This document shows positions 1 to 64,000 of a stretch of 64,000 bases of DNA, piece by piece. Each line of letters opens with the position of its first letter. The first letter of the stretch is position 1. The notes below the pieces were generated by a model that did not search any database, was not told the DNA's origin, and was given only the letters and a program-made list of their open reading frames with translations. Location: positions 17,577 through 81,576 of the forward strand of contig JAYNJV010000004.1 in assembly GCA_038110525.1 (NCBI GenBank). The letters run 5' to 3'. The translations under genes were made by a program, and so were the position numbers. Source of the stretch: Candidatus Poseidoniales archaeon. Lineage in GTDB: Archaea > Thermoplasmatota > Poseidoniia > Poseidoniales > Poseidoniaceae.

Positions 1-68
1 AATGTCATATCGCTCAAACCACAACCCACGGCACGGTGTTCTTGAGCATGCCGATGAAAAGACGGTCC

Positions 69-2027
69 TCACCGACGCTCTCGAAGCAGAGCAAGAGCCA
101 ACATACACAACGTGCTCAAGAGCGAAATACTTGGTAGTCCCTTTGAAGTGTCAACTTTAGAATCGTCAGGCTCTTCTTCTTGGTTGGTTTGAGCAAATGG
201 GTCAGCAACATGAATGTCAAGAACAGTTACTCCTCCAGATTCGTCTGTACCTGAAAGGAGAACCGAATAATCTGTTGTTCCTTGTGCTATGCAAGGTGCT
301 ATCGAAATGTCGACTTCCCAGGTATTTGCGGTTGTCACAAAACCTTGAGATGAGAATCCGCAAAGTGTGTAGGAGAAGGTGATGAATTCACCATCAATTT
401 CGTAAAATGTTCCTCGAAGAATGAATACCCTTCCACTTGCATCCCATGTCGCATTCGAATTTTCTAAGGCGTTTGGAAGAAGCGAAAGAATAGGGTTTGA
501 ATTTGGTTTTTCAACCCCCAAGTCAATCATAAAGTGGTAATCAAGCATACCATTACCGCTTGCTGTTCCCATGGCAAGAATTGTACCGGGTTTGACTCCC
601 GAGAGTGAGAGTTGAATCGTCCCTTCATTGGTTTGGATGTCAATAGAAGTCATTTGCCCCATATCATTTGATTCCATTTGATGTGCGTGTGCGGTCAATG
701 AAAATCCATTGACGAACTGAGTAGGAACGATGGTGACATCAATCATCGATTGGTCTTCATTCAGGGAACCAGTCATGGTGAACAATCGACCGAATTCGAA
801 TGTCCTTGATTCTTGGTTTGCGACATTCAACTCATCAATGAGTGTGCAAGTTGCACTTTCACTCGATGCAAGTTCAGGATGGGAAATGACCCACCCAGCA
901 TTTTGAGATATTGTTGAACTCCATCCTTCCTCAGTGAAATTGCACTGCATTGACCAACCATCGACATCTTGGCCCCAGGAACTGAAGAGTTCAGAAGAAG
1001 CGACCATAGTCTCAGTACCTTGTCCAATGATCATTTTCATGCCGTCAGTAGGTGCATCTGAGGTCCAAACCGGGGGAGTGTTGACAAGTCGTTCTGAAGT
1101 GGTGAGTTCCACGAAGATAAAACGTTCCACATCCCACTGCGTTCTGTCAAATTCAAGTTCCAATCGAATCATGACTTGTTCCGTATCGGTGTACATGACT
1201 TCAAGTGAATCGAGATTGTACAGGTCACCTGCTATGCCTTGGTTCCTATCTTGCATTGATGCACTATCGACGCGTAAATTTTCGACAAAGGGGAATGTGG
1301 CTTGGAACACACCACTGGTCATGTTTGTGATGTTCATTGCGAGTGTAAAGTTTGATTCACCTTTGTTTGGAAGTTGAACAAATTCAAGATTGCTCACATC
1401 GGGTTGAGATGCAAGGTGAATTTCGAGATTGTCGGTAATTGAAACTGGAACTTCTTTGCAACTTGGGCTCGCTCCAAAGTTGGTGCATGACTTCGCATCT
1501 GGATGATTTGTAGGGACGATATTGAATTCATCCAAAGCGATACCGTCGTTTGTGAATGAGAAGTTATTCCAGTTGAATTCTCCACTGGCGAGTTTCTTTT
1601 CATTCATGCCGAGTCGTGTTTCCATATCCTCGATGCACGCAGGACCGAATTGGCGAACCGCATCACGCTCGTCCGTGCTGATATAACTGTTATTTCCACC
1701 TGGAGCGCCGTCGAAAAGGCCATCCAAATTCGCGCGAACAATTGCTGAATTTGAACCATTGACCCACGCCGATGCTGACATGTCAGCAGTTGCCCAATCA
1801 TCTAAAATCACGAGGTCAAAAATAGCATAATCGTATTCAAATAAATCTTCGAAAGTGAGCCCGGAGCAATCAGGGTCGACTTCGGCCTGTCGACCACTCG
1901 TGCTGGTATCGGAGTGTGACTCCATTGAGTCAAGTTGTTCTGGTATGGGTTCGACAAACAATGTGGTCATGAGGAAACCGAGTATCAAAAGAATTGCACA
2001 TACGACGCGTTGGGAAGGTGTCGCCAT
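69..2027 (-). CDS. secreted/surface-anchored protein of unknown function
   Basis: Long ORF 69..2126. Start placed at the internal Met (MATPSQRVVCAILLILGFLMTTLFV, signal-peptide-like) because the upstream 33 codons overlap the permease gene. C-terminus KGLPSISLLSTLCMLALALLRERR is a hydrophobic helix plus basic tail. No catalytic motif recognised. Confidence 0.5.
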   Translation of the reverse strand: MATPSQRVVCAILLILGFLMTTLFVEPIPEQLDSMESHSDTSTSGRQAEVDPDCSGLTFEDLFEYDYAIFDLVILDDWATADMSASAWVNGSNSAIVRANLDGLFDGAPGGNNSYISTDERDAVRQFGPACIEDMETRLGMNEKKLASGEFNWNNFSFTNDGIALDEFNIVPTNHPDAKSCTNFGASPSCKEVPVSITDNLEIHLASQPDVSNLEFVQLPNKGESNFTLAMNITNMTSGVFQATFPFVENLRVDSASMQDRNQGIAGDLYNLDSLEVMYTDTEQVMIRLELEFDRTQWDVERFIFVELTTSERLVNTPPVWTSDAPTDGMKMIIGQGTETMVASSELFSSWGQDVDGWSMQCNFTEEGWSSTISQNAGWVISHPELASSESATCTLIDELNVANQESRTFEFGRLFTMTGSLNEDQSMIDVTIVPTQFVNGFSLTAHAHQMESNDMGQMTSIDIQTNEGTIQLSLSGVKPGTILAMGTASGNGMLDYHFMIDLGVEKPNSNPILSLLPNALENSNATWDASGRVFILRGTFYEIDGEFITFSYTLCGFSSQGFVTTANTWEVDISIAPCIAQGTTDYSVLLSGTDESGGVTVLDIHVADPFAQTNQEEEPDDSKVDTSKGLPSISLLSTLCMLALALLRERR

Positions 2028-2068
2028 GCATATACCACTGCTTTCGTATTCAAGAACACTTGCTTCCC

Positions 2069-2911
2069 TTACAGGGAAAGATGCCGAATACGCCGTTGTA
2101 AAATGTACCAAGGGATAATCGACCACAATGCAATAGCGAATATGGTCATCGATGTCGCTACCCCTCTCTCAATGTTTGGCATTTGAGTTTCAAGAAGATG
2201 ATGGAACACCCCGTTGGGAGAGAGCAAATCGAGGTAACCCTCAAGTTGAATCCATTCTGGGTCATTTGGTTGTCCAACAGCTACTCCAGATGCGAATGCA
2301 ACCATCGAGGTCACAAGAGCCCACAAGAACGTGAATAGAAACCAGGTTCCAATTCCAAAGGCAATCGAAGTGCTCTGTTCAGTCGCATAGGATGAGGCGA
2401 TGAGGGAGAGCAATGTGTACCAAAGGACGAGGACACCGACGGCAACGAGAAAACACAACATCTCAACGACAGTTGGCAGCATATCTCTTCGTACGAAGAT
2501 GGCAACGATGGCAAGGATTGAGCAAGCAAAAATTGGAATGAAACTGCTTTGCCAGTGCCCCCAAACCAGGGCGGTGGTTTGGTTTGAACGACTCATCGGC
2601 TGTGAAAGTCGTAATTCAAGTACTCCAGATATTCGTTCCTTACTGATGCCATCATGGGCGATGAGGACTGCAAAAATCGTTGCAGAAAAAAGAACACCAA
2701 TCGAGGTATAATAGAGAATTTCCATCGCAGTGCTCGGTTGAATACCTCCTGGTAGCACGACATTTGGGTCAGAAAAACCCCATGCAAAACCCGGGATGAA
2801 CAGCAAAAGGATAGGGAGCATAATCTTGGTTCGGTGTGAAAACATGTGCTCCTTCCGGATGATGGATGCAAGAGACATGATCCGTTTGATTTCACTCATC
2901 CTCATCACCAT
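2069..2911 (-). CDS. ABC-2-type transporter permease (inferred)
   Basis: Multi-pass hydrophobic ORF overlapping the 3' end of the ABC ATPase gene on the same strand. Function inferred from context and hydropathy. Start uncertain (Met codons at 2899/2905/2911). Confidence 0.55.
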   Translation of the reverse strand: MVMRMSEIKRIMSLASIIRKEHMFSHRTKIMLPILLLFIPGFAWGFSDPNVVLPGGIQPSTAMEILYYTSIGVLFSATIFAVLIAHDGISKERISGVLELRLSQPMSRSNQTTALVWGHWQSSFIPIFACSILAIVAIFVRRDMLPTVVEMLCFLVAVGVLVLWYTLLSLIASSYATEQSTSIAFGIGTWFLFTFLWALVTSMVAFASGVAVGQPNDPEWIQLEGYLDLLSPNGVFHHLLETQMPNIERGVATSMTIFAIALWSIIPWYILQRRIRHLSL

Positions 2912-3902
2912 CCCCTCGAAGTGGAACCAAAATTTGAGGTGATACTTCGAATGACATTTCTTCAAGTTCAAGTCCCGTTGCTGAACGTAATAGGTCGACA
3001 AGACTCGGCTTGTATGGAGTCCATGAAAGGATAGATGCTCCGCCAGTCATGATTGCTTGAAGAGATTGCTGAGAGGCACCTCGTACAAGGGCTGACCACG
3101 ATTCGGGTGAATGAGCATGCTCAATGATGTGTTCTTCATCAAAATGAGCCTCAATCTCAAACGAACCCGTTCCTTCAATTCGATAAAGGTCTGCAAATCC
3201 CAGCCGAGAAGATACCTCTTCCATGGTACCTTCTTCAACAAGTTGGCCGCGATGCATGATGGCAATGCGGTCCACCAATTGACCCAAATCATGCACCAAG
3301 TGTGAGGACACGATGATGGTCACGCCTTTTTGTTGAAGGGATTTGAGCAATTTTTGAAATGATGCTGATGCAATGGGGTCAAGACCATTGAAGGGTTCAT
3401 CGAGAAGTAAAATATCTGGCGAACCGATCAAGGCAACGCCTAAGGATAGGCGTTGACGCATTCCTTGGCTTAATCGGTGCAATGGTTCGTCGATTTGTCC
3501 AGTAAGGCCAACCAAATTGATGATTTTCTTTGCTGTGTTTGTTGGCTCATCGCTCAAGGTGCAAAATTCCTCAATGATTCCAAGTGGTGTTCTTGAGCCA
3601 TTCCACCGCACATGCTCGGGCATGTGCCCTATAATCGAACGAAGTTCCAACGGCGTGGCGAGGTTGCCTTCAAGTCGAATCTCGCCCGCTTGGCGTTGAA
3701 GAATGCCCGCTATCAATCGAAGTAGTGTCGTTTTTCCAGCACCGTTTGCACCGACCAAACCCAAAATTTCACCTCTTTTCAGAGAGAATGTGCAATCCAA
3801 CACTCCACTACCATATCTGGCAGACCTTCGAAACAGGGGGATTCGAGGTGAAATTGTGTGTCGATATTTGAGTTCGACCACCTCAAGCCTCGGCTCCGCC
3901 AT
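2892..3902 (-). CDS. ABC transporter ATP-binding protein
   Basis: Walker A GANGAGKTT, ABC signature LSQGMRQRL, Walker B ILLLDEPFNGLD, H-loop SSHLVHD. Start chosen at MAEPRLEVVELKY (3902) rather than the longer ORF start 4073. Confidence 0.85.
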   Translation of the reverse strand: MAEPRLEVVELKYRHTISPRIPLFRRSARYGSGVLDCTFSLKRGEILGLVGANGAGKTTLLRLIAGILQRQAGEIRLEGNLATPLELRSIIGHMPEHVRWNGSRTPLGIIEEFCTLSDEPTNTAKKIINLVGLTGQIDEPLHRLSQGMRQRLSLGVALIGSPDILLLDEPFNGLDPIASASFQKLLKSLQQKGVTIIVSSHLVHDLGQLVDRIAIMHRGQLVEEGTMEEVSSRLGFADLYRIEGTGSFEIEAHFDEEHIIEHAHSPESWSALVRGASQQSLQAIMTGGASILSWTPYKPSLVDLLRSATGLELEEMSFEVSPQILVPLRGDGDEDE

Positions 3903-3989
3903 GTCCAAAGCGATGTAAACATGAGGCATCAACATTCGCTCTACCAAAACTCTCATACCGATGTATGAGCCATTAAACGGTGAGCAGGA

Positions 3990-4871
3990 ATGATATTTGG
4001 TATTCTTGGAGCGTTCCTCACAGCCTTCTTCGCTGTTGGAGGAACCATCCTTTGGCAGCGAAAGAAACTGCATCAGGATGTCAATTTCAAAGAATTTCTT
4101 GGGCCTAAAACCTTGATTCTACTCATTCCAGCGATGCTTTTGATGTGGCTCTTACCATACGGCATCATTTTGATCTTACCTTTCAGCCTTGCACTTTCAA
4201 CCGCAAGCCCCGCAGCACGAAAAGCTTGGAAGGAACATCGACAAACACGAGTTGTGTTCATTTCCCTTTTCCTTGTCACATTATTGTTCACATCGATGCT
4301 ACCAGTTGGACAACCGAGAAGCCCAGCAGATTGGGGTGAACCGATGTTTACTGAGAACCCAAATGCACCTCTTTTTCCTGCGAGTGAGCAACACACTTGG
4401 CTATTTGTATCCATTTCTTCGCCACGGGATGCTGTGATTATTCAATCGATGGTGTTGCGTGTTCCATACCAATACGGCCCCATGTATGCATCAACATCAA
4501 TGCTTCAAATTTCATCATTGTTTGGCCTCGAGCAAGGTCGACTTGAACAGGCCATTTTACTCCTCGACGAGCGAGTTCCCACCAATCTTGACCCGGATGA
4601 AATGAATCTTGACCCCCTTCTCGTTGAAAACAAACATATGTACCCTACAAATGCAGGCCAAGTTGAACTCGACGTCCGGGTGTTTGACCTTCGGAGTTTA
4701 GCGCTCGGCATCGACCCGAAAGGAGGGAAGGTGGGGCATGTCGTCATCGTTGCAGATAGTAGGTGGGGTGGCGAAGTTGACATGCTTGTTGTTGTACGCC
4801 CCGTAACGCATTCGGAAATTGACACCGACCCGTTTGCTGAGCGATACGTTGGTCAGTGGCTCGATGCTTAA
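3990..4871 (+). CDS. membrane protein, unknown function
   Basis: 293-aa ORF with several N-terminal hydrophobic helices (MIFGILGAFLTAFFAVGGTILW, LILLIPAMLLMWLLPYGIILILPFSLAL) and a soluble C-terminal half. No motif recognised. Confidence 0.45.
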   Translation: MIFGILGAFLTAFFAVGGTILWQRKKLHQDVNFKEFLGPKTLILLIPAMLLMWLLPYGIILILPFSLALSTASPAARKAWKEHRQTRVVFISLFLVTLLFTSMLPVGQPRSPADWGEPMFTENPNAPLFPASEQHTWLFVSISSPRDAVIIQSMVLRVPYQYGPMYASTSMLQISSLFGLEQGRLEQAILLLDERVPTNLDPDEMNLDPLLVENKHMYPTNAGQVELDVRVFDLRSLALGIDPKGGKVGHVVIVADSRWGGEVDMLVVVRPVTHSEIDTDPFAERYVGQWLDA

Positions 4872-5083
4872 TCGGCTGCAATGTGTACTGAACCATCTTT
4901 GTAAAACAGTTGAATACGGGTAGGAACCTTTCTCGTCAATGCAGCGATGACTTCGTACATCTCATCTTCTGAAATCTTGAATGCTTTTGCCGCATCTTTC
5001 GTGGACCATGGGACAGTGTGAAAATCGCTCTTCACGAGCCACTTGAGCACTTTGTCTTCGGTTGGCGTCAACTCGTCTGACAT
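4868..5083 (-). CDS. small protein, possible winged-helix DNA-binding protein
   Basis: 71-aa product from the internal Met (MSDELTPTEDKVLKWLV...), which avoids overlap with gpsA. The helix-rich pattern with AAKAFKISEDEMYEVIAAL resembles a wHTH. Weak call. Confidence 0.3.
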   Translation of the reverse strand: MSDELTPTEDKVLKWLVKSDFHTVPWSTKDAAKAFKISEDEMYEVIAALTRKVPTRIQLFYKDGSVHIAAD

Positions 5084-5133
5084 GAACCTACGAAGTAGCG
5101 AGGGCTCAAAATTGCACCGATGAAATTTGATGC

Positions 5134-6138
5134 TCACATTGCGACCATACGTCGGCAACATTCTTCTGGGTCAATATCTCCATCGAGCAATGTGTTGAGG
5201 GCTTTTGTAAATGGAATATTGAGGTTGAGGTCTTGGGCTCGTTCAGAAAACATTCGGGCCGCCCGAACACCTTCGGCGACCATGTGCATTTCCTTGAGTG
5301 CTTGTTCCAATGTTTTGCCCGAACCTAATTTTTCACCCATTGTACGATTTCGACCGAAAGGTGATGTTGCCGTTACGTAAAGGTCACCGAGACCAGCAGG
5401 GCCAAAGGCAACCTCAGGTTTTGCCCCAAGTTCAGCAAGGAGTAAGCATCCTTCTTTGAATCCTGACATGAAAATCGCCGCTTTGAGATTGTCACCGCCT
5501 AAGTCCCCCACTTGCTTGAGACCATCAACAAGCCCACACGCAAGGGCGACGACATTCTTGAATGCCCCCCACAACTCTGCACCGACGGGGTCAGAAGCGG
5601 GTTTGAGAATGAAGGTTGATGTGCTCAACGATTCTGCAAGTGCCTTTGCTACCGAGCGGTCTTCAGAAGCGACGAGCGCTGTTGTCATTACGCCCTTTGC
5701 TGCTTCTGGAGCAATCGTTGGGCCAGTTACCACAGCGAGAGTGTTTGATTTTCCAGCAGCGTCAAGCATCGTTTCAATCGATTCTGAAATGAGTTTGCTG
5801 CCAGGAGCCAACCCTTTAGCTAAATCAAGAAGAACATGACTTGGACGCAGGTAAGGGATAATATCTGCCACGACATCAAGAATCACTGATGAAGGAACAG
5901 CGAGAACAATAATTTCTGAACCATCAAACATATCTTCGATTCTCATACTCACATCGAGACCAGGAAGTTCGATTTCGGGGAGGTATTTTGTATTGATACC
6001 GGTTGACATGATGGATTCATACACATCTTGTTCGATGGTCCAGCCCTTGACTTTGTGACCTTCGAGCAGCCACATTCTTGCTATGGCTGTCCCCCAATTT
6101 CCCAAACCTAAGACAGAGATGTGTGCCATTGGAATCAC
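5134..6138 (-). CDS. gpsA: NAD(P)H-dependent glycerol-3-phosphate dehydrogenase (bacterial GpsA type)
   Basis: Rossmann motif GLGNWGTAIA at the N-terminus. GLGDLYVTATSPFGRNRTMGEKLGSG and HMVAEGV blocks are collinear with bacterial GpsA. 334 aa. Confidence 0.85.
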   Translation of the reverse strand: MIPMAHISVLGLGNWGTAIARMWLLEGHKVKGWTIEQDVYESIMSTGINTKYLPEIELPGLDVSMRIEDMFDGSEIIVLAVPSSVILDVVADIIPYLRPSHVLLDLAKGLAPGSKLISESIETMLDAAGKSNTLAVVTGPTIAPEAAKGVMTTALVASEDRSVAKALAESLSTSTFILKPASDPVGAELWGAFKNVVALACGLVDGLKQVGDLGGDNLKAAIFMSGFKEGCLLLAELGAKPEVAFGPAGLGDLYVTATSPFGRNRTMGEKLGSGKTLEQALKEMHMVAEGVRAARMFSERAQDLNLNIPFTKALNTLLDGDIDPEECCRRMVAM

Positions 6139-6219
6139 TTCAAGGCTATGGCGTAAGTATATACCATTTCCCGCTCAAAGTTGATGCAAAATATGCATTT
6201 TGAAAGAGTATGTCACTTT

Positions 6220-7401
6220 TCAAAACAAATCATCATCATCATCATCGAAGTCAAAGACATCTGAGGAATCGCTCTTCGTTGCACTCTTTTCCTCTTCATC
6301 GTCTTTGGTTGCCTTGGCTTTTGATGGTGCTTTGACCGGTGCAGGTTCTTCAACATCACCGGTCTTCTTTCGAAGTTCTGCTTGCTCCTTTTCACGGGCT
6401 TCAAGCTCTTCAAGTGAGGTGCCCGATTGCAATGCAAGTGCTTTTCGTCGGTCTTCTCTTGCTTTTCGTTCAAGTTGCTTGTGCTTTGCTTTCTCAATGC
6501 ATTGCATCATGTACATTGCATCGTGTTCAAGCAATGGTGAATCTGAAATGAGCGTGATATCAAGCCATCCTCCATCTTCAACAATGAATTCAGCAAGCGG
6601 TTCGAAGTTGAGGTCAGATTTCTTGATTTGAGTATAGTGCATGGCGTTTCCACTTCGATGTTCAACACCGGAAAAGTGGCAGTAGAATTCTTTGGTTCCA
6701 ATCGTTTCACGGACCTGGTCGAAGAGTTCACCATAGTCTTCTGAAGTTCGCATTTGACCATGACCACGTGCGTGAATGTGTGCTACATTGAGCACAGGAA
6801 CTGTTCCATCGACGTGATTGACCACTTCAAGCACTTCCTCTAAACTGCCCCACAACTCTTGTCGGCCTGAGGTTTCAATACCAATTTTAGATGGTGTTCC
6901 GTCCTTAATCCATGGAAACACTGGAAATTCATCTTCATCATCGTGCCAAATTTCGTGCACTCTGTCAACAATGCCCGAAAAGACATTGGCGACGTGTTCA
7001 TTTGCTTCTCGTGTTCGTCCGAATTCGCCGTAATGACCGACGTGGAGTGTCACATGGCGGGCATTGACGGTTCTCGCAGCTTGGAGTGTTGCCTCGACTT
7101 TTGCAAGTGAGCGACCACGTTGCACCCTGTCACCGAGCAATTCTGCGTAGTATGGGCCGTGGATATTCATTTCCATTTCAGCCTTGTTGGCGAGCACCCC
7201 CGCTTGCCAGTATTGTTCAAAATGCTGAGGCGAGACCATACGAACGGTTTGAATCTCCATTGTTTCAAGTCCGAGCGAGATGATATCATCCATTCCTTCG
7301 ACGATTGTACGCCCTTTACAGGATAATGGAACACCCGCTGGTCCGATTTTTATGCCCATCAACCCATCTCCGCGAAACCTAGCCAATAGGTGTCCTAACA
7401 T
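6220..7401 (-). CDS. endonuclease IV-like (xylose isomerase-like TIM barrel) protein with a charged C-terminal tail
   Basis: Metal-ligand blocks in EndoIV order: IHGPYYAEL, VTLHVGHYG, IGIETSGRQELWGS, VLNVAHIHARG, YCHFSGVEH. About 100-aa K/E-rich tail ending FDFDDDDDDLF. Alternative start at MGIKIGPAG (7359). Confidence 0.6.
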   Translation of the reverse strand: MLGHLLARFRGDGLMGIKIGPAGVPLSCKGRTIVEGMDDIISLGLETMEIQTVRMVSPQHFEQYWQAGVLANKAEMEMNIHGPYYAELLGDRVQRGRSLAKVEATLQAARTVNARHVTLHVGHYGEFGRTREANEHVANVFSGIVDRVHEIWHDDEDEFPVFPWIKDGTPSKIGIETSGRQELWGSLEEVLEVVNHVDGTVPVLNVAHIHARGHGQMRTSEDYGELFDQVRETIGTKEFYCHFSGVEHRSGNAMHYTQIKKSDLNFEPLAEFIVEDGGWLDITLISDSPLLEHDAMYMMQCIEKAKHKQLERKAREDRRKALALQSGTSLEELEAREKEQAELRKKTGDVEEPAPVKAPSKAKATKDDEEEKSATKSDSSDVFDFDDDDDDLF

Positions 7402-7486
7402 AATTGCTTTCTGCCTATTGTCTCACTTTTGAGCAATTTTCACCCTCTATCCGAATACGACTCTTCATGAAGGTGTGGTTTCACGC

Positions 7487-8200
7487 ATGGTCATGATTGC
7501 CTCGATTCAGGCAGCCCTTGATGCCTTTTCTCGTGGCCTCCCTGTCTGCCTTTTTGATTCGGAAAAAAGAGAGGGCGAAACCGACCTGCTCTTCCTCGCC
7601 GAACATGCTCAACCAGCAACCATGAGGCAACTGCGAAAAGATTGCGGTGGCCTTCTTTTTCTTGCTATTGGCCATGAAGTTGGAGAGATGTTTGGCCTTC
7701 CATTTTTACAAGATTTACACACCGATGCTTCAGCTACCGAGCAGCATCCAGTCCTCTCACATCTGATAACCCACGACCTCAAGTACGATTCCAGATCAGC
7801 CTTTACCCTTTCACTCAATCATCGAAAAACCTACACTGGCATTACCGACCACGATAGGGCGTTGACCACTCGCAGATTTGCAGAACTCACCCGAGAGGCC
7901 AAGCAAAGCGGAGCAAACCAAGAGCAAGCCATGAGCATGCTCGGACAAGAATTTAGGACACCAGGTCATATTCCCGTGTGCCGGGAATCGCCCGGAGGTT
8001 TATCCAAGCGTCAAGGGCACACTGAACTCGCTGTCGGTTTAGCACGACTTGCAGGTGCTACACCTGTGGTCATAGGTGCAGAAATGCTCGAACCAGATGG
8101 CGATTTTGCCCTTCCCGTGAACGAGGCTGAAAAGTGGGCAAGCGAACGAGGAATTCCGTTTTTACATGGTGCAGAAGTGATACAAGCACTCGGTCTATAG
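7487..8200 (+). CDS. ribB: 3,4-dihydroxy-2-butanone 4-phosphate synthase
   Basis: SEKREGETDLLF and TPGHIPVCRE...GHTELAV blocks typical of DHBP synthase. First gene of a riboflavin cluster. ATG at 7487 preferred over GTG at 7475. Confidence 0.85.
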   Translation: MVMIASIQAALDAFSRGLPVCLFDSEKREGETDLLFLAEHAQPATMRQLRKDCGGLLFLAIGHEVGEMFGLPFLQDLHTDASATEQHPVLSHLITHDLKYDSRSAFTLSLNHRKTYTGITDHDRALTTRRFAELTREAKQSGANQEQAMSMLGQEFRTPGHIPVCRESPGGLSKRQGHTELAVGLARLAGATPVVIGAEMLEPDGDFALPVNEAEKWASERGIPFLHGAEVIQALGL

Positions 8201-8231
8201 AAATGAATGAGGTGGTCAATTGAAGCGAGTG

Positions 8232-8663
8232 ATGGCCGTTGGAGTCTTCGATTTACTTCACGCAGGCCACCTTCATTATCTCGAACAAGCCAAACTCCTC
8301 GGTGACCATTTGACCGTCGTGGTCGCCCACGACGATACCGTTCGTCAGCGAAAGCACGACCCCGTCACGCCCCACGAACTGCGTTGCCGAATGGTTGCTG
8401 GACTCAAACCCGTTGATGAGGCCATCATTGGAAATCCTCCGAGTCAACCGATTTTCGATATTTTGCCCGTGGTTGAGCCCGATATTATTGCCTTGGGCTA
8501 TGACCAAGAACACGCCGAGGAATCGATTCGCAAAAATCTCGAAGAGCGTGGCTTTGGCCACATTCTTGTGACTCGAGTCGAAGGACTTTCGGACGACCTT
8601 GATGGTACTCGCAAAATCATCGCCCGCATCATCGAACGTGCTCGACAAAATGGAGACCATTGA
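8232..8663 (+). CDS. ribL: FAD synthase, archaeal RibL type (cytidylyltransferase-like nucleotidyltransferase)
   Basis: GVFDLLHAGHLHYLEQAK (HxGH nucleotidyltransferase motif), about 140 aa, embedded between ribB and riboflavin synthase. Confidence 0.7.
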   Translation: MAVGVFDLLHAGHLHYLEQAKLLGDHLTVVVAHDDTVRQRKHDPVTPHELRCRMVAGLKPVDEAIIGNPPSQPIFDILPVVEPDIIALGYDQEHAEESIRKNLEERGFGHILVTRVEGLSDDLDGTRKIIARIIERARQNGDH

Positions 8664-9261
8664 CATGTTTACTGGCATCGTTCAGGGGATTGGCAATGTC
8701 ACAGGCGTGACACTCCACGAAGCTCATCGAAGGTTGACCATCGTTCTTCCAAATGTCGAGGGTTTGAACATTGGAGCAAGTGTGGCTATCGATGGTGTTT
8801 GTCTTACTGCAGTCGCTATCAACGACAGTGAAGTTCATTTTGATGTGATTGAAGAAACCATTAGACGAACGACACTCGGTGGCCTTGAGCAAGGCTCGGT
8901 GGTCAATGTGGAACGGTCCCTCAAATTTGGAGATGAACTTGGCGGGCATCTTTTGTCGGGCCACATCATGGAGATGGGCGAAGTCATTGAAGTGAAGTCG
9001 TCTTCAGAAACGATGGATGTTCGTCTGCGTGTTTCTCCTCATGTTCGACAGTACATCGTCGAAAAAGGCTACGTGGCTATCAATGGTGTATCACTTACGA
9101 TTGGGGCATGCGAAGAAGATTCATTTTGGTTGCATCTGATTCCCGAAACGCTCCAACTCACCACATGTGATGCATTTACAGTAGGTCAAATGACAAATAT
9201 TGAAATTGACAACACCACGCAGGTGATTGTCGAGACCGTCAAACGACAACTTGGGAAGTGA
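8650..9261 (+). CDS. ribE: riboflavin synthase (bacterial/eukaryotic trimeric type)
   Basis: Canonical N-terminus MFTGIVQGIGNV, and an internal duplicate lumazine-binding half (GHIMEMGEV...VAINGVSLTI). Start at 8650 or 8665. Confidence 0.85.
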   Translation: METIDMFTGIVQGIGNVTGVTLHEAHRRLTIVLPNVEGLNIGASVAIDGVCLTAVAINDSEVHFDVIEETIRRTTLGGLEQGSVVNVERSLKFGDELGGHLLSGHIMEMGEVIEVKSSSETMDVRLRVSPHVRQYIVEKGYVAINGVSLTIGACEEDSFWLHLIPETLQLTTCDAFTVGQMTNIEIDNTTQVIVETVKRQLGK

Positions 9262-9265
9262 AACA

Positions 9266-9661
9266 ATGCGAAAAATATCGGTCGTCTGTGCGAGTTATCA
9301 TCTTGAAGAAATTGAGGTCATGCTCTCCTTTGCAAAGCAAGAATGTGCCACCAACAACATCGAAATTGCTGACATTGTTTGGGTTGCAGGTTCGTATGAA
9401 CTTCCACTCGCAATTTCACGAGAAATTCAAAAGAAAGGCATTCACGGTGCTGTGTGCCTTGGCGTGATCGAAAAAGGTGAGACCGATCACGGAAAGGCCA
9501 TTGGTTTGAGCATTTTTTCAAAAATTCTCGATATGCAAATCGAACACAACAAGCCCATTGGTTTGGGTATCATCGGTCCTGGGGCAAAACCAGAGCATGT
9601 TGCTCCACGACTTGAACACCATGCACGAAATGCCGTTCAAGCACTGCTGTCCTTCTTCTGA
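9266..9661 (+). CDS. ribH: 6,7-dimethyl-8-ribityllumazine synthase
   Basis: VAGSYELPLA and CLGVIEKGETDHGKAIG blocks (G-x-F/Y-E-L/I-P and LG-x-VI-x-G-x-T-x-H). Last gene of the riboflavin cluster. Confidence 0.8.
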   Translation: MRKISVVCASYHLEEIEVMLSFAKQECATNNIEIADIVWVAGSYELPLAISREIQKKGIHGAVCLGVIEKGETDHGKAIGLSIFSKILDMQIEHNKPIGLGIIGPGAKPEHVAPRLEHHARNAVQALLSFF

Positions 9662-10200
9662 GATTTGTCTCGAGCAATGACAATGGCCCAAAGCAGAATC
9701 AGGGCACCAACATTTGAAAACCAAATGATCGGATTTGACCACCTGATACCATCGTACATGGCATCCGAAATCGGATAGAACACAGGTGTAGGGAAGAAAT
9801 TCAGCGTATGTGTTGGAATATCGAGAAGGATGTGGATGTACCACGGAAGCCATAGCCACATCGCAAGTTTGAGCGGGTTGCCGCGACTCTGCTCCTCGAA
9901 TTGTTGCTCAAATCGGCTCCCCTTAAAACGGGAAAAAAGCGAGTAGGATAAGAGAAACGCAAGGGTCACAATGATGGCACTGTGGCTATACTGGTAGATG
10001 TCCCAAGCAATGGCAGGAAAGTCAGAGGTGAGGGTGGTGTCGTCGACGCTGGTTCTTTCAATCCCGTACATGAAACTGTACATGGCTGAAGGAATGAAAG
10101 CGAGCAAGTCAGGTAGCACGCCCATAGGACCCGCAACTTTCCAATTCACTCGCTTTCGAGTGGCGAGCACGCCCCAGAGCCAATGCGAGAGGACGTCCAT
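9637..10200 (-). CDS. membrane-bound metal-dependent hydrolase family protein (DUF457/YdjM-like)
   Basis: Family-typical start MDVLSHWLWG followed by several TM helices and conserved His residues. I trimmed the 60-codon N-terminal ORF extension (to 10380), which runs through the recombinase promoter and site region. Start is uncertain. Confidence 0.5.
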   Translation of the reverse strand: MDVLSHWLWGVLATRKRVNWKVAGPMGVLPDLLAFIPSAMYSFMYGIERTSVDDTTLTSDFPAIAWDIYQYSHSAIIVTLAFLLSYSLFSRFKGSRFEQQFEEQSRGNPLKLAMWLWLPWYIHILLDIPTHTLNFFPTPVFYPISDAMYDGIRWSNPIIWFSNVGALILLWAIVIARDKSQKKDSSA

Positions 10201-10246
10201 GTGCGGAGCGAGAAAGAGGGCGTTCTTCAATCCGACCCTTTGTGTT

Positions 10247-10266
10247 GACACACCGTGGGGTATGTC
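10247..10266. repeat. left boundary site GACACACCGTGGGGTATGTC
   Basis: 16/20 identical to the right site, including an 11-nt perfect run GACACACCGTG. Arms GACAC/ATGTC flank a 10-bp spacer. Confidence 0.6.
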
Positions 10267-10326
10267 GGACCATATGGCCACGCAGAAACGTGAATTTTCC
10301 ACCTGCTTGCCCAAGCAGAGAAAAAA

Positions 10327-10345
10327 GACACACCAACTCAGTGTC
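10327..10345. repeat. internal third copy GACACACCAACTCAGTGTC, upstream of the recombinase promoter
   Basis: Same GACACACC 8-mer and a perfect GACAC...GTGTC dyad (9-bp spacer). Lies 25 nt upstream of the TATATA box at 10371. Confidence 0.5.
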
Positions 10346-10370
10346 AAGAATTTGAGGCGTCGCGTGAGTG

Positions 10371-10376
10371 TATATA
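10371..10376 (+). promoter_or_regulatory. TATA-box-like element for a leaderless recombinase transcript
   Basis: TATATA lies 23 nt before the ATG at 10400, the spacing expected for an archaeal leaderless mRNA. No experimental support. Confidence 0.3.
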
Positions 10377-10399
10377 GCAAGCCTGTACCATATGAGACG

Positions 10400-11119
10400 A
10401 TGGCTAAGCAGAAACAAGCAGAACAATGCGTTCTCTATATTCGAGTCTCCTCCACTCGCCAAGCCGAAGACGGTGTGAGTATTGATGCCCAAATTGCGAG
10501 AGGCAAACTTCACGCACAATACATGAATTTTCTGCTGCCCGATGAAAATATTTTCATCGATGAGGGCGTAAGTGCCACAACCCCATTGTGGTCAAGACCT
10601 GCTGGTAAGCAGATGCGGGAGTTCATCACCAAGCAGAAGATTAAGCAGATTATTGCGTATCGAATGGACCGATTATTCAGAAGAACCGTGGATTGTCTTG
10701 CTACGGTTGAAGAATTGGATGATGAAGGCGTGAGTATTCAATTCTGTGAATCAGGTGGTCAGCCTCTCGATTTGTCGTCGGCTGTTGGACGTATGCTCAT
10801 CACTATCATGGCGGCCTTCGGTGAAATGGAGCGAAATCTCATCAGCGAGCGAACGTGTATGGCCATGCAACATCTCAAAGCGAATGGCAAGAGGTTCACT
10901 TACGACAAATATGGATGGGATGTTGATGAAGACAACAACTTCATTGAGAATGAAACAGAACAGTATTGGATTGAATACATCAAGGTGAGATACCATGAGG
11001 ATAACATCTCAATCTCACAAATTGCAAGAGAACTCAACACCTGTGGGGTTCCAACCAAGCGTAATGGAACCTGGTCTCACAAACAAGTCTCACGAATAAT
11101 CGCTCGCCAAAATGAATAA
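10400..11119 (+). CDS. small serine recombinase (resolvase/invertase family)
   Basis: N-terminal catalytic block VLYIRVSSTRQAEDGVSIDAQ (nucleophile Ser), then YRMDRLFRR and MERNLISERT blocks. C-terminal HTH-like ISISQIARELN..GVPT. The upstream 134 codons of ORF 9998..11119 were rejected. Confidence 0.85.
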   Translation: MAKQKQAEQCVLYIRVSSTRQAEDGVSIDAQIARGKLHAQYMNFLLPDENIFIDEGVSATTPLWSRPAGKQMREFITKQKIKQIIAYRMDRLFRRTVDCLATVEELDDEGVSIQFCESGGQPLDLSSAVGRMLITIMAAFGEMERNLISERTCMAMQHLKANGKRFTYDKYGWDVDEDNNFIENETEQYWIEYIKVRYHEDNISISQIARELNTCGVPTKRNGTWSHKQVSRIIARQNE

Positions 11120-13022
11120 CAAATTAGATCAATCCAGGTGTGTTGGTTTAATCGTGTCAGAAGATGCGTTGACTTTTACAATGACTCCAAAGAAAGGTTT
11201 CTTTGGCATTGGTAAATCAAAGGCAGAATGTTTCACATGTCCAAAGGCAATTTATCCATCATTAAAACAAGAGTTTGACTTATCAAAAACAAATCTCCAA
11301 CAAAGTGCAACATTGGTTATAGAAAACGAAGAGTACCCTTTTCTTGTTAGGCTTGTAAATATGAATAGGACTAAAGTTAGAAAATTACTTCCCTCAAAAT
11401 TGATTAAGCGGGAGACGATACAATTCTCTTGGAAATCAGACCCACAAACTCAATCAAAGATAAAGGAATATCTTGCAGGATCTTACTCCCAGCTCCTCGA
11501 TAATAATGAAGCCACTGTTGACCCAGTAGTGTTCAGATATTGCGGTAATAAAAGATTCAAACTTGAGCGAAAGGAGCCAGACGACAATAACTCGCAAGTT
11601 TTCAAGATTGGAATAGAGTATAGGGATACTGGAACGCCAACATCAAGTGAAGACGAGTTCATGGGTTGGATAAATATAGAAGGCAGTGGAATAAAGAATG
11701 CGGGAGGTATTCGTGGAATAAAGTCACTAAGAACTGGGCACTCTAGTTTGGATGCATTGATCTTGGTTACAAGTCATAAACCTGGAAATTTGCACAACCC
11801 TTGGGATGATAAAATAGATTCTAGCGATTCTACTATGTTCTATTGGGGAGATGCTAAACAACATTCTGATAAAGGTATGATGGATTTTCAGGGGAATAGG
11901 CATTTGATGGAAGCAAAGGAGAATCAAATACCAATATTACACTTCATAAGAAACAGACAAAGTTATGTGGAATTTTCAGGCATATATCTAATGCAAAACC
12001 TGGAAACAAAACAAATGACTGATCAAGGAAAAACGATTGAAAATCTGTTTGTTACCTTAGAACGGACCCAAGACAGAGCTGTCAACTGTGAATGGTTAAG
12101 AGATTGGAGAACCAAAGACGATTGGGCAGAGAGAATCAAGAATGGCCCCACAGACTGGTTATCGAGAATAAAACCTCAGAAAACAGGTTCAAATATTCAA
12201 TCAGAAGATCACATTGTCGCTAACATACCGAGCTCTTTTGTCCAGAGGAAAATCAAATTAGCCAATGATCGCGGTAATGGTGAAGCAAAACTGTATATTG
12301 GACCGGTTAAGAATAAAGAGGGGTATGAAAAATTCTTCTGTAATTGGCACCCAATGAATACTTACGAATTGGATCGGGTCAATTTACTACTTTACCTTCA
12401 AGACGTTGAACTGGAATTTTCCAAGCAAAGCAAATACAAGGCAGTAAGTAAGAAACTATACTACGAGTTGTTCAATAAAGTTGAGAGATTAGATGACAAT
12501 CGAATAGACTTGACTTACCATGAAGACAAGTCTAGATATTACATCCGTGGTACCAGCGAAGCTTGGAAATTGATTCGAAAAACCTGTTTACCACTAATTA
12601 CAACCCTGTTAATCGAAGTAAAATCGAGTAATAGTGATGGTTCATGCGATTATGTTGTGAGAATTTTATGCTCAGGCGAAGGAAGAGCGGCAAATCCAAC
12701 TAGTGGTATGAAGAGTAAATCGAGAAAAAAAAGGTCTCAAAGGAAAGCCAAACAGATTAAATTCAAGATGACACCTGAAGATAGCCGCACAATTAGTGAT
12801 GACTTAAAGGACAGAGTTTGGAGGCGTGATCAGGGAATGTGTCAAGCAAATTACAAACTTGATTCACGATTTGACAAGAATACAGGAGAGATTTGCGGTT
12901 CAAACGAGAATTTGGAATTCGATCATATCGTTCCATTTTCTAGGGGAGGAAAGACTACCTATAGGAACCTGCAATTGCTTTGCAGAACCCATAACCAGAT
13001 TAAATCAGATAGAGAAATCTAG
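11112..13022 (+). CDS. multidomain HNH endonuclease (unassigned N-terminus, SRA/YDG-like middle region, C-terminal HNH)
   Basis: C-terminal HNH: LEFDHIVPFSRGGKTTYRNLQLLCRTHNQIK. Residues ~185-300 (GIRGIKS...ALILVTS...NPWDDKIDSSDSTMFYWGDAKQ...FQGNRHLMEA...IPILHFIR) follow the block order of SRA/YDG 5mC-binding domains. ATGAATAA overlap with the recombinase stop codon. Confidence 0.7.
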   Translation: MNNKLDQSRCVGLIVSEDALTFTMTPKKGFFGIGKSKAECFTCPKAIYPSLKQEFDLSKTNLQQSATLVIENEEYPFLVRLVNMNRTKVRKLLPSKLIKRETIQFSWKSDPQTQSKIKEYLAGSYSQLLDNNEATVDPVVFRYCGNKRFKLERKEPDDNNSQVFKIGIEYRDTGTPTSSEDEFMGWINIEGSGIKNAGGIRGIKSLRTGHSSLDALILVTSHKPGNLHNPWDDKIDSSDSTMFYWGDAKQHSDKGMMDFQGNRHLMEAKENQIPILHFIRNRQSYVEFSGIYLMQNLETKQMTDQGKTIENLFVTLERTQDRAVNCEWLRDWRTKDDWAERIKNGPTDWLSRIKPQKTGSNIQSEDHIVANIPSSFVQRKIKLANDRGNGEAKLYIGPVKNKEGYEKFFCNWHPMNTYELDRVNLLLYLQDVELEFSKQSKYKAVSKKLYYELFNKVERLDDNRIDLTYHEDKSRYYIRGTSEAWKLIRKTCLPLITTLLIEVKSSNSDGSCDYVVRILCSGEGRAANPTSGMKSKSRKKRSQRKAKQIKFKMTPEDSRTISDDLKDRVWRRDQGMCQANYKLDSRFDKNTGEICGSNENLEFDHIVPFSRGGKTTYRNLQLLCRTHNQIKSDREI

Positions 13023-14611
13023 TTTTCCAATAACGCTGCCACAACACGTTCCAAGTCAGCCTGTTGGATTTGTCTTTCAGGCAATTCGTCAAACAACTCT
13101 TTGACCCTAATGGCTCTTTCCTTGAGGCTATTGAAAGTCTTGTCCTTAGCAGCAAGAACAGGAATTGCCTGCGCCATAATTGCGATAAGGACATCAACGA
13201 CGATTGAGTTGCCTGCTTGCCTGTAAAGCTGATTGTTTGACACAACCTGCTTGAATGAATCACAGAACCCCATCAGCCTCAAACACTCTGTAGGAGTTAA
13301 CATACGAATTCGACCTTCAGTAGTAACATAATTGTCGACACCTGCTCTGTGATTCTTGTGCATTGTTGATAGCAACGGCCTTGCAACCTCGAGGTCAATC
13401 TTAGGTATTGACCTGAAGCCTTTCGTGCCTGTTGCCATTACATATGTCTCAACTTTTTGGCTCAAGAAGTGCTTTTCATCAATCAGATGCTGGCCATTAT
13501 TTTCTTCTACGAAAACAAAGTCACCATGCCAATTGAACTGCTGATTTGCTTTCTGACAAAGCATGATTTCTCCGTCAATTTGAGTGTACTGTTTCCTGTG
13601 ATTTTTCTCCCAAGTCACAAAATCAACACCTTTGGTTCCGAGATAGAATTTACCTGCTACATTGTCCTCAAGGAAATCTTGCATCTTGCTTTTTAGTTCG
13701 ACAGGTTCCGGGAATGTGAAATCAGAACCGTCGTTAAGGAAGCCAACCACGAACACTCTTTGGCGATGTTGTGGAACTCCGTAATCCTTCGAATTAAGAA
13801 CTTCGTGGTGCCAGGTATAACCTGTATTATCAAAGCACTTTGAAATAACTTCCCACGTCTTTTTGTTATCGTGAGTGTACACGCCTTTGACGTTCTCCCA
13901 AATGAATATCTTAGGCTTTATTTCGTCGACCAATCGTACAAAATCATAGAATAGGGTCCCTCTAGCGTCATCAAATCCTTCTTGGTGACCAACGAAAGAG
14001 AAACTCTGACAGGGGCTCCCTCCAACAAATAGGTCGATTTCTCCTTCATACTGCTTACCGTCCAAAAATGAAACGTCTTTGTGGAAATGTTCAGAAGGGC
14101 AATCATAATTTGCAAGATATGATTCCTCGACGAATGCCTTTTTCCCACGCAACTCATAGAGTTCATTCACTAATTCACGTCTCAACTTTTGATCTGAAAT
14201 TGATTGAATACTCAATCTTAACACATCTTCGATAGAAGGAATATCGACTTCTTTTTCAGCTAGTAATGCATTGTGGAAATCACAAACTAACGATGTGTTT
14301 GAAAGTTTTAGGAAATCCTTTTCATTTTCAAAAGTGGTTTGCGGTTTGATACCGTGTAGAAACGATTTCTCATCTTGGCTACATCCATCCATCCAGCAGC
14401 AATTCAACTTGTGTAGTCCTTCAAATGAGGCTCCTGCATCGTCCAATTTAGCAAGCAGGTCTTTCAATTTTTTTACCGATGTTACTTTCTCTGCCCAATC
14501 GATATTACTGTTGTCACAAGCAAATGCAACTTCATAATCGATTCCCATTCTTTCGAGAGCATGTTCTATTGCCCCTATGCCTGAGAATACGGTTCCTAAT
14601 CTCATGGGCAT
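13019..14611 (-). CDS. DNA (cytosine-5)-methyltransferase with an enlarged motif I-IV spacer
   Basis: Motif I FSGIGA, motif IV GGSPCQSFS, VI ENVKG, VIII QHRQRVFVVGF, IX TPTECLRLMGF, X RQAGNSIVV. About 190 aa separate motif I from PCQ. Confidence 0.9.
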   Translation of the reverse strand: MPMRLGTVFSGIGAIEHALERMGIDYEVAFACDNSNIDWAEKVTSVKKLKDLLAKLDDAGASFEGLHKLNCCWMDGCSQDEKSFLHGIKPQTTFENEKDFLKLSNTSLVCDFHNALLAEKEVDIPSIEDVLRLSIQSISDQKLRRELVNELYELRGKKAFVEESYLANYDCPSEHFHKDVSFLDGKQYEGEIDLFVGGSPCQSFSFVGHQEGFDDARGTLFYDFVRLVDEIKPKIFIWENVKGVYTHDNKKTWEVISKCFDNTGYTWHHEVLNSKDYGVPQHRQRVFVVGFLNDGSDFTFPEPVELKSKMQDFLEDNVAGKFYLGTKGVDFVTWEKNHRKQYTQIDGEIMLCQKANQQFNWHGDFVFVEENNGQHLIDEKHFLSQKVETYVMATGTKGFRSIPKIDLEVARPLLSTMHKNHRAGVDNYVTTEGRIRMLTPTECLRLMGFCDSFKQVVSNNQLYRQAGNSIVVDVLIAIMAQAIPVLAAKDKTFNSLKERAIRVKELFDELPERQIQQADLERVVAALLEN

Positions 14612-14654
14612 CACACATTCCTGTCAATAAAGAGGGTTAATGACTCTTCTGGCT

Positions 14655-15437
14655 TCAATCTCCTCGTTTCTTTTTCCAAAAGTCATACTCTTCAGGTAGT
14701 GAGTCGTAAATCTGGTTGGCGCTCATTGAATACCAGTCTGCGGTTAGTTTCATCTGATTTCTCAAATCTGCAACTAATCGATTGATATTTCCAGGGCGAG
14801 TTTTTGTTGAATATCCTCGTCGCAAAGAACTGGATTCTTCATCCCAATATAGAAGACGTATGACTTCGATAAGATTCTTATTTGATATGACTTCGATTCT
14901 CCCTGCAGTTTGTTCAACGTCATCCCCCCATGAATCCAAGCTTCCCGAAAGTAAAACATCCGCCTGATGTTCAGAATTTTTGTTGTAATCATAAATCAAG
15001 TACGGCCCTAGTGCGTAGTGTCTTCTTCCACGCAATGATTGTTCACTGCCGCTGGAGATATATCTCGGTATGAATTTTGGATATTTCTCATACTGATCTT
15101 TCTTTTCCATCGGAACCTTTCTTCTTCCATTAGCGTCGACTGGACAAAATTGATCGAAATATCTCAAGACAATTGAGGCCCAAAAGTTCCTATTTTTCGA
15201 CACCATTTGCCTTGAAACTCCTGCCTCTTCGAGGACATGAACCAGATACTTTCCAAAAATTTGTTTGTTTTTGAATGTCATAGTCAATTGTAAATGAACC
15301 TTAGGTGAGAATTCTGTAGAATAGTTACGATCTGTTAACAGGTGAGTGGGTGCTGAACCACCTGATCTCGCACTTTCGTCCAAAAATGTTCTGAACATGT
15401 CAACACCTTCATCAGTCAAGATTCTAAACGCTACCAT
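14655..15437 (-). CDS. hypothetical protein C of the GHKL operon
   Basis: 260-aa ORF. Its ATG lies 1 nt after the stop codon of gene B and is preceded by AGAGGTGA (SD-like). No motif recognised. Confidence 0.6.
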   Translation of the reverse strand: MVAFRILTDEGVDMFRTFLDESARSGGSAPTHLLTDRNYSTEFSPKVHLQLTMTFKNKQIFGKYLVHVLEEAGVSRQMVSKNRNFWASIVLRYFDQFCPVDANGRRKVPMEKKDQYEKYPKFIPRYISSGSEQSLRGRRHYALGPYLIYDYNKNSEHQADVLLSGSLDSWGDDVEQTAGRIEVISNKNLIEVIRLLYWDEESSSLRRGYSTKTRPGNINRLVADLRNQMKLTADWYSMSANQIYDSLPEEYDFWKKKRGD

Positions 15438-15438
15438 T

Positions 15439-16251
15439 TCACTCACCTCTTTCGATGTTGATCAAATTAGAAGATAGAGCCTTACTTTCACTGTAATTTG
15501 CAACTACGTTCCCAATCCACTCTGATGCATCTTGTAAGAATTGAGCTTCATCAGTCTCATTTTCTTCATAAGATGGAGGCGTATTTTCTGGCAACAAGCT
15601 CCTTGCAAATCTTATCCAAGCACCTTTCCATGTTTGGTCTTCGTACCACCTGTACAAATCTGCCTTCATACTGATCATCAAGAAGTTCAACATACCTTCA
15701 AACACCGAAGGCATAATCATTCCCATAACCTTAGAGTCCTCTTGTAGTGGCTTGCCGGAATCCAATGCTACATCCCACCATTTTTGATTAAACACCAATT
15801 TTGGCAGTTCTATTTCTTCATAAACCTCTAATTTCCATGGGCGCTCTCCTAAATCTTCATAATCAGCAATAATTAGGCTTCTACGAGATTTCAAATCAGG
15901 TTGTGCGATTGAGACAGTATGCTTTTTACTAGCGGCCAAAAGATTGCCACCATCAACAACTCTTACAACAAAACTAGCACTTGTCCAAGAATCTAATTCA
16001 GATAATGAAACATTATCAGGACTTACAGGGTTTCCAAATGTGCCATAATCAAAGCGCATGAATGACATATCTTTTCCAACATCTACGAACACTTTGGCAT
16101 TAGGAGGAATTTGTTCCAGTGCAGGTTTCATGCTCCAATCGAATTCCATTTCCAACAATGGTGCTTTTTGATGAATTTTAGAAAGTCTAGCGTCTATACA
16201 CTCCTGTGTAATTAGCATTCGGCCAGTATAGTTGAAGTTTCTACTAGCCAT
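15439..16251 (-). CDS. hypothetical protein B of the GHKL operon
   Basis: 270-aa ORF. Its ATG overlaps the last codons of the GHKL gene by 8 nt and is preceded by AGAGGTGA. Beta-rich N-terminal half, helical C-terminal half. No motif recognised. Confidence 0.6.
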   Translation of the reverse strand: MASRNFNYTGRMLITQECIDARLSKIHQKAPLLEMEFDWSMKPALEQIPPNAKVFVDVGKDMSFMRFDYGTFGNPVSPDNVSLSELDSWTSASFVVRVVDGGNLLAASKKHTVSIAQPDLKSRRSLIIADYEDLGERPWKLEVYEEIELPKLVFNQKWWDVALDSGKPLQEDSKVMGMIMPSVFEGMLNFLMISMKADLYRWYEDQTWKGAWIRFARSLLPENTPPSYEENETDEAQFLQDASEWIGNVVANYSESKALSSNLINIERGE

Positions 16252-18226
16252 TTTCTTCACCTCTGATCAATCTTGGTTGTTTATGATGAACAAATAAATC
16301 TCTATCTACATCAAATCCAGTTACGTCGATACTATATTCTTCTGTTGGGCCAATCGCTCTGAAGACGATTGTATTTCCTTCAGATTTTTCAACAACAATT
16401 CCAGATTCTTCAATTGTAAGATTTTTTACATCAAAGTCAAAAGGTTTCCATTTCTTAATCGGATCTTTGCCATCATCTCGAGCATATGCCATTTTCACAG
16501 TAAATAAGTAATCTACTTGTAAATTTATATCCCCGTGAATTGAGAACCCTCCTGGTATTTTGTCCAGTTCCCACGAATGGTTTTTGCTCAAGTCTTCTGG
16601 AGGTGGTGGAGGCCCAATTATTGTGTCATCTTCATCATTAACTTCATCCTCAGTAGGATTCTTTATCTTCTTTTTCCGTTTCCTTTTCTTAGGCTTGCTA
16701 GAATTTTCAATTTCTTCGGATGGAAACCAATCGTCAATCCAATCTTTCTCAAATAGCTCTTTCTTCACTTGTAAATACTCAATTAATTGTGATGCTGATT
16801 GACGGAAAAATCTGATAATATCTCTTCCATATTTGTAAAGAGACTCAATCCTTGTTGGCCGATGTTCAGTATGTGCAACCTCTTCACTGGATCTTAGCAA
16901 TTCTTCTAATTCTCCATCTTCCGAAACAATTATGCAAACAAAACCGTTCTTCTTAGGTCTGTAATCAGTTTTTGGAACTGACAGATATCTTCTAATCCAG
17001 ATGGCATCAGATCTACCAAATGACTCATCCTTTTTCATCAAAATTGTGAATTTAGATAAACTTGGTTCTCGAGGTAGTCTTTTGTTTTCTAAATACTTGA
17101 AGATTGGAACTTCAATGTTTAACGCAACAGGTTTTCCAGAATCTAAACGGGATCTGATTGTATCATAACTGTCTTCAGGAATTAAATCCCTATTCCAAAC
17201 AATGTTTTCGTTTGAAGGCGAATCAAGCGAAAATTCATTTGCATTACCACTACTCCACCAATTAGCTAATTCGATTAGTCCATTCATGCATTTTCTGTTT
17301 GTTGTAGCCATTGCTCCAGCAGGCTTCCCTACCCAAGTCATTTTGTCACAGATTTTGTAAATAGTTTCAGAATTTATCACTATTTCATGACTTCCATCAA
17401 CTATAATTTCCAATTTTCCTTGGCAAATTGGCATAAAATAAGCACGAATCATACTTTCAATAATTTCCTCGTCCCTGTAAACTCTCTTGGGATATGGAAT
17501 TATCACTGACAACCCTAATTCGTCTGTTCTGCTGAGATTGAAATCTTTGCTAATTATTTTGAATAATTCTTCCGAATCCGATGGCATGATACGTAAAACT
17601 TCGCCATTATCATCTACAACAACATTACCAAAATCGCCATAGGGGAAGTAAATTTGATCTCCAATCTCATGCATTTTGCCGACCGCATTTCCAAAAATTT
17701 TCACTCCATTTCTGTCTCTCGATACAGAAAAGAAGGAATTTATTTCCGACGCATTTGCGAAAGCATGTTTCCCGTAACCATACGATCCACCACGTTTTGT
17801 GGCGTTAGAATTTGTTCGATTTGTGTTTCTATGGAACCAATAAAACCTATTGTCAGGAGCATCTCCTCCAAGGCCATGATAACTTGCATCACCCTCTAAT
17901 CCCTTTGTTCCAAAATCTTCTACTACAACGTAATTCATGGGGGAATTGAGATTTGGGGTTGAAAATCCAGATTCGTTTAGATGATGAAATAATCCATTGA
18001 AGTATTTCTTTGCCATATCAGCAGACATCGCATTATTTCCAGTATTTACTGAGATCCTCATTCTGACCTTGGATCTATTATCAGAAGCATCAAGACTGTT
18101 CTGAGTTGATTCTCTAATCACCGCTCCCAAGGGAGGTAGATTTTCGAAAAGAATACCCTCGGCAGGATCTACGTTCCTGTCCCTTTCTCTCTTTGCAACA
18201 AAATGCCAACTTGGAATCATAACCAT
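16244..18226 (-). CDS. GHKL-superfamily (Bergerat fold, MORC/MutL/Hsp90-like) ATPase with a long unassigned C-terminal region
   Basis: N-box VIRESTQNSLDA (E-x3-N-x2-D-A), G1 box VVEDFGTKGL (D-x-G-x-G), G2 box KRGGSYGYGKHAF. Later a basic linker SSKPKKRKRKKKIK, then GPPPPPE, then a ~110-aa beta-rich tail. Start at ATG 18226 (MVMIPSW), preceded by a G6 run. Confidence 0.75.
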   Translation of the reverse strand: MVMIPSWHFVAKRERDRNVDPAEGILFENLPPLGAVIRESTQNSLDASDNRSKVRMRISVNTGNNAMSADMAKKYFNGLFHHLNESGFSTPNLNSPMNYVVVEDFGTKGLEGDASYHGLGGDAPDNRFYWFHRNTNRTNSNATKRGGSYGYGKHAFANASEINSFFSVSRDRNGVKIFGNAVGKMHEIGDQIYFPYGDFGNVVVDDNGEVLRIMPSDSEELFKIISKDFNLSRTDELGLSVIIPYPKRVYRDEEIIESMIRAYFMPICQGKLEIIVDGSHEIVINSETIYKICDKMTWVGKPAGAMATTNRKCMNGLIELANWWSSGNANEFSLDSPSNENIVWNRDLIPEDSYDTIRSRLDSGKPVALNIEVPIFKYLENKRLPREPSLSKFTILMKKDESFGRSDAIWIRRYLSVPKTDYRPKKNGFVCIIVSEDGELEELLRSSEEVAHTEHRPTRIESLYKYGRDIIRFFRQSASQLIEYLQVKKELFEKDWIDDWFPSEEIENSSKPKKRKRKKKIKNPTEDEVNDEDDTIIGPPPPPEDLSKNHSWELDKIPGGFSIHGDINLQVDYLFTVKMAYARDDGKDPIKKWKPFDFDVKNLTIEESGIVVEKSEGNTIVFRAIGPTEEYSIDVTGFDVDRDLFVHHKQPRLIRGEENG

Positions 18227-18257
18227 CCCCCCGAGATAAGAATTTAACAAATACGGC

Positions 18258-18264
18258 TTATATA
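18258..18264 (-). promoter_or_regulatory. TATA-box-like element upstream of the GHKL operon
   Basis: TATATAA on the minus strand, about 32 nt upstream of the ATG at 18226. Sequence resemblance only. Confidence 0.25.
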
Positions 18265-18298
18265 CAAATCGCTATATCAAAAGTTGAAATAGGACTAG

Positions 18299-18318
18299 GA
18301 CACACCGTGCAGAGTGTC
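18299..18318. repeat. right boundary site GACACACCGTGCAGAGTGTC
   Basis: Perfect 5-bp dyad arms GACAC/GTGTC around a 10-bp spacer. Same orientation as the left site. Sits between the GHKL operon promoter and the trxB promoter. Confidence 0.6.
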
Positions 18319-18396
18319 TTTGGTTCAGTATATTGTTGTCATGATATAGGATAATATTCATCCTCAAGATTAAAAGACTCAATCTCCCTGCTACAA

Positions 18397-19341
18397 ATGA
18401 CGCTTATGACAGAAGTACGCAATGTCATCATTATCGGTTCTGGCCCTGCAGGTTATACAGCTGGACTGTACGCTGCACGTGCTATGCTCAACCCACTCAT
18501 GTTTGCAGGCTATATGTCGGGTGGTCAGTTAATGCTTACAAGCGACATTGAGAACTTCCCCGGCTATCCTGAAGGCATCGGTGGACCTGAGATGATGATG
18601 CAACTTCGAGAACAGGCAGAACGTTTTGGACTCGAAGTCCAAGACCGCAATGTCGAGAGCGTCGATATGTCAAAACGCCCATTTTCCGTTCACGTTGAGG
18701 GCGAGGAATTCCTAGCACATTCACTCATTATCTGCACTGGAGCAGAATCGATTTGGCTTGGAGCACCAGGTGAGCAGGAGCAAAAAGGGCGGGGGATTTC
18801 CACATGTGCTACCTGTGACGGGGCATTCTTCCGCAACGAAGAGGTTCTTGTCATCGGTGGTGGCGATTCAGCGTGCGAAGAGGCTACATTCCTGACTCGA
18901 TTTGCAAGCAAAGTGACCTTGGTTCATCGAAGCGAAACCTTCCGAGCATCAACCATCATGTACGACAGGGCGGCGAACAACGAGAAGATCGAAATCAAGA
19001 CATTCAGACAGGTCAAAGAGTGGCTCTCGGATGACAAAGGGCTTTCAGGGGCGATTCTCGAAGACCCGAGAACCGGTGAAACCGAAGAGATTTCAGCAAC
19101 GGGAGCATTCATTGCTATTGGCCATAAACCCATCACCTCGTTCCTTGAGGGTCAAGTTGAAACCGATGAAAACGGCTACATTATCCACAAATCTCACACC
19201 ATGACCTCCGTGCCGGGCGTGTTTGCTGCAGGTGATGTGGTTGATACTCGCTATCGTCAGGCGATTACTGCCGCTGGAATGGGGTGCCAAGCCGCTATTG
19301 ATGTTGAGAAATGGCTTGAAGAACAAAACATCGGTCACTGA
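18397..19341 (+). CDS. trxB: thioredoxin-disulfide reductase
   Basis: FAD motif IIIGSGPAGYTAGLYAAR, redox-active CATCDG, NADPH motif VIGGGDSACEEA, C-terminal GDV..T.YRQA.TAAG.G. Confidence 0.9.
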   Translation: MTLMTEVRNVIIIGSGPAGYTAGLYAARAMLNPLMFAGYMSGGQLMLTSDIENFPGYPEGIGGPEMMMQLREQAERFGLEVQDRNVESVDMSKRPFSVHVEGEEFLAHSLIICTGAESIWLGAPGEQEQKGRGISTCATCDGAFFRNEEVLVIGGGDSACEEATFLTRFASKVTLVHRSETFRASTIMYDRAANNEKIEIKTFRQVKEWLSDDKGLSGAILEDPRTGETEEISATGAFIAIGHKPITSFLEGQVETDENGYIIHKSHTMTSVPGVFAAGDVVDTRYRQAITAAGMGCQAAIDVEKWLEEQNIGH

Positions 19342-19385
19342 ACCAGTATCGGTGCGTTCAAGAAAGCGAGCCCCGAGGCTCGCCC

Positions 19386-20543
19386 ATGGTCGATGTGGTT
19401 CGCTTTGCCCGCCACATATCGCTTCCACAAGTTGGCATTGAAGGACAGCAGCGTTTGCTCGACAGTCGAGTGCTCATCATAGGAGCGGGTGGACTTGGCT
19501 CTCCTGTAGCGATGTACTTGGCAGCAGCTGGAGTAGGTTGCATTGGACTGGTCGATGACGATGTGGTCGACGTGAGCAATTTGCAACGCCAAATCATGCA
19601 CTCCGAATCGACCAAAGGTGTGCTCAAAGTCGAATCTGCAAAAGAGCGTTTGCTCGGCCTTCATCCCGCACTTCATGTTGAAACATTTCCAGTTCGTTTT
19701 CACCCTGATACTTTTGAAATGTTCGATTTTGAATCATGGGACCTTATTATCGATGGCACCGATAATATCCCGACGAGGTACTTCATTGACGATGTATGTA
19801 GGCTTTTCAATAAGGCTTGGGTTTATGGATCCATTTTCCAATTTGAAGGACAAGTGAGTGTGTTCAACCATCATCATGGTCCAATCTATCGTGATTTGTT
19901 CCCGACCCCCCCGCCTCCGGAAGCGATTCCTTCGTGTGCTCAGGCAGGTGTTTTTGGGGTGCTTCCAGGTGTTGTCGGCTCTCTTCAAGCGACTGAAGCC
20001 ATCAAGATGCTCTTGGAGGTCGGCGATGTCCTGCGAGGTGTTTTGCTCGTGTACAACGGACTTGACGCCACATTTCGAAGGCTAAAATTTGATGTTTCTA
20101 AAGAAAGGCCTCATGTCGCGAGTCTTGAAACCGCACGTCAATTGTTTGACCAAGCATGTTCTCCAAGCAGAACCGCAAACGATAGAGATTTAGTACAAGA
20201 AGCGGAAGCCGAAACCATGTTCAATCAAATTACTGCAACGCAAGTTCGAGAAAAAAGGGATGCTGGTTGGGATTTCATGCTTATCGATGCCCGTTCTCCC
20301 GGAGAATACGACCAAGCAAGAATCAAAGGCAACGATGGAAACATTCCCCACGACGCCATTCTCTATCACCTCGATGAATTACCTCGTGACAAAGACATTG
20401 TACTTCATTGCCAAGCAGGTATGCGTTCAGAGATGGCGATCTTTGCGCTCTTGAAAGAAGGGTTTGACGGCTCACGGTTGTATAATCTCCAAGGTGGCAT
20501 TATGGCTTGGGCTCGCGAATGCCCTGAAGAAATCGAACAATAA
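19386..20543 (+). CDS. moeB: MoeB/ThiF-family E1-like adenylyltransferase fused to a C-terminal rhodanese domain
   Basis: GAGGLGSPVAMYLAAAGVG nucleotide loop, DDDVVDVSNLQRQ, and C-terminal rhodanese with active-site loop HCQAGMRS. Confidence 0.8.
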   Translation: MVDVVRFARHISLPQVGIEGQQRLLDSRVLIIGAGGLGSPVAMYLAAAGVGCIGLVDDDVVDVSNLQRQIMHSESTKGVLKVESAKERLLGLHPALHVETFPVRFHPDTFEMFDFESWDLIIDGTDNIPTRYFIDDVCRLFNKAWVYGSIFQFEGQVSVFNHHHGPIYRDLFPTPPPPEAIPSCAQAGVFGVLPGVVGSLQATEAIKMLLEVGDVLRGVLLVYNGLDATFRRLKFDVSKERPHVASLETARQLFDQACSPSRTANDRDLVQEAEAETMFNQITATQVREKRDAGWDFMLIDARSPGEYDQARIKGNDGNIPHDAILYHLDELPRDKDIVLHCQAGMRSEMAIFALLKEGFDGSRLYNLQGGIMAWARECPEEIEQ

Positions 20544-20605
20544 CAGTCAACTCGGGCGCGAAGTTGAAGGGTAGGTAAACCCTCCTCGCTCATTGGAGGT
20601 CTGTG

Positions 20606-21727
20606 ATGTCTCGTATTATCGTCGCCGACGAAAATGAGGGACGTCGAAACTTGCTCGCCAACACCTTTGAGCGAAGCGGCATGCAGGTCACCCGTGCATC
20701 CACCTTACAACAAATGCAAGGAACCGCTTTGAGTGTCATGCCAGAAGTTGTCTTGCTCGAAGCGGAATGGACGGGTCAAGACATTTTTGATGTGTGCCAA
20801 CAAATGAACTCGAATCCACAATTCAAAACTCAGACAAGAATTGTCGTGTTATCGAGAACCACCGGGCCGGATTATCTTCAACAGGCCGCCATGGCAGGTA
20901 TTGCCGAGGTGATAGCAAAACCGATTGACATGAATCTCCTCATTGCACAACTCCAACGCCACATGCAGAAGCAGTTTGTTCCGCCACCAGCACAATTGAT
21001 GCCGCAAGGTCAAGCCCAAAGCGGAGGCATGTTCGGAACGCCAATGCCCATGTCTCAAGCAGCCCAAGTTCAAGACACAGATTGGGCCATGCCGATGCTC
21101 AAACAACTTGTTGAGGGAGGCAAGGTCAACGATGATATGATTGCTGATATTTTTACCCAACTTGAAGAAGATGGAATCCTATCAGGTGATGAAGAAGAAG
21201 CCCCTCCACTCAATGTATATATTTTGCAAAACGCACTACGATTTGCTCTCAACAATCTTGTTGGTGCAAACCCAACTCCGTCCAAACAATTAGAGGAACC
21301 AGCACATGATGATGCTCCTGACAACCAAACAACTGCGACACAGCCGACCATCGATTCATTGAGGAAAACAAAGAAACTTGGCGATACCTCTGCTGAAAAT
21401 GCAAGTATGGATAAGGCGGGCGAAAGCATGGAACGAATTCTTCAGCAACAAGCCGATGAAATAGCCCGCGAAGTTGAAGAAAAAATGGAAGAAATCCTTG
21501 AAGAAAAACCAGACTACATTGCCATCCTTGAGGATGACAATCGAATTCCTGTCGACCCTGAAGTCTTGAATCTCAGTCGATTGACCTACGATTACTTAGA
21601 GTCTTTATTTGAGCAATTACAACGAAAAGGTGCTGTTTCTGACATCAGTTTGCTCACCCAAATCGAAGACGGGGCAACCATGATACGAGACGTACTGTCC
21701 TGCTTGCCTCGGGGTGAAGAAGAGTGA
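20606..21727 (+). CDS. receiver (CheY-like) domain protein with an acidic C-terminal region of unknown function
   Basis: IIVADENEG (acidic pair), VVLLEAEW (Glu at the phospho-acceptor position), VVLSRTT, IAKPI (conserved Lys-Pro). About 250 further residues lack any recognisable output domain. Confidence 0.6.
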   Translation: MSRIIVADENEGRRNLLANTFERSGMQVTRASTLQQMQGTALSVMPEVVLLEAEWTGQDIFDVCQQMNSNPQFKTQTRIVVLSRTTGPDYLQQAAMAGIAEVIAKPIDMNLLIAQLQRHMQKQFVPPPAQLMPQGQAQSGGMFGTPMPMSQAAQVQDTDWAMPMLKQLVEGGKVNDDMIADIFTQLEEDGILSGDEEEAPPLNVYILQNALRFALNNLVGANPTPSKQLEEPAHDDAPDNQTTATQPTIDSLRKTKKLGDTSAENASMDKAGESMERILQQQADEIAREVEEKMEEILEEKPDYIAILEDDNRIPVDPEVLNLSRLTYDYLESLFEQLQRKGAVSDISLLTQIEDGATMIRDVLSCLPRGEEE

Positions 21728-22986
21728 GCAAGAACCTCGAGCGTCGTCGCAAGTTAGCTTATACGGCGTTGTTGTGGGCATTCTTCGTCAATTTCCTTGG
21801 CTACGCTTTCATTGTCCCCATCTTACCATCGTGGCAAGCTCAATTCGGATTCAACGCGACCAAAGCGACCCTTCTCGTCTCGCTGTGGGCTGTTCCGATG
21901 TTTCTTTTTGGGCCACTCACGGGTCGTCTAACCGATAAGATTGGGGCTGGTCGTACGGTGTTTTTCTCGATGGTGTTCCTCTCTGGCTCAAGTGCCTTAT
22001 ACCTCATCGCTACAGAAGAACTCCTCCCTCACGCCTTTGGCATCCTTGCCCTTGCACGTCTTATTCACGGTGCTTCCGGTGCAGCCATTATGACCGCTGG
22101 TCTTGCTTCCGCATCGCAATTATGGCCGACAAATTTCGGTGAACAGGCGGGGAAATTACTCGCCATTGCAACCATTGGCGGACTCCTCGGACCTGTTGTG
22201 GGTGGAGTGACCTTCGAATACATCGATTCTGGTGCATTCGTATTTCTTGCGATCGCTACCGCCGCAGTCATACCTCTCACCTGGTATGCTATTCCTGCGA
22301 TTGGTAAATCACAAACCCCAACGCAAGGTAATGTTTCAATCAAGGTGTTCATCACCAATCCAGTCCTGCTTCGCGTAGGTATTCTGCTGACCATCACGAC
22401 CATTGCAACTGGTGCACTCGAAGCAGGCGGCCCGCTGTTTCTCCACGATGAGCTCAAACTTGGTTCTGCAATGATTGGTGGTGTTTTGCTTGTCATGGTG
22501 CTTATGCAAGGCATAGGTTCACTCGTTTGGGGCAAACTTGTGGACAAACGTGGCCCAACCAGATACATGCTGATGGGTTGGACCATGGTGGTCATTTCCT
22601 TAGCAGGCGTTGGTCTATTTGGCTGGGGGCTGAGTGGAATTGCTGCCGTTGGAAGTATGATCGTTTTGCTTGGTTTGTTTCAATTTTCAATTGCTGCTGC
22701 TCAAATTCCTATGCTTCCAATGATCGATACGGCAGCGACGAGAGCCTACGGGGAAGGAAATCCAGGCCTCGCCTTTGGAGCGTTTGGAACAGCGTGGGCG
22801 GCAGGAACAATTCTTGGCCCGCTCCTCGTTGGTCCGATGTACGACTTGTCAAATTCGTGGCCGCTTTCGCTTGGATTACTTTCAGTTCCTGCAGCTATCG
22901 CACTCATCATTACCATTCGAAATAAAGACATGTTGCATGAATGCTATTCTTCAGTCATGCAAGAACGTGTGAATGAATCAGACTAA
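21724..22986 (+). CDS. MFS transporter
   Basis: About 12 predicted TM helices. GPLTGRLTDKIGAGR matches the MFS loop 2-3 motif. GTGA overlap with the upstream gene. Confidence 0.8.
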   Translation: MSKNLERRRKLAYTALLWAFFVNFLGYAFIVPILPSWQAQFGFNATKATLLVSLWAVPMFLFGPLTGRLTDKIGAGRTVFFSMVFLSGSSALYLIATEELLPHAFGILALARLIHGASGAAIMTAGLASASQLWPTNFGEQAGKLLAIATIGGLLGPVVGGVTFEYIDSGAFVFLAIATAAVIPLTWYAIPAIGKSQTPTQGNVSIKVFITNPVLLRVGILLTITTIATGALEAGGPLFLHDELKLGSAMIGGVLLVMVLMQGIGSLVWGKLVDKRGPTRYMLMGWTMVVISLAGVGLFGWGLSGIAAVGSMIVLLGLFQFSIAAAQIPMLPMIDTAATRAYGEGNPGLAFGAFGTAWAAGTILGPLLVGPMYDLSNSWPLSLGLLSVPAAIALIITIRNKDMLHECYSSVMQERVNESD

Positions 22987-23056
22987 TGCACATCCTCGTT
23001 CATGTCTTCGAAGGGTAGTTTTGAAACGAGCCTCCACTTGGCCACGATGAGGTGGG

Positions 23057-25654
23057 ATGATGGAACCGGGTAGAATGCCCCCCATGTTTGGAAAAGATTG
23101 GCATCCAGAACACCCTCTCCAATTCTATAGACCGCTTCACAAAAAAGGTGCGAGAGAGGAATGTCTTTCTTTTGTATCCCAACAATACCCGTCGTACTTG
23201 AGTGTGGTTGCAACTGTTTGGGACCATCAAGAGAAAAACGCCCCTGACCAATTTGAAGGCGCTTCTTGGCATGAGTTTTCACGTCGTTTTACTGAAGCAT
23301 TGGGGCGGGAAGCAATGTTGCAACTTACCTCCCATGTTGAACCAATGTTGCAGGTCGAAGTGATTCCACGAAGAAGTATGCAAGTTCATGTTGAGCGCCG
23401 ACTCGCTTACTTCTTGCTCGACGTTCGCTTGATGTTGCGTCGACTTGCCCATTACATGAGCGTCACACTTCAACAACGAATGGAGTGGCAACGATTGATG
23501 GTGCGTACTCGAGAACTCGATACTGCGCTCAAAACGATTTTTACCGATGGCATCGAAACACCTGATGGCTCAACTTTTGGCGGCAAAGGCTTTCGTTCAA
23601 CTTGGCAAGAAGGTGTTGTTGCTGTCGGAACTGCCTTGAAGCGTTCCATTGATTCGCCTCGGGATGCTACCCCCTCAAGTGGATACGATGGCGACCTCGT
23701 CGCTCCAATGATTCGAGATATTGGCCTGAGTTTGGCCATGGGTGACACGCCACTTGATGTGATGGCTGCAAATTTAGGCAAAGTCGACTCAAATCAAAAT
23801 GGTGGTTGGGCAGATGGAGGAGGACGAGATCTACACATTGGAGCATGGCATGTCGGCGTTCTACCACCAACGGCTCCATTGCCCATTGCAAGTTCGACCA
23901 TGACCGGACTTGCCTTTGCTGCATGGCGAAAAGGTCAGCAACGCTTCCATATCGCCTGTATTGGTGAAGGAGCTTCCTCGAGTGGAGAATTTTGGGAGGC
24001 CATGAATTTCGCAGGAACACGAGGTCTACCCATCACCTATATCCTTCAAAACAATCAAATCGCTCTTGATACTCCTTCTTACAACCAATCTGGAGTTGAA
24101 CTTTGGGCCGATAAGGCTCGTGCCATGGGATTCCCTTCATGGACCATCGATGGTTCTGACCCAGCGGCTTGGTACGCTTCTTCGGCTCTTGCTAGAGAGT
24201 ATGCCCTCGGCGGAGGAGGCCCAACGCTTATCCACGTTGAAACGATGAGAGGCTGTGGTCATGCACACCATCATGATGATTTGTATCTCGGTAGTGAATC
24301 CGGAACGCCACCAGGATATGTCGACAGAGAATTGTTGTCGTATTGGGAAGCAAAAGACCCGATTCCAAATCACCGTTCGCTGTTGCTTCAACTCGGTGTT
24401 AAAGAAGAGGCTCTTCAAGCGATAGAAAAACAAGAACATGAAGCGGTTCAACACGCTCACCAGTCTTTGCTTGGGATGGAGTGGCCTCAACCAGAGACAG
24501 TGACCAAAGGTGTGACCACCATCCATGACGCAGATACCCATGACATGCACTTGGCTCGCATTCAATCGGATGTTCCTTTGGCGACTGGCGAAATTCAACT
24601 TGATGAACTGAAATATGCCCCGAAAGGTGGTTGGACCTACGCAAGAGCAATTCAGCAAGCCATGGTTGATGTTGCCACATATTTCGGAGAAGATTGTGTC
24701 TTTATCGGTGAAGATATGGAAGTTGCCGGTGCCTTTGGAATGAATATGGCCCTCAAAAATGCAGGTTTCCAACATCTCCTTGTCGACATGCCCCTCTCTG
24801 AGGCTGCAATTGTTCACACTGGAACCGGAGCAGCGTTGAGCGGCATGCGTTCAATGGTTGAAATTCAATTTGGTGGATTTGCTGCTTTAGGCTTTAACGC
24901 CCTTGTCAACAATGCTGCCATGCTCCGTTGGAGGTGGGGAGCAGATTGTCCGATGACCGTTCGAATTCCACTCGGTGCTCGAACAAGGTCTGGCCCATTT
25001 CATGCAAACATGATCGAGTCATGGTTTTCAAACGACCCAGGTTTGGTGGTTCTTGCTCCAGGAACTCCACAGGATGCCTATGATTTACTTGTCGAAGGTG
25101 CCCATCTTGACGACCCGGTTTTGTTCCTTGAACATATTGGATTGTACGGGCTACGTGGAGGTCGAACGGGTTGGGGTATGAACATCAATCAAGTGGTCGA
25201 TACAGAATCGGTAAAAACTGCCCTTTCAAAACAAGAGAGGTACAAAATCGGTAAGGCTGCTTGCATTCGTGAAGGTACAGACCTTACGCTTGTTACTTGG
25301 GGAGCTATGGTGCACATTGCACAAGAAGTTGCCAATGTGTTGCAAGAAGATGGTCATTCGATTGAAATCATCGACTTGAGAACACTCCTTCCATTTGATG
25401 CACAAACCTGTGTCTCGTCTGTTTTCAAGACTGGGCGACTTGCGATTCTGCATGAAGCACAATGGACAGGCGGACTTGGACATACGATTCAAAGCAGAAT
25501 TCTTGAAGAATGCTTTTTCAATTTAGAATCAAAACCAGTTGTCATTGGTGCCCTTGACACCCCTGTGCCATTTTCCCCCCCGCTTGAAAATCATACAATT
25601 CCATCGGTTGAGTACGTCACCAAGGTCCTTCAATCCCTCTTAGGTACGGCGTAA
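23057..25654 (+). CDS. 2-oxoacid dehydrogenase E1 component, fused alpha and beta subunits (TPP-dependent)
   Basis: The alpha part has the TPP motif CIGEGASSSGEFWEAMNFAG...NNQIAL. The beta part has DMPLSEAAIVHTGTGAALSGMRSMVEIQFGGF and a C-terminal transketolase-C-like region. 865 aa in a single ORF. Confidence 0.8.
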   Translation: MMEPGRMPPMFGKDWHPEHPLQFYRPLHKKGAREECLSFVSQQYPSYLSVVATVWDHQEKNAPDQFEGASWHEFSRRFTEALGREAMLQLTSHVEPMLQVEVIPRRSMQVHVERRLAYFLLDVRLMLRRLAHYMSVTLQQRMEWQRLMVRTRELDTALKTIFTDGIETPDGSTFGGKGFRSTWQEGVVAVGTALKRSIDSPRDATPSSGYDGDLVAPMIRDIGLSLAMGDTPLDVMAANLGKVDSNQNGGWADGGGRDLHIGAWHVGVLPPTAPLPIASSTMTGLAFAAWRKGQQRFHIACIGEGASSSGEFWEAMNFAGTRGLPITYILQNNQIALDTPSYNQSGVELWADKARAMGFPSWTIDGSDPAAWYASSALAREYALGGGGPTLIHVETMRGCGHAHHHDDLYLGSESGTPPGYVDRELLSYWEAKDPIPNHRSLLLQLGVKEEALQAIEKQEHEAVQHAHQSLLGMEWPQPETVTKGVTTIHDADTHDMHLARIQSDVPLATGEIQLDELKYAPKGGWTYARAIQQAMVDVATYFGEDCVFIGEDMEVAGAFGMNMALKNAGFQHLLVDMPLSEAAIVHTGTGAALSGMRSMVEIQFGGFAALGFNALVNNAAMLRWRWGADCPMTVRIPLGARTRSGPFHANMIESWFSNDPGLVVLAPGTPQDAYDLLVEGAHLDDPVLFLEHIGLYGLRGGRTGWGMNINQVVDTESVKTALSKQERYKIGKAACIREGTDLTLVTWGAMVHIAQEVANVLQEDGHSIEIIDLRTLLPFDAQTCVSSVFKTGRLAILHEAQWTGGLGHTIQSRILEECFFNLESKPVVIGALDTPVPFSPPLENHTIPSVEYVTKVLQSLLGTA

Positions 25655-25699
25655 GTGTAAGAAGAACAAGATAAGAATCAATAAGGAAGTGACAATCGA

Positions 25700-26818
25700 A
25701 TGAATATGGAGAAGGAAACTCGAGCAATGGGCATTCCTCAACTTCTCCTCAACAAAGTCATTCTCATCAATGGCACACTCTTTGTTGCCCTCATCGCCAT
25801 GGAGCAAAGTGCGACCGAACACATCTTCATCTCCCTCATCTTCCTTGCTCTTTCACTCGTTTTATTGATTAAATCAGCTGATTTCTTTATCGAAGGTGCG
25901 AAAGGTCTTGCACTCAGAGCAGGATTACCCGAGGTCGTGATTGGCTTGACTATCGTTTCCATCGGCACCTCCCTTCCAGAAATTCTCGTGACCTCAGCAG
26001 CGGCGGTTGATATTCCGAAGAACCCTGAAATTGCTGATTTGGCTATTGGTGGGATTTACGGCTCCATTCTTGTTCAAATTTCGCTTATTCTTGGTGTTGT
26101 TGTGGCTATTCAGGGTGTAAAGATCAGGCCATCATGGCTCAAACGAGACGGTATGATTATGCTCGCATCCATTGCTCTGCTCACAGTTTTCCTCGTGACT
26201 GGTTCCACCATTACCCGAATCGAAGGATTTATCCTTGCACTTCTATATTGTCTGTATGTTGCATGGTTGCTTAACCATCGTGATGAAATTCTTGAAGAAG
26301 AAGGGGTGAGTTTTGAAGGTGAAGTTTCTGGTTCAAAATGGTCCACAGCCTCGTATATTTTTATGGTCGTCGTCGGTCTTGTGCTTGCATTGTTTGCTGC
26401 CCATTATCTTGTGTCGATTGCAAGCGATATCGCCATCAAACTCAACGTACCCCACGCTGTGGTAGGCACCACAATTTCGGGTTTGGGTACATCCCTTCCA
26501 GAGTTGACCATTGCCCTTCTGGCTGCAAAAAAGAGCGAGGGTGTCGCCATTGGAACGCTCATCGGCTCAAACATCACCGACCCACTGTTTTCGATAGGTA
26601 TCGCTGCGATGGTTCATGAGTTACCACTTACACAAGCAAGTTATGGACTTACCATGTACATCATCGTTCCAATGACATTTATTTGTACGCTCTTTGCATT
26701 GTATTTCATGCGTTCAAAGTACGAACTTAAGAAAACGGAGGGCTATATTCTCATTCTAGTCTATTTGGCCTTCCTTGTTCTGTTGTATGCCGCTCATCAA
26801 GACATTCTTCCTGTATGA
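25700..26818 (+). CDS. Ca2+/cation antiporter (CaCA/YrbG family)
   Basis: Two alpha-repeat signatures, GTSLPEILVT and GTSLPELTIA, in a ~10-TM protein. Confidence 0.8.
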   Translation: MNMEKETRAMGIPQLLLNKVILINGTLFVALIAMEQSATEHIFISLIFLALSLVLLIKSADFFIEGAKGLALRAGLPEVVIGLTIVSIGTSLPEILVTSAAAVDIPKNPEIADLAIGGIYGSILVQISLILGVVVAIQGVKIRPSWLKRDGMIMLASIALLTVFLVTGSTITRIEGFILALLYCLYVAWLLNHRDEILEEEGVSFEGEVSGSKWSTASYIFMVVVGLVLALFAAHYLVSIASDIAIKLNVPHAVVGTTISGLGTSLPELTIALLAAKKSEGVAIGTLIGSNITDPLFSIGIAAMVHELPLTQASYGLTMYIIVPMTFICTLFALYFMRSKYELKKTEGYILILVYLAFLVLLYAAHQDILPV

Positions 26819-26896
26819 CAAGTTAACAACGGAATGAACAGTCATCAATAGAATTCGAGTGTAATTACTCATAAACGAGTTCCTTGTAGCCATTGC

Positions 26897-28048
26897 ATGG
26901 TCGACTTCCAATTGGATGAAACCCAAGCCATGCTTAAGGAACTGGCACACGAGTTCGTTGTTGATGAGGTTCGGCCCCATGCAGAACACTGGGACCAAGA
27001 ATCGACATATCCATTGGAGGCTATCAAATCCGCTCACGAGATGGGTTTGCTCAATCTGCACATCCCAGAACAATATGGTGGTCCTAGTTTTGGGTCAATG
27101 GAAGAAGTCGTTGTGAATGAAGAACTTGCATGGGGTGACCCTGGCTTTGCAACCGCTGCTTATGCCACTGCACTGGCCAGTGCACCAATCCTTACTGGAG
27201 CAACCGATGCTCAGAAAGAAGTATGGCTCCGTCGAATTGCTGAGGAAGGTGCTCTTGCGTCTTACGCGGTCACCGAGCCAGAAGCGGGTTCGGATGTTGC
27301 AGCCATTAAGACAACGGCAATCAAAGACGGTGATGAGTATGTTATCAACGGCTCAAAAATGTGGATCACTGGTGCAGGGTACGCTGACTTTTTCTTTGTC
27401 CTTGCGAAAACCGACCCTGAAGCAGGCTATCGAGGCATGTCAGGATTCATCGTCGAAAAAGACGCAGAAGGATTCTCCCTCGGAAAGAAAGAAGGGAATA
27501 TGGGGCAACGATGTTCGGACACACGTTCCATCACCTTCGACGACGTTCGTGTACCAGCCAACCATCTCATTGGAGAATCTGAATCGGGTGGATGGATGAA
27601 TGCGATGAAAGCATTTGATATGAGTCGGCCAAATATTGCTGCCCATGCAACTGGTCTTGCTCGTGCTGCATTCGAACACGCCCTTCAATATTCAAACGAA
27701 AGAACGACCTTTGGAAAACCACTCCACCAACATCAAGCCGTTCAATTCATGCTCGCTGATATGAAAACAAAAATCGAAGCTGCACGTTTGCTCACATGGA
27801 AATCAGCCCAAGAATTCGACAAAGGTATTCGAAACACAGAATCAGCGGCTCATGCAAAGCGATTTGCAGCCGATATAGCCATGGAGGTCACCACCGATGC
27901 TGTCCAAGTCTATGGAGGGTATGGATACTCGGAAGAATACCCTGTAGCACGGTTGATGAGAGGAGCAAAAGTCATGCAAATTTACGAGGGCTCATCTCAA
28001 GTGCAACGGATGATTATTGGACGGGAAATGACCAAATCACTCGAGTAA
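26897..28048 (+). CDS. acyl-CoA dehydrogenase
   Basis: YAVTEPEAGSD, WITGAGYADFF, and C-terminal QIYEGSSQVQRMIIGRE with the catalytic Glu context. 383 aa. Confidence 0.9.
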   Translation: MVDFQLDETQAMLKELAHEFVVDEVRPHAEHWDQESTYPLEAIKSAHEMGLLNLHIPEQYGGPSFGSMEEVVVNEELAWGDPGFATAAYATALASAPILTGATDAQKEVWLRRIAEEGALASYAVTEPEAGSDVAAIKTTAIKDGDEYVINGSKMWITGAGYADFFFVLAKTDPEAGYRGMSGFIVEKDAEGFSLGKKEGNMGQRCSDTRSITFDDVRVPANHLIGESESGGWMNAMKAFDMSRPNIAAHATGLARAAFEHALQYSNERTTFGKPLHQHQAVQFMLADMKTKIEAARLLTWKSAQEFDKGIRNTESAAHAKRFAADIAMEVTTDAVQVYGGYGYSEEYPVARLMRGAKVMQIYEGSSQVQRMIIGREMTKSLE

Positions 28049-28063
28049 GGACCTGGGTCTCGA

Positions 28064-28681
28064 ATGCAAAGCGATGCACTTCAAAGCGACATCCCCGCCA
28101 TTATCATTGCTGCGGGAGCGTCGAAACGACTCGGACAACCCAAATCACTTCTGCCCTTAGGGAATCAGACACTTATACAGTGGTCATGCAACCGCCTTTC
28201 CAGGGAAGGATTTCATCCCATCATCGTGACACGGGTAGAACTGTACGACCAAACCACCAATGTTCTTGGTGACAAGATTGTGATTGTCAATCAACAACCT
28301 GAACGAGGTCGAACCAGTAGCATCCAAACGGGTTTACAACATATCATCAATGCAAATCTAAACCTTGCAAACGGTGTGCTTATCGTTCCTGTTGACCGCC
28401 CTGGTTGGCCAAACGGTGTTCTGCAAGCACTTGCAGAGTGCGATACCTCCTCGTGTTTGGCATTCGATGGACGTAAAGGCCATCCTGTCTTTATTCATCC
28501 AAGCGATGTTGACAAACTCTTGACATGCCATGCGTCCCTTCCTCTCCGTGACTGCATCGAATTCTCATCGTTCGATGTACATGCCCCTTTTCTGCAACTC
28601 AACATTGATTCAGAAGACGATGTGAAGATGTTGAATTGTTTCTATGATGAAATGCAAAATTCATCAAGCAAATACCTATGA
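28064..28681 (+). CDS. mocA: molybdenum cofactor cytidylyltransferase-like nucleotidyltransferase
   Basis: N-terminal IIAAGASKRLGQPKSLLPL (GT-A nucleotidyltransferase loop), ~200 aa, adjacent to xdhC. Confidence 0.7.
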   Translation: MQSDALQSDIPAIIIAAGASKRLGQPKSLLPLGNQTLIQWSCNRLSREGFHPIIVTRVELYDQTTNVLGDKIVIVNQQPERGRTSSIQTGLQHIINANLNLANGVLIVPVDRPGWPNGVLQALAECDTSSCLAFDGRKGHPVFIHPSDVDKLLTCHASLPLRDCIEFSSFDVHAPFLQLNIDSEDDVKMLNCFYDEMQNSSSKYL

Positions 28682-28703
28682 AATCATGGCTTCAGGCTAA
28701 GGT

Positions 28704-29591
28704 ATGACCGCAAGAGTGCTTTCATGGGGAATTGGTCAACTCCATGAAGGCTACTCTGTTGCCATCGCTTCGGTGCTTTCTGTCAAAGGCAGCGTCCCCG
28801 GAAAAGTGGGTGCCAGGCTCGCTATATCCTCACGTGGTGGAGAGCCGTTTGGTACGGTTGGTGGAGCAGGACTTGAACTCAAGGTGATCGAAAAATGTCG
28901 AGAACTCCTCTCAACAACGCATCAGCCCTACGGTGAGTTGCAAACATATGGGTTAAACAAGGGTTCGAAAGGGTATGAAGTTACACCTCTCGATTCACTA
29001 TGCGGAGGCCAAGTCACCATTTCGTTTGAGATTCTTATCCCAACGCCTCATATCCTGCTGTTGGGTGCAGGTCATTGTGCCAAAGCACTCGCCCCCCATA
29101 TTCACTTACTTGGTTGGGAGTATTCTGTTCATGATTCAAGGACTGAATTTGCAAACAGAGACATGTTTCCTGATGCCAAGGACATCTTTTGCTCTTCAGT
29201 TGAGGACTTTTTTTCGAATCAAGACGGTACGAACATCTCAAAATATTCTGAGATTCTTCTCTTAGGTCATGATTGGAAAGAAGATGAAACACGACTCCTT
29301 TCGCTTTTGTCAACCCTTCAACAATATGAAATCGAAGCGGAACTTGAATTCAACCGACCACACATTGGTGTTATTGGCAGTCGTTCCAAGTGGAAAGCCT
29401 TTGAGATAAGTTGCCTTGAGAAAGGCATCTCTCCGACCATCATAGAAAGAGTTCAATGCCCTATTGGGTTGAATATTGGTGCTGAATCGCCAGAGGAGAT
29501 TGCTATTGCAGTTCTATCAGATGTTCTTTCACGCTTCAAGAATATCGTCCCTTCCTCCACTTCATGGAGGACCTCATATCGTGTTATTTGA
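28704..29591 (+). CDS. xdhC: XdhC/CoxI-family Mo-enzyme maturation protein
   Basis: N-terminal XdhC_CoxI-like region ([18 protein letters not shown]), then a Rossmann-like half ([14 protein letters not shown]). Lies next to mocA. Confidence 0.7.
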
Positions 29592-30126
29592 AGATGAGAT
29601 CTCGAAAGAACTTCAATTCTTCAATCGATTCTCGAATATCATCGAGGGCAAGGTGTGCGGCCTTTTTTGGGAACTTCCCCTCATCAGGATACCAGCGTCT
29701 CGACAACTCTTTGACCGTTGAGACGTCAATCATTCTATAGTGTAAATATTGGACCAATTCCGGCATTTCTTTTTGTAGAAATTGTCTATCGTTCCAAACG
29801 CTATTTCCACATAACGGAGATGAGCCTGGTGTCGTCCATTGTTTGAGAAAGGCAAGGGTTTGAGATTCTGCTTCTTTGCAAGAGACCCCTTCGTTTCGAA
29901 TTCGGTCAACAAGTCCACTTCTGTGATGATGCAACGTATTCCATTCATCCATGCCAGAGATGAGATGCTCTTCCACTTGGACTGCTAAATTGGGGCCTTC
30001 TGCCAAAATGTTGAGGTCCCCATCGGTCACGATGGTTGCGATTTCAATAATCGATTCGCGGTCAACATCCAACCCCGTCATTTCAAGGTCAATCCAAACG
30101 AGTGGTGGATGAGTTTCATCCATCAT
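29584..30126 (-). CDS. orn: oligoribonuclease (DEDDh 3'-5' exoribonuclease)
   Basis: Near-collinear with E. coli Orn from memory: [62 protein letters not shown]. Confidence 0.9.
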
Positions 30127-30137
30127 TCTTCACCGAA

Positions 30138-30332
30138 TTAAATACTGCAAACCATGTCAGTTCCACAACAGAGTGGTGACTTAATTTTTCCACAACCATT
30201 TGGGCATTTCGCGATTGAAACTTTGGTTCCGTCTGCCTTTTCTATCGTGTCTGGAACAAGGTCGCTCTCGCAGGAAGCACACTTCATTCCAATAACACCC
30301 ATGCCACATGATGAACAAGAATATTGAATCAT
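30138..30332 (-). CDS. small Cys-rich (zinc-ribbon-like) protein
   Basis: 64 aa with CSSC, CASC, CPNGC, CC and a terminal C. Immediately upstream of orn on the same strand. Confidence 0.4.
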   Translation of the reverse strand: MIQYSCSSCGMGVIGMKCASCESDLVPDTIEKADGTKVSIAKCPNGCGKIKSPLCCGTDMVCSI

Positions 30333-30442
30333 ATTTCGTGCTGGTCATGAAGGTGTATATCTTTTCCTCATCAAAATTTTGCGACGCTTTCATTCAATGG
30401 TTTCAAAAATTAATGCGGTGTGGAAGGATTGGACGGGGTTAA

Positions 30443-32392
30443 TTGATACAAAGAATTGCTGCAAGTTTTTGTCTTGTCTTGTTTGTTTTACCAATGATAG
30501 GATTCATGATTCCAGTTGGAGCCACGGATACTTCAACGGAAACAATGTGGTGGGAAGATACGACCGTCGACAGAAACAAAAACGGTATCGGTGATATGAT
30601 TGAAGTTCACAAAGACAGCCCATTTTTCCTAAGTGACGATGGAACACTTCCTCTCATCATCGATTTTGACCACACGCCGACCGAACAAGATGTACAACTG
30701 CTCGAACGTGAAGTGAATTATCAACATCAATTCATCCTTAGACACATTGACGCTCTTGCTGGCCGAATCCATGTGGACAAACTTTGGGATACCCTTGACA
30801 TGCCAGGTGTCGTTCTGCTTGAACTCGATGGAATTCTTGAAGTTGCCAATGGTGATGCTGCAGTTCTCCACGGCGTCGATCAAGCATGGCAAGCCACTGG
30901 CTACGATGGTTCTGGAGTCACCGCAGCGATTATTGATACTGGAATCGATGGTTTGCATGCTTCACTCGACGACCAGGACGACAACCCGTCAACCTATGAC
31001 CCGAAAATTCTCGCATTTTACGATGCTGTCAACGATCCAAGTGCTACAAATGGGACCGAAGTGTTCCCTTACGATGATCATGGTCACGGCTCCCACTGTG
31101 CAGGAACGACTGCTGGAACAGGTGCACCCGATTACGAAAATATTGGAATGGCACCTCAGGCGAACCTTGTTGGTGTCAAAGTTCTTGATGGCGGAGGCTC
31201 AGGTTCCTTTGCCACAGTGATGGCAGGTATGCAATGGACAGTTGACCATCGATATGAATTCAATATTCGTGTTGCATCGATGAGCCTTGGTGGACCAGGT
31301 GCCATTGAATGGACTTCCTCAGAGGAGGACAGCGTAAATCGATATGCCAATGAAATGGTTCGTGCTGGTATTGCACTGTTTATCGCAGCAGGTAACAACG
31401 CTGTATCAGCTCAGATAGGAACCCCCGGTTCAGCTGAGGATGTGATCACCGTCGGAGCACTCGACAAGGATTCATCCATTGCAATCTACTCAAGTCAAGG
31501 ACCAACTGAAGAAGGTCGAATTAAGCCAAACATCGCCTATGTCGGCTCAAGCGTCATGTCTGTTGCTGCCAACACCGGCGATGGTTATACAGCCATGTCA
31601 GGGACTTCGATGGCAACTCCAGGTGCTGCAGGTGTAGCCGCTCTGATGTATCAGGCCAATCCAGATTTGTCTCCGTTTGACATTCGAAATATTATGCAAG
31701 AAACTGCAACATACAGGCAATGTCATTACATGGGAGCAAACGAACCCTGTGCTGAAGATTTAATTCCTAAGAACAGGCAAAACAATGTCTACGGCCACGG
31801 CGAAGTTCGAGCACTCGATGCAATCATGGAGGCAGCACAAAAAATGTACATGTTCGACAATTCAGTTCAAATCACCATCACTTCAGAAGTTTCCGAAAGC
31901 GAGCGAGTCGAACTCCGAACCAATGATGCTATTTCTTTTGAAATTTCGGAGGGTGTTGAATCCATCCAATGGCGAAGCAATCACTTGAGAGATGACTGGT
32001 CGAATATTCATTCATACGAGCACACCACGAAGGCCGAATTGTCCGCTATCGATATTGTTCATCAACTCGAGCATCTCCCGGGAATTGAACTCCAAGGAAA
32101 TCACACACTTTCCATCCGCGGCATCATTGAAAATGGAAGTTCGACCGCATCAACTCCAATCGTCACCGTCAATGTCATGCTTGTCAATGTTGACAAGGAC
32201 GGGGGCGAAACCGAATCCCAAGGATTCTTGTCAAAGTCAGAAATGGTAACAGCCATCAGTATCTTTGTTGTCGTTCTCCTTCTTGGCTTGGTCGTTGTCG
32301 GATTCGCCTCTGAAAAAGAGGAAGGTTTGTTTGCTGGAAAGGAAACTGATGCATTGTTTCAACCCAAAGCCAAAGAAGATGACCAGTCTTAA
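30443..32392 (+). CDS. membrane-anchored subtilisin-like serine protease (S8)
   Basis: Catalytic triad blocks AAIIDTGID (Asp), HGHGSHCAGT (His), GTSMATPGAAG (Ser). N-terminal signal peptide, C-terminal TM helix VTAISIFVVVLLLGLVVVGF. Apparent TTG start. Confidence 0.85.
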   Translation: MIQRIAASFCLVLFVLPMIGFMIPVGATDTSTETMWWEDTTVDRNKNGIGDMIEVHKDSPFFLSDDGTLPLIIDFDHTPTEQDVQLLEREVNYQHQFILRHIDALAGRIHVDKLWDTLDMPGVVLLELDGILEVANGDAAVLHGVDQAWQATGYDGSGVTAAIIDTGIDGLHASLDDQDDNPSTYDPKILAFYDAVNDPSATNGTEVFPYDDHGHGSHCAGTTAGTGAPDYENIGMAPQANLVGVKVLDGGGSGSFATVMAGMQWTVDHRYEFNIRVASMSLGGPGAIEWTSSEEDSVNRYANEMVRAGIALFIAAGNNAVSAQIGTPGSAEDVITVGALDKDSSIAIYSSQGPTEEGRIKPNIAYVGSSVMSVAANTGDGYTAMSGTSMATPGAAGVAALMYQANPDLSPFDIRNIMQETATYRQCHYMGANEPCAEDLIPKNRQNNVYGHGEVRALDAIMEAAQKMYMFDNSVQITITSEVSESERVELRTNDAISFEISEGVESIQWRSNHLRDDWSNIHSYEHTTKAELSAIDIVHQLEHLPGIELQGNHTLSIRGIIENGSSTASTPIVTVNVMLVNVDKDGGETESQGFLSKSEMVTAISIFVVVLLLGLVVVGFASEKEEGLFAGKETDALFQPKAKEDDQS

Positions 32393-32533
32393 TCGCAACG
32401 ACACCAACGAGATGAAGCCATTGCAAATGGCGTTAAAAGATGAACAAACAAATATCGAAGTATAAGGAAATCAATTCTAAACGCCCCGAACAATCAAAGA
32501 GTGCAACCAACCCCAAAAGGATAGGCGGAAGAG

Positions 32534-33136
32534 ATGGTCGGAACAGAACATGTCAACATGCTTCCACAACCAATCAACGTGGTTTGGAAAGGTGTGGTCA
32601 ACGGTAAGCCTGTTGAGACTTTGGTTGCTTCTAACGCAGTGTTGCTCGATGTCTTACGAGACAAAGTAGGCATGCTCGGTGTCAAGCGAGGGTGTGACCT
32701 CGGCACATGCGGATGTTGCACCGTCATGGTCGATGGCCAACCTCAGTTATCCTGCCTTACCTTCGCCGGTCAGTGCAATGGCAAAGAAATCACGACGGTT
32801 GAAGGCCTGGCTCATCACGGGCACTTAGCACCAATTCAGGAATGCTTTGCAACATATGGTGGCTCACAATGTGGTTTTTGCACCCCAGGTTTTCTGATTT
32901 CATCCCAAGCCCTGTTGAATCAAAATAGTGAACCAACTCGGGCAGAAATTGCTTGTGCTATTGAAGGAAATTTGTGCAGATGCACAGGATACCAACAAAT
33001 CATCGACGCCGTTGAGGCCGCAGCATCAATGCATCGGGGCGAAACCAATCAAGCACCTAAAGCAAGTGACCCACATCCAGACCCGCATCCTATGGGCCCA
33101 GACGAACCTTCGATGCCACCCGGTAATGCGAGGTGA
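32534..33136 (+). CDS. Mo-hydroxylase small subunit, [2Fe-2S]-binding (CoxS/XdhC-iron-sulfur type)
   Basis: Plant-type cluster CDLGTCGCCTV and second cluster CGFCTPG...CRCTGY. Pro/His-rich C-terminal tail. Confidence 0.9.
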   Translation: MVGTEHVNMLPQPINVVWKGVVNGKPVETLVASNAVLLDVLRDKVGMLGVKRGCDLGTCGCCTVMVDGQPQLSCLTFAGQCNGKEITTVEGLAHHGHLAPIQECFATYGGSQCGFCTPGFLISSQALLNQNSEPTRAEIACAIEGNLCRCTGYQQIIDAVEAAASMHRGETNQAPKASDPHPDPHPMGPDEPSMPPGNAR

Positions 33137-33142
33137 TGCCAT

Positions 33143-35935
33143 TTGAGTGGGGGATACAAGCAACAACCATCGGGCGTTCGAACCGATGGCAAAAGAAAAG
33201 CGGGAAAACTCGTTTTCCCTCCGCCAGGAAGCGGAGGTAGCGACCCTCACATGAAAGAACGTGACCTCGACTTCATTCCTGAATCGGTCGGTGGTCGAGA
33301 ACCACAACCAGCAGGTTCTCACATCCACGATCGAGCGAGAACAGGCACATCGGTGGGCAAAGCAACTGCACTGGTTGATTCCAATGCAAAAGTCACGGGA
33401 CAAGCATGGTACGGCGATGATGTTCGATTACCAAATGAATGCATTGGGAAGATTTTGCGCTCACCTCACCATTATGCTCGAATTAAATCCATTGACACCA
33501 CAAAAGTCGAAGCACTTCCTGGTGTGCTCGCTGTTGCAACAGGAAAAGATGCACCGCAATCCTTCGGTGTTCTTCCTGTCACCAAAGATGAACATGCCAT
33601 GGCTCAAGACAAGGTTCGCCACGTGGGTGACCTTGTTGCTTGTGTCGCAGCGGTGGATGAAGCAACGGCGATTCAGGCACTTTCGCTTTTTGAGGTCGAA
33701 TGGGAGGAACTTGAACCTATTTTTGACCCAAAGAAAGGTCTTGAAGACCATGATGAACCAATCCATTGGAGAGGCAAATATCACCTTGAATCAACCAATG
33801 TGCAGAAGCGTGTCTATCAGGAATTCGGAGATAGGAGCCTCGTTGAAAATCCTCAGGCATCCTCTCATGGGAAATGGAGTATGGAAGGCGTTCATCACGG
33901 CTTTACCGAGCCTCATGCTGTGGTGGCCCACTGGGACCCAAACGGCAGATTGCAACTCTACACTCCTCAACAAGTCCCGCATTATACTCACAGGGCATTA
34001 GCAACTGTGCTTGAAGTGCCGATGCACCAAATCAACGTCATTCGTACCTTTGTAGGTGGAGGCTTCGGCGGAAAATCCGACCCGTTCCCACATGAAATGT
34101 GTGCTGCTATTTTGGCACGAAAATCGGGCCGACCTGTTCGCATTACCTTCGACCGTGAAGAAGTGTATTGGATTAATCGTGGCCGCCATCCAAGTCATAT
34201 CGAAGTAGGCATGACATCAGATGATGACGGCCGCATAACTGGATTCGACATTGATGCCCTCATTGACGGTGGCGGTTTCGCCTCATTTGGCCACGTGACG
34301 TCATATTACAATGGAGTTCTTGCTACTGCACCTTACGAGCTCGGTTCATTTCATTACACAGGTGCGCGGGTATGGACCAATAAACCCGCATCTGGCGCTA
34401 TGCGTGGCCACGGGGCGGTCAACACTCGTTGTGCTGTTGAGGCAGGACTCGATGAATTGGCTGAACAACTCCAAGTCGACCCCATCACCTTGCGATGTGC
34501 CAATTTGTTACCGCCTCATAGTCGAACCATCACCGGATTTAGAATTACTTCAAATGGCATGAGACAGGCTCTGCAAGAAGTTCGGAAGCAATCTGACTGG
34601 GATACTAAATTTCGTCAATTGCCCCTCGGAAAAGGCATCGGTGTTGGATGCGGCTTTTTCATTTCAGGTTCAGGTCTTCCTATTCACTGGGACCCAAACA
34701 AATTCCCACATGCTACTGTTCATATTCAAGTTGATATGGATGGTGGTGTAACTGTCCACACTGGTGCTGCAGACATAGGACAAGGGTCGACCACCGCAGT
34801 TGCCCAAGTGGTTTCAGAAGTTCTTGGTTTACCAATCTCTATGATTCATGTCCGTAGTCATGAAAGTGATACGAGTCCAGTGGACCTCGGTTCGTATTCA
34901 AGCCGTGTCACATTCATGAATGCCAATGCTGCCATACGAGCTGCAATGGAAATTCGAGACCAATTGCTGAAAGCGGCATGGGATATACTTGGATATCATC
35001 CAAATGTGCTCGTGATTAATGATCGACGAATCTACTACACCCACGACCCTGCAGTTGGTATATCATACCTTGAAGCACTTCACAAAGCCCAAGAAGACAA
35101 AGGCGCACTCATAGCCTCAGGCTCATACCGTTCTCCTCCGATGGGGGGCGTTCACAAAGGCGCTGCGGCTGGCCTTGCACCTGCATATTCATTCTCAGCT
35201 TATGTTGCCGAAGTGGATGTTGATGTTGAAACTGGCTTGATTCGATGCACAAATGTATGGGCGGCACATGATTGTGGAAAGGCCCTCAATCCACTTGCTG
35301 TCAAAGGTCAAATCATTGGTTCTTGCCACATGGGACTCGGTCAAGTCTTGTCCGAAAAGATGGTGTATGGTCGAACAGGACATCTTCAAAATGCAAATTT
35401 ACTCGAATACAAGATTCCATCTGTCCACGAGATGCCTCATGTTGAACCAATCATCATTGAATCTTGCGACCCTGAAGGTCCGTTTGGTGCTAAGGAAGCT
35501 GGAGAGGGCCCACTTCTCCCAATTCTCCCAGCGGTTGTCAATGCAGTCTATGATGCGATTGGAATTCGTTATCGAGACCTTCCTCTCACGCCAGATGTTG
35601 TGTATCAGGGCATTGAAAAGGCAATGAAGAAGGATAGTATTGATGACCCTCTTGACTTACCTTCCCCTCGACTTCAGCACTCAGCGATGCAAAATGTATT
35701 GGAGCAACGTGCCCAAGAACACGAGGTTCGAGACAAGAAACGCCAAACTTCTGAGGATACTGATGCTTATGTGAATGGTGTATTGTTTGGATTTGATCCA
35801 AACATTCCTCTCGATCAGCAAGCAGAAGGATGGAGAGAGGCGACTGAGCCTGAACCAGAGCAGTTAGCGGCTTTAGGGCTGGCAGGCAAGGCTTGGTTGA
35901 AGAAAGAACAACGACAAATGGAGGATGGGAACTAA
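33143..35935 (+). CDS. Mo-hydroxylase large (molybdopterin-binding) subunit, xanthine dehydrogenase/aldehyde oxidoreductase family
   Basis: KVTGQAWYGDD hammerhead start, FVGGGFGGKS, SGAMRGHGAVNT, GQGSTTAVAQ, and a catalytic-Glu region GAKEAGEGP. No AYRCSFR/AYRGAGR CODH loop. N-terminal start uncertain (TTG 33143 or ATG 33251). About 140-aa charged C-terminal extension. Confidence 0.9.
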   Translation: MSGGYKQQPSGVRTDGKRKAGKLVFPPPGSGGSDPHMKERDLDFIPESVGGREPQPAGSHIHDRARTGTSVGKATALVDSNAKVTGQAWYGDDVRLPNECIGKILRSPHHYARIKSIDTTKVEALPGVLAVATGKDAPQSFGVLPVTKDEHAMAQDKVRHVGDLVACVAAVDEATAIQALSLFEVEWEELEPIFDPKKGLEDHDEPIHWRGKYHLESTNVQKRVYQEFGDRSLVENPQASSHGKWSMEGVHHGFTEPHAVVAHWDPNGRLQLYTPQQVPHYTHRALATVLEVPMHQINVIRTFVGGGFGGKSDPFPHEMCAAILARKSGRPVRITFDREEVYWINRGRHPSHIEVGMTSDDDGRITGFDIDALIDGGGFASFGHVTSYYNGVLATAPYELGSFHYTGARVWTNKPASGAMRGHGAVNTRCAVEAGLDELAEQLQVDPITLRCANLLPPHSRTITGFRITSNGMRQALQEVRKQSDWDTKFRQLPLGKGIGVGCGFFISGSGLPIHWDPNKFPHATVHIQVDMDGGVTVHTGAADIGQGSTTAVAQVVSEVLGLPISMIHVRSHESDTSPVDLGSYSSRVTFMNANAAIRAAMEIRDQLLKAAWDILGYHPNVLVINDRRIYYTHDPAVGISYLEALHKAQEDKGALIASGSYRSPPMGGVHKGAAAGLAPAYSFSAYVAEVDVDVETGLIRCTNVWAAHDCGKALNPLAVKGQIIGSCHMGLGQVLSEKMVYGRTGHLQNANLLEYKIPSVHEMPHVEPIIIESCDPEGPFGAKEAGEGPLLPILPAVVNAVYDAIGIRYRDLPLTPDVVYQGIEKAMKKDSIDDPLDLPSPRLQHSAMQNVLEQRAQEHEVRDKKRQTSEDTDAYVNGVLFGFDPNIPLDQQAEGWREATEPEPEQLAALGLAGKAWLKKEQRQMEDGN

Positions 35936-36912
35936 TGCTCATGCCACCGTGTGAATTACATCATCCCCAAACCATAGAGGAAGCCATGGCATTGGCACGA
36001 GACCTCAATGGACGAGGAGAAGCCTTCGATTGGGTTGCCGGCGGCACCGATATCATTCCAAATTACAAGTGGAGAATTAATCCGAAGCCCCATATCATCT
36101 CTCTTGCCTCTGTCGAGGGTGCAACGCTACTCACATCCACAACCATCGGTTGTATGGTAAGAATTTCTGACGTCGAACATTCGAATGTCGTCCATCCATT
36201 ACTTCGTCAAGCGGCTTCAAAAATCGCATCCTCACTTATTCGAAAAAGTGCTACGATTGGTGGAAATCTTTGCTTAGATACCAGATGTTTTTGGTACAAT
36301 CAAGGCGAAGATTGGCGACGTTCAATTGACTGGTGCCACAAGGCTGATTGTGGTACTGGGGCAGATTGCCGAGTGATACCGAATCAAAACACGCTTTGTG
36401 TTGCTACATACCAAGGTGATTTGGCACCAAATTTGATGGTGCTTGATGCCGAAGTTGTTTTGGTTGGTCCGAATGGCGAGCGAAGAATGCTCCTCTCTGA
36501 TTTTTTTATGCTGGATGGAATGAAGAAAAATGTCCTTGAACAAGGAGAATTACTGTGGCAAGTCATCGTTCCAGAAACCTCGATAGACAAGGTCGGATCT
36601 TATCAAAAATTGCGAGTTCGTGAGTCTTGGGATTTCCCTGAAGCGGGAATTGCATCTGCTTGGCTTCCCGGTGATTATTCTTCACTTCGAGTCGCCAGCA
36701 CTGCGTTAGAATCCATCCCTCGGCTTCATTCGGACCTTGTGGAACAGCACCTACTTCAGAACAATGGAATCGAATTCTCCGTGTTTTCTGATGAAATGTA
36801 CAAGGAGATAAAACCAGTCAATAACACAGCATTGCCACCTCGATACCGTAGGTCTATGATTCGAACCTTGACCAAAAGGTCATTGAAACTTACAATAGGG
36901 GATGGGATATGA
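35935..36912 (+). CDS. Mo-hydroxylase medium (FAD-binding) subunit
   Basis: CoxM-like FAD_binding_5 pattern (AGGTDIIPNYK, ATIGGNLC). TAATG overlap with the large-subunit stop codon. Confidence 0.8.
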   Translation: MLMPPCELHHPQTIEEAMALARDLNGRGEAFDWVAGGTDIIPNYKWRINPKPHIISLASVEGATLLTSTTIGCMVRISDVEHSNVVHPLLRQAASKIASSLIRKSATIGGNLCLDTRCFWYNQGEDWRRSIDWCHKADCGTGADCRVIPNQNTLCVATYQGDLAPNLMVLDAEVVLVGPNGERRMLLSDFFMLDGMKKNVLEQGELLWQVIVPETSIDKVGSYQKLRVRESWDFPEAGIASAWLPGDYSSLRVASTALESIPRLHSDLVEQHLLQNNGIEFSVFSDEMYKEIKPVNNTALPPRYRRSMIRTLTKRSLKLTIGDGI

Positions 36913-37838
36913 GTCAGAAAATATTGCTATCAATTCTATTTCTGCTTCCTATGTTATGTCCTATTCAAGCACAATTTCCCGGGGGCTCTTGGGAATTTGG
37001 ATGGGAGACAGACATGGATACAACGTATGTGTTGAATCTTGAAGACGATTGGGATTTACAAGACTCAATCGAATTCTTTGTTGACAATCAGCAAAGCACG
37101 ACATTGAATTTAGAAATTGAATATGACTTTGATGATGATTTGGCCATTGAAATTGACGGTCCAGAAAGTGTATCTGTACCTGCCAATACCAATGAAACAT
37201 TTGAAATTACAATTACTGGGAAAACTGAAGAAGAAATCCGTTCCTTTGGTGCTGATACGTCAATGGACATCGTCGTTCGGGCAAGGCAAACAGCAGGTTC
37301 AACGGATGTTCGAACTGAAGAAATCGATGGAGCAATGAAATTTCCAAGAATTCTCAAACTAAAACCGACGTTGAACGAACCTACTGATGAATTGTTTGCA
37401 GGTTCAAGTGTGCAAGCCATCCTCCTTGTTGAAAACGAAGGAAATGCTAACGATGCAATCTCCTCTGCAGAGGCGTCCATTCGAAACTGTCCTCATCTTT
37501 CTGTTAACAAATTAGAAACATTGGAAAATCAAGTCATCGAACCGACGGGTGTGAATGGTGGTGTTGGTTCCACGTTTGAACTGCGAGTCGAAGCTTCTTC
37601 AAGCCACCAAGAGCGAATATGTGATGTAACAGTGACCATTTATTCAGAAGGTGCTCAAACTTCTCATTCCTCAACGATTTCAGTTCAAGTAAAGGCTCCA
37701 ACCACAAACACCGATAAACCTGTTTTTGAGGACGACACAACCACAAATTCAGAAGACAATACATCCTTACCCTGGATATCATCTTTTGAGTTCATCATGG
37801 TCTTCCTTTTCGCATCGATTTTCGTTCGAAAACATTGA
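36909..37838 (+). CDS. secreted protein with a C-terminal membrane anchor, unknown function
   Basis: Signal peptide MSQKILLSILFLLPMLCPIQA. Acidic, beta-rich body. Thr-rich linker, then SLPWISSFEFIMVFLFASIFVRKH. ATGA overlap with the FAD-subunit gene. Confidence 0.5.
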   Translation: MSQKILLSILFLLPMLCPIQAQFPGGSWEFGWETDMDTTYVLNLEDDWDLQDSIEFFVDNQQSTTLNLEIEYDFDDDLAIEIDGPESVSVPANTNETFEITITGKTEEEIRSFGADTSMDIVVRARQTAGSTDVRTEEIDGAMKFPRILKLKPTLNEPTDELFAGSSVQAILLVENEGNANDAISSAEASIRNCPHLSVNKLETLENQVIEPTGVNGGVGSTFELRVEASSSHQERICDVTVTIYSEGAQTSHSSTISVQVKAPTTNTDKPVFEDDTTTNSEDNTSLPWISSFEFIMVFLFASIFVRKH

Positions 37839-37846
37839 AATTGTTA

Positions 37847-37852
37847 TTTTTT
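37847..37852 (+). terminator. oligo-T tract (possible archaeal terminator)
   Basis: T6 run 9 nt after the stop codon at 37836-37838, followed by a 158-nt AT-rich intergenic region. Confidence 0.25.
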
Positions 37853-37996
37853 GGCTGATTTCAAATTCGAATTTCAAATTTTTGTATTTTGATTTCATGA
37901 CGGAATCCTCCTCAAAAACACACAAAGGGGGTGAACACAGTAAGGTAATCATTATGAGTGGAGCGATGTTCCGAAGGTTGATAAGAGGGGAGTGCC

Positions 37997-39604
37997 ATGT
38001 CAGAAGAACAAACATCTAAACTAAGCCTTGAGGCTTGGCTGATGATAGGTTTTGTTGTTTCCCTTCTCCTCTCAACCACAATCATTGCAATCGTATCTGC
38101 AGGAAAAGATACAGTCTTCTCGCCATACGATACAGAAAAAGAATACGCGAATCAACAACTTACAGAAATGAGGTCGGATTTGGGTGAGGGCGAAACAAAT
38201 TCCAAAGACCCCCTCAATGGCCTTGGTTTCACGATTGCCAACACGATGTCAACTCCTATGCTCGTGAATGATTGGAAAGACCCTCATCGAACCCTCCTCA
38301 TAATCGCTGCACCTGAAAAACCATTTGATGCTGCAGAAGCAGCAGCGATTCATTCCTTCGTCACCGAGAAAGGCGGAAAGGTCATTCTCGCATCAAACTC
38401 AACAAATGCACAATTGGTTGCCGAAGAATTTGGGGTTAAGTATTTCGACGCCCCAGTCAAAGAAGATGAAACAACGGGAAGGTACTACGAAGTCACCGAT
38501 AAGGACGACGCTCGAATTAGCCCAGACACAAGAAAAATTTGGTCCGTTGCTTCCGTGAATCAAGACGTACGAACTATGGGCAACGGATACAACAATCCAT
38601 GTGAAACGACTGATGTTCAAGCTAGGGAAATAAACCAATGTCGAATGCCAGTCCTTTTCCACCGACCTACTGCCATTCAGGTGCTTGATGAGCAAGAAGA
38701 CACCAATAGAAATGTCATGGTTCTTGCTCACGCTTCAACCTCTGCAGAGATTCTCATGGGTCAAGGCTCAGACAATCCAACACTTGGTGAAGGTGAAACA
38801 GGCCTCATTGTCCGAATTGATTACCCCGTTCAAGGCGTCTTGGATGAAAAGCCAAACAACGATTACGGGGAAATTGACGTCACAGGATCAATCGTTTTCG
38901 TTTCCGACCACTCCGTTCTTGCGAATCATTTGTGGAGCCAAGATATTGCTGAAGCAACAGGTAAGCAACAATGCACATCACAATTGTATGTTGACCACGC
39001 TCATACATGCTGGAACTCTGATTCCGAGGGATTGTACAATTCCCAAGGAGATACCACTTGGAATGGTAATTCGCTATTTTTCACTGCATTGATACTCGAC
39101 ATGATGGAGCTTGACAATACGCAAATGTCGACAACAGTCACCAGTTATTACGAGAATTTCAACGTGGTTTTCGATGAGAGCAGACACGTTTCGTCGGCCT
39201 TATCCATGCCGTTTACTGAAGCAATGGGAGCCATTGTCTTGCTCACAAGCGATGCTGTATTGAAATGGCTCATCATTCTCAATTTATTCGCTCTTCTGGC
39301 CATTGCAATCATGGTCGTACCAGAAAAAGAAAATTGGCGACATGTCTTTGACTTGACGCGATTTAGAGAACGCCCAAACAAGGTTGATGCATCGATGTAT
39401 CAGCAAAGAGTTCGAAATGCGTTCTTATCCAAAGTGAGGCAATTTAACGACCTCACCCGAGAAGAATTTGCTCGGAAAACACCTGCAGAAGTTATGCAAC
39501 TTGTGCGAGATCCACGACTGATTGAACTTGTGAGTTCAAACAGAGCCTACTCCAATGATGAATTAAGGGAGCTTATCCCACAAATACGTCGTTGGGGAAA
39601 ATAA
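37997..39604 (+). CDS. membrane protein upstream of MoxR (possibly DUF4350-like)
   Basis: N-terminal TM helix, large extracytoplasmic domain, second TM near residue 420, cytoplasmic helical tail. Position directly upstream of moxR-DUF58 matches the DUF4350 slot in such operons. Family assignment is from memory of that architecture only. Confidence 0.35.
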   Translation: MSEEQTSKLSLEAWLMIGFVVSLLLSTTIIAIVSAGKDTVFSPYDTEKEYANQQLTEMRSDLGEGETNSKDPLNGLGFTIANTMSTPMLVNDWKDPHRTLLIIAAPEKPFDAAEAAAIHSFVTEKGGKVILASNSTNAQLVAEEFGVKYFDAPVKEDETTGRYYEVTDKDDARISPDTRKIWSVASVNQDVRTMGNGYNNPCETTDVQAREINQCRMPVLFHRPTAIQVLDEQEDTNRNVMVLAHASTSAEILMGQGSDNPTLGEGETGLIVRIDYPVQGVLDEKPNNDYGEIDVTGSIVFVSDHSVLANHLWSQDIAEATGKQQCTSQLYVDHAHTCWNSDSEGLYNSQGDTTWNGNSLFFTALILDMMELDNTQMSTTVTSYYENFNVVFDESRHVSSALSMPFTEAMGAIVLLTSDAVLKWLIILNLFALLAIAIMVVPEKENWRHVFDLTRFRERPNKVDASMYQQRVRNAFLSKVRQFNDLTREEFARKTPAEVMQLVRDPRLIELVSSNRAYSNDELRELIPQIRRWGK

Positions 39605-39625
39605 ACAAAAAAGGAGGAAAAAAGA

Positions 39626-40777
39626 ATGCAACCTAACCCAGCAGCCCCGCCAGCGCCACCTGCACCTGCGGCTCCTGCAGCACCTGCGGCACCTATGCCA
39701 GCAGCCCCTGCAGCACCAATGCCAGCAGCAGCACCTGCACCTGCACCTGCGGCACCTATGCCAGCAGCAGCACCTGCAGCACCGGCAGCGCCGGCCCAGC
39801 CCAAACACCAAAGCAGCCCAGAAGTACGAGAACGCCTGAAAGCCGTCGGAGCAATCGCACAAGCGATTGCCGCTGAAGTTCAGAAGGTGATTATTGGTAA
39901 GCCACACGTCATTGACAATGTGCTCATCAATATCTTATCGAACGGCAATCTTCTGTTTGAAGATTATCCCGGTCTCGCTAAGACGTTGATGACAAACACA
40001 TTCGCCGATGCACTCGGTTGTGACTTCAAGCGTGTACAATTCACGCCTGACTTGTTACCAGCAGATATCACCGGTACGAACATCTATGACGCAAAGAAGG
40101 GAGAATTTACCTTCAAACCAGGTCCATTGTTCTGTAACCTACTTCTTGCTGACGAAATTAACCGTGCACCGCCGAAGACACAAGCTGCATTGCTTGAAGC
40201 TATGCAAGAAAAGCAAGTAACTATCGGTACTGTGACACACAAATTGCCAGCACCATTTATTGTTATGGCAACACAGAACCCAGTCGAGCAAGAAGGTACA
40301 TATCCGCTACCTGAAGCTCAATTGGACCGTTTCATGTTCAAGATGTCCGTCGGTTACCCAGACCGTGCTGATGAAGATGAAATCCTTGCCCGACGTATTA
40401 ACCGTGGAAAGGATGCAGTTGATGTCGATGTCATAACTGACCCACAAAGAGTCATTGCAATGCAACAAGCATGCGAAGACATTTACGTGGACCCAGCAAT
40501 TCGAATGTACATGGTTGAAGTTGTTGCAAGAACCAGAGAAGACCCACGTGTACTCGTTGGTTCATCCCCTCGTGGTTCGCAAGCACTTTTGAAGACTTCA
40601 AGAGCAGCAGCAGCAATGCGAGGACGAGACTTCGTCACACCCGACGATGTCAAATCCGTGGCAGAACTTGCAATCGCTCACAGAATTATTCTCAAGCCAG
40701 AACATCAAATCAAGGGTCTCGAAGCGGGCGAAGTGATTCAAGCAATCCTTCGCGAGGTACCAGTACCAACCGTTTGA
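39626..40777 (+). CDS. moxR: MoxR-family AAA+ ATPase with a Pro/Ala-rich N-terminal extension
   Basis: AAA_3 blocks LLFEDYPGLAKT (Walker A variant), RVQFTPDLLPADITG, LLADEINRAPPKTQAALLEAMQE (Walker B), and ATQNPVEQEGTYPLPEAQLDRF. Strong SD AGGAGG upstream. Confidence 0.9.
   Translation: MQPNPAAPPAPPAPAAPAAPAAPMPAAPAAPMPAAAPAPAPAAPMPAAAPAAPAAPAQPKHQSSPEVRERLKAVGAIAQAIAAEVQKVIIGKPHVIDNVLINILSNGNLLFEDYPGLAKTLMTNTFADALGCDFKRVQFTPDLLPADITGTNIYDAKKGEFTFKPGPLFCNLLLADEINRAPPKTQAALLEAMQEKQVTIGTVTHKLPAPFIVMATQNPVEQEGTYPLPEAQLDRFMFKMSVGYPDRADEDEILARRINRGKDAVDVDVITDPQRVIAMQQACEDIYVDPAIRMYMVEVVARTREDPRVLVGSSPRGSQALLKTSRAAAAMRGRDFVTPDDVKSVAELAIAHRIILKPEHQIKGLEAGEVIQAILREVPVPTV
39632..39800 (+). repeat. 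coding low-complexity Pro/Ala repeat (AAPAAPMPA-like units)
   Basis: PNPAAPPAPPAPAAPAAPAAPMPAAPAAPMPAAAPAPAPAAPMPAAAPAAPAAPAQP. At DNA level there are reiterated gcacctgcggcacctatgccagcagc units. Confidence 0.9.
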
Positions 40778-40810
40778 GATTCAACTTGAAAATTAACCGG
40801 AGGCATTGTG

Positions 40811-42124
40811 ATGTGGAGTCGTAAGTCAGCCATGCTTGGAAGCCTAGCAGTTGCTATGTATTTGCTTGGTCTTACACTCCGAAATTCCCAACTCGTCACC
40901 ATTGCAGTGGTCATTTTCGTGTTCCTTACATGGGCTGCAATTTTTGGAGGACACGCAGATGTGGCATCATCTGGTCGACGAGCAGACGAATGGTCTGGAG
41001 AAGAAGGAGTAGCATTAGGCAACGTTGTAGCGATGAGAAAAATTTCCTCAGCTCGTCTCTTTGAAGATGGTGAACTAAACGTTACCCTTCGTATGCAGAA
41101 TACATCATCTCTTGCCAAAATTTTGGAAGTTCGAGACCGAGTTCCAGAAGTGATGCGTATCAAAGAAGGTGCAAATTACATTCTCATGGAATTGGGTCCT
41201 CGCCGAGAAACATACATCGAATATACTGTTGAATGTCCACTTCGAGGTTTTTACAGCCTTGGACCTGTTGCTGTCCGAATGCAAGATCCGTTTGGAATGT
41301 TCCACAAGGAGAAAGAACTCCATGTGTACAATGATTTCCTCGTCTTCCCAAAGATGGAAGACCTCAAAGAAACCTTTGTCAAATCAAGAGTTCCAAAAAT
41401 CTTCACTGGTGCCGTCAACATCCGTCAACCGGGACCAGGTTCAGAATTTTATTCTCTTCGCGAATATTTCGAAGGTGACTCCTTTAGGGCTATCAACTGG
41501 TCGGCGTACGCACGATCTGGAAAACTCATGGTCAATGAGCGTGAACGTGATGCGGTTTCTGATATCATCATCATCATCGATTCGAGGGCGGTTGCTGAAA
41601 CCGGTCCTGTGAGTCGAAACGCACTCGTGTATTCAACTCGGGCTGCTGCGTCCTTGGCAAAATATTTCCTTTCTCGAAGAGACTCAGTAGGTATTATCGT
41701 GTATGGCGACGAAGTGGTGAGCGTTGACCGAGACACTGGAAAGAAGCAGTTGTATGTGATTCTCACAAAGTTAGCTGGAGCAGTAGCACGTGGAAATATA
41801 CCTCTTCAAGTTGTCGTCAATAGAATTCTGCCTCACATCAACAAAGGAAGTCCAATCATCTTCCTTTCCAATCTCGAAGATGACCCAACCATTGTCAATG
41901 CACTTCGAGACTTCAGAGCAAGAAATTTCGATGTCACAGTCTTGTCACCATCTTCTCTTGAATTCGAATTCGACGCAAAGCGACTTGATCGGACCGGCTA
42001 TGAAGTCATGAAAACCGAACGCGATGTGTTGATTGGTGAACTCCGTGGACTTGGTGTGAACATAATGGATTGGGAGCCAGATATGCTCCTTTCAACTGCC
42101 TTAGCAGGTGCGAGAGGTTTCTAA
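40811..42124 (+). CDS. DUF58 (vWA-like) protein, MoxR partner
   Basis: Two N-terminal TM helices. Hallmark block FYSLREYFEGDSFRAINWSAYARSGKLMVNERE, then IIIIIDSR (MIDAS-like region). Confidence 0.8.
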   Translation: MWSRKSAMLGSLAVAMYLLGLTLRNSQLVTIAVVIFVFLTWAAIFGGHADVASSGRRADEWSGEEGVALGNVVAMRKISSARLFEDGELNVTLRMQNTSSLAKILEVRDRVPEVMRIKEGANYILMELGPRRETYIEYTVECPLRGFYSLGPVAVRMQDPFGMFHKEKELHVYNDFLVFPKMEDLKETFVKSRVPKIFTGAVNIRQPGPGSEFYSLREYFEGDSFRAINWSAYARSGKLMVNERERDAVSDIIIIIDSRAVAETGPVSRNALVYSTRAAASLAKYFLSRRDSVGIIVYGDEVVSVDRDTGKKQLYVILTKLAGAVARGNIPLQVVVNRILPHINKGSPIIFLSNLEDDPTIVNALRDFRARNFDVTVLSPSSLEFEFDAKRLDRTGYEVMKTERDVLIGELRGLGVNIMDWEPDMLLSTALAGARGF

Positions 42125-42137
42125 AGAGGTGACTGTG

Positions 42138-43064
42138 ATGACAATTTCAAAAGAATCAGGTGATACAGCACATTTGTACGATGGAAAAACCGTGCGTTCT
42201 TCAGCACCTTCAAGAAAGAAGTTGGCTGGTCAGGCTGGCGGTCTGGGAACCGACATTCCAGAGGATGCGATTCCAAAAGTCGAAATCCCTTCCTTTGTCG
42301 AGTCACTGCTCGGTGGACCACTTGTTCCAAAAATGAAATTTTTACCACCTGACAAAATGGTGCAGAACTTGCAAATTGCAGTGTATGGTGTTCTTGTTGC
42401 ATTAGCATTCTTGACCTACATGATTTCTCCTCCTGAGGGAACAATGTGGTATGTAATCGGCGGTTCACTTGTATTTGCAAACATTATGCAAATTCTCATT
42501 ATTGCTTCCGCTACAGTGTTTGGATTTATGGGTACACTGAAGCGAGATGCTAGATTTTCTCTTGCGAGTTATTTGCTTTTTATTCTCGCAATCCTTCGGT
42601 TTGCCTCCTCCAAAACATCACTTTCAAGTGACATTTTTAACTTGCAAGGAAATTCAACTATGCTCTCAGTCTTGGTTGTTGTTTACTCGGTCTTATTGAT
42701 CATGTACTTTGAATTGAGCAACGGTGTTTTCCGCTACTCAATGCTCGACACGAGCATTCGAACCAACGAAGTCTATGTGATGAATCCAAAGAAGATTGTT
42801 GGAAAATACCACCGTTCATTGATCATTAACCCGATTATCGGTACATTGCTTGCATGGTTTGTCCTATCTGCAAACAAAATCTTACCATTTTTCGTTGGGA
42901 TATTCTCATCCGACACAGCCACAAGAATGCGAGAGTCGGTTGAACTCACTTCGGTTTACGGAGTTGCATTGGGAACTTTGTTCGTCTTCATTGTCGTCGG
43001 CATCATGTTTGGCCTTAACCTACCAACCCACATTCAAAGAATGCGAGAAAACAGGGCTGATTAA
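42138..43064 (+). CDS. polytopic membrane protein, unknown function
   Basis: About 6 hydrophobic helices. GAGGTGA lies upstream of the ATG at 42138. Last gene of the MoxR cluster. Confidence 0.5.
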   Translation: MTISKESGDTAHLYDGKTVRSSAPSRKKLAGQAGGLGTDIPEDAIPKVEIPSFVESLLGGPLVPKMKFLPPDKMVQNLQIAVYGVLVALAFLTYMISPPEGTMWYVIGGSLVFANIMQILIIASATVFGFMGTLKRDARFSLASYLLFILAILRFASSKTSLSSDIFNLQGNSTMLSVLVVVYSVLLIMYFELSNGVFRYSMLDTSIRTNEVYVMNPKKIVGKYHRSLIINPIIGTLLAWFVLSANKILPFFVGIFSSDTATRMRESVELTSVYGVALGTLFVFIVVGIMFGLNLPTHIQRMRENRAD

Positions 43065-44374
43065 TTCGTTACTTGATCTTGAATGAGTTGATGAAGGCTC
43101 ATTAATACGCCTTGAATTTGAGATGAATTCGTTAGGAAATGCAACCCATGCTCAGTTGTAAATGTGTATTCTGCAATTTGGAATACTTTCTTTTCGTCTT
43201 CGATGACAAATGAATTCATTCCGTTTCCAATGAGTGTGATGAATGCAGAATATTCTTCAGACGTCATGGAGAATGAATATTGGTCAACCAATGATTGAAT
43301 TTTCGAAAGATGAGATGAAGAGGTGATGAAACTCACTGTTGATCCATGTACATCCAATCCAAATAATTGCATTTGACCATCTTGAATTTCCTTGACCAGT
43401 GTGATGGCGTTATTCATATTCATACCTTCATGGTGCACCGTAATCCGAGCAACATGTTGGACACAAGCAATACCTTTGATACCGTTGAACGAATGTATAT
43501 CAGGGCCAATAATGGTTGAAAATCTTGTTTTTGCATACGAGAAAACATTCCGGATTTCAAGCGGAATGCCGTGCCTCATCAATGGCTCAATCGAACCTGT
43601 ATGAAGAATAGGTGCGTCTCGACATGCAAATTCGAGTGCCTCACCGTAGCCCAGGTAGTGAAGAGGACGTGTAGAGATATTCCATCTTGGATTTAATGGG
43701 TAAAGACCGTCAACATCCTTCCACAAAACCACTCGTTCTGCATCGAGAACTACAGATAATGCAGAAGCAGTGTGGTCAGAACCACCACGACTCAACAAAG
43801 CAATGTTGTCTCCAGGACCCTTTCCAAACCATCCTGTGACAATTGGCAATCCAAACAACATATCATGTTGCAGACTTAATTTTGTTTTTTCGATATCAAC
43901 TTCAGTATGATTATTGATTGTTTTCAGGCAGACTCCGATATCTTCTGCACCGAGTGGATGAGAATCAAATCCAAAAGTTCGTAATTCGTTGGCAACGACA
44001 AGGGCAGACAATCGTTCTCCTGCTGCCAAGAGTCGATTGTATGCTATGTTGTCATCTGGATACTGTGAAAGCGAGGAGAGAGAGTCTTCCATGCCAGATA
44101 GAACTTTGTGGTATTTTTCGGCAAATTCAGAAGTCTCAATGGTTGGTGAAAATCGTTTGTGTTGGGAATGTAAATCACTGACAAGACGGCCAGCGTATCT
44201 TGGTTCGTTTGCAGCACGAATCAATCGGTCGGTTGTTCCCCATAATGCTGAAACAACAATGATATTGCGCGATTGATGTTCAAGTTCTAAGACTCCTGCA
44301 ATTTTGATGATATCTGAAGCATCTCTCAAACAAGAGCCTCCAAATTTATGAATAACAATTGGTTGTTCATTCAT
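43061..44374 (-). CDS. aspartate kinase family protein
   Basis: Amino-acid-kinase N-terminus IVIHKFGGSCLRD, and LLSRGGSDHTASAL. The C-terminal region is compatible with ACT domains. Start at 44374 abuts the aroC stop codon. Confidence 0.7.
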   Translation of the reverse strand: MNEQPIVIHKFGGSCLRDASDIIKIAGVLELEHQSRNIIVVSALWGTTDRLIRAANEPRYAGRLVSDLHSQHKRFSPTIETSEFAEKYHKVLSGMEDSLSSLSQYPDDNIAYNRLLAAGERLSALVVANELRTFGFDSHPLGAEDIGVCLKTINNHTEVDIEKTKLSLQHDMLFGLPIVTGWFGKGPGDNIALLSRGGSDHTASALSVVLDAERVVLWKDVDGLYPLNPRWNISTRPLHYLGYGEALEFACRDAPILHTGSIEPLMRHGIPLEIRNVFSYAKTRFSTIIGPDIHSFNGIKGIACVQHVARITVHHEGMNMNNAITLVKEIQDGQMQLFGLDVHGSTVSFITSSSHLSKIQSLVDQYSFSMTSEEYSAFITLIGNGMNSFVIEDEKKVFQIAEYTFTTEHGLHFLTNSSQIQGVLMSLHQLIQDQVTN

Positions 44375-45453
44375 AGAAATCCACCTCGAAGGCACAGGTC
44401 ATACAACACAATCTTGCACATTGCTTCCACCACAGGAGCTGCTCTCGGGCCAAGAACTGGGTCATGACGACCTCGAACTACCAATTTTTCGACTTGATTT
44501 GTTTCCAAATTTAGAGTGGTTTGTGGCTTTGCAATGCTTGAGGGTGGTTTGAAAGCGATTCTCATGTGGAGGTCTGACCCGGTTGACATTCCAGCGAGGC
44601 CGCCGTCGGGTTTGGAGCCAGTTTGATGAGGAGATTGAGATGTTCCACCCCATGGTGAATTGTGTTCTGAACCATGCATGCCGACCACATCAAAACCATG
44701 TCCAAATTCTACGCCTCGGACAGCTGGGATGGCAAAGAGTGCACGAGACATTGCTGGTTCAATTCCATCAAACCAAGGCTCACCAACTCCGATAGGAAGT
44801 CCTTGTATCATAGCACGGACACACGAACCGATGGAATCTCTCTCCTTTCGAGTTTTTTGAATAAGTTCTGCCATTTGTTTTGCTGCATCGGGGTCTCTGC
44901 ATCTCAGTTGTTCGCAAACTTCCGATGCCCATTGGGGCGGGCAAAGATTCATCGGTTTTGCTTGGACTTGCCCAATATCACTGACGTGGGCCTCAACAGA
45001 AATTCCGATTGAATTGAGAAGTGGTGTGACCAAGGCTGCGGCAGCAACGAGAGGTGCTGTCATTCTTGCACTCGAAGTTCCTCCTCCGCGAAGGTCAGCC
45101 TCACCTTTTGATTTGATATGCATCACCATATCCTGGTGACCAGGTCTCGGATGATTTGGTAGGAAATCATAATCTGAACTTCGGACATCGTTGTTTGGAA
45201 TAATGCAACGAATCTCGTTTCCAACAACGACACCGTCTTTGATGCCACTCTCCCAAGTCACCACATCGTCTTCTCTTCGTTTGCTTGCGAATGGGCCACC
45301 TGGTTTACGTTGGTTCATCGCTGTTTGAATCATATCGGTCTCAATTTTTGTTCCAATGGGCAAGCCTTCGATTGTTGCTCCGACAAATGGGCCGTGGCTC
45401 GAGCCTAACAAGGTGACTCGAAACACTTCCCCTATGGTCATCATGTTGGTCAA
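44371..45453 (-). CDS. aroC: chorismate synthase
   Basis: FRVTLLGSSHGPFVGATIEGLPIG, RPGHQD, GGGTSSARMTA, VRGRHDPV blocks. Confidence 0.9.
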   Translation of the reverse strand: MTNMMTIGEVFRVTLLGSSHGPFVGATIEGLPIGTKIETDMIQTAMNQRKPGGPFASKRREDDVVTWESGIKDGVVVGNEIRCIIPNNDVRSSDYDFLPNHPRPGHQDMVMHIKSKGEADLRGGGTSSARMTAPLVAAAALVTPLLNSIGISVEAHVSDIGQVQAKPMNLCPPQWASEVCEQLRCRDPDAAKQMAELIQKTRKERDSIGSCVRAMIQGLPIGVGEPWFDGIEPAMSRALFAIPAVRGVEFGHGFDVVGMHGSEHNSPWGGTSQSPHQTGSKPDGGLAGMSTGSDLHMRIAFKPPSSIAKPQTTLNLETNQVEKLVVRGRHDPVLGPRAAPVVEAMCKIVLYDLCLRGGFL

Positions 45454-45487
45454 GCAAACCTACTTGTCGTACCTTCAAGAAGGTATG

Positions 45488-46375
45488 TCATTCGTCTTCA
45501 ACAACAGATTTCCCAACGAGCGAACATTCGATAACCTCCGCATTCGGATATTTTTCAATGTACCATTCTTTTAATCTCTCTTTCATGACCTCATTTGAAC
45601 TAGGCACGACAATGACGATTGCGGTTCCAGAACCAGTAATTCCTGAAGCCCTTGCGCCATTGACAAATGCTTCATTTGCCATTTTTCTTCCTTCAACATC
45701 TCTCAAAACCGCAGCGATTCCTCGTCCATTCCATGTAAGTGATACCCAAGGATTGTTGCTTTGGAGGGCGGTGAGTGCTTGTTCAAACGGCTGCGCAGCC
45801 ACCTGAAAATCTTCTAATTTGGGTCGAATTTTTCTCGGTCCACGTAAGACCAGTAAAATAACCCACTCATTAGGGTTCAAATCACCATAATCCAACAATA
45901 TGCCGTCTTTGATGTCAGCCTGAGTGTCAACAAGTTTCCATCCTGATGTAGAACATGCCCAAGCATCATCCACTGAACCGGTCAAAGAGATGCCAGATGC
46001 AGTGTGAGCCTTGACGGTTAAATCCACAACTTCTTCTTCACTTAGAGATATTGAAATTGAATCGGCGAGGGCACGAAATGCAGCAACACAAAGCGCTGAT
46101 GAGGATTTTAGCCCTTGAGATATTGGAATTTTTGAGGCGACAGACCAATGAATGTCGTGTCTATCTTCTACGGGTAAAGTGCGTCCATCCTCAATCCATG
46201 TATCGAGTACATGCTCAAGCAGTTTACTTTCATCTTCGGATTCCTTTTTCTTTGATCGATCAAGTACCCGAACCGCAATTGGGAGATTCAAACCGATACT
46301 TGCACCATAACCAAATGCAGCGGCATGAAGCAAACTACAGGCTCCATGAGCACGTCCTTCACCAAGCACAGCCAT
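45488..46375 (-). CDS. archaeal shikimate kinase (GHMP-kinase type)
   Basis: GHMP motif PISQGLKSSSALCVA. About 290 aa. Sits between aroC and aroB' as in archaeal aro clusters. Confidence 0.7.
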   Translation of the reverse strand: MAVLGEGRAHGACSLLHAAAFGYGASIGLNLPIAVRVLDRSKKKESEDESKLLEHVLDTWIEDGRTLPVEDRHDIHWSVASKIPISQGLKSSSALCVAAFRALADSISISLSEEEVVDLTVKAHTASGISLTGSVDDAWACSTSGWKLVDTQADIKDGILLDYGDLNPNEWVILLVLRGPRKIRPKLEDFQVAAQPFEQALTALQSNNPWVSLTWNGRGIAAVLRDVEGRKMANEAFVNGARASGITGSGTAIVIVVPSSNEVMKERLKEWYIEKYPNAEVIECSLVGKSVVEDE

Positions 46376-46378
46376 CGT

Positions 46379-47398
46379 TTACTTCTCCTCAACATCACTT
46401 AGGACAATATTGCCGATGTGGGTTCCATGTTGAGAAGTTTTTCCTAACACTTTGTCGGTTATTTTTAGATGCGTTGCTGAAATTGGATTTCCATCATTGG
46501 CGAAGAGCCTCACTGTTTCTGCTTGCTGAATGAAGATGTGGCCTTCATTATTCTTTCCATCATGAAATTTGATGTGCAACAGTGGTCGGCGTTCAATTTT
46601 GATGCGTCCAATCGTACCCGGTCTTGTATGGCCATTTGTTACTGCAATCGCAACGATGTCACCTGATACCAATTCTGAAAGATATTTCATTGACCCATCA
46701 AACATGTGAATATACGAATGTGGAGATCCTGCATTGACTCGGAAAGGGCGAGAGGGAACGAAGTCTGAGGGTGCTGTTTCTGCTTTGATGAGAAGCATTG
46801 ATTTTACACTTGAACCGATGAACACACCTTCATTGTGGGCAAAAAGGGTTGTAAAATCTAAACAATAACGTTCTCCTACTCCTCCTGATTCTACCGATTT
46901 CAAAGAAAAATCTTTGATGTGAATGTTTTGATTTATTTCTTCTTCTAATTTCAAACTATCATCATGTTCAGATCGAATAGATTTTGCAATTAATGCAGCC
47001 TCAATTAATTCATTGAAAGGAGCCACAATTAGGGCATCGACACCGGTTTGAAGGGCAAACGCAGCACCATTTGCCTGTTGTGGTTGGTCAATAAAAGCGG
47101 CAATTTTTGTGTGGGAATGTTGGCAGGCTGCAACTAAATTTTCAAATGGAATCATCGTCCAATCTTCCCCAGAGAGCAATATCCAATCGACGAGTCCAAC
47201 AAATGACAATGCCTTGTCCTGTTCTTGTTTTGAGGTGATATGAACGAGAACTCCTTGTTCATCTGTTGATAATTCGACATGTCCGTTGCGAACATAGACT
47301 GTTGATTGGTTGTATGATGCGTCCTTGGCAACAACTCTGTTGATACCATTCGGGATCTCAACAGAATCATGGTTTCGCAGGTCGAGCCAAATTTCCAC
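46379..47398 (-). CDS. 3-dehydroquinate synthase type II (archaeal AroB')
   Basis: About 340 aa, immediately downstream of the DhnA-type aldolase homolog. General resemblance to the MJ1249 family from memory. The call rests mainly on context. Confidence 0.65.
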   Translation of the reverse strand: MEIWLDLRNHDSVEIPNGINRVVAKDASYNQSTVYVRNGHVELSTDEQGVLVHITSKQEQDKALSFVGLVDWILLSGEDWTMIPFENLVAACQHSHTKIAAFIDQPQQANGAAFALQTGVDALIVAPFNELIEAALIAKSIRSEHDDSLKLEEEINQNIHIKDFSLKSVESGGVGERYCLDFTTLFAHNEGVFIGSSVKSMLLIKAETAPSDFVPSRPFRVNAGSPHSYIHMFDGSMKYLSELVSGDIVAIAVTNGHTRPGTIGRIKIERRPLLHIKFHDGKNNEGHIFIQQAETVRLFANDGNPISATHLKITDKVLGKTSQHGTHIGNIVLSDVEEK

Positions 47399-47409
47399 TC
47401 TACGACACC

Positions 47410-48240
47410 TCAGGATAAAAATGCAGCAGCATCTGAGGCACTCACACCTTCATGAACGATTGACATAATGGCAGTTGCCATTTTTTGAGGGTTTGGATGT
47501 GAGAATATTTGCCTTCCCATACATACTCCAGCGGCCCCTCTTGCCATCGCGAGTTCCACCATTTGAAGGACTTCGATGTCTGATTGCCCACGTGGCCCTC
47601 CAGCGATGAGGACCGGAATTGGTGCAGCATTGACGATTTGAGAAAATGAATGCTCTTCTTCATACCATGGTGATTTTGCAACTTGACAACCGAGTTCAAA
47701 AGCAAGGCGAACTGCATGTGCTTGTCCTTTGGTTGAATCTTCAGCTTTGAGATTCAAATGTTCTCCTCTGGCGTAAACCATGCCGAGAACTGGAATATTT
47801 AGGTCAAATGCTTCGGATGTAATTTTTCCCATGGATTCAATCATGTGTGCTTCTCCATCGCTCCCCATATTGATTTGACAGGATACTCCCTCAGCCCCTC
47901 TTTCTATAGATTCACGAACAGTGCCTACAAGGACTTTTTTTGATGCATCTTTTCCACCATGGACAGTTGAGACGGAGAGATGTGAAATCATCGATGTTGT
48001 TGTTCCATGGCAAAGATTCGAAAACGCTGACACGACGCCTTTCTGAGCGATGATCGCATTCACCCCCGCATCGATGAGGGCCCGAATTGTACGCTCGATT
48101 TGAACGAGGCCATCGAGTGGAAAATCGGATGCACCATGGTCGATTGGTACCCAAACCCCTTTACCATTTGGAAGGAGTTTTTGCATCTTTGATTCAATGC
48201 TTTCCGCCTTCATGCTGATGCTAACCATCATGTTCATCAA
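47410..48240 (-). CDS. 2-amino-3,7-dideoxy-D-threo-hept-6-ulosonate synthase (AroA', class I aldolase DhnA family)
   Basis: GKGVWVPIDHG start and DhnA-type TIM-barrel blocks (Schiff-base Lys region LGCQVAKSPW, IAGGP). First gene of the aro operon. Confidence 0.7.
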   Translation of the reverse strand: MMNMMVSISMKAESIESKMQKLLPNGKGVWVPIDHGASDFPLDGLVQIERTIRALIDAGVNAIIAQKGVVSAFSNLCHGTTTSMISHLSVSTVHGGKDASKKVLVGTVRESIERGAEGVSCQINMGSDGEAHMIESMGKITSEAFDLNIPVLGMVYARGEHLNLKAEDSTKGQAHAVRLAFELGCQVAKSPWYEEEHSFSQIVNAAPIPVLIAGGPRGQSDIEVLQMVELAMARGAAGVCMGRQIFSHPNPQKMATAIMSIVHEGVSASDAAAFLS

Positions 48241-48322
48241 AAGTTTGTGTATTCAATCCATGAACAAAATACCATCAAAATGTAGCAATTCATTGAACTA
48301 CTAGTTCGTTCACAGGTCTTCC

Positions 48323-50383
48323 ATGGCGATTGAAACGATTGCCCTTACTGTCGGCCTCGGAGGAGGGTTTGCCCTTGGTGTGTTGTTCATCATCGTTCGC
48401 AGGGGAGCACAAATTAACCCTCAAAGTGGGCTCTCTGCAGAAGGAATCCTCACAGAATCTCAATCCGTAGGATTTGGTAAGGCAAAACAAAATTTCGACA
48501 ACAAAATTGCAGCACTCGAAGACATCCGTCGAAGACGTAGTCGAATAGACCAAATTTTTTCAGAAGAAGAATACGAGATCAAGCGACAGCAAGACCTCGT
48601 AGATCAACGAGCGGACCTACGTAAGCGGGAAGAAGAGGAACGATTGGCTCTTGAAGAAGCCGAACGTCGCAGGTTGGAAGAAGAAGCGGAAGCAGAGCGT
48701 CGCAGGCAAGAGCGAGAAGCGGAAGAAGCAAAACTTGCTGAGGAAAGGCGAAATGAAGAAGAGAGATTGCTTGAACAGCAACGCCTTGAAGAGCAACAGC
48801 GACTGGAGGAAGCCGAGCGTCTGAGACTTGAAGAAGAAGCAAGACTTGCTGAAGAAAGGGAACGAGAACGCCAAGCGGCGCTTGCAGCAGCTGAAGCGGA
48901 ACGCCTCGCTGAGATTGAAGCAGCAAGAGAAGCAGCAGCGTTAGAATCACGCCGAGCCGCAGAGCAAGCGATGTCTGAATTGCAAGCACGATTAGCACGA
49001 GAAGGTGCACGATCTTCCGATGTTCAAATATCGCTCATGTGGAATAATTACAACGACCTCGATCTTCACGTTGTATGTCCTTCTGGGGAACGAATCCATG
49101 GTGGAAATAAAATTTCACAATGTGAAGGTGAACTCGACGTCGATGCAAACGTCCGTGGTGAAACCCGAAAGCCTGTTGAGAACGTCGTATGGCCAGAAGG
49201 TAAAGCTCCAGCGGGCAAATACCAAGTCTATGTTCATCACTACAAAAAGCACGACAAGAGAAGAAGCAAAGACCCAACAAAATTCCAGGTCATTGTCAAC
49301 GGTGGTGGCGACCTTCAGGAATTTAACGGCGAACTTTCTTCTGGAGACCCAATCATGTTGGTTGCTGAATTTGATCTTGAGGCACCAGAAATTCGTGAGC
49401 AGAGAAAGAAAGCAATTGAAGCCGAACTTCGAAGGGCACAAGGACTGGAACCACTCGAAGAGGTTGACACATCGATTTTGGAACCCCAGCAACCACAGGT
49501 CGTTGACCTTGCAGAATCCGCAAGTTTGGAACGAGAATCACTTGATGAACAAGCTCAACGAGAAGAAGCAGAAGTCGCTGCTCTCCATCAACAACGCATG
49601 GATGAGCACTTGATGCGACAAGAAGAGGAATTATCCGAACATGTGGCAAATCAAAAGGTCATGAGTGAACTTGAACAAAGACTCAAGCGAGAAGGGGCAA
49701 AATCTTCAGATGTCCAAATTTCATTGATGTGGAATAATTACAACGACCTAGATTTACATGTTCTTTGTCCATCTGGAGAGAGAATTCACAATGGAAATAG
49801 GAACTCCTCCTGCGGTGGCCAGTTGGATGTTGACGCAAATGAAAAGGCCGAATCGAGAAAACCAGTTGAAAACATCTTCTGGGAAGAAGGGAAAGCACCT
49901 GCCGGCAAGTATCAAGTGTTTGTCCATTATTACAAAAAGCACAAGAAGCGACGTAGTAAAGACCCTACATCTTTCCAAGTGATCGCTCAATTTGCAGGAG
50001 AGTCCTACGAATACTCGGGAGAATTGACATTTGGAGACCCATTATTGAAGGTGTGCGAATTCATTCTCGAATCCGAAGATGAACGACGCCAAAAAATGAA
50101 TCAAATCCAAAGTGAAATCGAAACATTACGAGATGGCCAGTCTGGTGAATCCATGGAGGAGACTTACGAAGAAGAATCCATGGAGGAGACTTACGAAGAC
50201 GACATCGAGATTCCATCTGCACCAGACCTCGATGAAGAAGGAGTTGAAGAAATTCAATTGCCACCAGCTCCTGATTTGGATGGTCAAACCGATGATGATT
50301 TTGAAGCGGATGATTTCACAGGAATGGATGAAAACGATGGAATCCCACCAGCTCCAGAACTTGACGAAGAATCAAGAGAGTAA
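48323..50383 (+). CDS. membrane-anchored coiled-coil protein with two tandem DLDLHV-type (DUF2135/YfaP-like) domains and an acidic motif-bearing tail
   Basis: N-terminal TM (IALTVGLGGGFALGVLFIIV), ~150-aa E/R/A-rich coiled coil, two ~120-aa repeats (SSDVQISLMWNNYNDLDLHV...PVENV.W...APAGKYQV.VH.YKKH), and a C-terminal tail with 3x [IL]P[SP]AP[DE]LD. Confidence 0.55.
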   Translation: MAIETIALTVGLGGGFALGVLFIIVRRGAQINPQSGLSAEGILTESQSVGFGKAKQNFDNKIAALEDIRRRRSRIDQIFSEEEYEIKRQQDLVDQRADLRKREEEERLALEEAERRRLEEEAEAERRRQEREAEEAKLAEERRNEEERLLEQQRLEEQQRLEEAERLRLEEEARLAEERERERQAALAAAEAERLAEIEAAREAAALESRRAAEQAMSELQARLAREGARSSDVQISLMWNNYNDLDLHVVCPSGERIHGGNKISQCEGELDVDANVRGETRKPVENVVWPEGKAPAGKYQVYVHHYKKHDKRRSKDPTKFQVIVNGGGDLQEFNGELSSGDPIMLVAEFDLEAPEIREQRKKAIEAELRRAQGLEPLEEVDTSILEPQQPQVVDLAESASLERESLDEQAQREEAEVAALHQQRMDEHLMRQEEELSEHVANQKVMSELEQRLKREGAKSSDVQISLMWNNYNDLDLHVLCPSGERIHNGNRNSSCGGQLDVDANEKAESRKPVENIFWEEGKAPAGKYQVFVHYYKKHKKRRSKDPTSFQVIAQFAGESYEYSGELTFGDPLLKVCEFILESEDERRQKMNQIQSEIETLRDGQSGESMEETYEEESMEETYEDDIEIPSAPDLDEEGVEEIQLPPAPDLDGQTDDDFEADDFTGMDENDGIPPAPELDEESRE
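49013..49380 (+). repeat. internal domain repeat, copy 1
   Basis: Encodes SSDVQISLMWNNYNDLDLHVVCPSGERIHGGNK...VAEFDLE. Shares a 23-nt identical core (atgtggaataattacaacgacct) with copy 2. Confidence 0.85.
49703..50070 (+). repeat. internal domain repeat, copy 2
   Basis: Encodes SSDVQISLMWNNYNDLDLHVLCPSGERIHNGNR...VCEFILE, 690 nt downstream of copy 1. Confidence 0.85.
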
Positions 50384-51484
50384 ATCGTTTAATCGATTTT
50401 GAGCAATTGCATGCTTGATTGAGCGTGCAATTCTTCGTCCAGTTGACATGAATTCTTCGTTGATATCAGAATAAGGTGAGCCACCAATAAAGGGATTTGA
50501 GCCTGCGACAATTCTTGCGCTGATTTCAAACACCTTGAACTCAAGTTTGTCCGTGACGATCGTTTCCAAGCAAAATGGACCCAACATACCTTTGCCATCA
50601 TCTTCGAGGTTGAAAGAAGCTGCAACTGTTCCCTCTGCCATTTCAAAGGCTCTAGGGAGCAATGATTCTCGGATGACAACTGGTTGATTACCAGTCACAA
50701 CAAATGAAGGTTCAAGATTCATTTCACGCAAATCACGTAATGATCCAAGTTTGTAGAATTCATCGACATTGCTCTCGTCTCTTCTATCCATCGACATCAG
50801 TTCTAATTTTCCGAGGTTTTTTCCTGCTAAGTTACCCGTTCCTCTAACTTGATATCCGTCGGTGCTAATTGGGTCGAAAAAGAAGTGAAGATAATACCTG
50901 CAACCTAAAACATACTCTTGGATGGTGAACTCTTCTTCAATGTCGACATTTCTTCTGAAATCACGATAGTCTCTCGCAATGAAGTATCCTCTGCCACCTT
51001 TTGCTCCTGCGTATTTAACGATAACAGGCCCATCGATGTTGTGAGGGTCTTCGACGATTCTTGGCATGGTGCAACCGCCCTCTTCCAACCATTCTCGTTG
51101 AAGGGCACGGCTGCTTTCCCATCTCAAAATGCCTCGATTGCCATAAGTTGGGACTTGCAATGTTCTATAATTGCTCGCACCAAGATATTCGACAAGGGAA
51201 CCATGAGGGATAATGATGACATTTCTTTGACGGAACCAATCGGCATGGTCAAGCATTTCCCTGTAATCCTCCAACATCAACCATTCATCTGGTTCTGCAC
51301 CGGGAAAGGCCTTGTAGAACCGTCTTCGGTTTTCTCCAACAGCAATGCCTAAGGTACGGAACCCTTCCATTTTTGCTCCATGAAGGATTTGAAGTGATGA
51401 ATGCGAGGCTACGACCCCTATGGTAATGTTTTCATGGTCGTAGTTTTCTAACCAACCGCGCAGGGTACCTGCATCTACGCCCAT
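50372..51484 (-). CDS. purP: 5-formaminoimidazole-4-carboxamide ribonucleotide synthetase (archaeal PurP, ATP-grasp)
   Basis: ITIGVVASHSSLQILHGAKMEGFRT N-terminus typical of PurP. ATP-grasp body. 370 aa. Confidence 0.85.
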   Translation of the reverse strand: MGVDAGTLRGWLENYDHENITIGVVASHSSLQILHGAKMEGFRTLGIAVGENRRRFYKAFPGAEPDEWLMLEDYREMLDHADWFRQRNVIIIPHGSLVEYLGASNYRTLQVPTYGNRGILRWESSRALQREWLEEGGCTMPRIVEDPHNIDGPVIVKYAGAKGGRGYFIARDYRDFRRNVDIEEEFTIQEYVLGCRYYLHFFFDPISTDGYQVRGTGNLAGKNLGKLELMSMDRRDESNVDEFYKLGSLRDLREMNLEPSFVVTGNQPVVIRESLLPRAFEMAEGTVAASFNLEDDGKGMLGPFCLETIVTDKLEFKVFEISARIVAGSNPFIGGSPYSDINEEFMSTGRRIARSIKHAIAQNRLNDLLS

Positions 51485-51611
51485 ATCGACCGGTTTTGTA
51501 CGCGCTCTATGAGTGTTGTGTCATGAGTTCCTATTGGGGCAATGTTCCGAAGCGAAAAATGGTAGGTGTCCTTCGGCAAAGGTTCAAAGTCCGTATGTTG
51601 AACCTTCACCT

Positions 51612-52709
51612 ATGAGCAATGACTCATTGTCCACCAGGATGACCTATGGCAATTATCTCCGATTACCTGATCTTCTCTCGCTTCAATCCGGGCCAGAAGG
51701 ATATGCGCCTCCTTCAAACCATGAGATGCATTTTATTGTCGTCCATCAGGCTTTTGAGTTGTGGTTCAAACTCATTTTACGAGAACTCGAAGAAGCCAAG
51801 GTAAAGATGGGCCAAAATGAAATTGGAGAAGAAGAAATACGATTGGTGGTACAACATCTTGAAAGGGTATCTGAGATTTTCCGTCTTCTCGCCCAGCAAT
51901 GGAAGGTCATGGAAACAATGTCACCGATCGATTTTTTGTCATTTCGGGACCGCTTGGGCACCTCTTCTGGATTTGAATCATGGCAATTACGTCAAATTGA
52001 GTTTGTCATGGGATTATCAAATGATGACAGAGTTGGAGGAATGAATCCACTTGAACACATGAGAAAGTTGTCCGAAGAAGGTAAAATAAGTCAAGATATT
52101 TACAACGAAGTCCACCGAATAGCCTCATCTGCTTCGCTCAATGATGTATTACAAGATTGGCTTTCAAGGACCCCAATCCATGGTTCTCAACCTTCTGACG
52201 ACGAGGACGCCGATGTAGTTTCAACATACATCGAACAACATATCGCATCGATGCAAGACCAAATCGATGTGTATGTGCATCACGCTACTTCAATCGGCCA
52301 CATGAGCGAAGAACAATTGCGACCCCGATTAGAGGCAAATATCACAGCAGCACGAGAATTTTTCTTTGATGAGAACAACAACGTGCAAAGAAACAGAGCA
52401 GGCCTTTTGTTCATAGAATCCTACCGCCACCTCCCATTGCTATCATGGCCACAACGATTGCTTGATTGTTTTATTGAATTGGAAGAATCAATGCTGTTGT
52501 TTAGGTCTCATCACGCCCGTATGGTCGAGAGAATGATCGGAAGAAGAATTGGAACCGGGGGCTCTTCTGGTGTGGATTACCTCGATGCGACTTCATCATA
52601 TCGTATCTTCAAAGATTTGTGGAATATCCGAACATTGCTCGTGAAGCAAAGTGCTACGCCAACCGTAGCGAATATCGAATATTACGATTTCAGTAAAAAT
52701 CGAATGTGA
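51612..52709 (+). CDS. kynA: tryptophan 2,3-dioxygenase
   Basis: TYGNYLRLPDLLSLQ and HEMHFIVVHQAFELWFKLILREL blocks. Later a heme-proximal His region SHHARMVERMIG...GTGGSSG. Start at MSNDSL (51612) preferred over GTG at 51513. Confidence 0.85.
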   Translation: MSNDSLSTRMTYGNYLRLPDLLSLQSGPEGYAPPSNHEMHFIVVHQAFELWFKLILRELEEAKVKMGQNEIGEEEIRLVVQHLERVSEIFRLLAQQWKVMETMSPIDFLSFRDRLGTSSGFESWQLRQIEFVMGLSNDDRVGGMNPLEHMRKLSEEGKISQDIYNEVHRIASSASLNDVLQDWLSRTPIHGSQPSDDEDADVVSTYIEQHIASMQDQIDVYVHHATSIGHMSEEQLRPRLEANITAAREFFFDENNNVQRNRAGLLFIESYRHLPLLSWPQRLLDCFIELEESMLLFRSHHARMVERMIGRRIGTGGSSGVDYLDATSSYRIFKDLWNIRTLLVKQSATPTVANIEYYDFSKNRM

Positions 52710-52714
52710 AGGAA

Positions 52715-52981
52715 TTATTCATCCAAATGGGGATCGATATCGATTGGGATGAGATGATTGTCATATTCGTAGAGTGCAATCTTCAGCGGGTCGAGGACAT
52801 ATCGAATCGATGCTTCTTCAAGACCGTATAGAGAAACAAGTTCTTCTTTGAATTCTTCGCGAAGGGATTCCTCAGCAGCGTACAGAGGGGCACCCATACC
52901 AATTTGAAGTGCTCTAGCACCAATGATTCTTGCTCGTTCAAATCGAGTATGATTTCGGATTGGCTTGACCACGGAATACAC
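52715..52981 (-). CDS. rpoK: DNA-directed RNA polymerase subunit K (Rpo6)
   Basis: [20 protein letters not shown], the conserved Rpo6/omega-like core. 88 aa. Confidence 0.85.
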
Positions 52982-53039
52982 CTACGAGAAATGCTCGTAT
53001 TTGGGCGACCTATGTCATCTTTTTGAACTTAACCCTCTA

Positions 53040-53951
53040 TTATTGCTCTTCATCTCTTCCTATTGGAGTTGAATTTCGCATCATTCGATAATGACTGACC
53101 AAAGCTGGATAAAGAAGGAGGAACAAGATTCCTCCAACATAGATTGGTAGATTTTGATCGCCTTGATGGGACGACTGTCGGTCGGGTTCAAACGACTTGT
53201 CAAGGAAATCAAAACCGCTCAGCGTAGCATTTGAACCTGCAATAAACTTCCCACGTTGGCCGTATGTCCATACATTGACTTGTATTGAACCTTGTTCATC
53301 TAAGGCAAAAACTTCTGAAATGTTTAACAGTGATTCTTCCTTATTGAGATAGGCGACTGATTGAACCACATTAAATTCAACACCAGAACGATTTTTCGTC
53401 ATCGGTTCAGTGTACCAAATTTCCCAATATTCATTATCACTACCGTTGAACATGAGTTGTTGTCCATCAAAGATGTCGGTAAAGGAAAATGGTTGAAGCG
53501 ATGTGGAGTTGATTTGTGCCTCAATATCTAGTGCCTGCCGACTGCCAGTAAACAAATACATGCCGTTGTAAACAACTGAAGGGAAATAGAGCAATCGATA
53601 TTCACCTTCGAAATGACCGAAGGATGCAGAGGTGTAATCATCATCATAATTTGATGCTTGATGAAGTATTATTTTGGTGTTAGGTGATTCGATTTCAGAT
53701 AAAATATCATCAACTTTAGCACACGGAATACACCAATCAGCGCTAAAATATTCAATGAGGTGGAGTGTTGGTTGGACCGAACACGATTCGTTTTGCAGTT
53801 CAGGACAAGTATAATCAATTTCAAATGAAGATTGCATGGTGGGTTCTTGCTCAGAACTTTGCACGCCTTGGACAAGAGTTGAGAATTGTAGTGTCAACAA
53901 AAGAAGGACCGCTAAGAAAATCCTTGCTTCCATGAACAAGGCTGGAAGCAT
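53040..53951 (-). CDS. membrane-anchored thioredoxin-fold protein (WCIPC motif)
   Basis: Signal/TM at the N-terminus, YFSADWCIPCAKV (W-C-x-P-C redox motif), and a C-terminal TM NLPIYVGGILFLLLYPALV. Start uncertain (53933/53951/53978). Divergent from ctaA. Confidence 0.45.
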   Translation of the reverse strand: MLPALFMEARIFLAVLLLLTLQFSTLVQGVQSSEQEPTMQSSFEIDYTCPELQNESCSVQPTLHLIEYFSADWCIPCAKVDDILSEIESPNTKIILHQASNYDDDYTSASFGHFEGEYRLLYFPSVVYNGMYLFTGSRQALDIEAQINSTSLQPFSFTDIFDGQQLMFNGSDNEYWEIWYTEPMTKNRSGVEFNVVQSVAYLNKEESLLNISEVFALDEQGSIQVNVWTYGQRGKFIAGSNATLSGFDFLDKSFEPDRQSSHQGDQNLPIYVGGILFLLLYPALVSHYRMMRNSTPIGRDEEQ

Positions 53952-54002
53952 TTGTTCAAAAGGGGTCTCTTCCCCCACTCCCTCATGGAGGGTGATGGGA
54001 CG

Positions 54003-55097
54003 ATGCCGGTTGTCCGCCGTGCATCGACCTTACCATTCGTAATTTGTCTTATGGCAATGATGATTGTCATCGTAGGAGGTACGATACGAATTCATGACGC
54101 CGGTGAATCATGCCCTGATTGGCCCCAATGCTTTGGAACATGGGGATTTGATATTTCGGAAGATGAACAGGCAGCATATTGGGCAGAGCATCCAGATGAA
54201 ATCGATAGTCGGGGCATTGACCATCGTTACACTGTGTTTGAAATTTTTACCGAGTGGTTTCATCGATTTTTAGTCGGTGTGATTGCGCTACCAATTCTGT
54301 TTAACGTCTTCCTAGTGCATAAAAAGAGTGAATTTTACGGGTCAAAAACAAAAAACATTGCCATTGCTTCTGCGATTCTTCTTTTTGTTCAAGCCATTGC
54401 TGGAATGGTGACCGTAGAGTTTGATAATGAAGATTGGACGGTAGCCTTACATTTGTCTCTTGCCTCGATTTTTACTGCATTATTCATCTATCAATTCCTC
54501 ATCATGCGTGTCAAGGAAGGCAAAAAGTGGAAATTCCTTTCACTTACCGATGAGAACATCAGAAAAGTGAATCACGATGTTTTTCGAATCGTTGTTGCAA
54601 TTGGTATTTTACTTGTCCTTGGTGCATGGGTTTCTTCAACCAGTGGAGGTGAGTACAACAAGGCGTGTTCGGTTGGTTTCCCTGAAGGCTGGCCTCAATG
54701 CCAAGGTGACTTCTTGCCAAGCGTGACTGAAAATGGTGAACTTGTTCCAGGTGTTATCATTCAAATGATTCATCGTTTAGGTGCAGCAGTTGTTGGTATC
54801 GTCCTTTTTGTCATCTCATCAAAAATGAGAGAATATGTTCAACACGAGCCGAATGCCAAACCAATTTCGAACATGGTCGAAATGACAACAGGATTTTGGT
54901 TGCTCAATGTTATGATTGGTGGAATGTATATTTTATTTGCAAAAGCAGATGAATTTCCGGAATTGTTGTCCCTCCTCCACCTCGTCGTAGGAGTCACTGT
55001 TTTCTTGATTTCAATTACCACACTTTTCATGATTCAAATCGCCAAAGAAATACAAAATGACACGATTTCCTCTGGCGATGATAACGAACAGGAGTGA
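54003..55097 (+). CDS. ctaA: heme A synthase (COX15/CtaA)
   Basis: GESCPDWPQCFG motif, a second Cys pair CSVGFPEGWPQC, conserved His residues in TM helices, ~8 TM. Start at 53985 or 54003. Confidence 0.8.
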   Translation: MPVVRRASTLPFVICLMAMMIVIVGGTIRIHDAGESCPDWPQCFGTWGFDISEDEQAAYWAEHPDEIDSRGIDHRYTVFEIFTEWFHRFLVGVIALPILFNVFLVHKKSEFYGSKTKNIAIASAILLFVQAIAGMVTVEFDNEDWTVALHLSLASIFTALFIYQFLIMRVKEGKKWKFLSLTDENIRKVNHDVFRIVVAIGILLVLGAWVSSTSGGEYNKACSVGFPEGWPQCQGDFLPSVTENGELVPGVIIQMIHRLGAAVVGIVLFVISSKMREYVQHEPNAKPISNMVEMTTGFWLLNVMIGGMYILFAKADEFPELLSLLHLVVGVTVFLISITTLFMIQIAKEIQNDTISSGDDNEQE

Positions 55098-56095
55098 TTT
55101 GGGTGAATGGTTCAAAATCACCACTTTCATTGGCGATGGAACTAATGAAACTGCGCGTTATTGTTCTGTTGCAAATCACTGCAATTTGTGCAATTTTGAT
55201 TCACGATTCACTCGTACGAAATGAAGTGATTGAAGGGGCACGGACATGGGTGGATACGCTCCTCGCGATTGGCCTAACTGTGGTTGGAGGAACGTTATCC
55301 GCTGGTGGTTCAAATGCCATCAATATGTGGTATGATGCTGACATTGACCCTCACATGAAGCGAACGATGAATCGGCCAATCCCGAGAGGCGATGTTCAAG
55401 CAAAAACAGCCCTTTTATTTGGGATAACAATAAGCATCATCGGTTCAAGTTTGTTCTTTTTTGCCCACTGGAAAGCAGCTTTTTGGTCGTTTTTCTCTGT
55501 GCTGTTCTACGTATTCATTTACTCTATCTGGCTCAAACGGAGAACTCCACAAAACATTGTCATCGGAGGTATTGCTGGGTCGACACCGCCCCTGATTGGC
55601 TGGATTGTAGCCTCTTCAGCAACAATCCCATCAAATTACAATCCTTTCGATGTCGGCTCCCCAATTCCTTGGATTCTTTTTTTGCTCATTTTTCTTTGGA
55701 CGCCCCCCCATTTTTGGGCCCTTGCACTCTACCGTTCAGGGGAGTATGGTAAAGTCAACATACCGATGATGAATGAAGTGAAAGGTCCAGAATCAACAAT
55801 TAAGCAATCTAAATTCTATGTATTGATGCTGTTTTTACTTGGATCCTTACCTTGTTTTTGGCCGAATTCGGGCATACCACTCCTGTGGGCATTCATTGCT
55901 GGTGGTCTTACTCTGTGGTACGCTCTGTCTGTTTGGCAAATCGATATTCATGAACCGCTTGATGAAAATGGACGAATGCCTAAGGCTGCAAAATCGTTCT
56001 TTAGGAGTTTATTCTATCTCGGGTGGATGTTCATCAGTATCGTTGTGGTATCATTTCTTCCTCCAGAATGGCTTGGCCCACTGGGGATGCTTTGA
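55094..56095 (+). CDS. ctaB: protoheme IX farnesyltransferase (heme O synthase)
   Basis: UbiA-family motif NMWYDADIDPHMKRTMNRPIPRG, and PPHFWALAL. GTGA overlap with ctaA (alternative ATG at 55136). Confidence 0.85.
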   Translation: MIWVNGSKSPLSLAMELMKLRVIVLLQITAICAILIHDSLVRNEVIEGARTWVDTLLAIGLTVVGGTLSAGGSNAINMWYDADIDPHMKRTMNRPIPRGDVQAKTALLFGITISIIGSSLFFFAHWKAAFWSFFSVLFYVFIYSIWLKRRTPQNIVIGGIAGSTPPLIGWIVASSATIPSNYNPFDVGSPIPWILFLLIFLWTPPHFWALALYRSGEYGKVNIPMMNEVKGPESTIKQSKFYVLMLFLLGSLPCFWPNSGIPLLWAFIAGGLTLWYALSVWQIDIHEPLDENGRMPKAAKSFFRSLFYLGWMFISIVVVSFLPPEWLGPLGML

Positions 56096-56160
56096 CTGAA
56101 GATGCGGACATGTTACTACCGCTATCTTCATGACTCAATCGCGGGTCGGCGGTTTACATT

Positions 56161-56247
56161 GCGGCAGTCGCATAGCCTGGCCATTGCGCCGGATTGCTAA
56201 TCCGGTGGTGTCTCACCGCGGGAGTTCGAATCTCCCCTGCCGCGCCA
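56161..56247 (+). tRNA. tRNA-Ser (anticodon GCT), encoded CCA
   Basis: Hand-folded cloverleaf: acceptor GCGGCAG/CTGCCGC, D-loop with GG, anticodon stem CCGGA/TCCGG with loop TTGCTAA, long variable arm GGTG-TCT-CACC, T-arm GGGAG-TTCGAAT-CTCCC, discriminator G plus CCA. Confidence 0.9.
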
Positions 56248-56276
56248 TCAATATAGGATATAGAAAAACGGAGAAC

Positions 56277-57158
56277 ATGCTCGAGGCCACTCAACTTCTT
56301 CTTGCACTCATCATTCTCGCCGTCCTTCTCCTCATCAAGCCAACACGCCGTTGGATTCTCGTTGTTCTTTTTTCATACAAGATCATTTGGAAATATCTGA
56401 ATTTACGCCCTTCCAACGAACGGCCATGGGTCAACGATAACAAAGAGACAGCAAGTGCTACATTTGACGGAACAAAGGTCAAATTGCGTAATGTTCGCGA
56501 TTTCGCGTGGACCACGACAAGAGAATTTGAAGAACGATGGGTTGCGATGGAATTTGATACAAATGATGTCAAGGATATTTGGTTTGTATTGGAATATTTC
56601 GATCCTACACGAAAACAACTTGCTCACACGATTCTTTCCTTCGAATTTGAAGACGGACGATTTCTCAGTTGCTCGATTGAAGCACGAAGAGAGGAAGGTG
56701 AAAGATACCATCCCATTACTGGAATGTTTCGTCAATTTGAATTGATTTATGTTTGGGGAACCGAAGCTGACCTCATTGGAGTGAGAACACGTTGTAGGAA
56801 GAAATCAAAAACACACCTGTTTCGAGCTAAATTATTAAGAGAAGATAGCAAACAAGCCTTGCTTGAATCATACCTCAAAAGAACAAATAAATTATCTCAG
56901 AAACCAGAATGGTACAATTCAATCTCGAATACCTGTACCACAAACATAGCTCGGCATGTCAATGATGTGTATCCTGGTCGCATACCGAAATCCTTTGCCG
57001 TTTTACTTCCTGGTCTAAGCCCGAAATTACTTGAAAAAAATCAACTGGTTGAATTAAACGGTTTGACAATGGATGAACTTCTCATTGCATCACTGATTGA
57101 TGAGAAGGCACAAGAATGGGACGAAACTTCAAACTTTAGTGCTTACATTCGGTCTTGA
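56277..57158 (+). CDS. membrane-anchored DUF4105 (Lnb N-terminal domain)-like protein
   Basis: N-terminal TM helix. VKLRNVRDFAW...AHTILSFEFEDGRFLSCSIEARREEGERY...FELIYVWGTE follows the DUF4105 pattern as I recall it. The upstream part of ORF 56130.. overlaps the tRNA and was trimmed. Confidence 0.45.
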   Translation: MLEATQLLLALIILAVLLLIKPTRRWILVVLFSYKIIWKYLNLRPSNERPWVNDNKETASATFDGTKVKLRNVRDFAWTTTREFEERWVAMEFDTNDVKDIWFVLEYFDPTRKQLAHTILSFEFEDGRFLSCSIEARREEGERYHPITGMFRQFELIYVWGTEADLIGVRTRCRKKSKTHLFRAKLLREDSKQALLESYLKRTNKLSQKPEWYNSISNTCTTNIARHVNDVYPGRIPKSFAVLLPGLSPKLLEKNQLVELNGLTMDELLIASLIDEKAQEWDETSNFSAYIRS

Positions 57159-57159
57159 A

Positions 57160-60123
57160 TCATTCAAAGAAGTCATCAAAATCTTCAGAAACAGCGGATT
57201 GATTTCGCTTTCTTGCTGCCATAACCCGCTTCAATCGTTTTCGCTTCTTGAGTATCAATGGCAGGAGCACAAAATTGAGCACCAATAAACCGATCATAGT
57301 TATGCCAACCGCTTGGAATTCGACTGATTGCATTGAATCTTCTAAATCACCTAACCATTCAACCCCGAGAGGTGGTTCTGGTTCCGGTTCTGGCTCTGGG
57401 ATGATATGTTGATTGTATTTCCACCAGTCATCGTCAATATGTACACGTTCAACATTGTTGGATGGGTAAGAAGCCAAAAATTGTTGATTACCAACATAAT
57501 CGATTGGCGCTAAGATGTAGTAGTAGGTCCTATCCGGTCGGATTCCATTAAATTCAAGGCCACTTTGATTAAACATTCCAACTTCACCTGGAACTCCTTT
57601 CAAATTTGTTGCAATTGGATTGATAAAGCGAAGATTGACATCAACCGGCTGAGATTCAACTCGATATAGGTTCCACGACAACTCACCTGCAAGTTCATTT
57701 TGCGGCCATGTCCATGTCAAATTGACAATGTAACATCTTGACCAGTCCTTTGTCAAGGAAAAACAATCCGTCGAATTCGTAAAGGCCCAATTGTGCCTAA
57801 AGTTGACAACTTCAGTTGAAGGTGGTATGGCGTCTCCACATACCAAACCAGCAGTACCATCTGAAGTCATGGTCACATTGACCATGTTGATGTTGGGATG
57901 ACCTGACCTATCGGATGGAATAATTGCATACGATGTACAAATACCCGTTTCCATAAGATCTTGGTCAAGGTATGATTCTGCATCGGGGGAAAGCATGGTG
58001 ATTAACGAACCATTGGTGAGTTGTTCCCATTGGAAATTGTTGATACCATTTGATGGGTCTGGGAAATATGTTGTTCCTTCAATTCCACGATAGCGGTAAA
58101 TATTCCAGCCACCGAAGTAAGGGTTAGCCGTATCACCTAAAGCATCCCAATGAAGTTCAATACCTCCATTTTTGATGAGTGTCCAACTTAAATTTTCAGC
58201 ATGGACCGATGGGGGAGGTAATTCACCAGCAATAAGAATGACTCCACCGGCATACATTCGAACCGAAAAGGTTCCATCTTCGTTGACCGTGTATTCTCTA
58301 TCTCCAGAGAATGGTTGCCAACCTTCGTCTTCAACGCTGTCAAGATATCGAAGTTGAACTGTTGAAAGGTCAACTGTGGACGGGGCAATGAGTGACATGT
58401 CAAGTTCAAGTGTGATCTCCTTAATGTCTGGTTCTTCACCTGGATTTTGTTCGGATTCAATTTCAAGAATCATGAGGTGTAATGGAGATAAACCATTCCC
58501 GAGCAAGTAGCCTTTACCTACAGCAGGTAATTGTTCACTAAATGAATAGGTGATGGGTTCCCTTGCTACAATCTCACCTTCAAAACGTGGTAAATCACTG
58601 ATGTTAATTGCTTCTAAAATGCGAAGTGAACGATAGGTGTAATCCGTGGTGCCAAATGGGTCTCTCACTTCGAGGGTGATGTTGTGCATACCCACGCCCA
58701 AGAATTCTCCAGTGACATTGAGATATTTGCCATATCCCAGCAAAAAGAAACCTTCACGCCAGGTGTAATTCAAGGGTTGCGATGCTACACTGCTTGTCCG
58801 TGCTTCAAAAACAACCTCCTCTGAGGATTTATATTCACCATTGGGGTGGTCGAGGTAAATAAAGGCGTTAATACTACCAGCCTCAATAGTAATGTCCGGC
58901 AATGATTGTCTGTTGTTGTTCGCAAGGTTCACATCTTGACCTTGAATACTATCGGATTGAATTGAAAATCTGAACAATTTATTTGCTCCTGTTGTGTTGA
59001 TGTTGTAGACACATGTCTGAGATTCTCCAGGATAAATGATTGGAATCGTACATGTACTTCCTTGCTCAATTTGGAAGTTGGCGCCGTTGTAGATATCGAA
59101 ATTAAGAACAATGTTTTCCATGGTCTTGTTTCCAAAGTTACCTACGTCTGCGTGAACACGTTCTGCCCCGAAATAATACAACGTGTCTGTAGCATCATGG
59201 CTAGGGTGCCAGTCAACGATTCCAACATCGATTGTATCATCAATGACAATGGGAATCGTGACAAGGTCATTGAAACTGTTTTGGTCGCCGTAAGGAGTAC
59301 CCGAACTTGATAGCATACCGTATTTGAGTAAGTATTCACCTTCAAGAGAATAATTGAACACAGGGAGTACAACGTTGTACGGCGCTAGTGTTCCCCAGTT
59401 TGGAAGGTTGCTGACATTTCGAAATTGAGTCTTCAACAACTGCGTTCCGGTACTATCCCATAATTGCCATCCAAATTCGGAGTCGAGATTGCATGTTGAA
59501 CAAGATATCACCGTACCTTTTGCCCGAAGGGTATAATCGGTGTTGGTGTTGAGGATGTCTTGACCATTGTAGGTAGCTAAATGCTCAATGTCATCTATCG
59601 GATTATACGAGGTATCCGCTGAAACATCGCTAAAAGTGCTACTGAGGTAAATATGGAACTTGAGTTGATCGTTTGATGAAGAATCATCATTGATAGAAAA
59701 AGCGTACACGACGGTGAATAGTCCATCCGCTCCCGAAGGATTCCAAAAATCAGGGGAGGTGAAATTTCCCATTCCATTTCCTGGGATGTTGGCAAGGAGG
59801 AATACACCTTGGTCGAGTGGATTTGATGTGCATTCGATAATGGTCACATCTCCTGTGCAGACATACCAATTTGATTGTCGAGTGGAACCAGTCGTGACGC
59901 TTCTCATGTTCTCCACTGTAATTGTGAAACCCATTTGTTCGTAGGAAGTATACCATCGGCCATCAACGGGTTCAATCGAACCAACAACTGCGAGGTCAGT
60001 TCCAGATGCGGCTGATGTTGAAGGGGCGATAAAAAGGAGTGAAAGAGATGAGAATAAGAAAAGAACAACAATGCTTACTGCACTGGACCTTCGTTCAATT
60101 TGCATAGGCTTCGCACCGCTCAT
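57160..60123 (-). CDS. large surface protein (PKD-like and FN3-like repeats), C-terminally membrane-anchored
   Basis: Signal peptide (SIVVLFLFSSLSLLFIAPSTSAASG). PKD-like stretch YTWREG...GMHNITLEVRDPFGTTD. FN3-like stretches (LSWTLIKNGGIELHWD; LTWTWPQNE...WNLYRVE). PEPEPEPEP linker, TM helix, and a basic tail KKRKRLKR. Confidence 0.6.
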   Translation of the reverse strand: MSGAKPMQIERRSSAVSIVVLFLFSSLSLLFIAPSTSAASGTDLAVVGSIEPVDGRWYTSYEQMGFTITVENMRSVTTGSTRQSNWYVCTGDVTIIECTSNPLDQGVFLLANIPGNGMGNFTSPDFWNPSGADGLFTVVYAFSINDDSSSNDQLKFHIYLSSTFSDVSADTSYNPIDDIEHLATYNGQDILNTNTDYTLRAKGTVISCSTCNLDSEFGWQLWDSTGTQLLKTQFRNVSNLPNWGTLAPYNVVLPVFNYSLEGEYLLKYGMLSSSGTPYGDQNSFNDLVTIPIVIDDTIDVGIVDWHPSHDATDTLYYFGAERVHADVGNFGNKTMENIVLNFDIYNGANFQIEQGSTCTIPIIYPGESQTCVYNINTTGANKLFRFSIQSDSIQGQDVNLANNNRQSLPDITIEAGSINAFIYLDHPNGEYKSSEEVVFEARTSSVASQPLNYTWREGFFLLGYGKYLNVTGEFLGVGMHNITLEVRDPFGTTDYTYRSLRILEAINISDLPRFEGEIVAREPITYSFSEQLPAVGKGYLLGNGLSPLHLMILEIESEQNPGEEPDIKEITLELDMSLIAPSTVDLSTVQLRYLDSVEDEGWQPFSGDREYTVNEDGTFSVRMYAGGVILIAGELPPPSVHAENLSWTLIKNGGIELHWDALGDTANPYFGGWNIYRYRGIEGTTYFPDPSNGINNFQWEQLTNGSLITMLSPDAESYLDQDLMETGICTSYAIIPSDRSGHPNINMVNVTMTSDGTAGLVCGDAIPPSTEVVNFRHNWAFTNSTDCFSLTKDWSRCYIVNLTWTWPQNELAGELSWNLYRVESQPVDVNLRFINPIATNLKGVPGEVGMFNQSGLEFNGIRPDRTYYYILAPIDYVGNQQFLASYPSNNVERVHIDDDWWKYNQHIIPEPEPEPEPPLGVEWLGDLEDSMQSVEFQAVGITMIGLLVLNFVLLPLILKKRKRLKRVMAARKRNQSAVSEDFDDFFE

Positions 60124-60265
60124 GTGTCACGCTTGTCAAACGAATTCAAAGACTCATCGCCTAATTGAATTAAGTTTGCATCAAATTTTCCACTCTTGCC
60201 TTCAACGGAGATAATTTTTGAACTTCCGTCGGTAATATCATGAAATCGTTCGTCATGGTTGCGCC

Positions 60266-61345
60266 ATGGCGGATGTCCATTCGTTCAAAGATGATGAACG
60301 TGGACTCACTGCTGTCATCGAATTTTTGTCCGCTTTCACATTGTTCTTGATGATTCTGACAGCATTCTTGTCTCTTGCCCAGTTGCAGATGGGGTCGAAT
60401 GACCCCTCACTCGACCGCCTCGATAGGGCAGCCATTCTCGGTGTTGACAGACTATCCGCATCAGAAGGATGGTTTGTTCCCGTCAACAATGGTGCACCAG
60501 ATTACACCAATGCCACATCTGAATGGCATCTTGAATCCATGAATCAGTTGGACACTGGTCGTTTACAAGCGGGTATCGTATCGGGAAAAAGACTTGATTT
60601 TCAAAGAATTGCAGCCTTATCGAATGTTACAGAAGAAGGGTTTTCCGAAGGTTTGGGGCTGGGTGAAAAAATGAGTGTCTTTCTCACTATTCGGGTTGAA
60701 GAAAGTGGGAATACAAGCCGAGAAGGTTTGATCATCTTTCAAGGTGGTACACCTCGAACAACATCCAGCTCATCATCCACAGCATTCAGGACCTTTTACC
60801 AAGAAGGAGAAAAAATAAGCGTGATTCTTGAAGTCCATATGAATGCCCAAGTGACAAGTAAAATGATACTCACCGAAATCATGACAAGACCTTCCAGTTC
60901 TGGGCCGGAATGGATTGAGATACACAATCCAAATCAATTTGCCATTTCTCTTCGAGGTTGGTCGCTCAATCACACATCTGGGGTTACATCAACGAACTAT
61001 TTATTCCAAGATGGTGTTGTACCAGGTAATTCTACAACCCTCTTTTCTGGAGACCCTTCAACCCAACAGGTAGGCAATGCCTCGGCGGTCATCGATTTAG
61101 GTAGTGTCGGTTTTCTCGGAGTAGGTCAAGTCAACGCCATCTCCGATGGCTCAGGCGTTCTGCGTTTGAGATACACTCAACTCACCCATACCACTCCATC
61201 CGACATCGATGTCGTTGAGTGGGGCGGAAATACCGGGTTGATCATCAATGTTGGACACAGTATAGAACGACAAGAATCATCACGAATGAGTCAAGGGGCT
61301 TGGGATGTTCAAGAATCACCAACACCGGGGATATATATTCGATGA
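60266..61345 (+). CDS. archaeal pilin-like (class III signal peptide) protein with a C-terminal lamin-tail domain (LTD)
   Basis: N-terminus KDDERG|LTAVIEFLSAFTLFLMILTAFL fits the archaeal prepilin signal ([KR]G followed by a hydrophobic helix). C-terminal ILTEIMTRPSSSGPEWIEIHNPNQFAISLRGWSL...LFQDGVVPGNSTTLFSGD fits the LTD consensus. Confidence 0.5.
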   Translation: MADVHSFKDDERGLTAVIEFLSAFTLFLMILTAFLSLAQLQMGSNDPSLDRLDRAAILGVDRLSASEGWFVPVNNGAPDYTNATSEWHLESMNQLDTGRLQAGIVSGKRLDFQRIAALSNVTEEGFSEGLGLGEKMSVFLTIRVEESGNTSREGLIIFQGGTPRTTSSSSSTAFRTFYQEGEKISVILEVHMNAQVTSKMILTEIMTRPSSSGPEWIEIHNPNQFAISLRGWSLNHTSGVTSTNYLFQDGVVPGNSTTLFSGDPSTQQVGNASAVIDLGSVGFLGVGQVNAISDGSGVLRLRYTQLTHTTPSDIDVVEWGGNTGLIINVGHSIERQESSRMSQGAWDVQESPTPGIYIR

Positions 61346-61407
61346 GATAAATCAACTCCTTGAGGCGGTTATTTCATCAACCATAACGACTTCGACTGAA
61401 TGTTCCC

Positions 61408-62190
61408 ATGCAATCGCCATCGACTTACCAACGAGATAGATGTGTCACAGGCATTCACGGCTTGGATGAAATACTAAGGGGAGGTATACCTTATGGCTCC
61501 ACTGTTCTTGCTGCAGGTACTTGTGGCTCAGGAAAAACAACCATGGGCATGGAGTTTCTTGTCCGAGGTGCACTCGCAGGCGAGGCTTGTGCCCACTTTA
61601 CGGCAACCGAACCATCGGTGAAGTTGCTTGAAAATATTCGCCAATACCAATTCTTTGACATGAACATGGTTGATTCTGGCCTCATCAACGTCTTTGATAT
61701 GGACGTCTTGTATTCATGGCTCGGACTCGACAAAGCATCATTTGATTTGGATGACGTTCACGCACTCATCAAGGCTATCGTCGATATCGTCAATACAATT
61801 GGTGTGACCCGACTCGTGATAGATTCAGTAACCACACTCTGTTACAAGATTAAATCGGAACAATTGATTCGAGACTTCTTGTTCACCTTGGGCAAAAAAC
61901 TTGCTACGCTTGGTTGCACAACAATTCTCATTTCAGAAATTACCTCTGCGACAGAAAACGCACACTGGTCATCCTTCGGTGTTGAAGAAGCAATTGCTGA
62001 TGGAATCATCGTGATGGGAGACAATGAAAGAATGGGGCACCTGCTTCGATTTCTTCAAGTTGTGAAGATGAGGGGCACCTCGCATAGCCGTGCAAAGCAT
62101 GCCATTGAACTCACTCCAATTGGCGTTATGCTTACACCAATGTTGAAATGGGGTGCTCAGATTGATACAACATCTCGATGGGGGCAATAA
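61408..62190 (+). CDS. KaiC-like RecA-superfamily ATPase (single domain, intact Walker A)
   Basis: GIHGLDEILRGGIPYGSTVLAAGTCGSGKTTMGMEF (Walker A) and TRLVIDSVTTL (Walker B). About 260 aa. Confidence 0.8.
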   Translation: MQSPSTYQRDRCVTGIHGLDEILRGGIPYGSTVLAAGTCGSGKTTMGMEFLVRGALAGEACAHFTATEPSVKLLENIRQYQFFDMNMVDSGLINVFDMDVLYSWLGLDKASFDLDDVHALIKAIVDIVNTIGVTRLVIDSVTTLCYKIKSEQLIRDFLFTLGKKLATLGCTTILISEITSATENAHWSSFGVEEAIADGIIVMGDNERMGHLLRFLQVVKMRGTSHSRAKHAIELTPIGVMLTPMLKWGAQIDTTSRWGQ

Positions 62191-62777
62191 TGATGTTTGA
62201 ATTTGACCAAAATATTGCACAACAACTATCCGAAGTGTCACTCAACAGTTCGGTCCAAGTTCGGGTTGGAAATTCAAATGCATTCAGCGTGACGGCGAGC
62301 ACAATTATTCCACTCATGCAGATGTTTGAGATGGGGGGCGTGTACATTTCTGCCAGCCGTGGCGCAGTTGAAATCATCCAAGCGTTCGAAGCCATTGGGA
62401 TTGATGTTTCGCATATTCAGTTCATCGACCTCGTCTCTTCTGGAATTTTAGGTGGTACCGATGTACCCTACAATAACATCCATTTTGTTGATAGCCCAAT
62501 TATGCTCGAAAGCATCCTTTTGAGAACCCTCTACATCTTACAAGCATCGCAAAGCCCAAGGAATTTCGTATTCCTTGATAGTGTCAATGCTCTCGCGATT
62601 TACAACGAGGACAGGATGCTTGCTGAATATCTTCATATCTTTATCAATACATTCCGCCAACGAGAAATTCTTTCGGTCGTTATCAATGTGCCCGATCAAA
62701 CACCGCCACTTGTGTTATCGAATCTTGACCTGTACTGCACCGACCTCATCGACAGAGGAAATGTCGTTATTATGTGA
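62178..62777 (+). CDS. RecA/KaiC-like fold protein lacking a Walker A motif (putative inactive paralog)
   Basis: NFVFLDSVNALAIY (Walker-B-like strand) and a KaiC-like size, but no P-loop. Start overlaps the upstream stop codon (62178/62190/62193). Confidence 0.4.
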   Translation: MGAIMMFEFDQNIAQQLSEVSLNSSVQVRVGNSNAFSVTASTIIPLMQMFEMGGVYISASRGAVEIIQAFEAIGIDVSHIQFIDLVSSGILGGTDVPYNNIHFVDSPIMLESILLRTLYILQASQSPRNFVFLDSVNALAIYNEDRMLAEYLHIFINTFRQREILSVVINVPDQTPPLVLSNLDLYCTDLIDRGNVVIM

Positions 62778-62788
62778 GGGAGAATAGA

Positions 62789-63592
62789 ATGGCAAAAAAG
62801 ATGAGTTTTACCAAAGAGGATGAAGAATTCTTCGGTACCATGGGGTCATTTGGAATTCCAAAATTCGATGCTGCAATGCGGGGAGGTGTTCCACGTGGAT
62901 TTACCATCGTGGCCTTTACCGAAACAGGAAGTGGTAGTGACTTATTTGCAAAACAATTTGTTTCTCCTGCAGAAGAACCAGAAAACTCGTTGTACATTGC
63001 AACCGACGAAGGCCAGCAGGATATTGTTCGTATTTTCCAAAAATACCAGTGGCCACTTGACATCAAAGTTCGCACAATCGGTGAAGAATACAACAACACA
63101 GTGCTTGAAAAGCAACTTCTTGCAAGCCGTTATCGGCTGGAAGGGTTTCAATTAGGTGATATTCAAAGGTTGGCTCAAACTCGATTCGTACAGGAAACAA
63201 CCCAAGATTTCTTGACCGAGGTCACCAATGAGATCATGGCTTTAGGTCCATATTTTAGAGCAGTCATTGATAACATGGATTTCTTCTTACAAAGAGAAGA
63301 CCCTTCACGTGTGATATCAATGGTGAGAATGTTACAAGCTCATGCCCAGATGGTTCGAGGACTCTTGTTCATCTGTGTTTCATCCGAAGGACTTGACAAA
63401 TCGGTCAAGCAAGAACTTTCATCGATTTCCGACATGACCTTATCCTTTAGAGTCCGAACGATTGGTTCAGATTTTGAAACATCGATGATCGTTTCAAAGT
63501 TTAGAAATGCGCCTGAAAATCTCAAGATGCTTGTTTTCCGAGTAACTCCAGAAGAAGGAATCACTCCAGAAACAGTCGAACGTATCGCTTAG
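62789..63592 (+). CDS. KaiC-like protein with a degenerate P-loop
   Basis: GIPKFDAAMRGGVPRGFTIVAFTETGSGSDLFAKQF parallels the KaiC N-terminus, but GxxGxGK[ST] is replaced by TETGSGSD (no Lys). RAVIDNMDFF is a Walker-B-like strand. Confidence 0.5.
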   Translation: MAKKMSFTKEDEEFFGTMGSFGIPKFDAAMRGGVPRGFTIVAFTETGSGSDLFAKQFVSPAEEPENSLYIATDEGQQDIVRIFQKYQWPLDIKVRTIGEEYNNTVLEKQLLASRYRLEGFQLGDIQRLAQTRFVQETTQDFLTEVTNEIMALGPYFRAVIDNMDFFLQREDPSRVISMVRMLQAHAQMVRGLLFICVSSEGLDKSVKQELSSISDMTLSFRVRTIGSDFETSMIVSKFRNAPENLKMLVFRVTPEEGITPETVERIA

Positions 63593-63645
63593 TTGTATTT
63601 CTTGCCAATACGACAGGTCATTAAACACCTGCTTTTGGCAGACAT

Positions 63646-64000
63646 ATGGCGGAACGCTCTTCCACCGGTGGATTTGACCCCACGGGGATTGATGAAGAGG
63701 AGTGGCAAATCCTTGAACGCCAATTAGAACAGACGATACCTCACTACGATAAGGTCAATGCTTGGATGACATTTGGACAGGACAAGCGTTGGAGAAAAAA
63801 TGTAAGAAATCACACTACTGAAGGGATGAACGTATTGGAAGTAGGCTGTGGACCAGGTTCGTTTGCGGTTGACATCGTTGGTGTGGAACTTACATGTCTT
63901 GACCCTTCGGATGAAATGCTTCAAGTGGCTCGACATCGCGTCGGCCAAGCAAGGAAAAACAGAGGCGAGTCTGAAGCTACATTCGTACAAGCCGTAGCCG
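63646..64000 (+). CDS. class I SAM-dependent methyltransferase, UbiE/MenG-like (3'-truncated by the window end)
   Basis: Open frame from ATG 63646 to the window edge. YDKVNAWMTFGQDKRWRK (UbiE-family block) and SAM motif I VLEVGCGPG. Confidence 0.6.
   Translation, partial: MAERSSTGGFDPTGIDEEEWQILERQLEQTIPHYDKVNAWMTFGQDKRWRKNVRNHTTEGMNVLEVGCGPGSFAVDIVGVELTCLDPSDEMLQVARHRVGQARKNRGESEATFVQAVA

Follow-up and report, generated by a model that had tools for sequence, protein, structure and literature searches.

A probable minimal integrative element with a small serine recombinase and exchangeable defense cargo beside trxB in marine Poseidoniales archaea

Cassette chromosomes of the SCC type (SCCmec and the composite and psi-SCC forms, moved by CcrAB or CcrC) are non-replicative and non-conjugative, use a serine recombinase and a short specific site in rlmH, and are bounded by direct repeats that hold the integration site. 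The site is regenerated, which allows tandem stacking, and SCC arrays include recombinase-less modules and remnants with accessory or defense cargo. Large serine recombinase (LSR) integrases such as Bxb1, TP901-1, phiC31, and A118 act on attP and attB sites that are different imperfect dyads, and their attL and attR share little beyond the central 2 to 3 bases. Typical integrases of this superfamily exceed 400 aa, and zinc-ribbon and coiled-coil domains control directionality in typical serine integrases. The Tn3 and gamma-delta resolvases, which carry out cointegrate resolution, are small proteins that act on two crossover sites in direct orientation, and their res regions hold several dyads with differing spacers upstream of the recombinase gene, near its promoter. 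Integrons, in which the tyrosine recombinase IntI acts on folded attC hairpins, hold promoter-poor arrays of single-gene cassettes, each with a terminal recombination site, beside the recombinase gene, and swap cargo at a fixed site. Bacterial RADS recombinases, which are small Gin/Hin-like serine recombinases homologous to EF_B0058, are statistically linked with diverse antiphage genes, type IV restriction and Schlafen-like proteins among them, and are postulated by their describers to mobilize defense genes (Andersen et al., PLoS Biol 2026, PMC13552941); attachment sites, excision, and archaea did not come up in a term search of that paper. Charybdis elements are integrated in Poseidoniales genomes, carry methyltransferases and an integrase/recombinase, form circles of ~4.6 kb, have a conserved structural module, and in several integrated cases adjoin tRNA genes (bioRxiv 10.1101/2025.08.03.668216).

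The locus described here lies in a 64-kb stretch of Poseidoniales DNA (the window), which was compared with other MAGs and metagenome assemblies, the source of all data. It is very probably an integrated minimal site-specific integrative element of Poseidoniales (Marine Group II), moved by the mechanism proposed below (Table 1). The backbone is composed of a left leader of ~150 bp, a single recombinase gene, and a 26-bp right terminus, and the rest is exchangeable defense cargo. Such a family would move restriction and defense genes among abundant ocean archaea, and we found no published description of it. The closest analogue is the SCCmec-type cassette chromosome, whose general properties listed above recur here. 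Unlike SCC, the element has an archaeal host, a single-gene backbone, and many attB dyads, mostly intergenic, and its recombinase corresponds to approximately the N-terminal 45% of a Ccr protein. As in LSR systems, attP differs from attB, each being an imperfect dyad, little but the central bases is common to attL and attR, and attP appears longer than attB, the outer sequences TTGAAATAGGTC... and ...GACCATATAGC being found on the element arms only; unlike them, the family has an attB core of ~20 bp and neither prophage or viral genes nor a conserved candidate directionality factor. Small protein size, two directly oriented crossover sites, and a leader with several dyads recall Tn3/gamma-delta, but transposase and terminal inverted repeats are lacking, the accessory-like sites lie on one partner only, and the reaction would integrate and excise the element at various places in the chromosome. 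The cassette arrays and cargo exchange resemble those of integrons, whereas the recombinase here is a serine enzyme that moves with its cargo and the sites are double-stranded dyads. The present work differs from that on RADS in concerning archaea and an LSR-derived recombinase and in defining element ends, a target consensus, the crossover position, and presence/absence alleles. With Charybdis the family shares integration in Poseidoniales, methyltransferases, and a recombinase, but it lacks the structural module, measures about 2.9 to 10 kb, and has dyad targets unrelated to tRNA genes.

Table 1. Coordinates of the element, its sites, and its neighbors in the window
Feature	Position	Strand	Basis or detail
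Left host flank, 187-aa membrane protein	9637..10200	-	ORF
attL	10247..10266	+	Host B arm GACACACCG, central TG, element P' arm GGGTATGTC
Integrated element, 8,052 bp	10258..18309	+	In silico deletion versus L001 empty site; GC contrast
Extended P' arm GGGTATGTCGGACCATATGGC	10258..10278	+	Every family member has it at its left end
Palindrome CTGCTTG-CC-CAAGCAG	10303..10318	+	Arms conserved, loop variable
Site III, third dyad GACACACC-AAC-TCAGTGTC	10327..10345	+	Full sequence GACACACCAACTCAGTGTC
TATA box TATATA, putative recombinase promoter	10372..10377	+	22 nt before ATG 10400
Serine recombinase, 239 aa	10400..11119	+	Pfam PF00239 (Resolvase), 1.2e-31
SRA-like (AspBHI_N) + HNH nuclease, 636 aa	11112..13022	+	Predicted methyl-directed, type IV-like restriction enzyme
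C5 cytosine DNA methyltransferase, 531 aa	13019..14614	-	PF00145, 2.1e-70; TIGR00675 dcm
263-aa protein in conserved four-gene operon	14655..15446	-	Co-conserved with neighbors in L093
273-aa protein in conserved four-gene operon	15439..16260	-	Co-conserved with neighbors in L093
GHKL-like ATPase candidate, 660 aa	16244..18226	-	PADLOC candidate family PDC-M33A, 5.4e-12, sole match
Right end (P arm) TTGAAATAGGACTAG-GACACACCG-TG	18284..18309	+	Conserved right terminus of the family
attR	18299..18318	+	Element P arm GACACACCG, TG, host B' arm CAGAGTGTC
Right host flank, thioredoxin reductase trxB	18397..19341	+	Pfam match

A preliminary description of the window had proposed a mobile island between two directly oriented recombination sites, flanked by a DUF457 gene and trxB, and had suggested looking for an empty site in relatives. 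Such a site is present in L001, a close relative (trxB 98% aa identity) in which both flanking genes are separated by 147 bp that hold one dyad, GACACACCGTGCCGAATGTC, as attB. Removal of 10258 to 18309 from the window in silico gives a gapless alignment with this site (86% identity over 301 nt), placing the insertion polymorphism exactly at the dyad, although the element boundary is ambiguous within an 11-bp repeat. Because the intergenic DNA of L001 differs by ~14%, the insertion is not demonstrably recent. Pfam bears out the trxB assignment (97 to 99% aa identity in L001, L002, L032, and L126), whereas the DUF457 label is unconfirmed, since the left-flank protein has no Pfam match at E ≤ 0.01; its orthologues adjoin trxB or elements in L001, L101, and L114 (82 to 83% aa identity). 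The sole tRNA of the window is at 56161. The low GC content noted earlier is real, with a drop from 0.51 to 0.36 between the 100-bp windows at 10800 and 10900, but it is smaller than hand counts had suggested (island 0.395 and cargo 0.387 versus flanks of 0.455 to 0.478).

The same attB, empty in L001 and holding the present element in the source genome, is filled differently in other relatives. L002 has a 2.8-kb recombinase-less restriction-modification (R-M) island of three genes, whose attL is identical to that of the window and extends the identity by 8 more bases; L126 (trxB 97%) carries another element, and L114 and L101 (left-flank protein 82 to 83%) carry others again. A GACCATA remnant of the P' arm persists in L101. 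Where more distant relatives carry other genes in the interval, no dyad is present.

The two 20-bp dyads of the preliminary description, GACACACCGTGGGGTATGTC on the left and GACACACCGTGCAGAGTGTC on the right, stand at the positions it gave and are identical at 16 of 20 positions, with one shared 11-nt run. They are hybrid host/element sites rather than plain repeats, and the true right end reaches ~15 bp further inward (TTGAAATAGGACTAG) than the attR 20-mer. With this refinement, and one to its res analogy, the evidence supports the earlier interpretation as largely right. The motif is also rare, not common at unrelated loci. GACACACC occurs exactly three times in the window, and GACACACC-N7-GTGTC with at most one mismatch matches attL and attR alone in 64 kb (0.05 expected from shuffles). 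A weight matrix built from the target sites of other elements scored attR at 31.5 bits, the best in the window, and attL at 25.4 bits; the highest score among 30 shuffles was 18.2, and the scan of the window found no further site. Across 1.34 Mb of related Poseidoniales loci, the 20-bp GACAC-N10-RTGTC form was found at the same locus only (L001 and L002), and looser 19- to 21-bp GACAY...RTGTC matches are present elsewhere.

The backbone recurs in ~28 other marine contigs in many chromosomal contexts. DNA homology begins at 10243 to 10249, includes the left site, leader, and recombinase gene, and ends at 11088 to 11101, at the recombinase stop; to its left lies unrelated host DNA (21 distinct left flanks), and 25 right flanks are distinct. 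The recombinase gene and the right-end motif together delimit 36 elements of about 2.9 to 10 kb, each terminated by TTGAAATAGGTCTAGGACACACCG-TG, and TTgAAATAGGTCtAGGACACACCGTG is common to 38 distinct right ends. The host flanks on both sides yield the dyad target consensus GACACACCG-TG-CnGAGTGTC, with the central TG invariant in 21/21 left junctions. The right-end core of L097 has a host-like base at position -2, and L093 and L169 have TA in the center, which we counted against the main model. In L081, attL (ATCACAGGG-TG-GGGTATGTC) and attR (GACACACCG-TG-CCCTTTGAT) overlap by GTG alone, and the reconstructed attB, AATCACAGGG TG CCCTTTGATT, is a dyad centered on TG. Comparison of the junctions confines strand exchange to GTG and points to the central TG (10256-10257 and 18308-18309 in the window), as expected for a serine recombinase, with an overlap that is probably TG rather than GT. 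The window element is 90% identical to that of L093 over 7,868 bp, with a different right flank, and a third site was found in Ca. Poseidonia alphae L170, where both ends were identified and the gene order is the same (recombinase, HNH nuclease, C5 methyltransferase, two small genes including a 260-aa one at the position of the 263-aa gene, and a GHKL homologue with 69% aa identity). L170 and a second Ca. P. alphae genome (L085) share the left flank but differ in cargo. Of 80 metagenome contigs, approximately 50 end within the recombinase gene, which would be expected of a repeated mobile backbone, and IMG/VR viral contigs gave no match for the recombinase or the right end.

The small serine recombinase called earlier is confirmed by Pfam, but Tn3 resolvase is a more distant match to it than the large serine integrases are. 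It comprises the catalytic domain, helix E, and the first half of the LSR-type Recombinase domain (PF07508 positions 2-51 of 102), and lacks the zinc ribbon and coiled coil of LSR integrases. Its best NCBIfam matches are CcrB, XisF, and CcrC, each below cut-off; the best of all, CcrB (1.9e-25), covers residues 5-228 of the 542-position model and reaches 89.5 bits, far below the 900-bit cut-off. TP901-1 integrase is the best PDB sequence match, and an AF2 model (pLDDT 78) has Bxb1 and other LSRs as top Foldseek matches (TM 0.53 to 0.65 over ~240 columns). By sequence and predicted fold, the protein is thus similar to the N-terminal half of large serine integrases such as CcrB, Bxb1, or TP901-1. 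R15, S17, D90, R91, and R94 are invariant across its homologues, 20 of which have the same C-terminus. It is the sole gene present in every element, no cargo family being common to all those compared, and is probably itself the catalyst of element movement. The domains that control directionality are missing from it, a point that we counted against the main model.

The leader holds further conserved sites. Alignments over 25 distinct junctions support the extended P' arm, which is also kept in the recombinase-less L002 island. The palindrome and the third dyad copy (site III) reported earlier are both there. The palindrome is found in nearly all elements, a clade with 59% identity (L137) included, and may serve to bind an accessory or regulatory protein. 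Site III has 19 bp and is conserved as GGACACACCAACCCAGTGTCC in most elements; in L110, L113, and L114 the outer GGACA/TGTCC is kept and the spacer is changed. It is a candidate accessory or autoregulatory recombinase-binding site, and the analogy with Tn3 res is plausible because of its family-wide conservation and a spacer 1 bp shorter than that of the crossover site. The TATATA box also exists, and TATATA or TAAATA is kept there across the family, but it precedes the start codon by 22 rather than 23 nt, the ATG being at 10400 and not 10402. This distance suggests a leaderless archaeal mRNA.

In the mechanism that we propose, an excised circle would carry an attP of roughly ...TTGAAATAGGACTAG GACACACCG-TG-GGGTATGTC GGACCATATGGC..., although the 80+ contigs that we inspected showed neither this circular junction nor an excision product. 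Recombinase dimers would bind attP and a chromosomal dyad of the consensus given above, cleave each of the two at the central TG, leaving a 2-nt stagger, and rotate and religate them into attL and attR; the reverse reaction would be excision. Because the inner P half-site is also the preferred B half-site, attR regenerates a full attB-like dyad, at which further elements could stack or swap. Such reuse of attR would explain the tandem recombinase-less modules, the remnants, and the replacement of cargo.

These modules also bear on an integron-like reading, by which recombinase-less cassettes, made of cargo and an attC-like right-end site, are the true mobile units and a resident recombinase platform captures and releases them in trans at attR or attL. 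The L002 island fits it, being a recombinase-less unit between the same sites with 17 bp of the P' arm left, as do the perfect attB-like dyad of attR and the second right-end copy in 5 of the 36 elements, which bounds one- or two-gene modules (Schlafen-like helicase, AlbA_2, and DUF7669/NucS_C beside a 109-aa ORF). However, recombinase and cargo move together, the whole unit from recombinase to right end is found at many chromosomal sites, there is no fixed platform locus, and no two arrays were seen to share a module. The second modules of L085, L095, L114, L126, and L128 are without recombinase, and their left junctions are not conserved sites or canonical P' arms, so that under the main model, too, some rearrangements need additional events. 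We consider this reading unlikely as a replacement for the integrative-element model, and better taken as its extension by tandem accretion and decay, comparable to composite SCC.

That the recombinase merely stabilizes or regulates the locus as a resolvase or invertase, with the dyads as its res or operator sites and homologous recombination in the conserved neighboring genes swapping the islands at a generic variable hotspot, is highly improbable. The region upstream of trxB does vary in length among Poseidoniales genomes generally, the leader is res-like in its several dyads of differing spacing overlapping the promoter region, and bacterial defense-linked small serine recombinases have been suggested to be invertases (PMC13552941). 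Flank homology cannot explain, however, why the same backbone and termini stand beside unrelated host genes. In addition, all contexts show junctions placed at the dyad to the base, and the empty site retains exactly one dyad; in distant relatives, other genes occupy the interval without a dyad, and we found no crossover sites paired in inverted orientation. The idea of a static R-M locus passed on vertically, its motif due to chance or regulation and its low GC to gene content, can scarcely be credited: the GC contrast is modest (0.395 versus about 0.46 to 0.48), but the closest relative has an empty site, one and the same site holds different cargoes, this type of element occupies three sites, and the motif is far above chance expectation.

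Cargo varies between elements and nearly always consists of R-M or defense genes. In the window it comprises the SRA-HNH nuclease and a four-gene operon of the C5 methyltransferase, two unassigned proteins, and the GHKL-like ATPase candidate. Profile searches, NCBIfam among them, gave no family match for the 263-aa and 273-aa proteins, and the homologues of the 660-aa protein are all annotated as hypothetical. Among 116 cluster representatives, the dominant cargo families are Type I, IIG, and III R-M systems, C5 methyltransferases, and Z1/DUF4420/HATPase, GmrSD, SRA, Mrr, AIPR, and Schlafen-like proteins.

Window positions 10258-18309 very probably constitute an integrative element. Neither trxB nor the recombinase of the window gave a hit by exact protein match; relatives were found with homology-based scans. 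Of the 80 Poseidoniales loci collected with trxB as the query, L001 is the closest to keep both flanks (trxB 98%). A single dyad, GACACACCGTGCCGAATGTC, lies in the 147 bp between its membrane-protein gene and trxB, and in silico removal of the 8,052 bp from the window yields a gapless alignment with L001 at 86% identity over 301 nt. The preliminary description had read the region as a mobile island between two site copies with an adjacent recombinase and had suggested looking for an empty site in relatives; the L001 allele, with both flanking genes and one dyad, favors insertion and, together with the family of elements found elsewhere, supports that reading. The flank named as trxB is confirmed. 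The other flank, labeled a DUF457 hydrolase, has no Pfam match at an E value of ≤0.01 and encodes a conserved 187-aa membrane protein, with 82-83% identity in L001, L101, and L114 and ~45% identity in more distant genomes.

The same chromosomal target (attB) is empty in L001, holds the window's element here, and is occupied by other recombinase-bearing elements in L126 (trxB 97%), L114, and L101. The L002 locus has at this site a 2.8-kb restriction-modification (R-M) island without a recombinase, with an attL that matches the window's over 28 identical bp. A generic site-specific integrative genomic island is expected to show alleles with and without the insert that are joined base-precisely, a recombinase gene at one end, and identical termini in unrelated contexts, and the family shows these features. 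The L002 island encodes a 160-aa open reading frame (ORF), an N4/N6 methyltransferase, and a 347-aa ORF; just 17 bp of its P' arm is kept (GGGTATGTCGGACCATA; P and P' denote the element half-sites, B and B' those of the host), and its right end is degenerate. A 145-bp remnant between the host flank and the intact element was observed at the trxB site of L101, and also in L114. It has lost the core and the greater part of the P' arm but keeps GACCATA and a right-end-like GGCTTCAAGGACACACCGTG, and we regard the L101 remnant as evidence of successive insertions and decay.

Directly 5' of the left flank, ORF translations read by eye suggest riboflavin/FAD genes (a RibB-like protein, an archaeal-type cytidylyltransferase-like FAD synthetase, riboflavin synthase, and lumazine synthase). 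The ribH-to-trxB interval ranges from ~0.1 to 8 kb among Poseidoniales loci. Large gaps 5' of trxB in other genomes were considered as further elements and rejected; in L008, for example, the 3.7-kb gap has no dyads and contains an ordinary gene of 1,179 aa. The sequence ACACACCGTG, found ~720 bp 5' of trxB in L034, L043, L047, and L074, was likewise dismissed as a conserved site: it falls inside a coding gene in a lineage of higher GC content, and the four orthologues inherited what was one chance match.

Coordinates of features in the window and in the compared loci (L handles)
Feature	Location	Sequence or remark
Riboflavin/FAD genes	window 7475-9661	
Membrane-protein gene	window 9637-10200	187 aa
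Left site (attL)	window 10247-10266	GACACACCGTGGGGTATGTC
Palindrome	window 10303-10318	CTGCTTG-CC-CAAGCAG
Third copy (site III)	window 10327-10345	GACACACCAACTCAGTGTC, 19-bp dyad
TATATA	window 10372-10377	22 nt ahead of ATG at 10400
Serine recombinase gene	window 10400-11119	239 aa
Right-end terminus	window 18284-18309	
Right site (attR)	window 18299-18318	GACACACCGTGCAGAGTGTC
R-M island	L002:120-2922	
Remnant	L101:675-820	145 bp
Second right-end module	L085:17544-18749	
Second right-end module	L095:6844-8922	
Second right-end module	L114:6707-7086	
Second right-end module	L126:6419-7899	
Second right-end module	L128:7671-8888	

The dyads, the third copy, the palindrome, and the TATATA box reported earlier are all found at their positions in the sequence. 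The left and right sites are alike at 16 of 20 positions, including an identical 11-nt run. They are the sole matches to GACACACC-N7-GTGTC in the 64-kb window, against 0.05 expected, a frequency well beyond chance, and GACACACC itself occurs three times. The low GC content proposed for the island is genuine but moderate in size (0.395 in the island and 0.387 in the cargo versus 0.455-0.478 in the flanks). Three dyad elements, namely, the crossover site, the palindrome, and site III, are conserved 5' of the TATA box. The palindrome has conserved arms and a variable loop across the family. Site III retains its outer GGACA/TGTCC in divergent variants, in which the spacer is altered, and its spacer is 1 bp shorter than that of the crossover site; these features fit a candidate non-catalytic recombinase-binding site 5' of the promoter, which may serve autoregulation or an accessory role. 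The relatives of trxB place the organism among the Poseidoniales (Marine Group II archaea), in agreement with the TATA box and the leaderless transcript that it implies.

Two further readings were rejected. The dyad was considered as a conserved host regulatory element of the trxB and membrane-protein promoters; more distant relatives have the same spacer without it. Targeting of a tRNA gene by the element is also rejected, because the single tRNA found by a search of the 64-kb window lies at 56161.

The element belongs to a family with a common backbone and common ends. Marine metagenomes and Poseidoniales genomes contain abundant homologues of the recombinase, with 59-93% identity and a natural length of ~236-240 aa. 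DNA homology between the window element and ~28 others begins at 10243-10249 and ends at 11088-11101, so the backbone consists of the left site, the recombinase gene, and a leader of 150 bp between them. The leader (P' arm GTATGGCCGACCATATAGC, palindrome, site III, and TATA box) is highly conserved over 25 distinct left junctions, and unrelated host DNA lies to the left of the core. At the other end, 36 elements of ~2.9-10 kb terminate in TTGAAATAGGTCTAGGACACACCG-TG. The dyad target consensus from 21 distinct left and 25 distinct right host flanks is GACACACCG-TG-CnGAGTGTC, with TG invariant on the left, and a weight matrix built from these flanks scores the window attR at 31.5 bits and attL at 25.4 bits, compared with at most 18.2 bits for shuffles. 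The element termini are the P and P' arms of one dyad and not transposon inverted repeats. An extended attP palindrome was considered and set aside as not clean: the outer arm motifs ATAGGTC and GACCATAT are inverted but ~2 bp out of register, and they appear to be attP-specific conserved sequence only.

Mobility is also evident from the same cargo at different targets. The window element and L093 are 90% identical over 7,868 bp; the right flank of L093 differs, and L093 has one additional PLD-like gene. A third site of the same gene order is L170, from "Candidatus Poseidonia alphae," in which both element ends were identified and the recombinase, HNH nuclease, C5 methyltransferase (MTase), two small genes, and GHKL homologue (69% aa identity) follow one another. 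L085 and L170, two genomes of this species, have a common left flank and different cargo.

The position of strand exchange can be narrowed from the junctions. The window attL and attR part ways directly after GTG. At the atypical target of L081, attL (ATCACAGGG-TG-GGGTATGTC) and attR (GACACACCG-TG-CCCTTTGAT) have GTG alone in common at the junction, the reconstructed attB (AATCACAGGG TG CCCTTTGATT) is a dyad centered on TG, and the same limit on the exchange position is given by L091 and L096. These junction sequences suggest that exchange is confined to GTG, between non-identical attP and attB dyads, as is characteristic of large serine recombinases (LSRs), and from the symmetry center we infer TG rather than GT as the probable overlap. 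Serine recombinases need only a 2-nt overlap, whereas tyrosine recombinases require more, so the minimal central identity of two different imperfect dyads fits the needs of the former and not of the latter. A tyrosine recombinase was found neither in the ORFs of the window element nor in the cargo families best represented elsewhere in the family.

The initial call of a small serine recombinase is borne out by a PF00239 catalytic domain (E = 1.2e-31, 110 bits versus a cut-off of 23.3, residues 11-164), which places the protein in the serine recombinase superfamily. Residues R15, S17, D90, R91, and R94 are invariant in 20 homologues, and S17 lies within an RVS(S/T) motif aligned to TRVS near the N terminus of TP901-1 integrase, the closest solved catalytic domain by sequence. 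The PF07508 (Recombinase) match is limited to positions 2-51 of 102, all 20 aligned homologues stop at the same C-terminal point, and no zinc ribbon or coiled coil was found in the 239 aa. The best NCBIfam models, CcrB (residues 5-228; 542-position model), XisF, and CcrC, all score far below their cut-offs. In a Foldseek comparison, an AlphaFold model (pLDDT 78) matches Bxb1 and other large serine integrases along its entire length, but only their first ~240 residues (TM 0.53-0.65). Because the domain, NCBIfam, and structural matches cover just the N-terminal part, the recombinase is a natural "half" LSR that comprises the catalytic domain and helix E and stops after the first helical part of the recombinase domain; the full recombinase domain and the zinc ribbon with coiled coil of LSRs, which typically exceed 400 aa, are not present. 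This architecture is widespread (>100 clusters at 50% identity, about 225-260 aa, with the whole protein covered at 32-44% identity), and to our knowledge none of its members has been characterized. The contig of L168, a 37%-identity relative, also bears a Dcm/HNH/Vsr cluster ~8 kb away.

The closest functional match among known systems is the SCCmec-type cassette chromosome, with which the family has in common a serine recombinase, a short specific regenerated site, tandem composites including recombinase-less modules, and accessory cargo. As in SCC repeat arrays, the element lies between direct repeats of 11 bp, its attR is equivalent to an attB-like site, and composites and the L101 remnant are found. 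However, the Ccr equivalog scores are far too low (CcrB, 89.5 bits versus a cut-off of 900; CcrC, 62 versus 900; CcrA, 34 versus 700), and SCC targets the 3' end of rlmH (orfX), whereas the target here is the membrane-protein gene/trxB interval together with many other dyads. A Tn3-family transposon is contradicted by the lack of a transposase domain in all six element ORFs and of terminal inverted repeats. IS607 elements encode a MerR-like helix-turn-helix followed by a C-terminal catalytic domain; here the catalytic domain is N-terminal, and NF033518 reaches 22 bits versus a cut-off of 110. Unlike integrons, with their IntI, attI, and attC, the sites are short duplex dyads. Among IMG/VR viral contigs, neither a relative of the recombinase nor the right-end 23-mer was found, so an origin from a virus or satellite is unsupported. 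We class the element as a serine-recombinase integrative cassette from an archaeon, with an LSR-like enzyme of half size and with dyad targets defined at 20 bp. The literature searched contained no description of this family, and the only integrated mobile element of Poseidoniales found there was the Charybdis elements, which are different. In bacteria, Gin-like small serine recombinases mark defense loci termed RADS, for which mobilization was only postulated (PMC13552941, 2026); a term search of that paper gave no mention of attachment sites, excision, or archaea. The present family supplies the mechanistic piece missing from the bacterial observation and extends the SCC-like "cassette chromosome" logic to archaea.

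In the mechanism that we propose, attP would be created in a circular form where the right and left ends meet. Dimers of the recombinase would pair attP with a dyad on the chromosome and cut at TG; rotation and religation would then give attL and attR, and excision would be the reverse reaction. The preferred B half-site and the inner P half-site are the same, so that attR amounts to a full attB-like dyad, through which serial insertion, stacking, and cassette exchange could become possible. Such serial insertion or stacking fits the L002 island, the L101 remnant, and the second right-end copies that lie 0.36-2.1 kb downstream of the first in L085, L095, L114, L126, and L128. These second modules contain one or two genes without a recombinase (a Schlafen-like helicase, AlbA_2, or DUF7669/NucS_C beside a 109-aa ORF), and their left junctions are GCGAGnnATTT-like, not canonical P' arms. 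No right-end/left-end junction (attP) of any single element, indicative of an excised circle, was found among the assembled contigs L081-L170; the right end abutting a left end in L109 and L110, considered as attP or a tandem array, is merely the host B arm. More speculatively, the 239-aa half-size integrase, the ~45-bp attP, and the 20-bp attB might form a complete integration/excision system in which the attB regenerated at attR drives serial defense capture or exchange at a dozen or more Poseidoniales dyads. If true, the family would be a serine-recombinase counterpart of the integron and the main engine of defense-gene turnover in archaea that are among the most abundant in the ocean, and the module of zinc ribbon and coiled coil found in large serine integrases would prove dispensable for directional integration.

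The six genes of the element comprise the recombinase, a 636-aa SRA-like and HNH nuclease predicted to be methyl-directed, and a four-gene operon on the other strand encoding a C5 methyltransferase, 263-aa and 273-aa proteins, and a 660-aa GHKL-like protein. The sole match of the GHKL-like protein is the PADLOC candidate family PDC-M33A, with no Pfam domain and only "hypothetical" homologues, and the 263-aa and 273-aa proteins have no match in Pfam, NCBIfam, or PADLOC. In a Pfam survey of 116 cluster representatives from 36 elements, the most-represented cargo families are almost all R-M or defense, including Type I HsdM/S/R, Eco57I-type IIG, ResIII/SNF2, C5 and N6/N4 methylases, Z1/DUF4420/HATPase_c_3, GmrSD, MutH, MvaI/BcnI, SRA, Mrr, AIPR, and Schlafen-like helicases. 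No cargo family common to all compared elements was found, so the recombinase is the sole gene present in every element. The C5 MTase/263/273/GHKL-like operon is always paired with a methylation-dependent HNH nuclease (window 11112-18226; L093:720-9330; L170:10001-16893), whose reader domain is swapped between SRA/AspBHI_N (window and L093) and Mrr_N (L170). A methylase beside a methyl-directed nuclease poses a functional puzzle.

Poseidoniales are uncultured and among the most abundant planktonic archaea. For R-M and other defense genes, the family provides a concrete, sequence-defined route into and out of their genomes, for which the ends, the consensus of the target, the position of crossover, and both empty and occupied alleles are defined. 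Its enzyme is related to large serine integrases but naturally truncated, and its sites are very short; if active alone, it would bear on directionality control in serine integrases and could offer a compact genome-engineering tool. The conserved termini are also a search handle for mining uncharacterized defense genes, such as the MTase/263/273/GHKL-like operon.

Approximately 50 of 80 metagenome contigs (L086-L165) begin inside the recombinase gene. The conserved backbone of the family acts as a repeat at which assembly breaks; this explains why assemblies of Poseidoniales genomes end at such islands and probably leaves the islands under-represented in metagenome-assembled genomes. Short recombinase fragments on two very long contigs, P0020 and P0039, were rejected as relics, since most genes on those long-read contigs are fragmented, and they are probable artifacts of assembly error. 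The right-end center is TA rather than TG in L093 (9828-9859; GGACGCACTG-TA-CCCTGTGTG) and in L169 (about 13250-13290; GGAACAGACCG-TA-GCGAGTGTAC). In the L169 clade, the recombinase is 43% identical, the TGAAATAGGT right-end motif is still present, and the cargo is defense-like (PD-(D/E)XK, UvrD, and N6/N4 MTase).

Follow-up and report, generated by a model that had tools for sequence, protein, structure and literature searches.

An ATG-to-TAG open reading frame at positions 11112–13022 (forward strand) of the window, by which we mean the whole stretch of 64,000 nucleotides of Candidatus Poseidoniales DNA that was analysed, is real and intact and encodes a multi-domain HNH nuclease of 636 residues (P0001), as indicated by Pfam and PADLOC matches, the homologue alignment and dN/dS. 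On balance, this protein is probably the restriction subunit of a methylase-protected, GHKL-linked five-gene mobile system, and has acquired type-IV-style readers. It resembles the nuclease component of a restriction–modification (R-M) system more than a simple methyl-dependent enzyme, because one of its modules, M, is almost always accompanied by one cytosine methylase family and the gene always has an ATPase trio beside it. Restriction systems are usually split between those that are blocked by host methylation and those that require foreign methylation; the nuclease joins hallmarks of both classes in one chain, beside its own cytosine methylase. A GHKL ATPase cassette is moreover linked here to an identifiable nuclease, in a group of archaea (marine group II) for which, to our knowledge, there is no genetic system and scarcely any work on defence repertoires.

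Domain organisation of the nuclease

The domain map divides the protein into four modules: B3-like, SRA-like reader, M and HNH. The N-terminal module (B3N, residues 15–158; 11154–11585, forward strand) is probably a B3-like DNA-binding pseudobarrel. The full-length AlphaFold model, built from 10 sequences, is poor overall (mean pLDDT 57) and was used for domain-level Foldseek searches only; within it, this module reaches a pLDDT of about 60–89. With this medium-confidence model, the best Foldseek match was the N-terminal domain of LlaJI.R1 (E=8.7e-3, probability 0.98), followed by the B3 domains of VAL1 (TM 0.61, target-normalised) and TEM1 and the C-terminal domain of BfiI. The initial annotation had proposed a fold or profile search for this region; the fold matches lie at an E of about 1e-2, and profile searches of PDB and Pfam returned no meaningful sequence or family match for the B3-like module. 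The same module is also found as stand-alone proteins of 140–170 residues.

The second module (residues 160–356; 11589–12179, forward strand) is an SRA-like modified-cytosine reader of the MspJI/AspBHI type. Pfam RE_AspBHI_N (PF18062) matches residues 179–351 (E=4.1e-15; score 56 bits, cut-off 27), spanning the stretch of about 185–300 which had earlier been read as SRA-like, and a PADLOC model for methyl-directed restriction enzymes matches residues 198–350 (E=6e-8). The best PDB sequence match for this region is MspJI, with NPWDDKIDSSDSTMFYWGDAK aligned to NPWHDEFDLDHGHVRYFGDHK. Foldseek, run on the AlphaFold model, likewise gave MspJI (E=9e-9), LpnPI and AspBHI, over an E range of 9e-9 to 4e-6, and then the SRA domain of ScoMcrA (E=1.6e-4), followed by those of SUVH5/6 and UHRF2. 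The earlier reading is therefore upheld by both Pfam and Foldseek, and the fold unrelated to SRA readers that had been held up against it was not what we found. The canonical Pfam SRA model, in contrast, found no match in the protein at an E of 1 or below. Residues W231, D233, Y244, W245, D247 and K249 align to W101, D103, Y114, F115, D117 and K119 of MspJI, whose roles in holding the flipped 5mC are taken from PMC4231741. All of these except K249 are invariant in the 10 homologues of our alignment, and K249 is conserved in at least 90%. Judged by these residues at the level of the alignment, the pocket for a flipped 5mC or 5hmC is intact.

About 200 residues, comprising module M and a linker, lie between the reader and the HNH domain. 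Module M (residues 362–532; 12195–12707, forward strand) carries the motifs IPSSFV, GNGEAKLYIG and SRYYIR. A second model, of residues 356–636, is confident for module M (pLDDT 80–95) and poor for the HNH part. The region of about 300–580 had been left unassigned in the initial annotation, with a fold search suggested; the M portion of it does fold confidently, but Foldseek gave it no PDB match with E below 0.6, the best (E=0.6) having fallen on the HNH part. The linker (residues 533–559; 12708–12788, forward strand) is rich in Lys and Arg, is predicted to be disordered (pLDDT below 50) and varies in length, with long insertions in the homologues P0007, P0008 and P0014.

The C-terminal domain (residues 560–636; 12789–13019, forward strand) matches Pfam HNH (PF01844, residues 593–634, E=5.5e-10), along with HNH_5 and HNH_4 (PF14279 and PF13395). 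D604-H605, N619, H627-N628 and the cysteines C577, C595 and C624 are invariant across the 10 homologues. By profile, and by its catalytic, structural and metal residues, the protein thus belongs among the HNH nucleases, as had been claimed from the sequence. Purifying selection acts on all of its domains: in comparison with the homologue at locus L001, dN/dS is 0.18 overall, 0.21 in the SRA-like domain and 0.07 in the HNH domain.

Linkage to a methylase family and a GHKL cassette

Convergent with the nuclease is a gene for a C5 cytosine DNA methyltransferase of 531 residues (13019–14614, reverse strand; PF00145, E=2e-70), the stop codon of which overlaps the TAG of the nuclease (CTAG, 13019–13022), a point which the initial annotation missed. 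All of its catalytic motifs are intact, and motifs I and IV are separated by an additional insert. We considered this insert as an HNH domain and rejected it, the best E with our own HNH profile being 0.03, which is not significant. The closest solved structure is M.HhaI, which aligns in the catalytic motifs but not in the recognition region. The target-recognition region is about 74–97% identical across loci with and without the SRA-like domain, and is also conserved in the methylase of a bacterial LlaJI-type locus, which is 59% identical to that of the window.

Beyond the methylase lie three genes on the reverse strand. Proteins C (263 residues; 14655–15446) and B (273 residues; 15439–16260) belong to no known family by Pfam or PADLOC, and neither matches the PADLOC PDC-M33 models even at an E of 10 or below. 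Protein A (668 residues; 16244–18250) is a candidate GHKL-type ATPase: it matches PADLOC PDC-M33A (E=5e-12) and has a motif, ESTQNSLDA, resembling an ATPase N-box, although no Pfam GHKL model scored above threshold. Orthologues of protein C, with 60–93% identity, adjoin every HNH homologue, and the whole cassette is present in 19 of the 19 informative loci of the archaeal (marine HNH) type. Divergence of the nuclease and the methylase is matched by that of proteins A, B and C, down to about 45% identity. In a sample of 401 genomes from the phylum, the cassette was found only in the window's own genome and as two distant paralogues.

Module M is, on the sequence comparisons, a new domain tied to one methylase family. 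It occurs not only in the HNH nucleases but also at the N-termini of bacterial AAA_5/LlaJI.R1-like (LlaJI/McrB-type) ATPases and of small HNH_2 nucleases. A C5 methylase of the window's family adjoins it in 74 of 80 metagenomic loci, with target-recognition regions 58–97% identical to that of the window, and the six loci that lack the methylase are all truncated contigs. The same family was present in none of 10 control loci, which encode HNH proteins without module M and were drawn from a scan of a genome collection in which the query was the half of the protein comprising M and HNH. That scan yielded a single full-length relative, in a Poseidoniaceae MAG with frameshifts, its other matches being unrelated HNH proteins. 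M and the methylase remain paired on four different chassis: HNH with the GHKL trio; AAA_5 with RE_LlaJI; HTH_73-AAA_5 with McrC; and a compact set of HTH-methylase, M-HNH_2 and Vsr, which has a textbook type II layout. The sole locus in which the methylase family has been replaced (L005) has also lost the invariant M motifs. Since module M has no relative of solved structure, it is from this linkage that we infer that it binds DNA or the methylase. It recurs in archaea and bacteria (gut bacteria included) and in four types of restriction machinery, and is a concrete candidate for a transferable module of specificity or docking.

Upstream of the nuclease is a small serine recombinase of the resolvase type, of about 239 residues (10400–11119, forward strand; Pfam Resolvase E=3e-31, plus Recombinase). 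Its reading frame is open from 9998, with a probable start near 10400 (MAKQKQ...), and it is 85% identical to the 238-residue recombinase of locus L005. As had been noted from the sequence, its stop codon overlaps the ATG of the nuclease by 8 nt (ATGAATAA, 11112–11119). Two copies of a 20-nt direct repeat (family D2; 10247–10266 and 18299–18318, 80% identical) bound an 8-kb island of low GC, the GC content falling from 0.47–0.50 to 0.37–0.41 between them. Seawater metatranscriptome contigs from close relatives cover all the island genes and span the recombinase/HNH junction; these contigs are unstranded, of low depth and may include carried-over DNA, and do not resolve operon structure. The co-transcription of recombinase and nuclease that was proposed earlier is thus plausible for the window, but a recombinase is found in only five of the 11 homologue loci with listed neighbours (the window, L001, L002, L005 and L006, the last a frameshifted copy), a count confined to these 11 and made outside the module-M scan series (L034 and later); in L003 and L004 the sequence upstream is too short for a judgement, L004 starting too near its contig end. 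At L017, L020/L021 and L024 the methylase and the cassette accompany the homologue but no recombinase adjoins it; upstream there is Vsr in L024 and unrelated genes in L017 and L020. Linkage to the recombinase is therefore local, whereas linkage to the GHKL cassette is universal among informative loci.

Proposed mode of action and alternative explanations

The core of the nuclease family consists of the B3-like, M and HNH modules; some subclades have, in addition, an inserted reader, either SRA-like or Mrr_N. The genes for the nuclease and an intact methylase are linked and inherited together, as in a cognate R-M pair, and the specificity of the nuclease presumably matches that of its partner. 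Whereas the domain map, the conservation of the pocket, the linkage and co-divergence of the genes, the purifying selection and the transcription of close relatives are computational results, all of the biochemical steps are inferred: the ligand of M, the trigger for cutting and the roles of the SRA-like domain and the ATPase trio. The HNH nuclease, the C5 methylase and the three-gene GHKL ATPase cassette would together form a five-gene system, in which module M ties the nuclease to the methylase, either through recognition of the DNA site marked by the methylase or through docking on the methylase, whose recognition region it would borrow. The HNH domain would then cut DNA that lacks the host 5mC mark, with the GHKL trio as a candidate NTP-driven clamp or motor. 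The trio may alternatively be a separate system which shares just the methylase with the nuclease.

In the subclade of the window, an MspJI-type SRA-like domain appears to have been inserted between the B3-like domain and M. It is paradoxical to find a 5mC reader in one chain with a nuclease whose obligate partner is a C5 methylase. A way out would be for the sequence context of the reader to exclude the host site, and most likely the SRA-like domain allows foreign modified cytosine to be recognised in the manner of type IV enzymes, in a context that the host methylase does not make. In its fullest form, which we put forward tentatively, the nuclease would be two-faced, attacking both DNA without host 5mC (through M and the methylase) and foreign-modified DNA (through the inserted reader, or Mrr_N in sister proteins), with the A-B-C trio as an ATP-driven clamp or motor. 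If such dual reading is true, it would show how a host can close the viral escape via methylated or hypermodified DNA.

The initial annotation placed the protein among the modification-dependent type IV enzymes. On that reading it would stand alone, the SRA-like domain finding foreign 5mC or 5hmC and the HNH domain cutting nearby, with the methylase and the GHKL trio merely co-resident defence genes. We do not favour this and consider it unlikely, although it accommodates the MspJI-family reader with its intact pocket, as well as the company that such readers keep: the closest relatives of this one are fused to Mrr_cat, NOV_C, HNH_2 or McrB-type AAA_5, which are typical type IV modules, and in sister proteins the same position is taken by Mrr_N, another type IV reader. 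MspJI, too, has a C5 methylase gene as its neighbour, one presumed inactive (PMC3874153), and adjacency to a methylase is therefore by itself no proof of a cognate pair. However, proteins reduced to the family core without the SRA-like domain (for example P0015, 416 residues) are still accompanied by that methylase and the cassette, M follows the methylase family in the M-bearing loci and not in the controls, and the stepwise divergence extends to all five genes. Moreover, typical fusions of PUA/SRA domains and nucleases lack DNA methylase neighbours, fewer than 6% having one within 3 kb (PMC6765204). Whilst a type IV enzyme has no cognate methyltransferase, here an intact C5 methylase lies adjacent and M co-varies with its family. 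What stands of the initial reading is the domain call, an SRA-like reader with a conserved 5mC pocket and an HNH nuclease, whereas the methylase linkage speaks against a solitary type IV enzyme; on comparative-genomic grounds that linkage points instead towards the ordinary type II cognate pair which the initial annotation had named as its counter-case.

The same evidence for a cognate pair would apply if the enzyme were blocked by modification and the SRA-like domain were a sensor of self, with no activity on modified foreign DNA. Binding of 5mC at fully or hemi-methylated host sites would then hold the HNH domain inactive, or would recruit the methylase to hemi-methylated sites as UHRF1 does. 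This would remove the paradox of self-toxicity with no need for a special sequence context, and eukaryotic SRA domains (UHRF1, UHRF2) do read hemi-methylated DNA, structures of both being among the fold matches. Such a sensor is not required, however, because sister proteins do without the SRA-like domain and keep an almost identical methylase recognition region; the presence of Mrr_N at the same position better fits interchangeable readers directed against foreign DNA, and we know of no prokaryotic precedent. We regard it as somewhat less likely even than an independent type IV enzyme. Finally, the overlap with the recombinase stop, the low-GC island bounded by direct repeats and the RNA contigs across the junction would all suit a homing or mobility nuclease, translationally coupled to the serine recombinase and serving the spread or maintenance of the island rather than defence. 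Both the homologues that lack a recombinase but retain methylase and cassette, and the reader domains, which are those of restriction systems, make this very improbable. We thus retain the methylase-protected restriction subunit with acquired readers as the best explanation.

Comparison with known systems

The MspJI family (MspJI, AspBHI, LpnPI and FspEI; type IIM/IV) has in common with the nuclease the PF18062 reader family, the fold, and the residues that stack on or hydrogen-bond the flipped 5mC (W, D, Y, plus the Y/F-G-D turn). Its C-terminus, in contrast, is of the Mrr-type PD-(D/E)XK, and the true members found in the search for reader relatives carry Mrr_cat, whereas our protein has HNH and no Mrr_cat match. 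The reader here is also internal and flanked by two further domains, the linkage to an intact C5 methylase and GHKL trio is obligate, and the host is archaeal (Poseidoniaceae, marine group II). The SRA-HNH enzymes of type IV (TagI, ScoA3IV/Sco5333, TbiR51I, and ScoMcrA with its sulfur-binding domain) have a reader N-terminal to HNH, as does the nuclease, and the initial annotation assigned it to their class. The modified-cytosine reader and the HNH domain agree with that assignment; however, TagI/ScoA3IV-type enzymes have a canonical SRA domain directly on HNH, two or three domains in all, and are encoded by solitary genes, whilst here the reader is of the MspJI/AspBHI family and is accompanied by the extra B3-like and M modules and by a cognate methylase.

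LlaJI, which is described as blocked by modification (PMC3874153), is an R-M system composed of one or more m5C methylases, R1 (a DNA-binding N-domain with a McrB-like AAA_5 GTPase) and the nuclease R2. Both systems have module M where the recognition domain of R1 lies and use the same methylase family, and the B3-like fold of the H. pylori LlaJI.R1 N-domain is the best match for the N-terminal domain of our protein. The proposed arrangement echoes LlaJI/McrBC, in which M is joined to the motor and a separate protein serves as nuclease; here M is joined to the nuclease itself, and the GHKL trio occupies the place expected of a motor. Neither AAA_5 nor RE_LlaJI/R2 (PF09563) is found in the protein or the island, which sets it apart from LlaJI proper. 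EcoRII, a Dcm-blocked type IIE enzyme, likewise has an N-terminal B3-like effector domain on a nuclease with a C5 methylase partner, but its catalytic fold differs and there is no sequence similarity, so that an effector role for the B3-like domain is only an analogy.

With regard to the cassette, the nearest comparison is with GHKL ATPases of the PDC-M33/paraMORC type, a resemblance confined to protein A and not extending to B and C. A literature search found no paper on PDC-M33, and its definition does not include the nuclease described here. Links of GHKL ATPases to Dcm, Vsr and HNH genes in R-M operons were predicted in 2008 (Iyer, Abhiman & Aravind, PMC2292703). If the two-faced reading is true, the widespread Dcm-linked, PDC-M33-like GHKL cassettes, which appear to lack a nuclease, would gain in this protein their first identified cutting partner.

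Modular organisation of the nuclease

The 636-aa HNH nuclease (P0001) is encoded by an ATG-to-TAG open reading frame on the plus strand (11112-13022), and its start codon shares bases with the stop codon of the upstream serine recombinase gene (ATGAATAA), as the initial annotation had described. At its other end, the stop codons of the convergent nuclease and C5 methylase genes overlap in a CTAG palindrome (13019-13022), an arrangement with no space for an intervening terminator. Seawater metatranscriptome contigs, which are unstranded and may include carried-over DNA, cover every gene of the island at 90-98% identity to the window. Three of them span the recombinase/nuclease junction, consistent with co-transcription of these two genes, and a single contig bridges the convergent nuclease/methylase junction.

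Profile searches revealed four independently occurring modules in the nuclease. The C-terminal HNH domain was recovered at aa 593-634 (Pfam, E=5.5e-10), with a disordered, Lys/Arg-rich linker at aa 533-559. The middle region, previously read as SRA-like from its sequence blocks, matches RE_AspBHI_N (PF18062) over aa 179-351 (E=4.1e-15, 56 bits, with a Pfam cut-off of 27 bits), and the PADLOC methyl-directed restriction model matches aa 198-350. The AlphaFold model of the nuclease is poor overall (mean pLDDT 57), with the SRA-like region usable. A Foldseek search with this model bore out the SRA-type fold, returning MspJI (E=9e-9), LpnPI and AspBHI first, followed by the SRA domains of ScoMcrA, SUVH5/6 and UHRF2.

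MspJI is also the top PDB sequence match of the SRA-like region, with NPWDDKIDSSDSTMFYWGDAK aligned to MspJI NPWHDEFDLDHGHVRYFGDHK. In the MspJI–DNA structure the flipped 5mC is sandwiched by Trp101 and Tyr114, Asp103 hydrogen bonds to N3 and N4 of the base, the carbonyl of Phe115 contacts N4 and Asp117 touches the methyl group (PMC4231741). The residues aligned to Trp101, Tyr114, Asp103, Phe115 and Asp117 are W231, Y244, D233, W245 and D247, all invariant in an alignment of ten homologues with identities down to 45%. In a library of 1.8 billion proteins, the nearest relatives of the SRA-like module are fused to Mrr_cat (the arrangement of the MspJI family proper), NOV_C, HARE-HTH plus HNH_2, or McrB-type AAA_5. 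Taken together, these matches point to a genuine type-IV-style reader of modified cytosine. The domain has a dN/dS of 0.21 relative to a 90%-identical homologue.

Two regions had been left unassigned in the initial annotation. By Foldseek, the modelled aa 15-158, a module also found as stand-alone proteins of 140-170 aa, matches LlaJI.R1 in its B3-like N-terminal domain (E=8.7e-3), as well as plant B3 domains and BfiI in its C-terminal domain. Since profile searches gave no sequence-level support for this assignment, we regard a B3-like DNA-binding barrel as probable. Module M (aa 362-532), modelled with a pLDDT of 80-95 in a second model, had no PDB relative by Foldseek and no Pfam family.

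All homologues were found either in metagenomes of marine, estuarine or salt-marsh origin or in Poseidoniaceae MAGs. The constant core of the family is B3-like domain, M, linker and HNH, exemplified by the 416-aa P0015. In one subclade the SRA-like domain is placed between the B3-like domain and M; in P0009 and P0014 this place is held by Mrr_N, and P0010 has the order Mrr_N, SRA-like domain, M, HNH. The M of P0009 is 89% identical to that of the window protein, yet P0009 carries Mrr_N and no SRA-like domain, showing that reader modules are swapped on a stable M-HNH chassis.

Module M and its methylase

A metagenome scan with the module-M alignment as query gave 80 loci, 74 of which carry a methylase with a recognition region 58-97% identical to the window's; the other six are all on truncated contigs. 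In contrast, none of 10 loci with a related HNH domain but lacking module M has a methylase of this type. The initial annotation had likened the architecture to that of modification-dependent type IV enzymes: its domain call holds, but the reading as a stand-alone type IV enzyme is only partly supported. Among 350 published PUA/SRA-nuclease fusions, <6% have a DNA methylase inside 3 kb (PMC6765204). Nucleases with and without the SRA-like domain have methylase neighbours with nearly identical recognition regions.

In bacteria, module M is likewise found at the head of LlaJI.R1-like AAA_5 proteins; RE_LlaJI comes next, and the methylase adjoining these proteins is 59% identical to the window's, recognition region included. 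The pairing is kept in each of four chassis: HNH with the GHKL trio; AAA_5 with RE_LlaJI; HTH_73-AAA_5 with McrC; and a compact set, in the classical type II layout, of HTH-methylase, M-HNH_2 (about 322 aa) and Vsr. The compact three-gene set, whose HTH_3-fused C5 methylase belongs to the window's family, was seen at L110 (6388-9363) and L112 (862-3416). It resembles a classical type II restriction-modification (R-M) system, as yet uncharacterised, and would be the simplest setting for module M. At a single locus, L005 (homologue P0014), two unrelated C5 methylases replace the usual family, and there M has lost its invariant motifs GNGEAKLYIG and SRYYIR. In P0008 (L003) the GNGEAKL motif reads GNGISKL and thus lacks its invariant Glu; no methylase was seen on this 6.9-kb contig. 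Module M is a previously undescribed methylase-linked domain, and the base of an R-M-type HNH nuclease.

Between its motifs I and IV the window methylase has an insert (14120-14505, aa ~38-165) with the pattern CxxC ... (D)HIxP ... NLxLxCxxHN, recalling a zinc-ribbon/HNH motif; the best HNH profile match to it was below significance (E=0.03). The insert is also present at L020 (2604-4397) and L024 (1968-3767), split in both by a SAP domain.

Neighbouring cassette and island

Three minus-strand genes (~255, 270 and 660 aa) adjoin the nuclease gene in all 19 contigs that extend far enough (the window, L001-L006, L017, L020, L021, L024, L034-L036, L040, L041 and L043-L045). In the window they lie beside the methylase and nuclease at 14655-15446, 15439-16260 and 16244-18250, and the largest product matches PADLOC PDC-M33A (E=5e-12). 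Almost all 19 loci have an orthologous C5 methylase (60-95% identical), placed between nuclease and cassette or just upstream, and parallel divergence is seen in the nuclease, the methylase and proteins C, B and A. L017 (3920-11235) holds a tandem pair of GHKL A-B-C cassettes with a mutual identity of only about 21-25%, and a relative of the second type occurs on its own at L027.

The recombinase is less constant, being found in 5 of 11 homologue loci with listed neighbours (the window, L001, L002, L005 and a frameshifted copy in L006); L004 begins too near its contig end to be judged, and the screen covered the loci before L034. At L024 a Vsr (T:G mismatch endonuclease) gene (3-266) occupies the recombinase's position, directly upstream of the nuclease homologue and co-directional with it. 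The island has a GC content of 0.37-0.41, against 0.47-0.50 around it, and is bracketed by a 20-nt direct repeat (10247-10266 and 18299-18318, 16/20 identical) that is likely to be a recombinase site. Across 401 sampled genomes of the phylum, including 15 others of the window's genus, the cassette was found in the window's genome alone, plus two with distant paralogues. A Poseidoniaceae MAG (L006, CASIAI010000006, 8063-15933) carries the same island at about 90% identity, with frameshifts in each of the genes for recombinase, nuclease, methylase and protein B. Errors of assembly or long-read indels could account for these, or the copy may be decaying.

Function and comparison with known systems

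Because module M links the nuclease to the methylase family, the two look like a cognate R-M pair; M may tie them either as a reader of the same DNA site or through docking with the methylase. On this reading, the nuclease would be an R-M-type HNH enzyme to which type-IV readers were added and which is linked with a putative GHKL cassette, the SRA-like and Mrr_N insertions being secondary. The 1.9-Mb genome has two C5 methylases, the second a 437-aa open frame elsewhere in the genome (contig C34, 8155-9201), which makes at least two 5mC patterns probable in the host. Since the host itself methylates cytosine, a 5mC reader with an activating role has to spare the host's sites or work in another way. 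A self-sensing role for the SRA-like domain is a serious rival, over which we favour an additional, type-IV-like activity directed at modified cytosine in foreign DNA.

The layout parallels that of LlaJI, described as modification-blocked (PMC3874153). In LlaJI the reader forms one protein with the motor, apart from the nuclease, whereas in the window it is joined to the nuclease and the GHKL trio stands in the motor's place. Such a layout agrees with a prediction made in 2008, in which GHKL ATPases work in R-M operons alongside Dcm, Vsr and HNH genes (PMC2292703).

Follow-up and report, generated by a model that had tools for sequence, protein, structure and literature searches.

The genes A, B and C, located in a 64-kb stretch of DNA from a Poseidoniales (Marine Group II) archaeon (hereafter the window), probably form an uncharacterised DNA-restriction-type defence module, as judged from their genomic context. 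The GHKL ATPase encoded by gene A has a complete, conserved ATP site and combines an N-terminal strap with a transducer, an architecture common to topoisomerase VI-B, GyrB/ParE, MutL and MORC. Across many phyla the three genes are passed on as a single unit with a set order and spacing. A preliminary description had read the trio as a candidate defence module, and our results support this reading. Comparative genomics has previously described the broader class to which it would belong, that of MORC/paraMORC-type GHKL ATPases within R-M-like operons (Iyer, Abhiman and Aravind 2008, PMC2292703); our full-text literature searches found no description of the A-B-C trio.

In the window, the three ORFs are intact and run in the same direction on the minus strand (Table 1). 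A extends from the ATG at 18226 to the TAG at 16246-16244, B from the ATG at 16251, within ATGGCTAG, to the TGA at 15441-15439, and C from the ATG at 15437 to a stop codon ending at 14655. A and B overlap by 8 nt, a 1-nt gap separates B from C, and a GAGGTGA Shine-Dalgarno-like motif lies 5' of both B and C. The tightly joined three-gene arrangement of the preliminary description was borne out, and the tight coupling is family-wide, with junctions between -30 and +20 nt in 77/80 loci for A/B and 65/72 for B/C. The anticipated co-occurrence of B and C homologs with A was likewise observed. The order A-B-C is fixed in 72 of the 85 loci examined, and most of the others stop at a contig edge; a B homolog lies directly 3' of A in 81/85 loci, and C was found in 73/85. 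The three proteins co-evolve, their pairwise distances being correlated with one another (Spearman 0.77-0.82), and dN/dS values of 0.06 for A and 0.08 for C (dS was saturated for B) indicate purifying selection.

Table 1 Features of the A-B-C island, in positions of the window
Feature	Coordinates	Strand	Evidence
Left island boundary: 20-nt imperfect direct repeat, exact 11-nt core GACACACCGTG	10247..10266	.	repeat family D2
Serine recombinase (resolvase/invertase type, Recombinase domain)	10400..11119	+	PF00239 E = 3.2e-31; PF07508 E = 2.8e-6
636-aa protein, AspBHI_N + C-terminal HNH nuclease	11112..13022	+	PF18062 E = 4.1e-15; PF01844 E = 5.5e-10
C5 cytosine DNA methyltransferase (Dcm type)	13019..14614	-	PF00145 E = 2.1e-70; TIGR00675 E = 2.4e-72
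Gene C, 260 aa, predicted alpha+beta fold	14655..15437	-	ORF, junction, alignment, AF2
Gene B, 270 aa, partner protein	15439..16251	-	ORF, junction, homologs 3' of A
Gene A, 660 aa, GHKL (Bergerat-fold) ATPase + transducer + disordered basic linker + C-terminal beta-sandwich	16244..18226	-	ORF, start codon, AF2, Foldseek
A aa ~549-660, C-terminal all-beta (sandwich-like) domain	16247..16582	-	AF2 strands, invariant columns
A aa ~501-548, presumably disordered linker with KKRKRKKK (aa 513-520) and PPPPP (aa 539-543)	16583..16726	-	low pLDDT
A aa ~247-500, transducer (S5-like) region	16727..17488	-	AF2 secondary structure, Foldseek matches, invariant columns
A aa 1-246, N-terminal strap + GHKL ATP-binding domain	17489..18226	-	conserved motif residues (114 sequences)
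Right island boundary: second repeat copy, core GACACACCGTG	18299..18318	.	between thioredoxin-reductase-like flanking gene and TATA-like box of A

The three Bergerat-fold boxes that had been recognised in A are VIRESTQNSLDA (aa 36-47), VVEDFGTKGL (aa 101-110) and GGSYGYGKHAF (aa 146-156). They hold motif I (E39/N43/D46), motif II (D104-x-G-x-x-G109) and motif III (G147-x-x-G150-x-G152-K153), and motif IV is G238-L-S240. Across 114 homologs (25-87% identity), residues E39, N43, D46, D104, G109, G112, G147, G150, G152, K153 and G238 are invariant and G106 nearly so; judged from this alignment, the invariance of the motif residues is far beyond chance. The transducer carries an invariant R412 and an E448-x3-H452 motif, which reads SSEEVAHTEH in the window protein and GDSENPAHTEW in the consensus of the family. 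The KKRKRKKK linker, PPPPP tract and beta-rich tail were also confirmed: in the AlphaFold2 (AF2) model, pLDDT falls below 50 at residues 506-541 and 543-545, and the strands of the C-terminal domain lie at 550-654 with pLDDT >90. This domain has the conserved motifs GGF, Y581, D597-F598 and G637-F-D..RD, and Foldseek linked it only weakly, at E = 5e-3 to 6e-2, to domains of the chitin-binding, Ig-like and CP2 types.

A had been thought to resemble no known GHKL family after ~200 aa. By sequence this holds: searches of Pfam, NCBIfam, PHROGs and PDB sequences with A gave no match, the Pfam GHKL models HATPase_c and HATPase_c_3 detected none of 23 A homologs (428 homologs were found for A), and hhalign against E. 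coli MutL aligned motif I alone, at 5.8% probability. By structure it does not hold. The A model (mean pLDDT 87.6) matched GHKL-plus-transducer structures in Foldseek with probability 1.00, and the likeness to topoisomerase VI-B, ParE and MORC3 extends to ~aa 480. E-values were 1.2e-11 for Topo VI-B, 5e-7 for ParE 43K, 1.3e-4 for both MORC3 and GyrB 24K, and 0.02 for MutL N40. The Topo VI-B matches, spanning the GHKL and transducer regions of A, ranged from E = 1.2e-11 (9o8p_B) to 2e-7 and included 1mx0 (2.4e-9); sequence identity was ~8-12%, and global TM-scores were low (0.25-0.33). Both A and Topo VI-B are encoded together with a partner subunit, but A has an extra basic linker and beta-sandwich tail, no Top6A-like partner (C matches nothing) and a restriction-type context in place of a housekeeping one.

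B and C, which had been called unassignable, stayed so. Neither protein of the window has a Pfam, NCBIfam, PHROGs, PADLOC or PDB sequence match, their profiles matched nothing in the PDB, and a one-by-one Pfam scan of 75 B and 72 C homologs gave no consistent match. In B, an NYTGR motif lies near the N terminus, R66 and G70 are invariant, one region looks beta-rich from its sequence pattern, and the C-terminal half is rich in Trp. Its alignment with a Desulfobacterota homolog is significant (27% identity, E = 2e-23), and few polar residues are conserved. The C family is represented by 1174 cluster representatives among 1.84 billion proteins, with G11, W86, H140, Q228 and D234 invariant and R180, R220 and E250 nearly invariant. 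The AF2 model of C is confident (pLDDT 85, pTM 0.85) but has no structural neighbour in the PDB (lowest E-value 4.2) or BFVD (1.3). None of the three proteins revealed a nuclease, helicase or other effector fold, C being assessed by model and B by sequence.

The trio lies on a low-GC island of 8.07 kb with direct repeats at both ends. The GC fraction is 0.365-0.42 across 11-18 kb of the window vs ~0.45-0.50 in the flanks, and GC and Pfam evidence agree with the earlier picture of a low-GC, recombinase-bearing island with a C5-methyltransferase 3' of the trio and an opposed HNH gene. Lying ~40 nt 3' of C and on the same strand as the trio, the methyltransferase gene is likely the fourth of the operon and likely encodes its self-protection component. 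Convergent with it, and overlapping its 3' end by 4 nt, is the gene for the 636-aa HNH protein, whose AspBHI_N domain is SRA-like, of the methyl-cytosine-reading type, and which also matches a PADLOC methyl-directed REase model (E = 5.9e-8). The island also encodes the serine recombinase, whose probable start is Met134 of a longer ORF; its homologue at a second locus, L001, has 285 aa. At one mismatch or fewer, the boundary repeat occurs only twice within the 64-kb window, and its core also flanks the homologous island in L001; the repeats are candidate recombination (att) sites, judged on sequence. The repeat-bounded recombinase island carrying A-B-C is found in two different genomic contexts. 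A TATATAA box at 18258-18264, inside the island, lies ~32 nt 5' of the A start codon.

The expected enrichment beside restriction-type genes was evident family-wide, with Dcm, Vsr, SNF2-PLD, EcoRII and Eco57I-like genes strongly enriched next to the cassette. The commonest neighbour is a Dcm-type methylase, usually with Vsr. Among 47 fully flanked loci, Dcm lies within 3 kb of the cassette in 20 and Vsr within 4 kb in 17, often abutting C; SNF2-PLD (~7 loci), EcoRII-C (3) and Eco57I-like genes (4) also recur. Other immediate neighbours are heterogeneous, many of them housekeeping genes (seryl-tRNA synthetase, gyrase A, polyprenyl synthetase). Dcm is placed in three different arrangements, usually close by, and its linkage tracks the A phylogeny (nearest neighbours in the same state in 34/41 cases vs 20.6 expected). 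That Dcm stays close through all three arrangements, and in even the most divergent lineages of A, argues for a functional tie over chance neighbourhood. The neighbour network is the same as that from which PMC2292703 assigned MORC and paraMORC ATPases to R-M systems. Our preferred reading, whose chance we put just short of even, is of a paraMORC-type defence module that is linked to cytosine methylation and acts on DNA, with A-B-C as its ATP-driven restriction half. The paraMORC2-like ExxxH motif of A and the match of its N-terminal domain to a PADLOC defence candidate, both described below, also speak for it.

A linked methylase is missing from the other 27 of the 47 fully flanked loci, so self/non-self discrimination by Dcm cannot be general. 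At 3 loci the Dcm-Vsr pair has its own EcoRII-type endonuclease, and the archaeal islands carry the HNH gene; there the methylase may belong to a separate, adjacent R-M system. The Dcm-free loci, which include nearly all of one large A subclade, and the 3 EcoRII loci speak for a methylation-independent sensor-effector system of the abortive-infection type, in which A would be an ATP-dependent conformational switch responding to abnormal DNA structure or to a phage protein, B and/or C would then be released as toxic effectors, and the methylases would come from neighbouring R-M systems. The conserved polar cluster of C on an unmatched fold is consistent with such a role, and GHKL domains control attached effectors elsewhere, for example in GHKL-Shedu VcSduA (PMC12137116). 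We nevertheless consider it unlikely, as it sits poorly with the persistent Dcm adjacency described above and with the failure to detect any toxin-like, transmembrane or nucleotide-signalling domain in B or C.

Among known systems, MORC and especially paraMORC2 proteins, as portrayed in the available part of PMC2292703, come close to A: their GHKL domain is N-terminal, keeps intact ATP motifs and precedes an S5/transducer domain. The ExxxH motif described there for paraMORC2 has a counterpart late in the transducer of A, the distribution across bacteria and archaea is sporadic in both cases, and cytosine methylases, Vsr, SNF2 helicases, HNH and EcoRII-like nucleases are common neighbourhood themes. 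However, the MORC-specific S5 motif was not found in A by eye, the Pfam HATPase models fail on the A homologs as noted, and that part of the text makes no mention of B and C as obligate partners. A second likeness is to the HEF_HK/Response_reg_2 GHKL pairs, which are linked to C5-methylases and Vsr and for which a relation to paraMORCs has been proposed (Bellieny-Rabelo et al. 2021, PMC8011034). These also join a GHKL protein to a tightly linked partner of unknown function, often with a C5-methylase upstream and Vsr adjacently downstream, but they have two components vs three in A-B-C, and PF19191, PF19192 and HATPase_c_3 match no A, B or C homologs. In VcSduA (GHKL-Shedu/paraMORC3), protection needs both the ATPase glutamate and the nuclease (PMC12137116); unlike A, it is a single protein with a DUF4263 PD-(D/E)xK nuclease, a domain that A does not have.

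The claim that the trio corresponds to no named system held against the systems tested. With A, PADLOC gave a single match at E up to 0.1, to the phage-defence candidate PDC-M33A, with E = 5.4e-12 for the protein of the window and 3e-18 for a homolog from a bacterium; no other library model of any kind matched A. This profile is of similar length to A (627 positions), but the match is limited to its first ~280 positions, the GHKL domain, and to A aa 39-304; B and C from the window and three homologous loci matched no PADLOC (2.0) model at the same threshold. Because the match is partial and GHKL-only and B and C have none, we regard A as belonging to a sister GHKL family of PDC-M33A and the two systems as distinct. 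Full-text searching of the literature turned up no paper that names PDC-M33. Mza, a GHKL-containing defence system of five genes, is presumably included among the PADLOC models. Like A-B-C, Mza and VcSduA contain a GHKL ATPase, there within an experimentally supported anti-phage system.

MutL shares the GHKL-plus-transducer fold of A, its motif I is almost identical (KELVENSLDA vs RESTQNSLDA in A), and both proteins are associated with Vsr, which MutL stimulates; A has no MutL C-terminal dimerisation/endonuclease domain, and its partners differ. A-B-C could accordingly be a genome-maintenance accessory of Dcm-Vsr, in which a MutL-like A with B and C would aid Vsr repair of T:G mismatches from 5-methylcytosine deamination and would travel with mobile Dcm-Vsr into hosts with an incompatible or missing MutL. 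PMC2292703 covers both MutL and the nucleases that act with it, among them Vsr in very-short-patch repair. The accessory reading is improbable: Vsr is absent from the window's island and from most loci, and A is structurally nearer Topo VI-B/ParE than MutL (E = 1e-11 vs 2e-2). Furthermore, SNF2-PLD, EcoRII and Eco57I-like restriction genes also pair with the cassette, and its distribution is of the conflict-system type. Highly improbable is a divergent type IIB-topoisomerase-like machine, with A as a Topo VI-B-like ATP gate and B and/or C as a novel DNA-cleaving or gating partner replacing Top6A, serving DNA topology or mobile-element maintenance: Topo VI-B subunits are the best structural matches of A and the tight coupling recalls Top6B/Top6A, but C has neither a Toprim nor a winged-helix 5Y-CAP fold and no PDB match, the B alignment has no conserved acidic DxD-type or tyrosine signature, and the sporadic distribution and R-M-type neighbourhood are unlike those of a housekeeping topoisomerase.

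Our model of A-B-C as the restriction half of a methylation-linked module suggests that ATP binding would make two A subunits dimerise into a DNA-capturing clamp, by analogy with its structural relatives, and that the basic linker and beta-sandwich tail would contribute to gripping DNA or partner proteins. The proteins B and C would be produced in step with A and bind it. C, with its invariant His/Asp/Gln/Arg cluster on a fold without known relatives, is the strongest candidate for the subunit that performs catalysis or discriminates between DNAs; B, given its few conserved polar residues, would more likely be an adaptor. Where Dcm is linked, as in the window, methylation would mark host DNA as self, and unmethylated incoming DNA would be cut or disabled; the SRA-like/HNH enzyme of the archaeal island may cover DNA modified in other sequence contexts. 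Relatives of A occur in at least 412 species genomes, and the linkage of A, B and C is conserved over a range of some ten phyla of bacteria plus the Poseidoniales archaea. The family was found mainly in Acidobacteriota, Planctomycetota, Pseudomonadota, Nitrospirota, Verrucomicrobiota and Poseidoniales. This patchy spread, insertion of the cassette next to unrelated genes and carriage on a repeat-bounded recombinase island fit horizontal transfer, and the whole set would move on the serine-recombinase island. Such a patchy, island-borne distribution is typical of conflict systems.

The three genes form a genuine, widespread module that has no name and includes two orphan partner families. The preliminary description had located three coupled ORFs on the minus strand, and all three are present there: the start codon of B lies inside ATGGCTAG, A and B overlap by 8 nt, and a 1-nt gap separates B from C. 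GAGGTGA motifs resembling ribosome-binding sites lie 5' of both B and C, and a TATATAA box is positioned ~32 nt upstream of A. The nearest database relatives belong to Candidatus Poseidoniales and Poseidoniaceae MAGs, one of which encodes a 100%-identical C; this assigns the window to a Marine Group II archaeon.

Protein A has 428 detectable homologs, all unannotated and none carrying a Pfam domain, with identities that fall from 99% in Poseidoniales to 26-31% in bacteria, where the homologs are still full-length. A scan of one genome per species revealed a relative of A in at least 412 genomes. We fetched 80 loci, whose sources include Acidobacteriota, Planctomycetota, several classes of Pseudomonadota, Nitrospirota, Verrucomicrobiota, Bacteroidota, Chloroflexota, Desulfobacterota and Poseidoniales, and searched all ORFs of 85 loci with the B and C proteins of the window using phmmer. 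Homologs of B and C co-occur with A: B was detected in 81 of the 85 loci, C in 73 and all three genes in 72, always in the order A-B-C and on one strand. The loci without one of the three mostly end at a contig edge. The tight coupling first seen in the window is family-wide, since the A/B junction falls between -30 and +20 nt in 77/80 loci (32 of those with the classical 4-nt overlap) and the B/C junction does so in 65/72. The pairwise distances of A, B and C correlate (Spearman 0.77-0.82; 65 loci), and comparing the window with its Ca. Poseidonia alphae counterpart gave a dN/dS of 0.06 for A and 0.08 for C. A-B-C is a conserved cassette rather than a peculiarity of one locus.

In some loci A is immediately preceded, at a distance of 0-76 nt and on its own strand, by an additional conserved gene. 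These genes form two small clusters, encoding proteins of ~350-400 aa and ~210-490 aa, and Pfam gave no match for a representative of the latter. They may be subtype-specific fourth components. In one bacterial locus (L002), B is cut to 156 aa and a Transposase_mut gene stands between the B fragment and C; this disrupted cassette is located in a defence island that also encodes AbiEii, an SNF2-PLD protein and an Eco57I-like enzyme.

Relatives of A were found on 2 of 2.9 million viral contigs, one of them with the full A-B-C, on 2 of 72,556 plasmids, and in 1 phage record as a partial match. Thus, the cassette is essentially chromosomal. The full A-B-C set on a 12.7-kb contig classed as viral (L086) could be prophage-borne or could reflect a misclassified contig. 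Among the replicons, pRlX5, a 1.3-Mb element of the cultured strain Rhizobium leguminosarum TP16, carries A-B-C with a Dcm gene 2.6 kb downstream.

Positions of the cassette genes and associated features (L-numbers, loci with relatives of A; L001, the homologous Ca. Poseidonia alphae locus)
Feature	Location	Strand	Remark
Gene A	window, ATG 18226 to TAG 16244	minus	ORF, 660 aa
Gene B	window, ATG 16251 to TGA 15439	minus	ORF, 270 aa
Gene C	window, ATG 15437, ends 14655	minus	ORF, 260 aa
AspBHI_N + HNH nuclease gene	window, 11112-13022	plus	636 aa
Direct repeat, left copy	window, 10247-10266		20 nt, imperfect
Direct repeat, right copy	window, 18299-18318		20 nt, imperfect
Repeat core copies, Ca. 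Poseidonia alphae	L001, 9920 and 17742		
Mrr_N + HNH gene	L001, 15199-16893		
Disrupted cassette	L002, 11899-14747		
Complete A-B-C	L086 (IMGVR_UViG_3300011814_000013), 259-3748		
Complete A-B-C + Dcm-type methylase	L088, 5890-13330, NZ_CP140867.1 (pRlX5)		PLSDB record without annotation
Extra gene upstream of A	L006, 6940-7986		
Extra gene upstream of A	L046, 6782-7993		
Extra gene upstream of A	L011, L022, L064, L081		

The cassette encodes an intact GHKL-plus-transducer ATPase with two obligate, co-evolving partners. The three ATP-binding motifs proposed for A could be placed at aa 36-47, 101-110 and 146-156, and across 114 sequences E39, N43, D46, D104, G109, G147, G150, G152, K153 and G238 are invariant, with G106 and S240 nearly so. 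A therefore carries the ExxxNxxD, DxGxG-type, GxxGxG and G-T/S boxes of the GHKL family in order. An AlphaFold2 model built from the alignment of 114 homologs (mean pLDDT 87.6) displays the Bergerat alpha/beta sandwich. Searched against the PDB with Foldseek, this model matched topoisomerase VI-B (9o8p_B, E = 1.2e-11; 1mx0, E = 2.4e-9), the ParE 43 kDa fragment (5e-7), the ASFV topoisomerase ATPase (6e-5), MORC3 and the GyrB 24 kDa fragment (both 1.3e-4) and MutL N40 (0.02), all of these matches having probabilities of 0.82-1.00. The best matches are chains with both GHKL and transducer/S5 domains (1mx0, 4url 43K, 5ix2). Because of these matches to topoisomerase, MORC and MutL ATPases, A is a GHKL ATPase with a transducer domain, which in the predicted structure reaches ~aa 480. 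Within the transducer region R412 is invariant (114 sequences), and near its end lies an invariant E448-x3-H452 pair (consensus SENPAHTEW). Residues 506-545 are predicted to be disordered and correspond to a basic linker; the tracts reported there are KKRKRKKK at aa 513-520 and PPPPP at aa 539-543. Residues 550-654 form a well-predicted beta-sandwich with weak Foldseek matches to chitin-binding, Ig-like and CP2-type domains. We rejected a histidine-kinase two-component system, as DHp and REC domains are absent from A-B-C and its structural matches are topoisomerase/MORC ATPases.

B and C had been described as carrying no recognisable motif, and searches of Pfam, NCBIfam, PHROGs, PADLOC and PDB sequences bore this out, with no match for either. 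For single A, Pfam, NCBIfam, PHROGs and PDB sequences likewise gave none. When the A profile was compared with E. coli MutL by hhalign, motif I alone aligned (probability 5.8%) and the fold was not confirmed. Family profiles of A, B and C found nothing meaningful among PDB sequences, and submitting members to Pfam one by one (23 A, 75 B, 72 C) returned only scattered, chance-like single matches. The model of C is confident despite a shallow alignment of only 29 sequences (pLDDT 85, pTM 0.85). Foldseek found no match for it in the PDB (best E = 4.2, TM ≤0.17) or in BFVD, and the predicted fold is apparently new. G11, W86, H140, Q228 and D234 are invariant in C, and R180, R220 and E250 nearly invariant, which suggests a catalytic or ligand-binding pocket. 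B has a conserved N-terminal NYTGR motif and invariant R66 and G70, with few other conserved polar residues; hhalign showed no relationship of B to C or to A. In a library of 1.84 billion proteins, C has 1174 cluster representatives at 50% identity, nearly all of them stand-alone proteins of ~240 aa. Longer proteins are few among the best 150 relatives, and the fusions gave no functional hint. Among three such relatives (P0224, P0254 and P0250), two have a C-terminal zinc ribbon after a ~140-aa linker and one is a 548-aa protein with a ~300-aa extension containing no Pfam domain.

In the archaeon, the cassette lies in a low-GC island, as first reported, with GC of 0.365-0.42 over 11-18 kb against ~0.45-0.50 around it. 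The other island genes also proved to be as described. The C5-methyltransferase (PF00145, E = 2e-70) is on the same strand, ~40 nt downstream of C; the HNH nuclease opposite is an AspBHI_N (SRA-like) + HNH protein, convergent with the methyltransferase; and a serine recombinase lies beyond it. The island is bounded by imperfect direct repeats of 20 nt that share the exact core GACACACCGTG; only two copies occur in the 64-kb window at ≤1 mismatch, and exactly the recombinase, the SRA-like/HNH gene, Dcm, C, B and A lie between them. The homologous Ca. Poseidonia alphae island is flanked by the same core, immediately beyond the start of A on one side and the end of the recombinase on the other, and the neighbouring genes there are entirely different from those of the window. 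This identical core at an unrelated site indicates that a mobile 8.07-kb serine-recombinase island moves the cassette, as judged from sequence, and suggests that the repeats are the att sites of its recombinase. The island has also been assembled from another sample. Looking for an empty site with the exact protein of the flanking thioredoxin-reductase-like gene returned nothing on record. As listed, the recombinase ORF (373 aa from 9998) reaches too far upstream, its resolvase domain beginning at aa 145; the start is likely Met134 at 10400, which would leave the left repeat upstream of the start and outside the coding sequence. The recombinase is absent from the bacterial loci, and we therefore rejected it as a component of the system.

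Two further observations concern the archaeal islands. The AspBHI_N/HNH protein is a methyl-directed-type nuclease arranged tail-to-tail with the C5-methyltransferase, a pair that would seem self-incompatible if the two enzymes did not differ in specificity. The Ca. Poseidonia alphae island has Mrr_N in place of the reader domain and retains HNH. Between window 13019-18226 and L001 10001-15202, Dcm shows an amino acid identity of 95%, C of 85%, B of 81% and A of 69%, so that divergence climbs steadily along the operon, with dN/dS well below 1 where computable. Either A is evolving faster, perhaps in an arms race, or recombination has made the island a mosaic.

We tentatively read A-B-C as an ATP-driven, paraMORC-type restriction module that is linked to cytosine methylation and acts on DNA. 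This reading matches the role proposed for MORC/paraMORC ATPases in R-M systems by Iyer et al. 2008 (PMC2292703). Linkage to Dcm, Vsr and restriction helicase-nucleases is frequent and phylogenetically structured, and the cassette is mobile. All flanking ORFs were clustered, and the identity of the Dcm and Vsr clusters was confirmed by Pfam on representatives; the sole frequent neighbours were the C5-methyltransferase (24 loci) and Vsr (18 loci). Besides the window, a Dcm gene lies within 3 kb in 20 of the 47 loci whose flanks extend 2.5 kb or more on each side. Three arrangements occur: Dcm directly upstream on the same strand, Dcm directly downstream on the same strand, and a convergent Vsr-Dcm pair abutting C. 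Dcm linkage follows the phylogeny of A: nearest neighbours share the same state in 34/41 cases, where 20.6 would be expected; Dcm is missing from nearly all of one large subclade, and the deepest lineages are mostly Dcm-linked. The idea that the linked methylases are one dedicated subfamily was rejected, their motif spacing and lengths being heterogeneous. The other 27 of the 47 loci have no Dcm within 3 kb, and they favour an alternative in which A-B-C is a sensor-effector system independent of methylation, an explanation that we regard as rather unlikely. Vsr is found within 4 kb in 17 of these 47 loci. That A-B-C serves as a MutL-like helper of Dcm-Vsr repair appears improbable to us. Rarer neighbours include SNF2-PLD helicase-nucleases (~7 loci), Eco57I-type methylase-nucleases (4) and EcoRII-C endonucleases (3), along with type I R-M, AbiE, PIN and candidate defence genes. 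Genes for seryl-tRNA synthetase and gyrase A occur too, as do transporter and metabolic genes, and the 134 flanking proteins analyzed with Pfam and PADLOC are a mixture of restriction/abortive-infection and housekeeping functions.

A GHKL/MORC-like ATPase in restriction-type operons is a kind already known from comparative genomics. The trio had been said to match no named system, a view that stands: the literature search found no paper describing or naming it, and PADLOC matched only the N-terminal ~280 residues of A, to PDC-M33A, a component of the phage-defence candidate PDC-M33 (E = 5e-12; bacterial homolog 3e-18). In contrast to MORC, the GhXhhpXXRhl S5 motif given by Iyer et al. 2008 (PMC2292703) was not found by eye in the A consensus, Pfam GHKL models, HATPase_c_3-type ones included, matched 0/23 A homologs at E ≤0.05, and MORC3 is a weaker structural match than Topo VI-B. 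A shares the ExxxH motif of paraMORC2 through E448/H452; the range reported for paraMORC2 in the same paper, cyanobacteria and Gram-positives, differs from that observed for the A family. For the HEF_HK/Response_reg_2 pair, an analogous Dcm-GHKL-partner-Vsr arrangement exists (PMC8011034); its PF19191 and PF19192 domains are absent from the 23 A, 75 B and 72 C homologs. GHKL-Shedu is experimentally validated (PMC12137116). Shedu type I-D/paraMORC3 fuses a C-terminal DUF4263 PD-(D/E)xK nuclease to the GHKL domain, whereas A has no Pfam match and ends in the predicted beta-sandwich. Topo VI pairs its B subunit with Top6A/Spo11 (winged-helix 5Y-CAP + Toprim), whereas C has no structural match in the PDB and the B and C family profiles match no topoisomerase chain; a topoisomerase-like or maintenance function is highly improbable. 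Since the cassette falls outside MORC proper, HEF_HK/Response_reg_2, Shedu, Topo VI and PDC-M33, and no description was found, we regard A-B-C as an unnamed variant of this kind of restriction-type operon. The literature search also turned up no experiments on prokaryotic MORC/paraMORC operons. To our knowledge, validated GHKL-containing defence proteins are few (VcSduA and the Mza system), and all are unlike A-B-C.

The ATP-driven behaviour of topoisomerase VI-B, GyrB/ParE, MutL and MORC is well established and underlies the steps that we propose for the restriction module. By analogy, ATP binding would dimerize A through its GHKL heads and N-terminal strap, creating a DNA-capturing clamp, and the transducer would pass the nucleotide state to bound B and C. 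With its invariant His/Asp/Gln/Arg cluster, C would most plausibly act as the catalytic or discriminating subunit, and B as an adaptor. Methylation by the linked Dcm could mark self DNA. Neither the sequence libraries nor Foldseek searches with the AlphaFold2 models revealed a nuclease fold in A or C. On genomic grounds, the cassette is a candidate for anti-phage defence. We further hypothesize, as a bolder and somewhat unlikely possibility, that A-B-C is an unrecognised, widespread immune system in which a Topo-VI-B/MORC-like clamp and two new-fold subunits, with no canonical nuclease or helicase, destroy or silence DNA without host cytosine methylation. If this were true, C would stand for a new class among DNA-targeting effectors or methylation readers, and no other prokaryotic system would be functionally closer to the MORC-type silencing of foreign DNA in eukaryotes.

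A restriction role for MORC- and topoisomerase-like GHKL ATPases in prokaryotes has been predicted since 2008. A-B-C offers a well-defined test case, with three genes (four with the methylase), all ATPase residues intact, carriage by at least 412 species genomes, and both obligate partner families outside Pfam, NCBIfam, PHROGs and PADLOC. The cultured carrier Rhizobium leguminosarum TP16, with its plasmid pRlX5, provides a tractable entry point. Characterising the module could uncover the coupling between a GHKL clamp and the discrimination of foreign DNA, give a function to two sizeable orphan families (C alone comprising 1174 clusters), and illuminate the ancestry of eukaryotic MORC silencing. 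For the uncultured Marine Group II archaea, it is among the few candidate antiviral modules located on a discrete mobile island.
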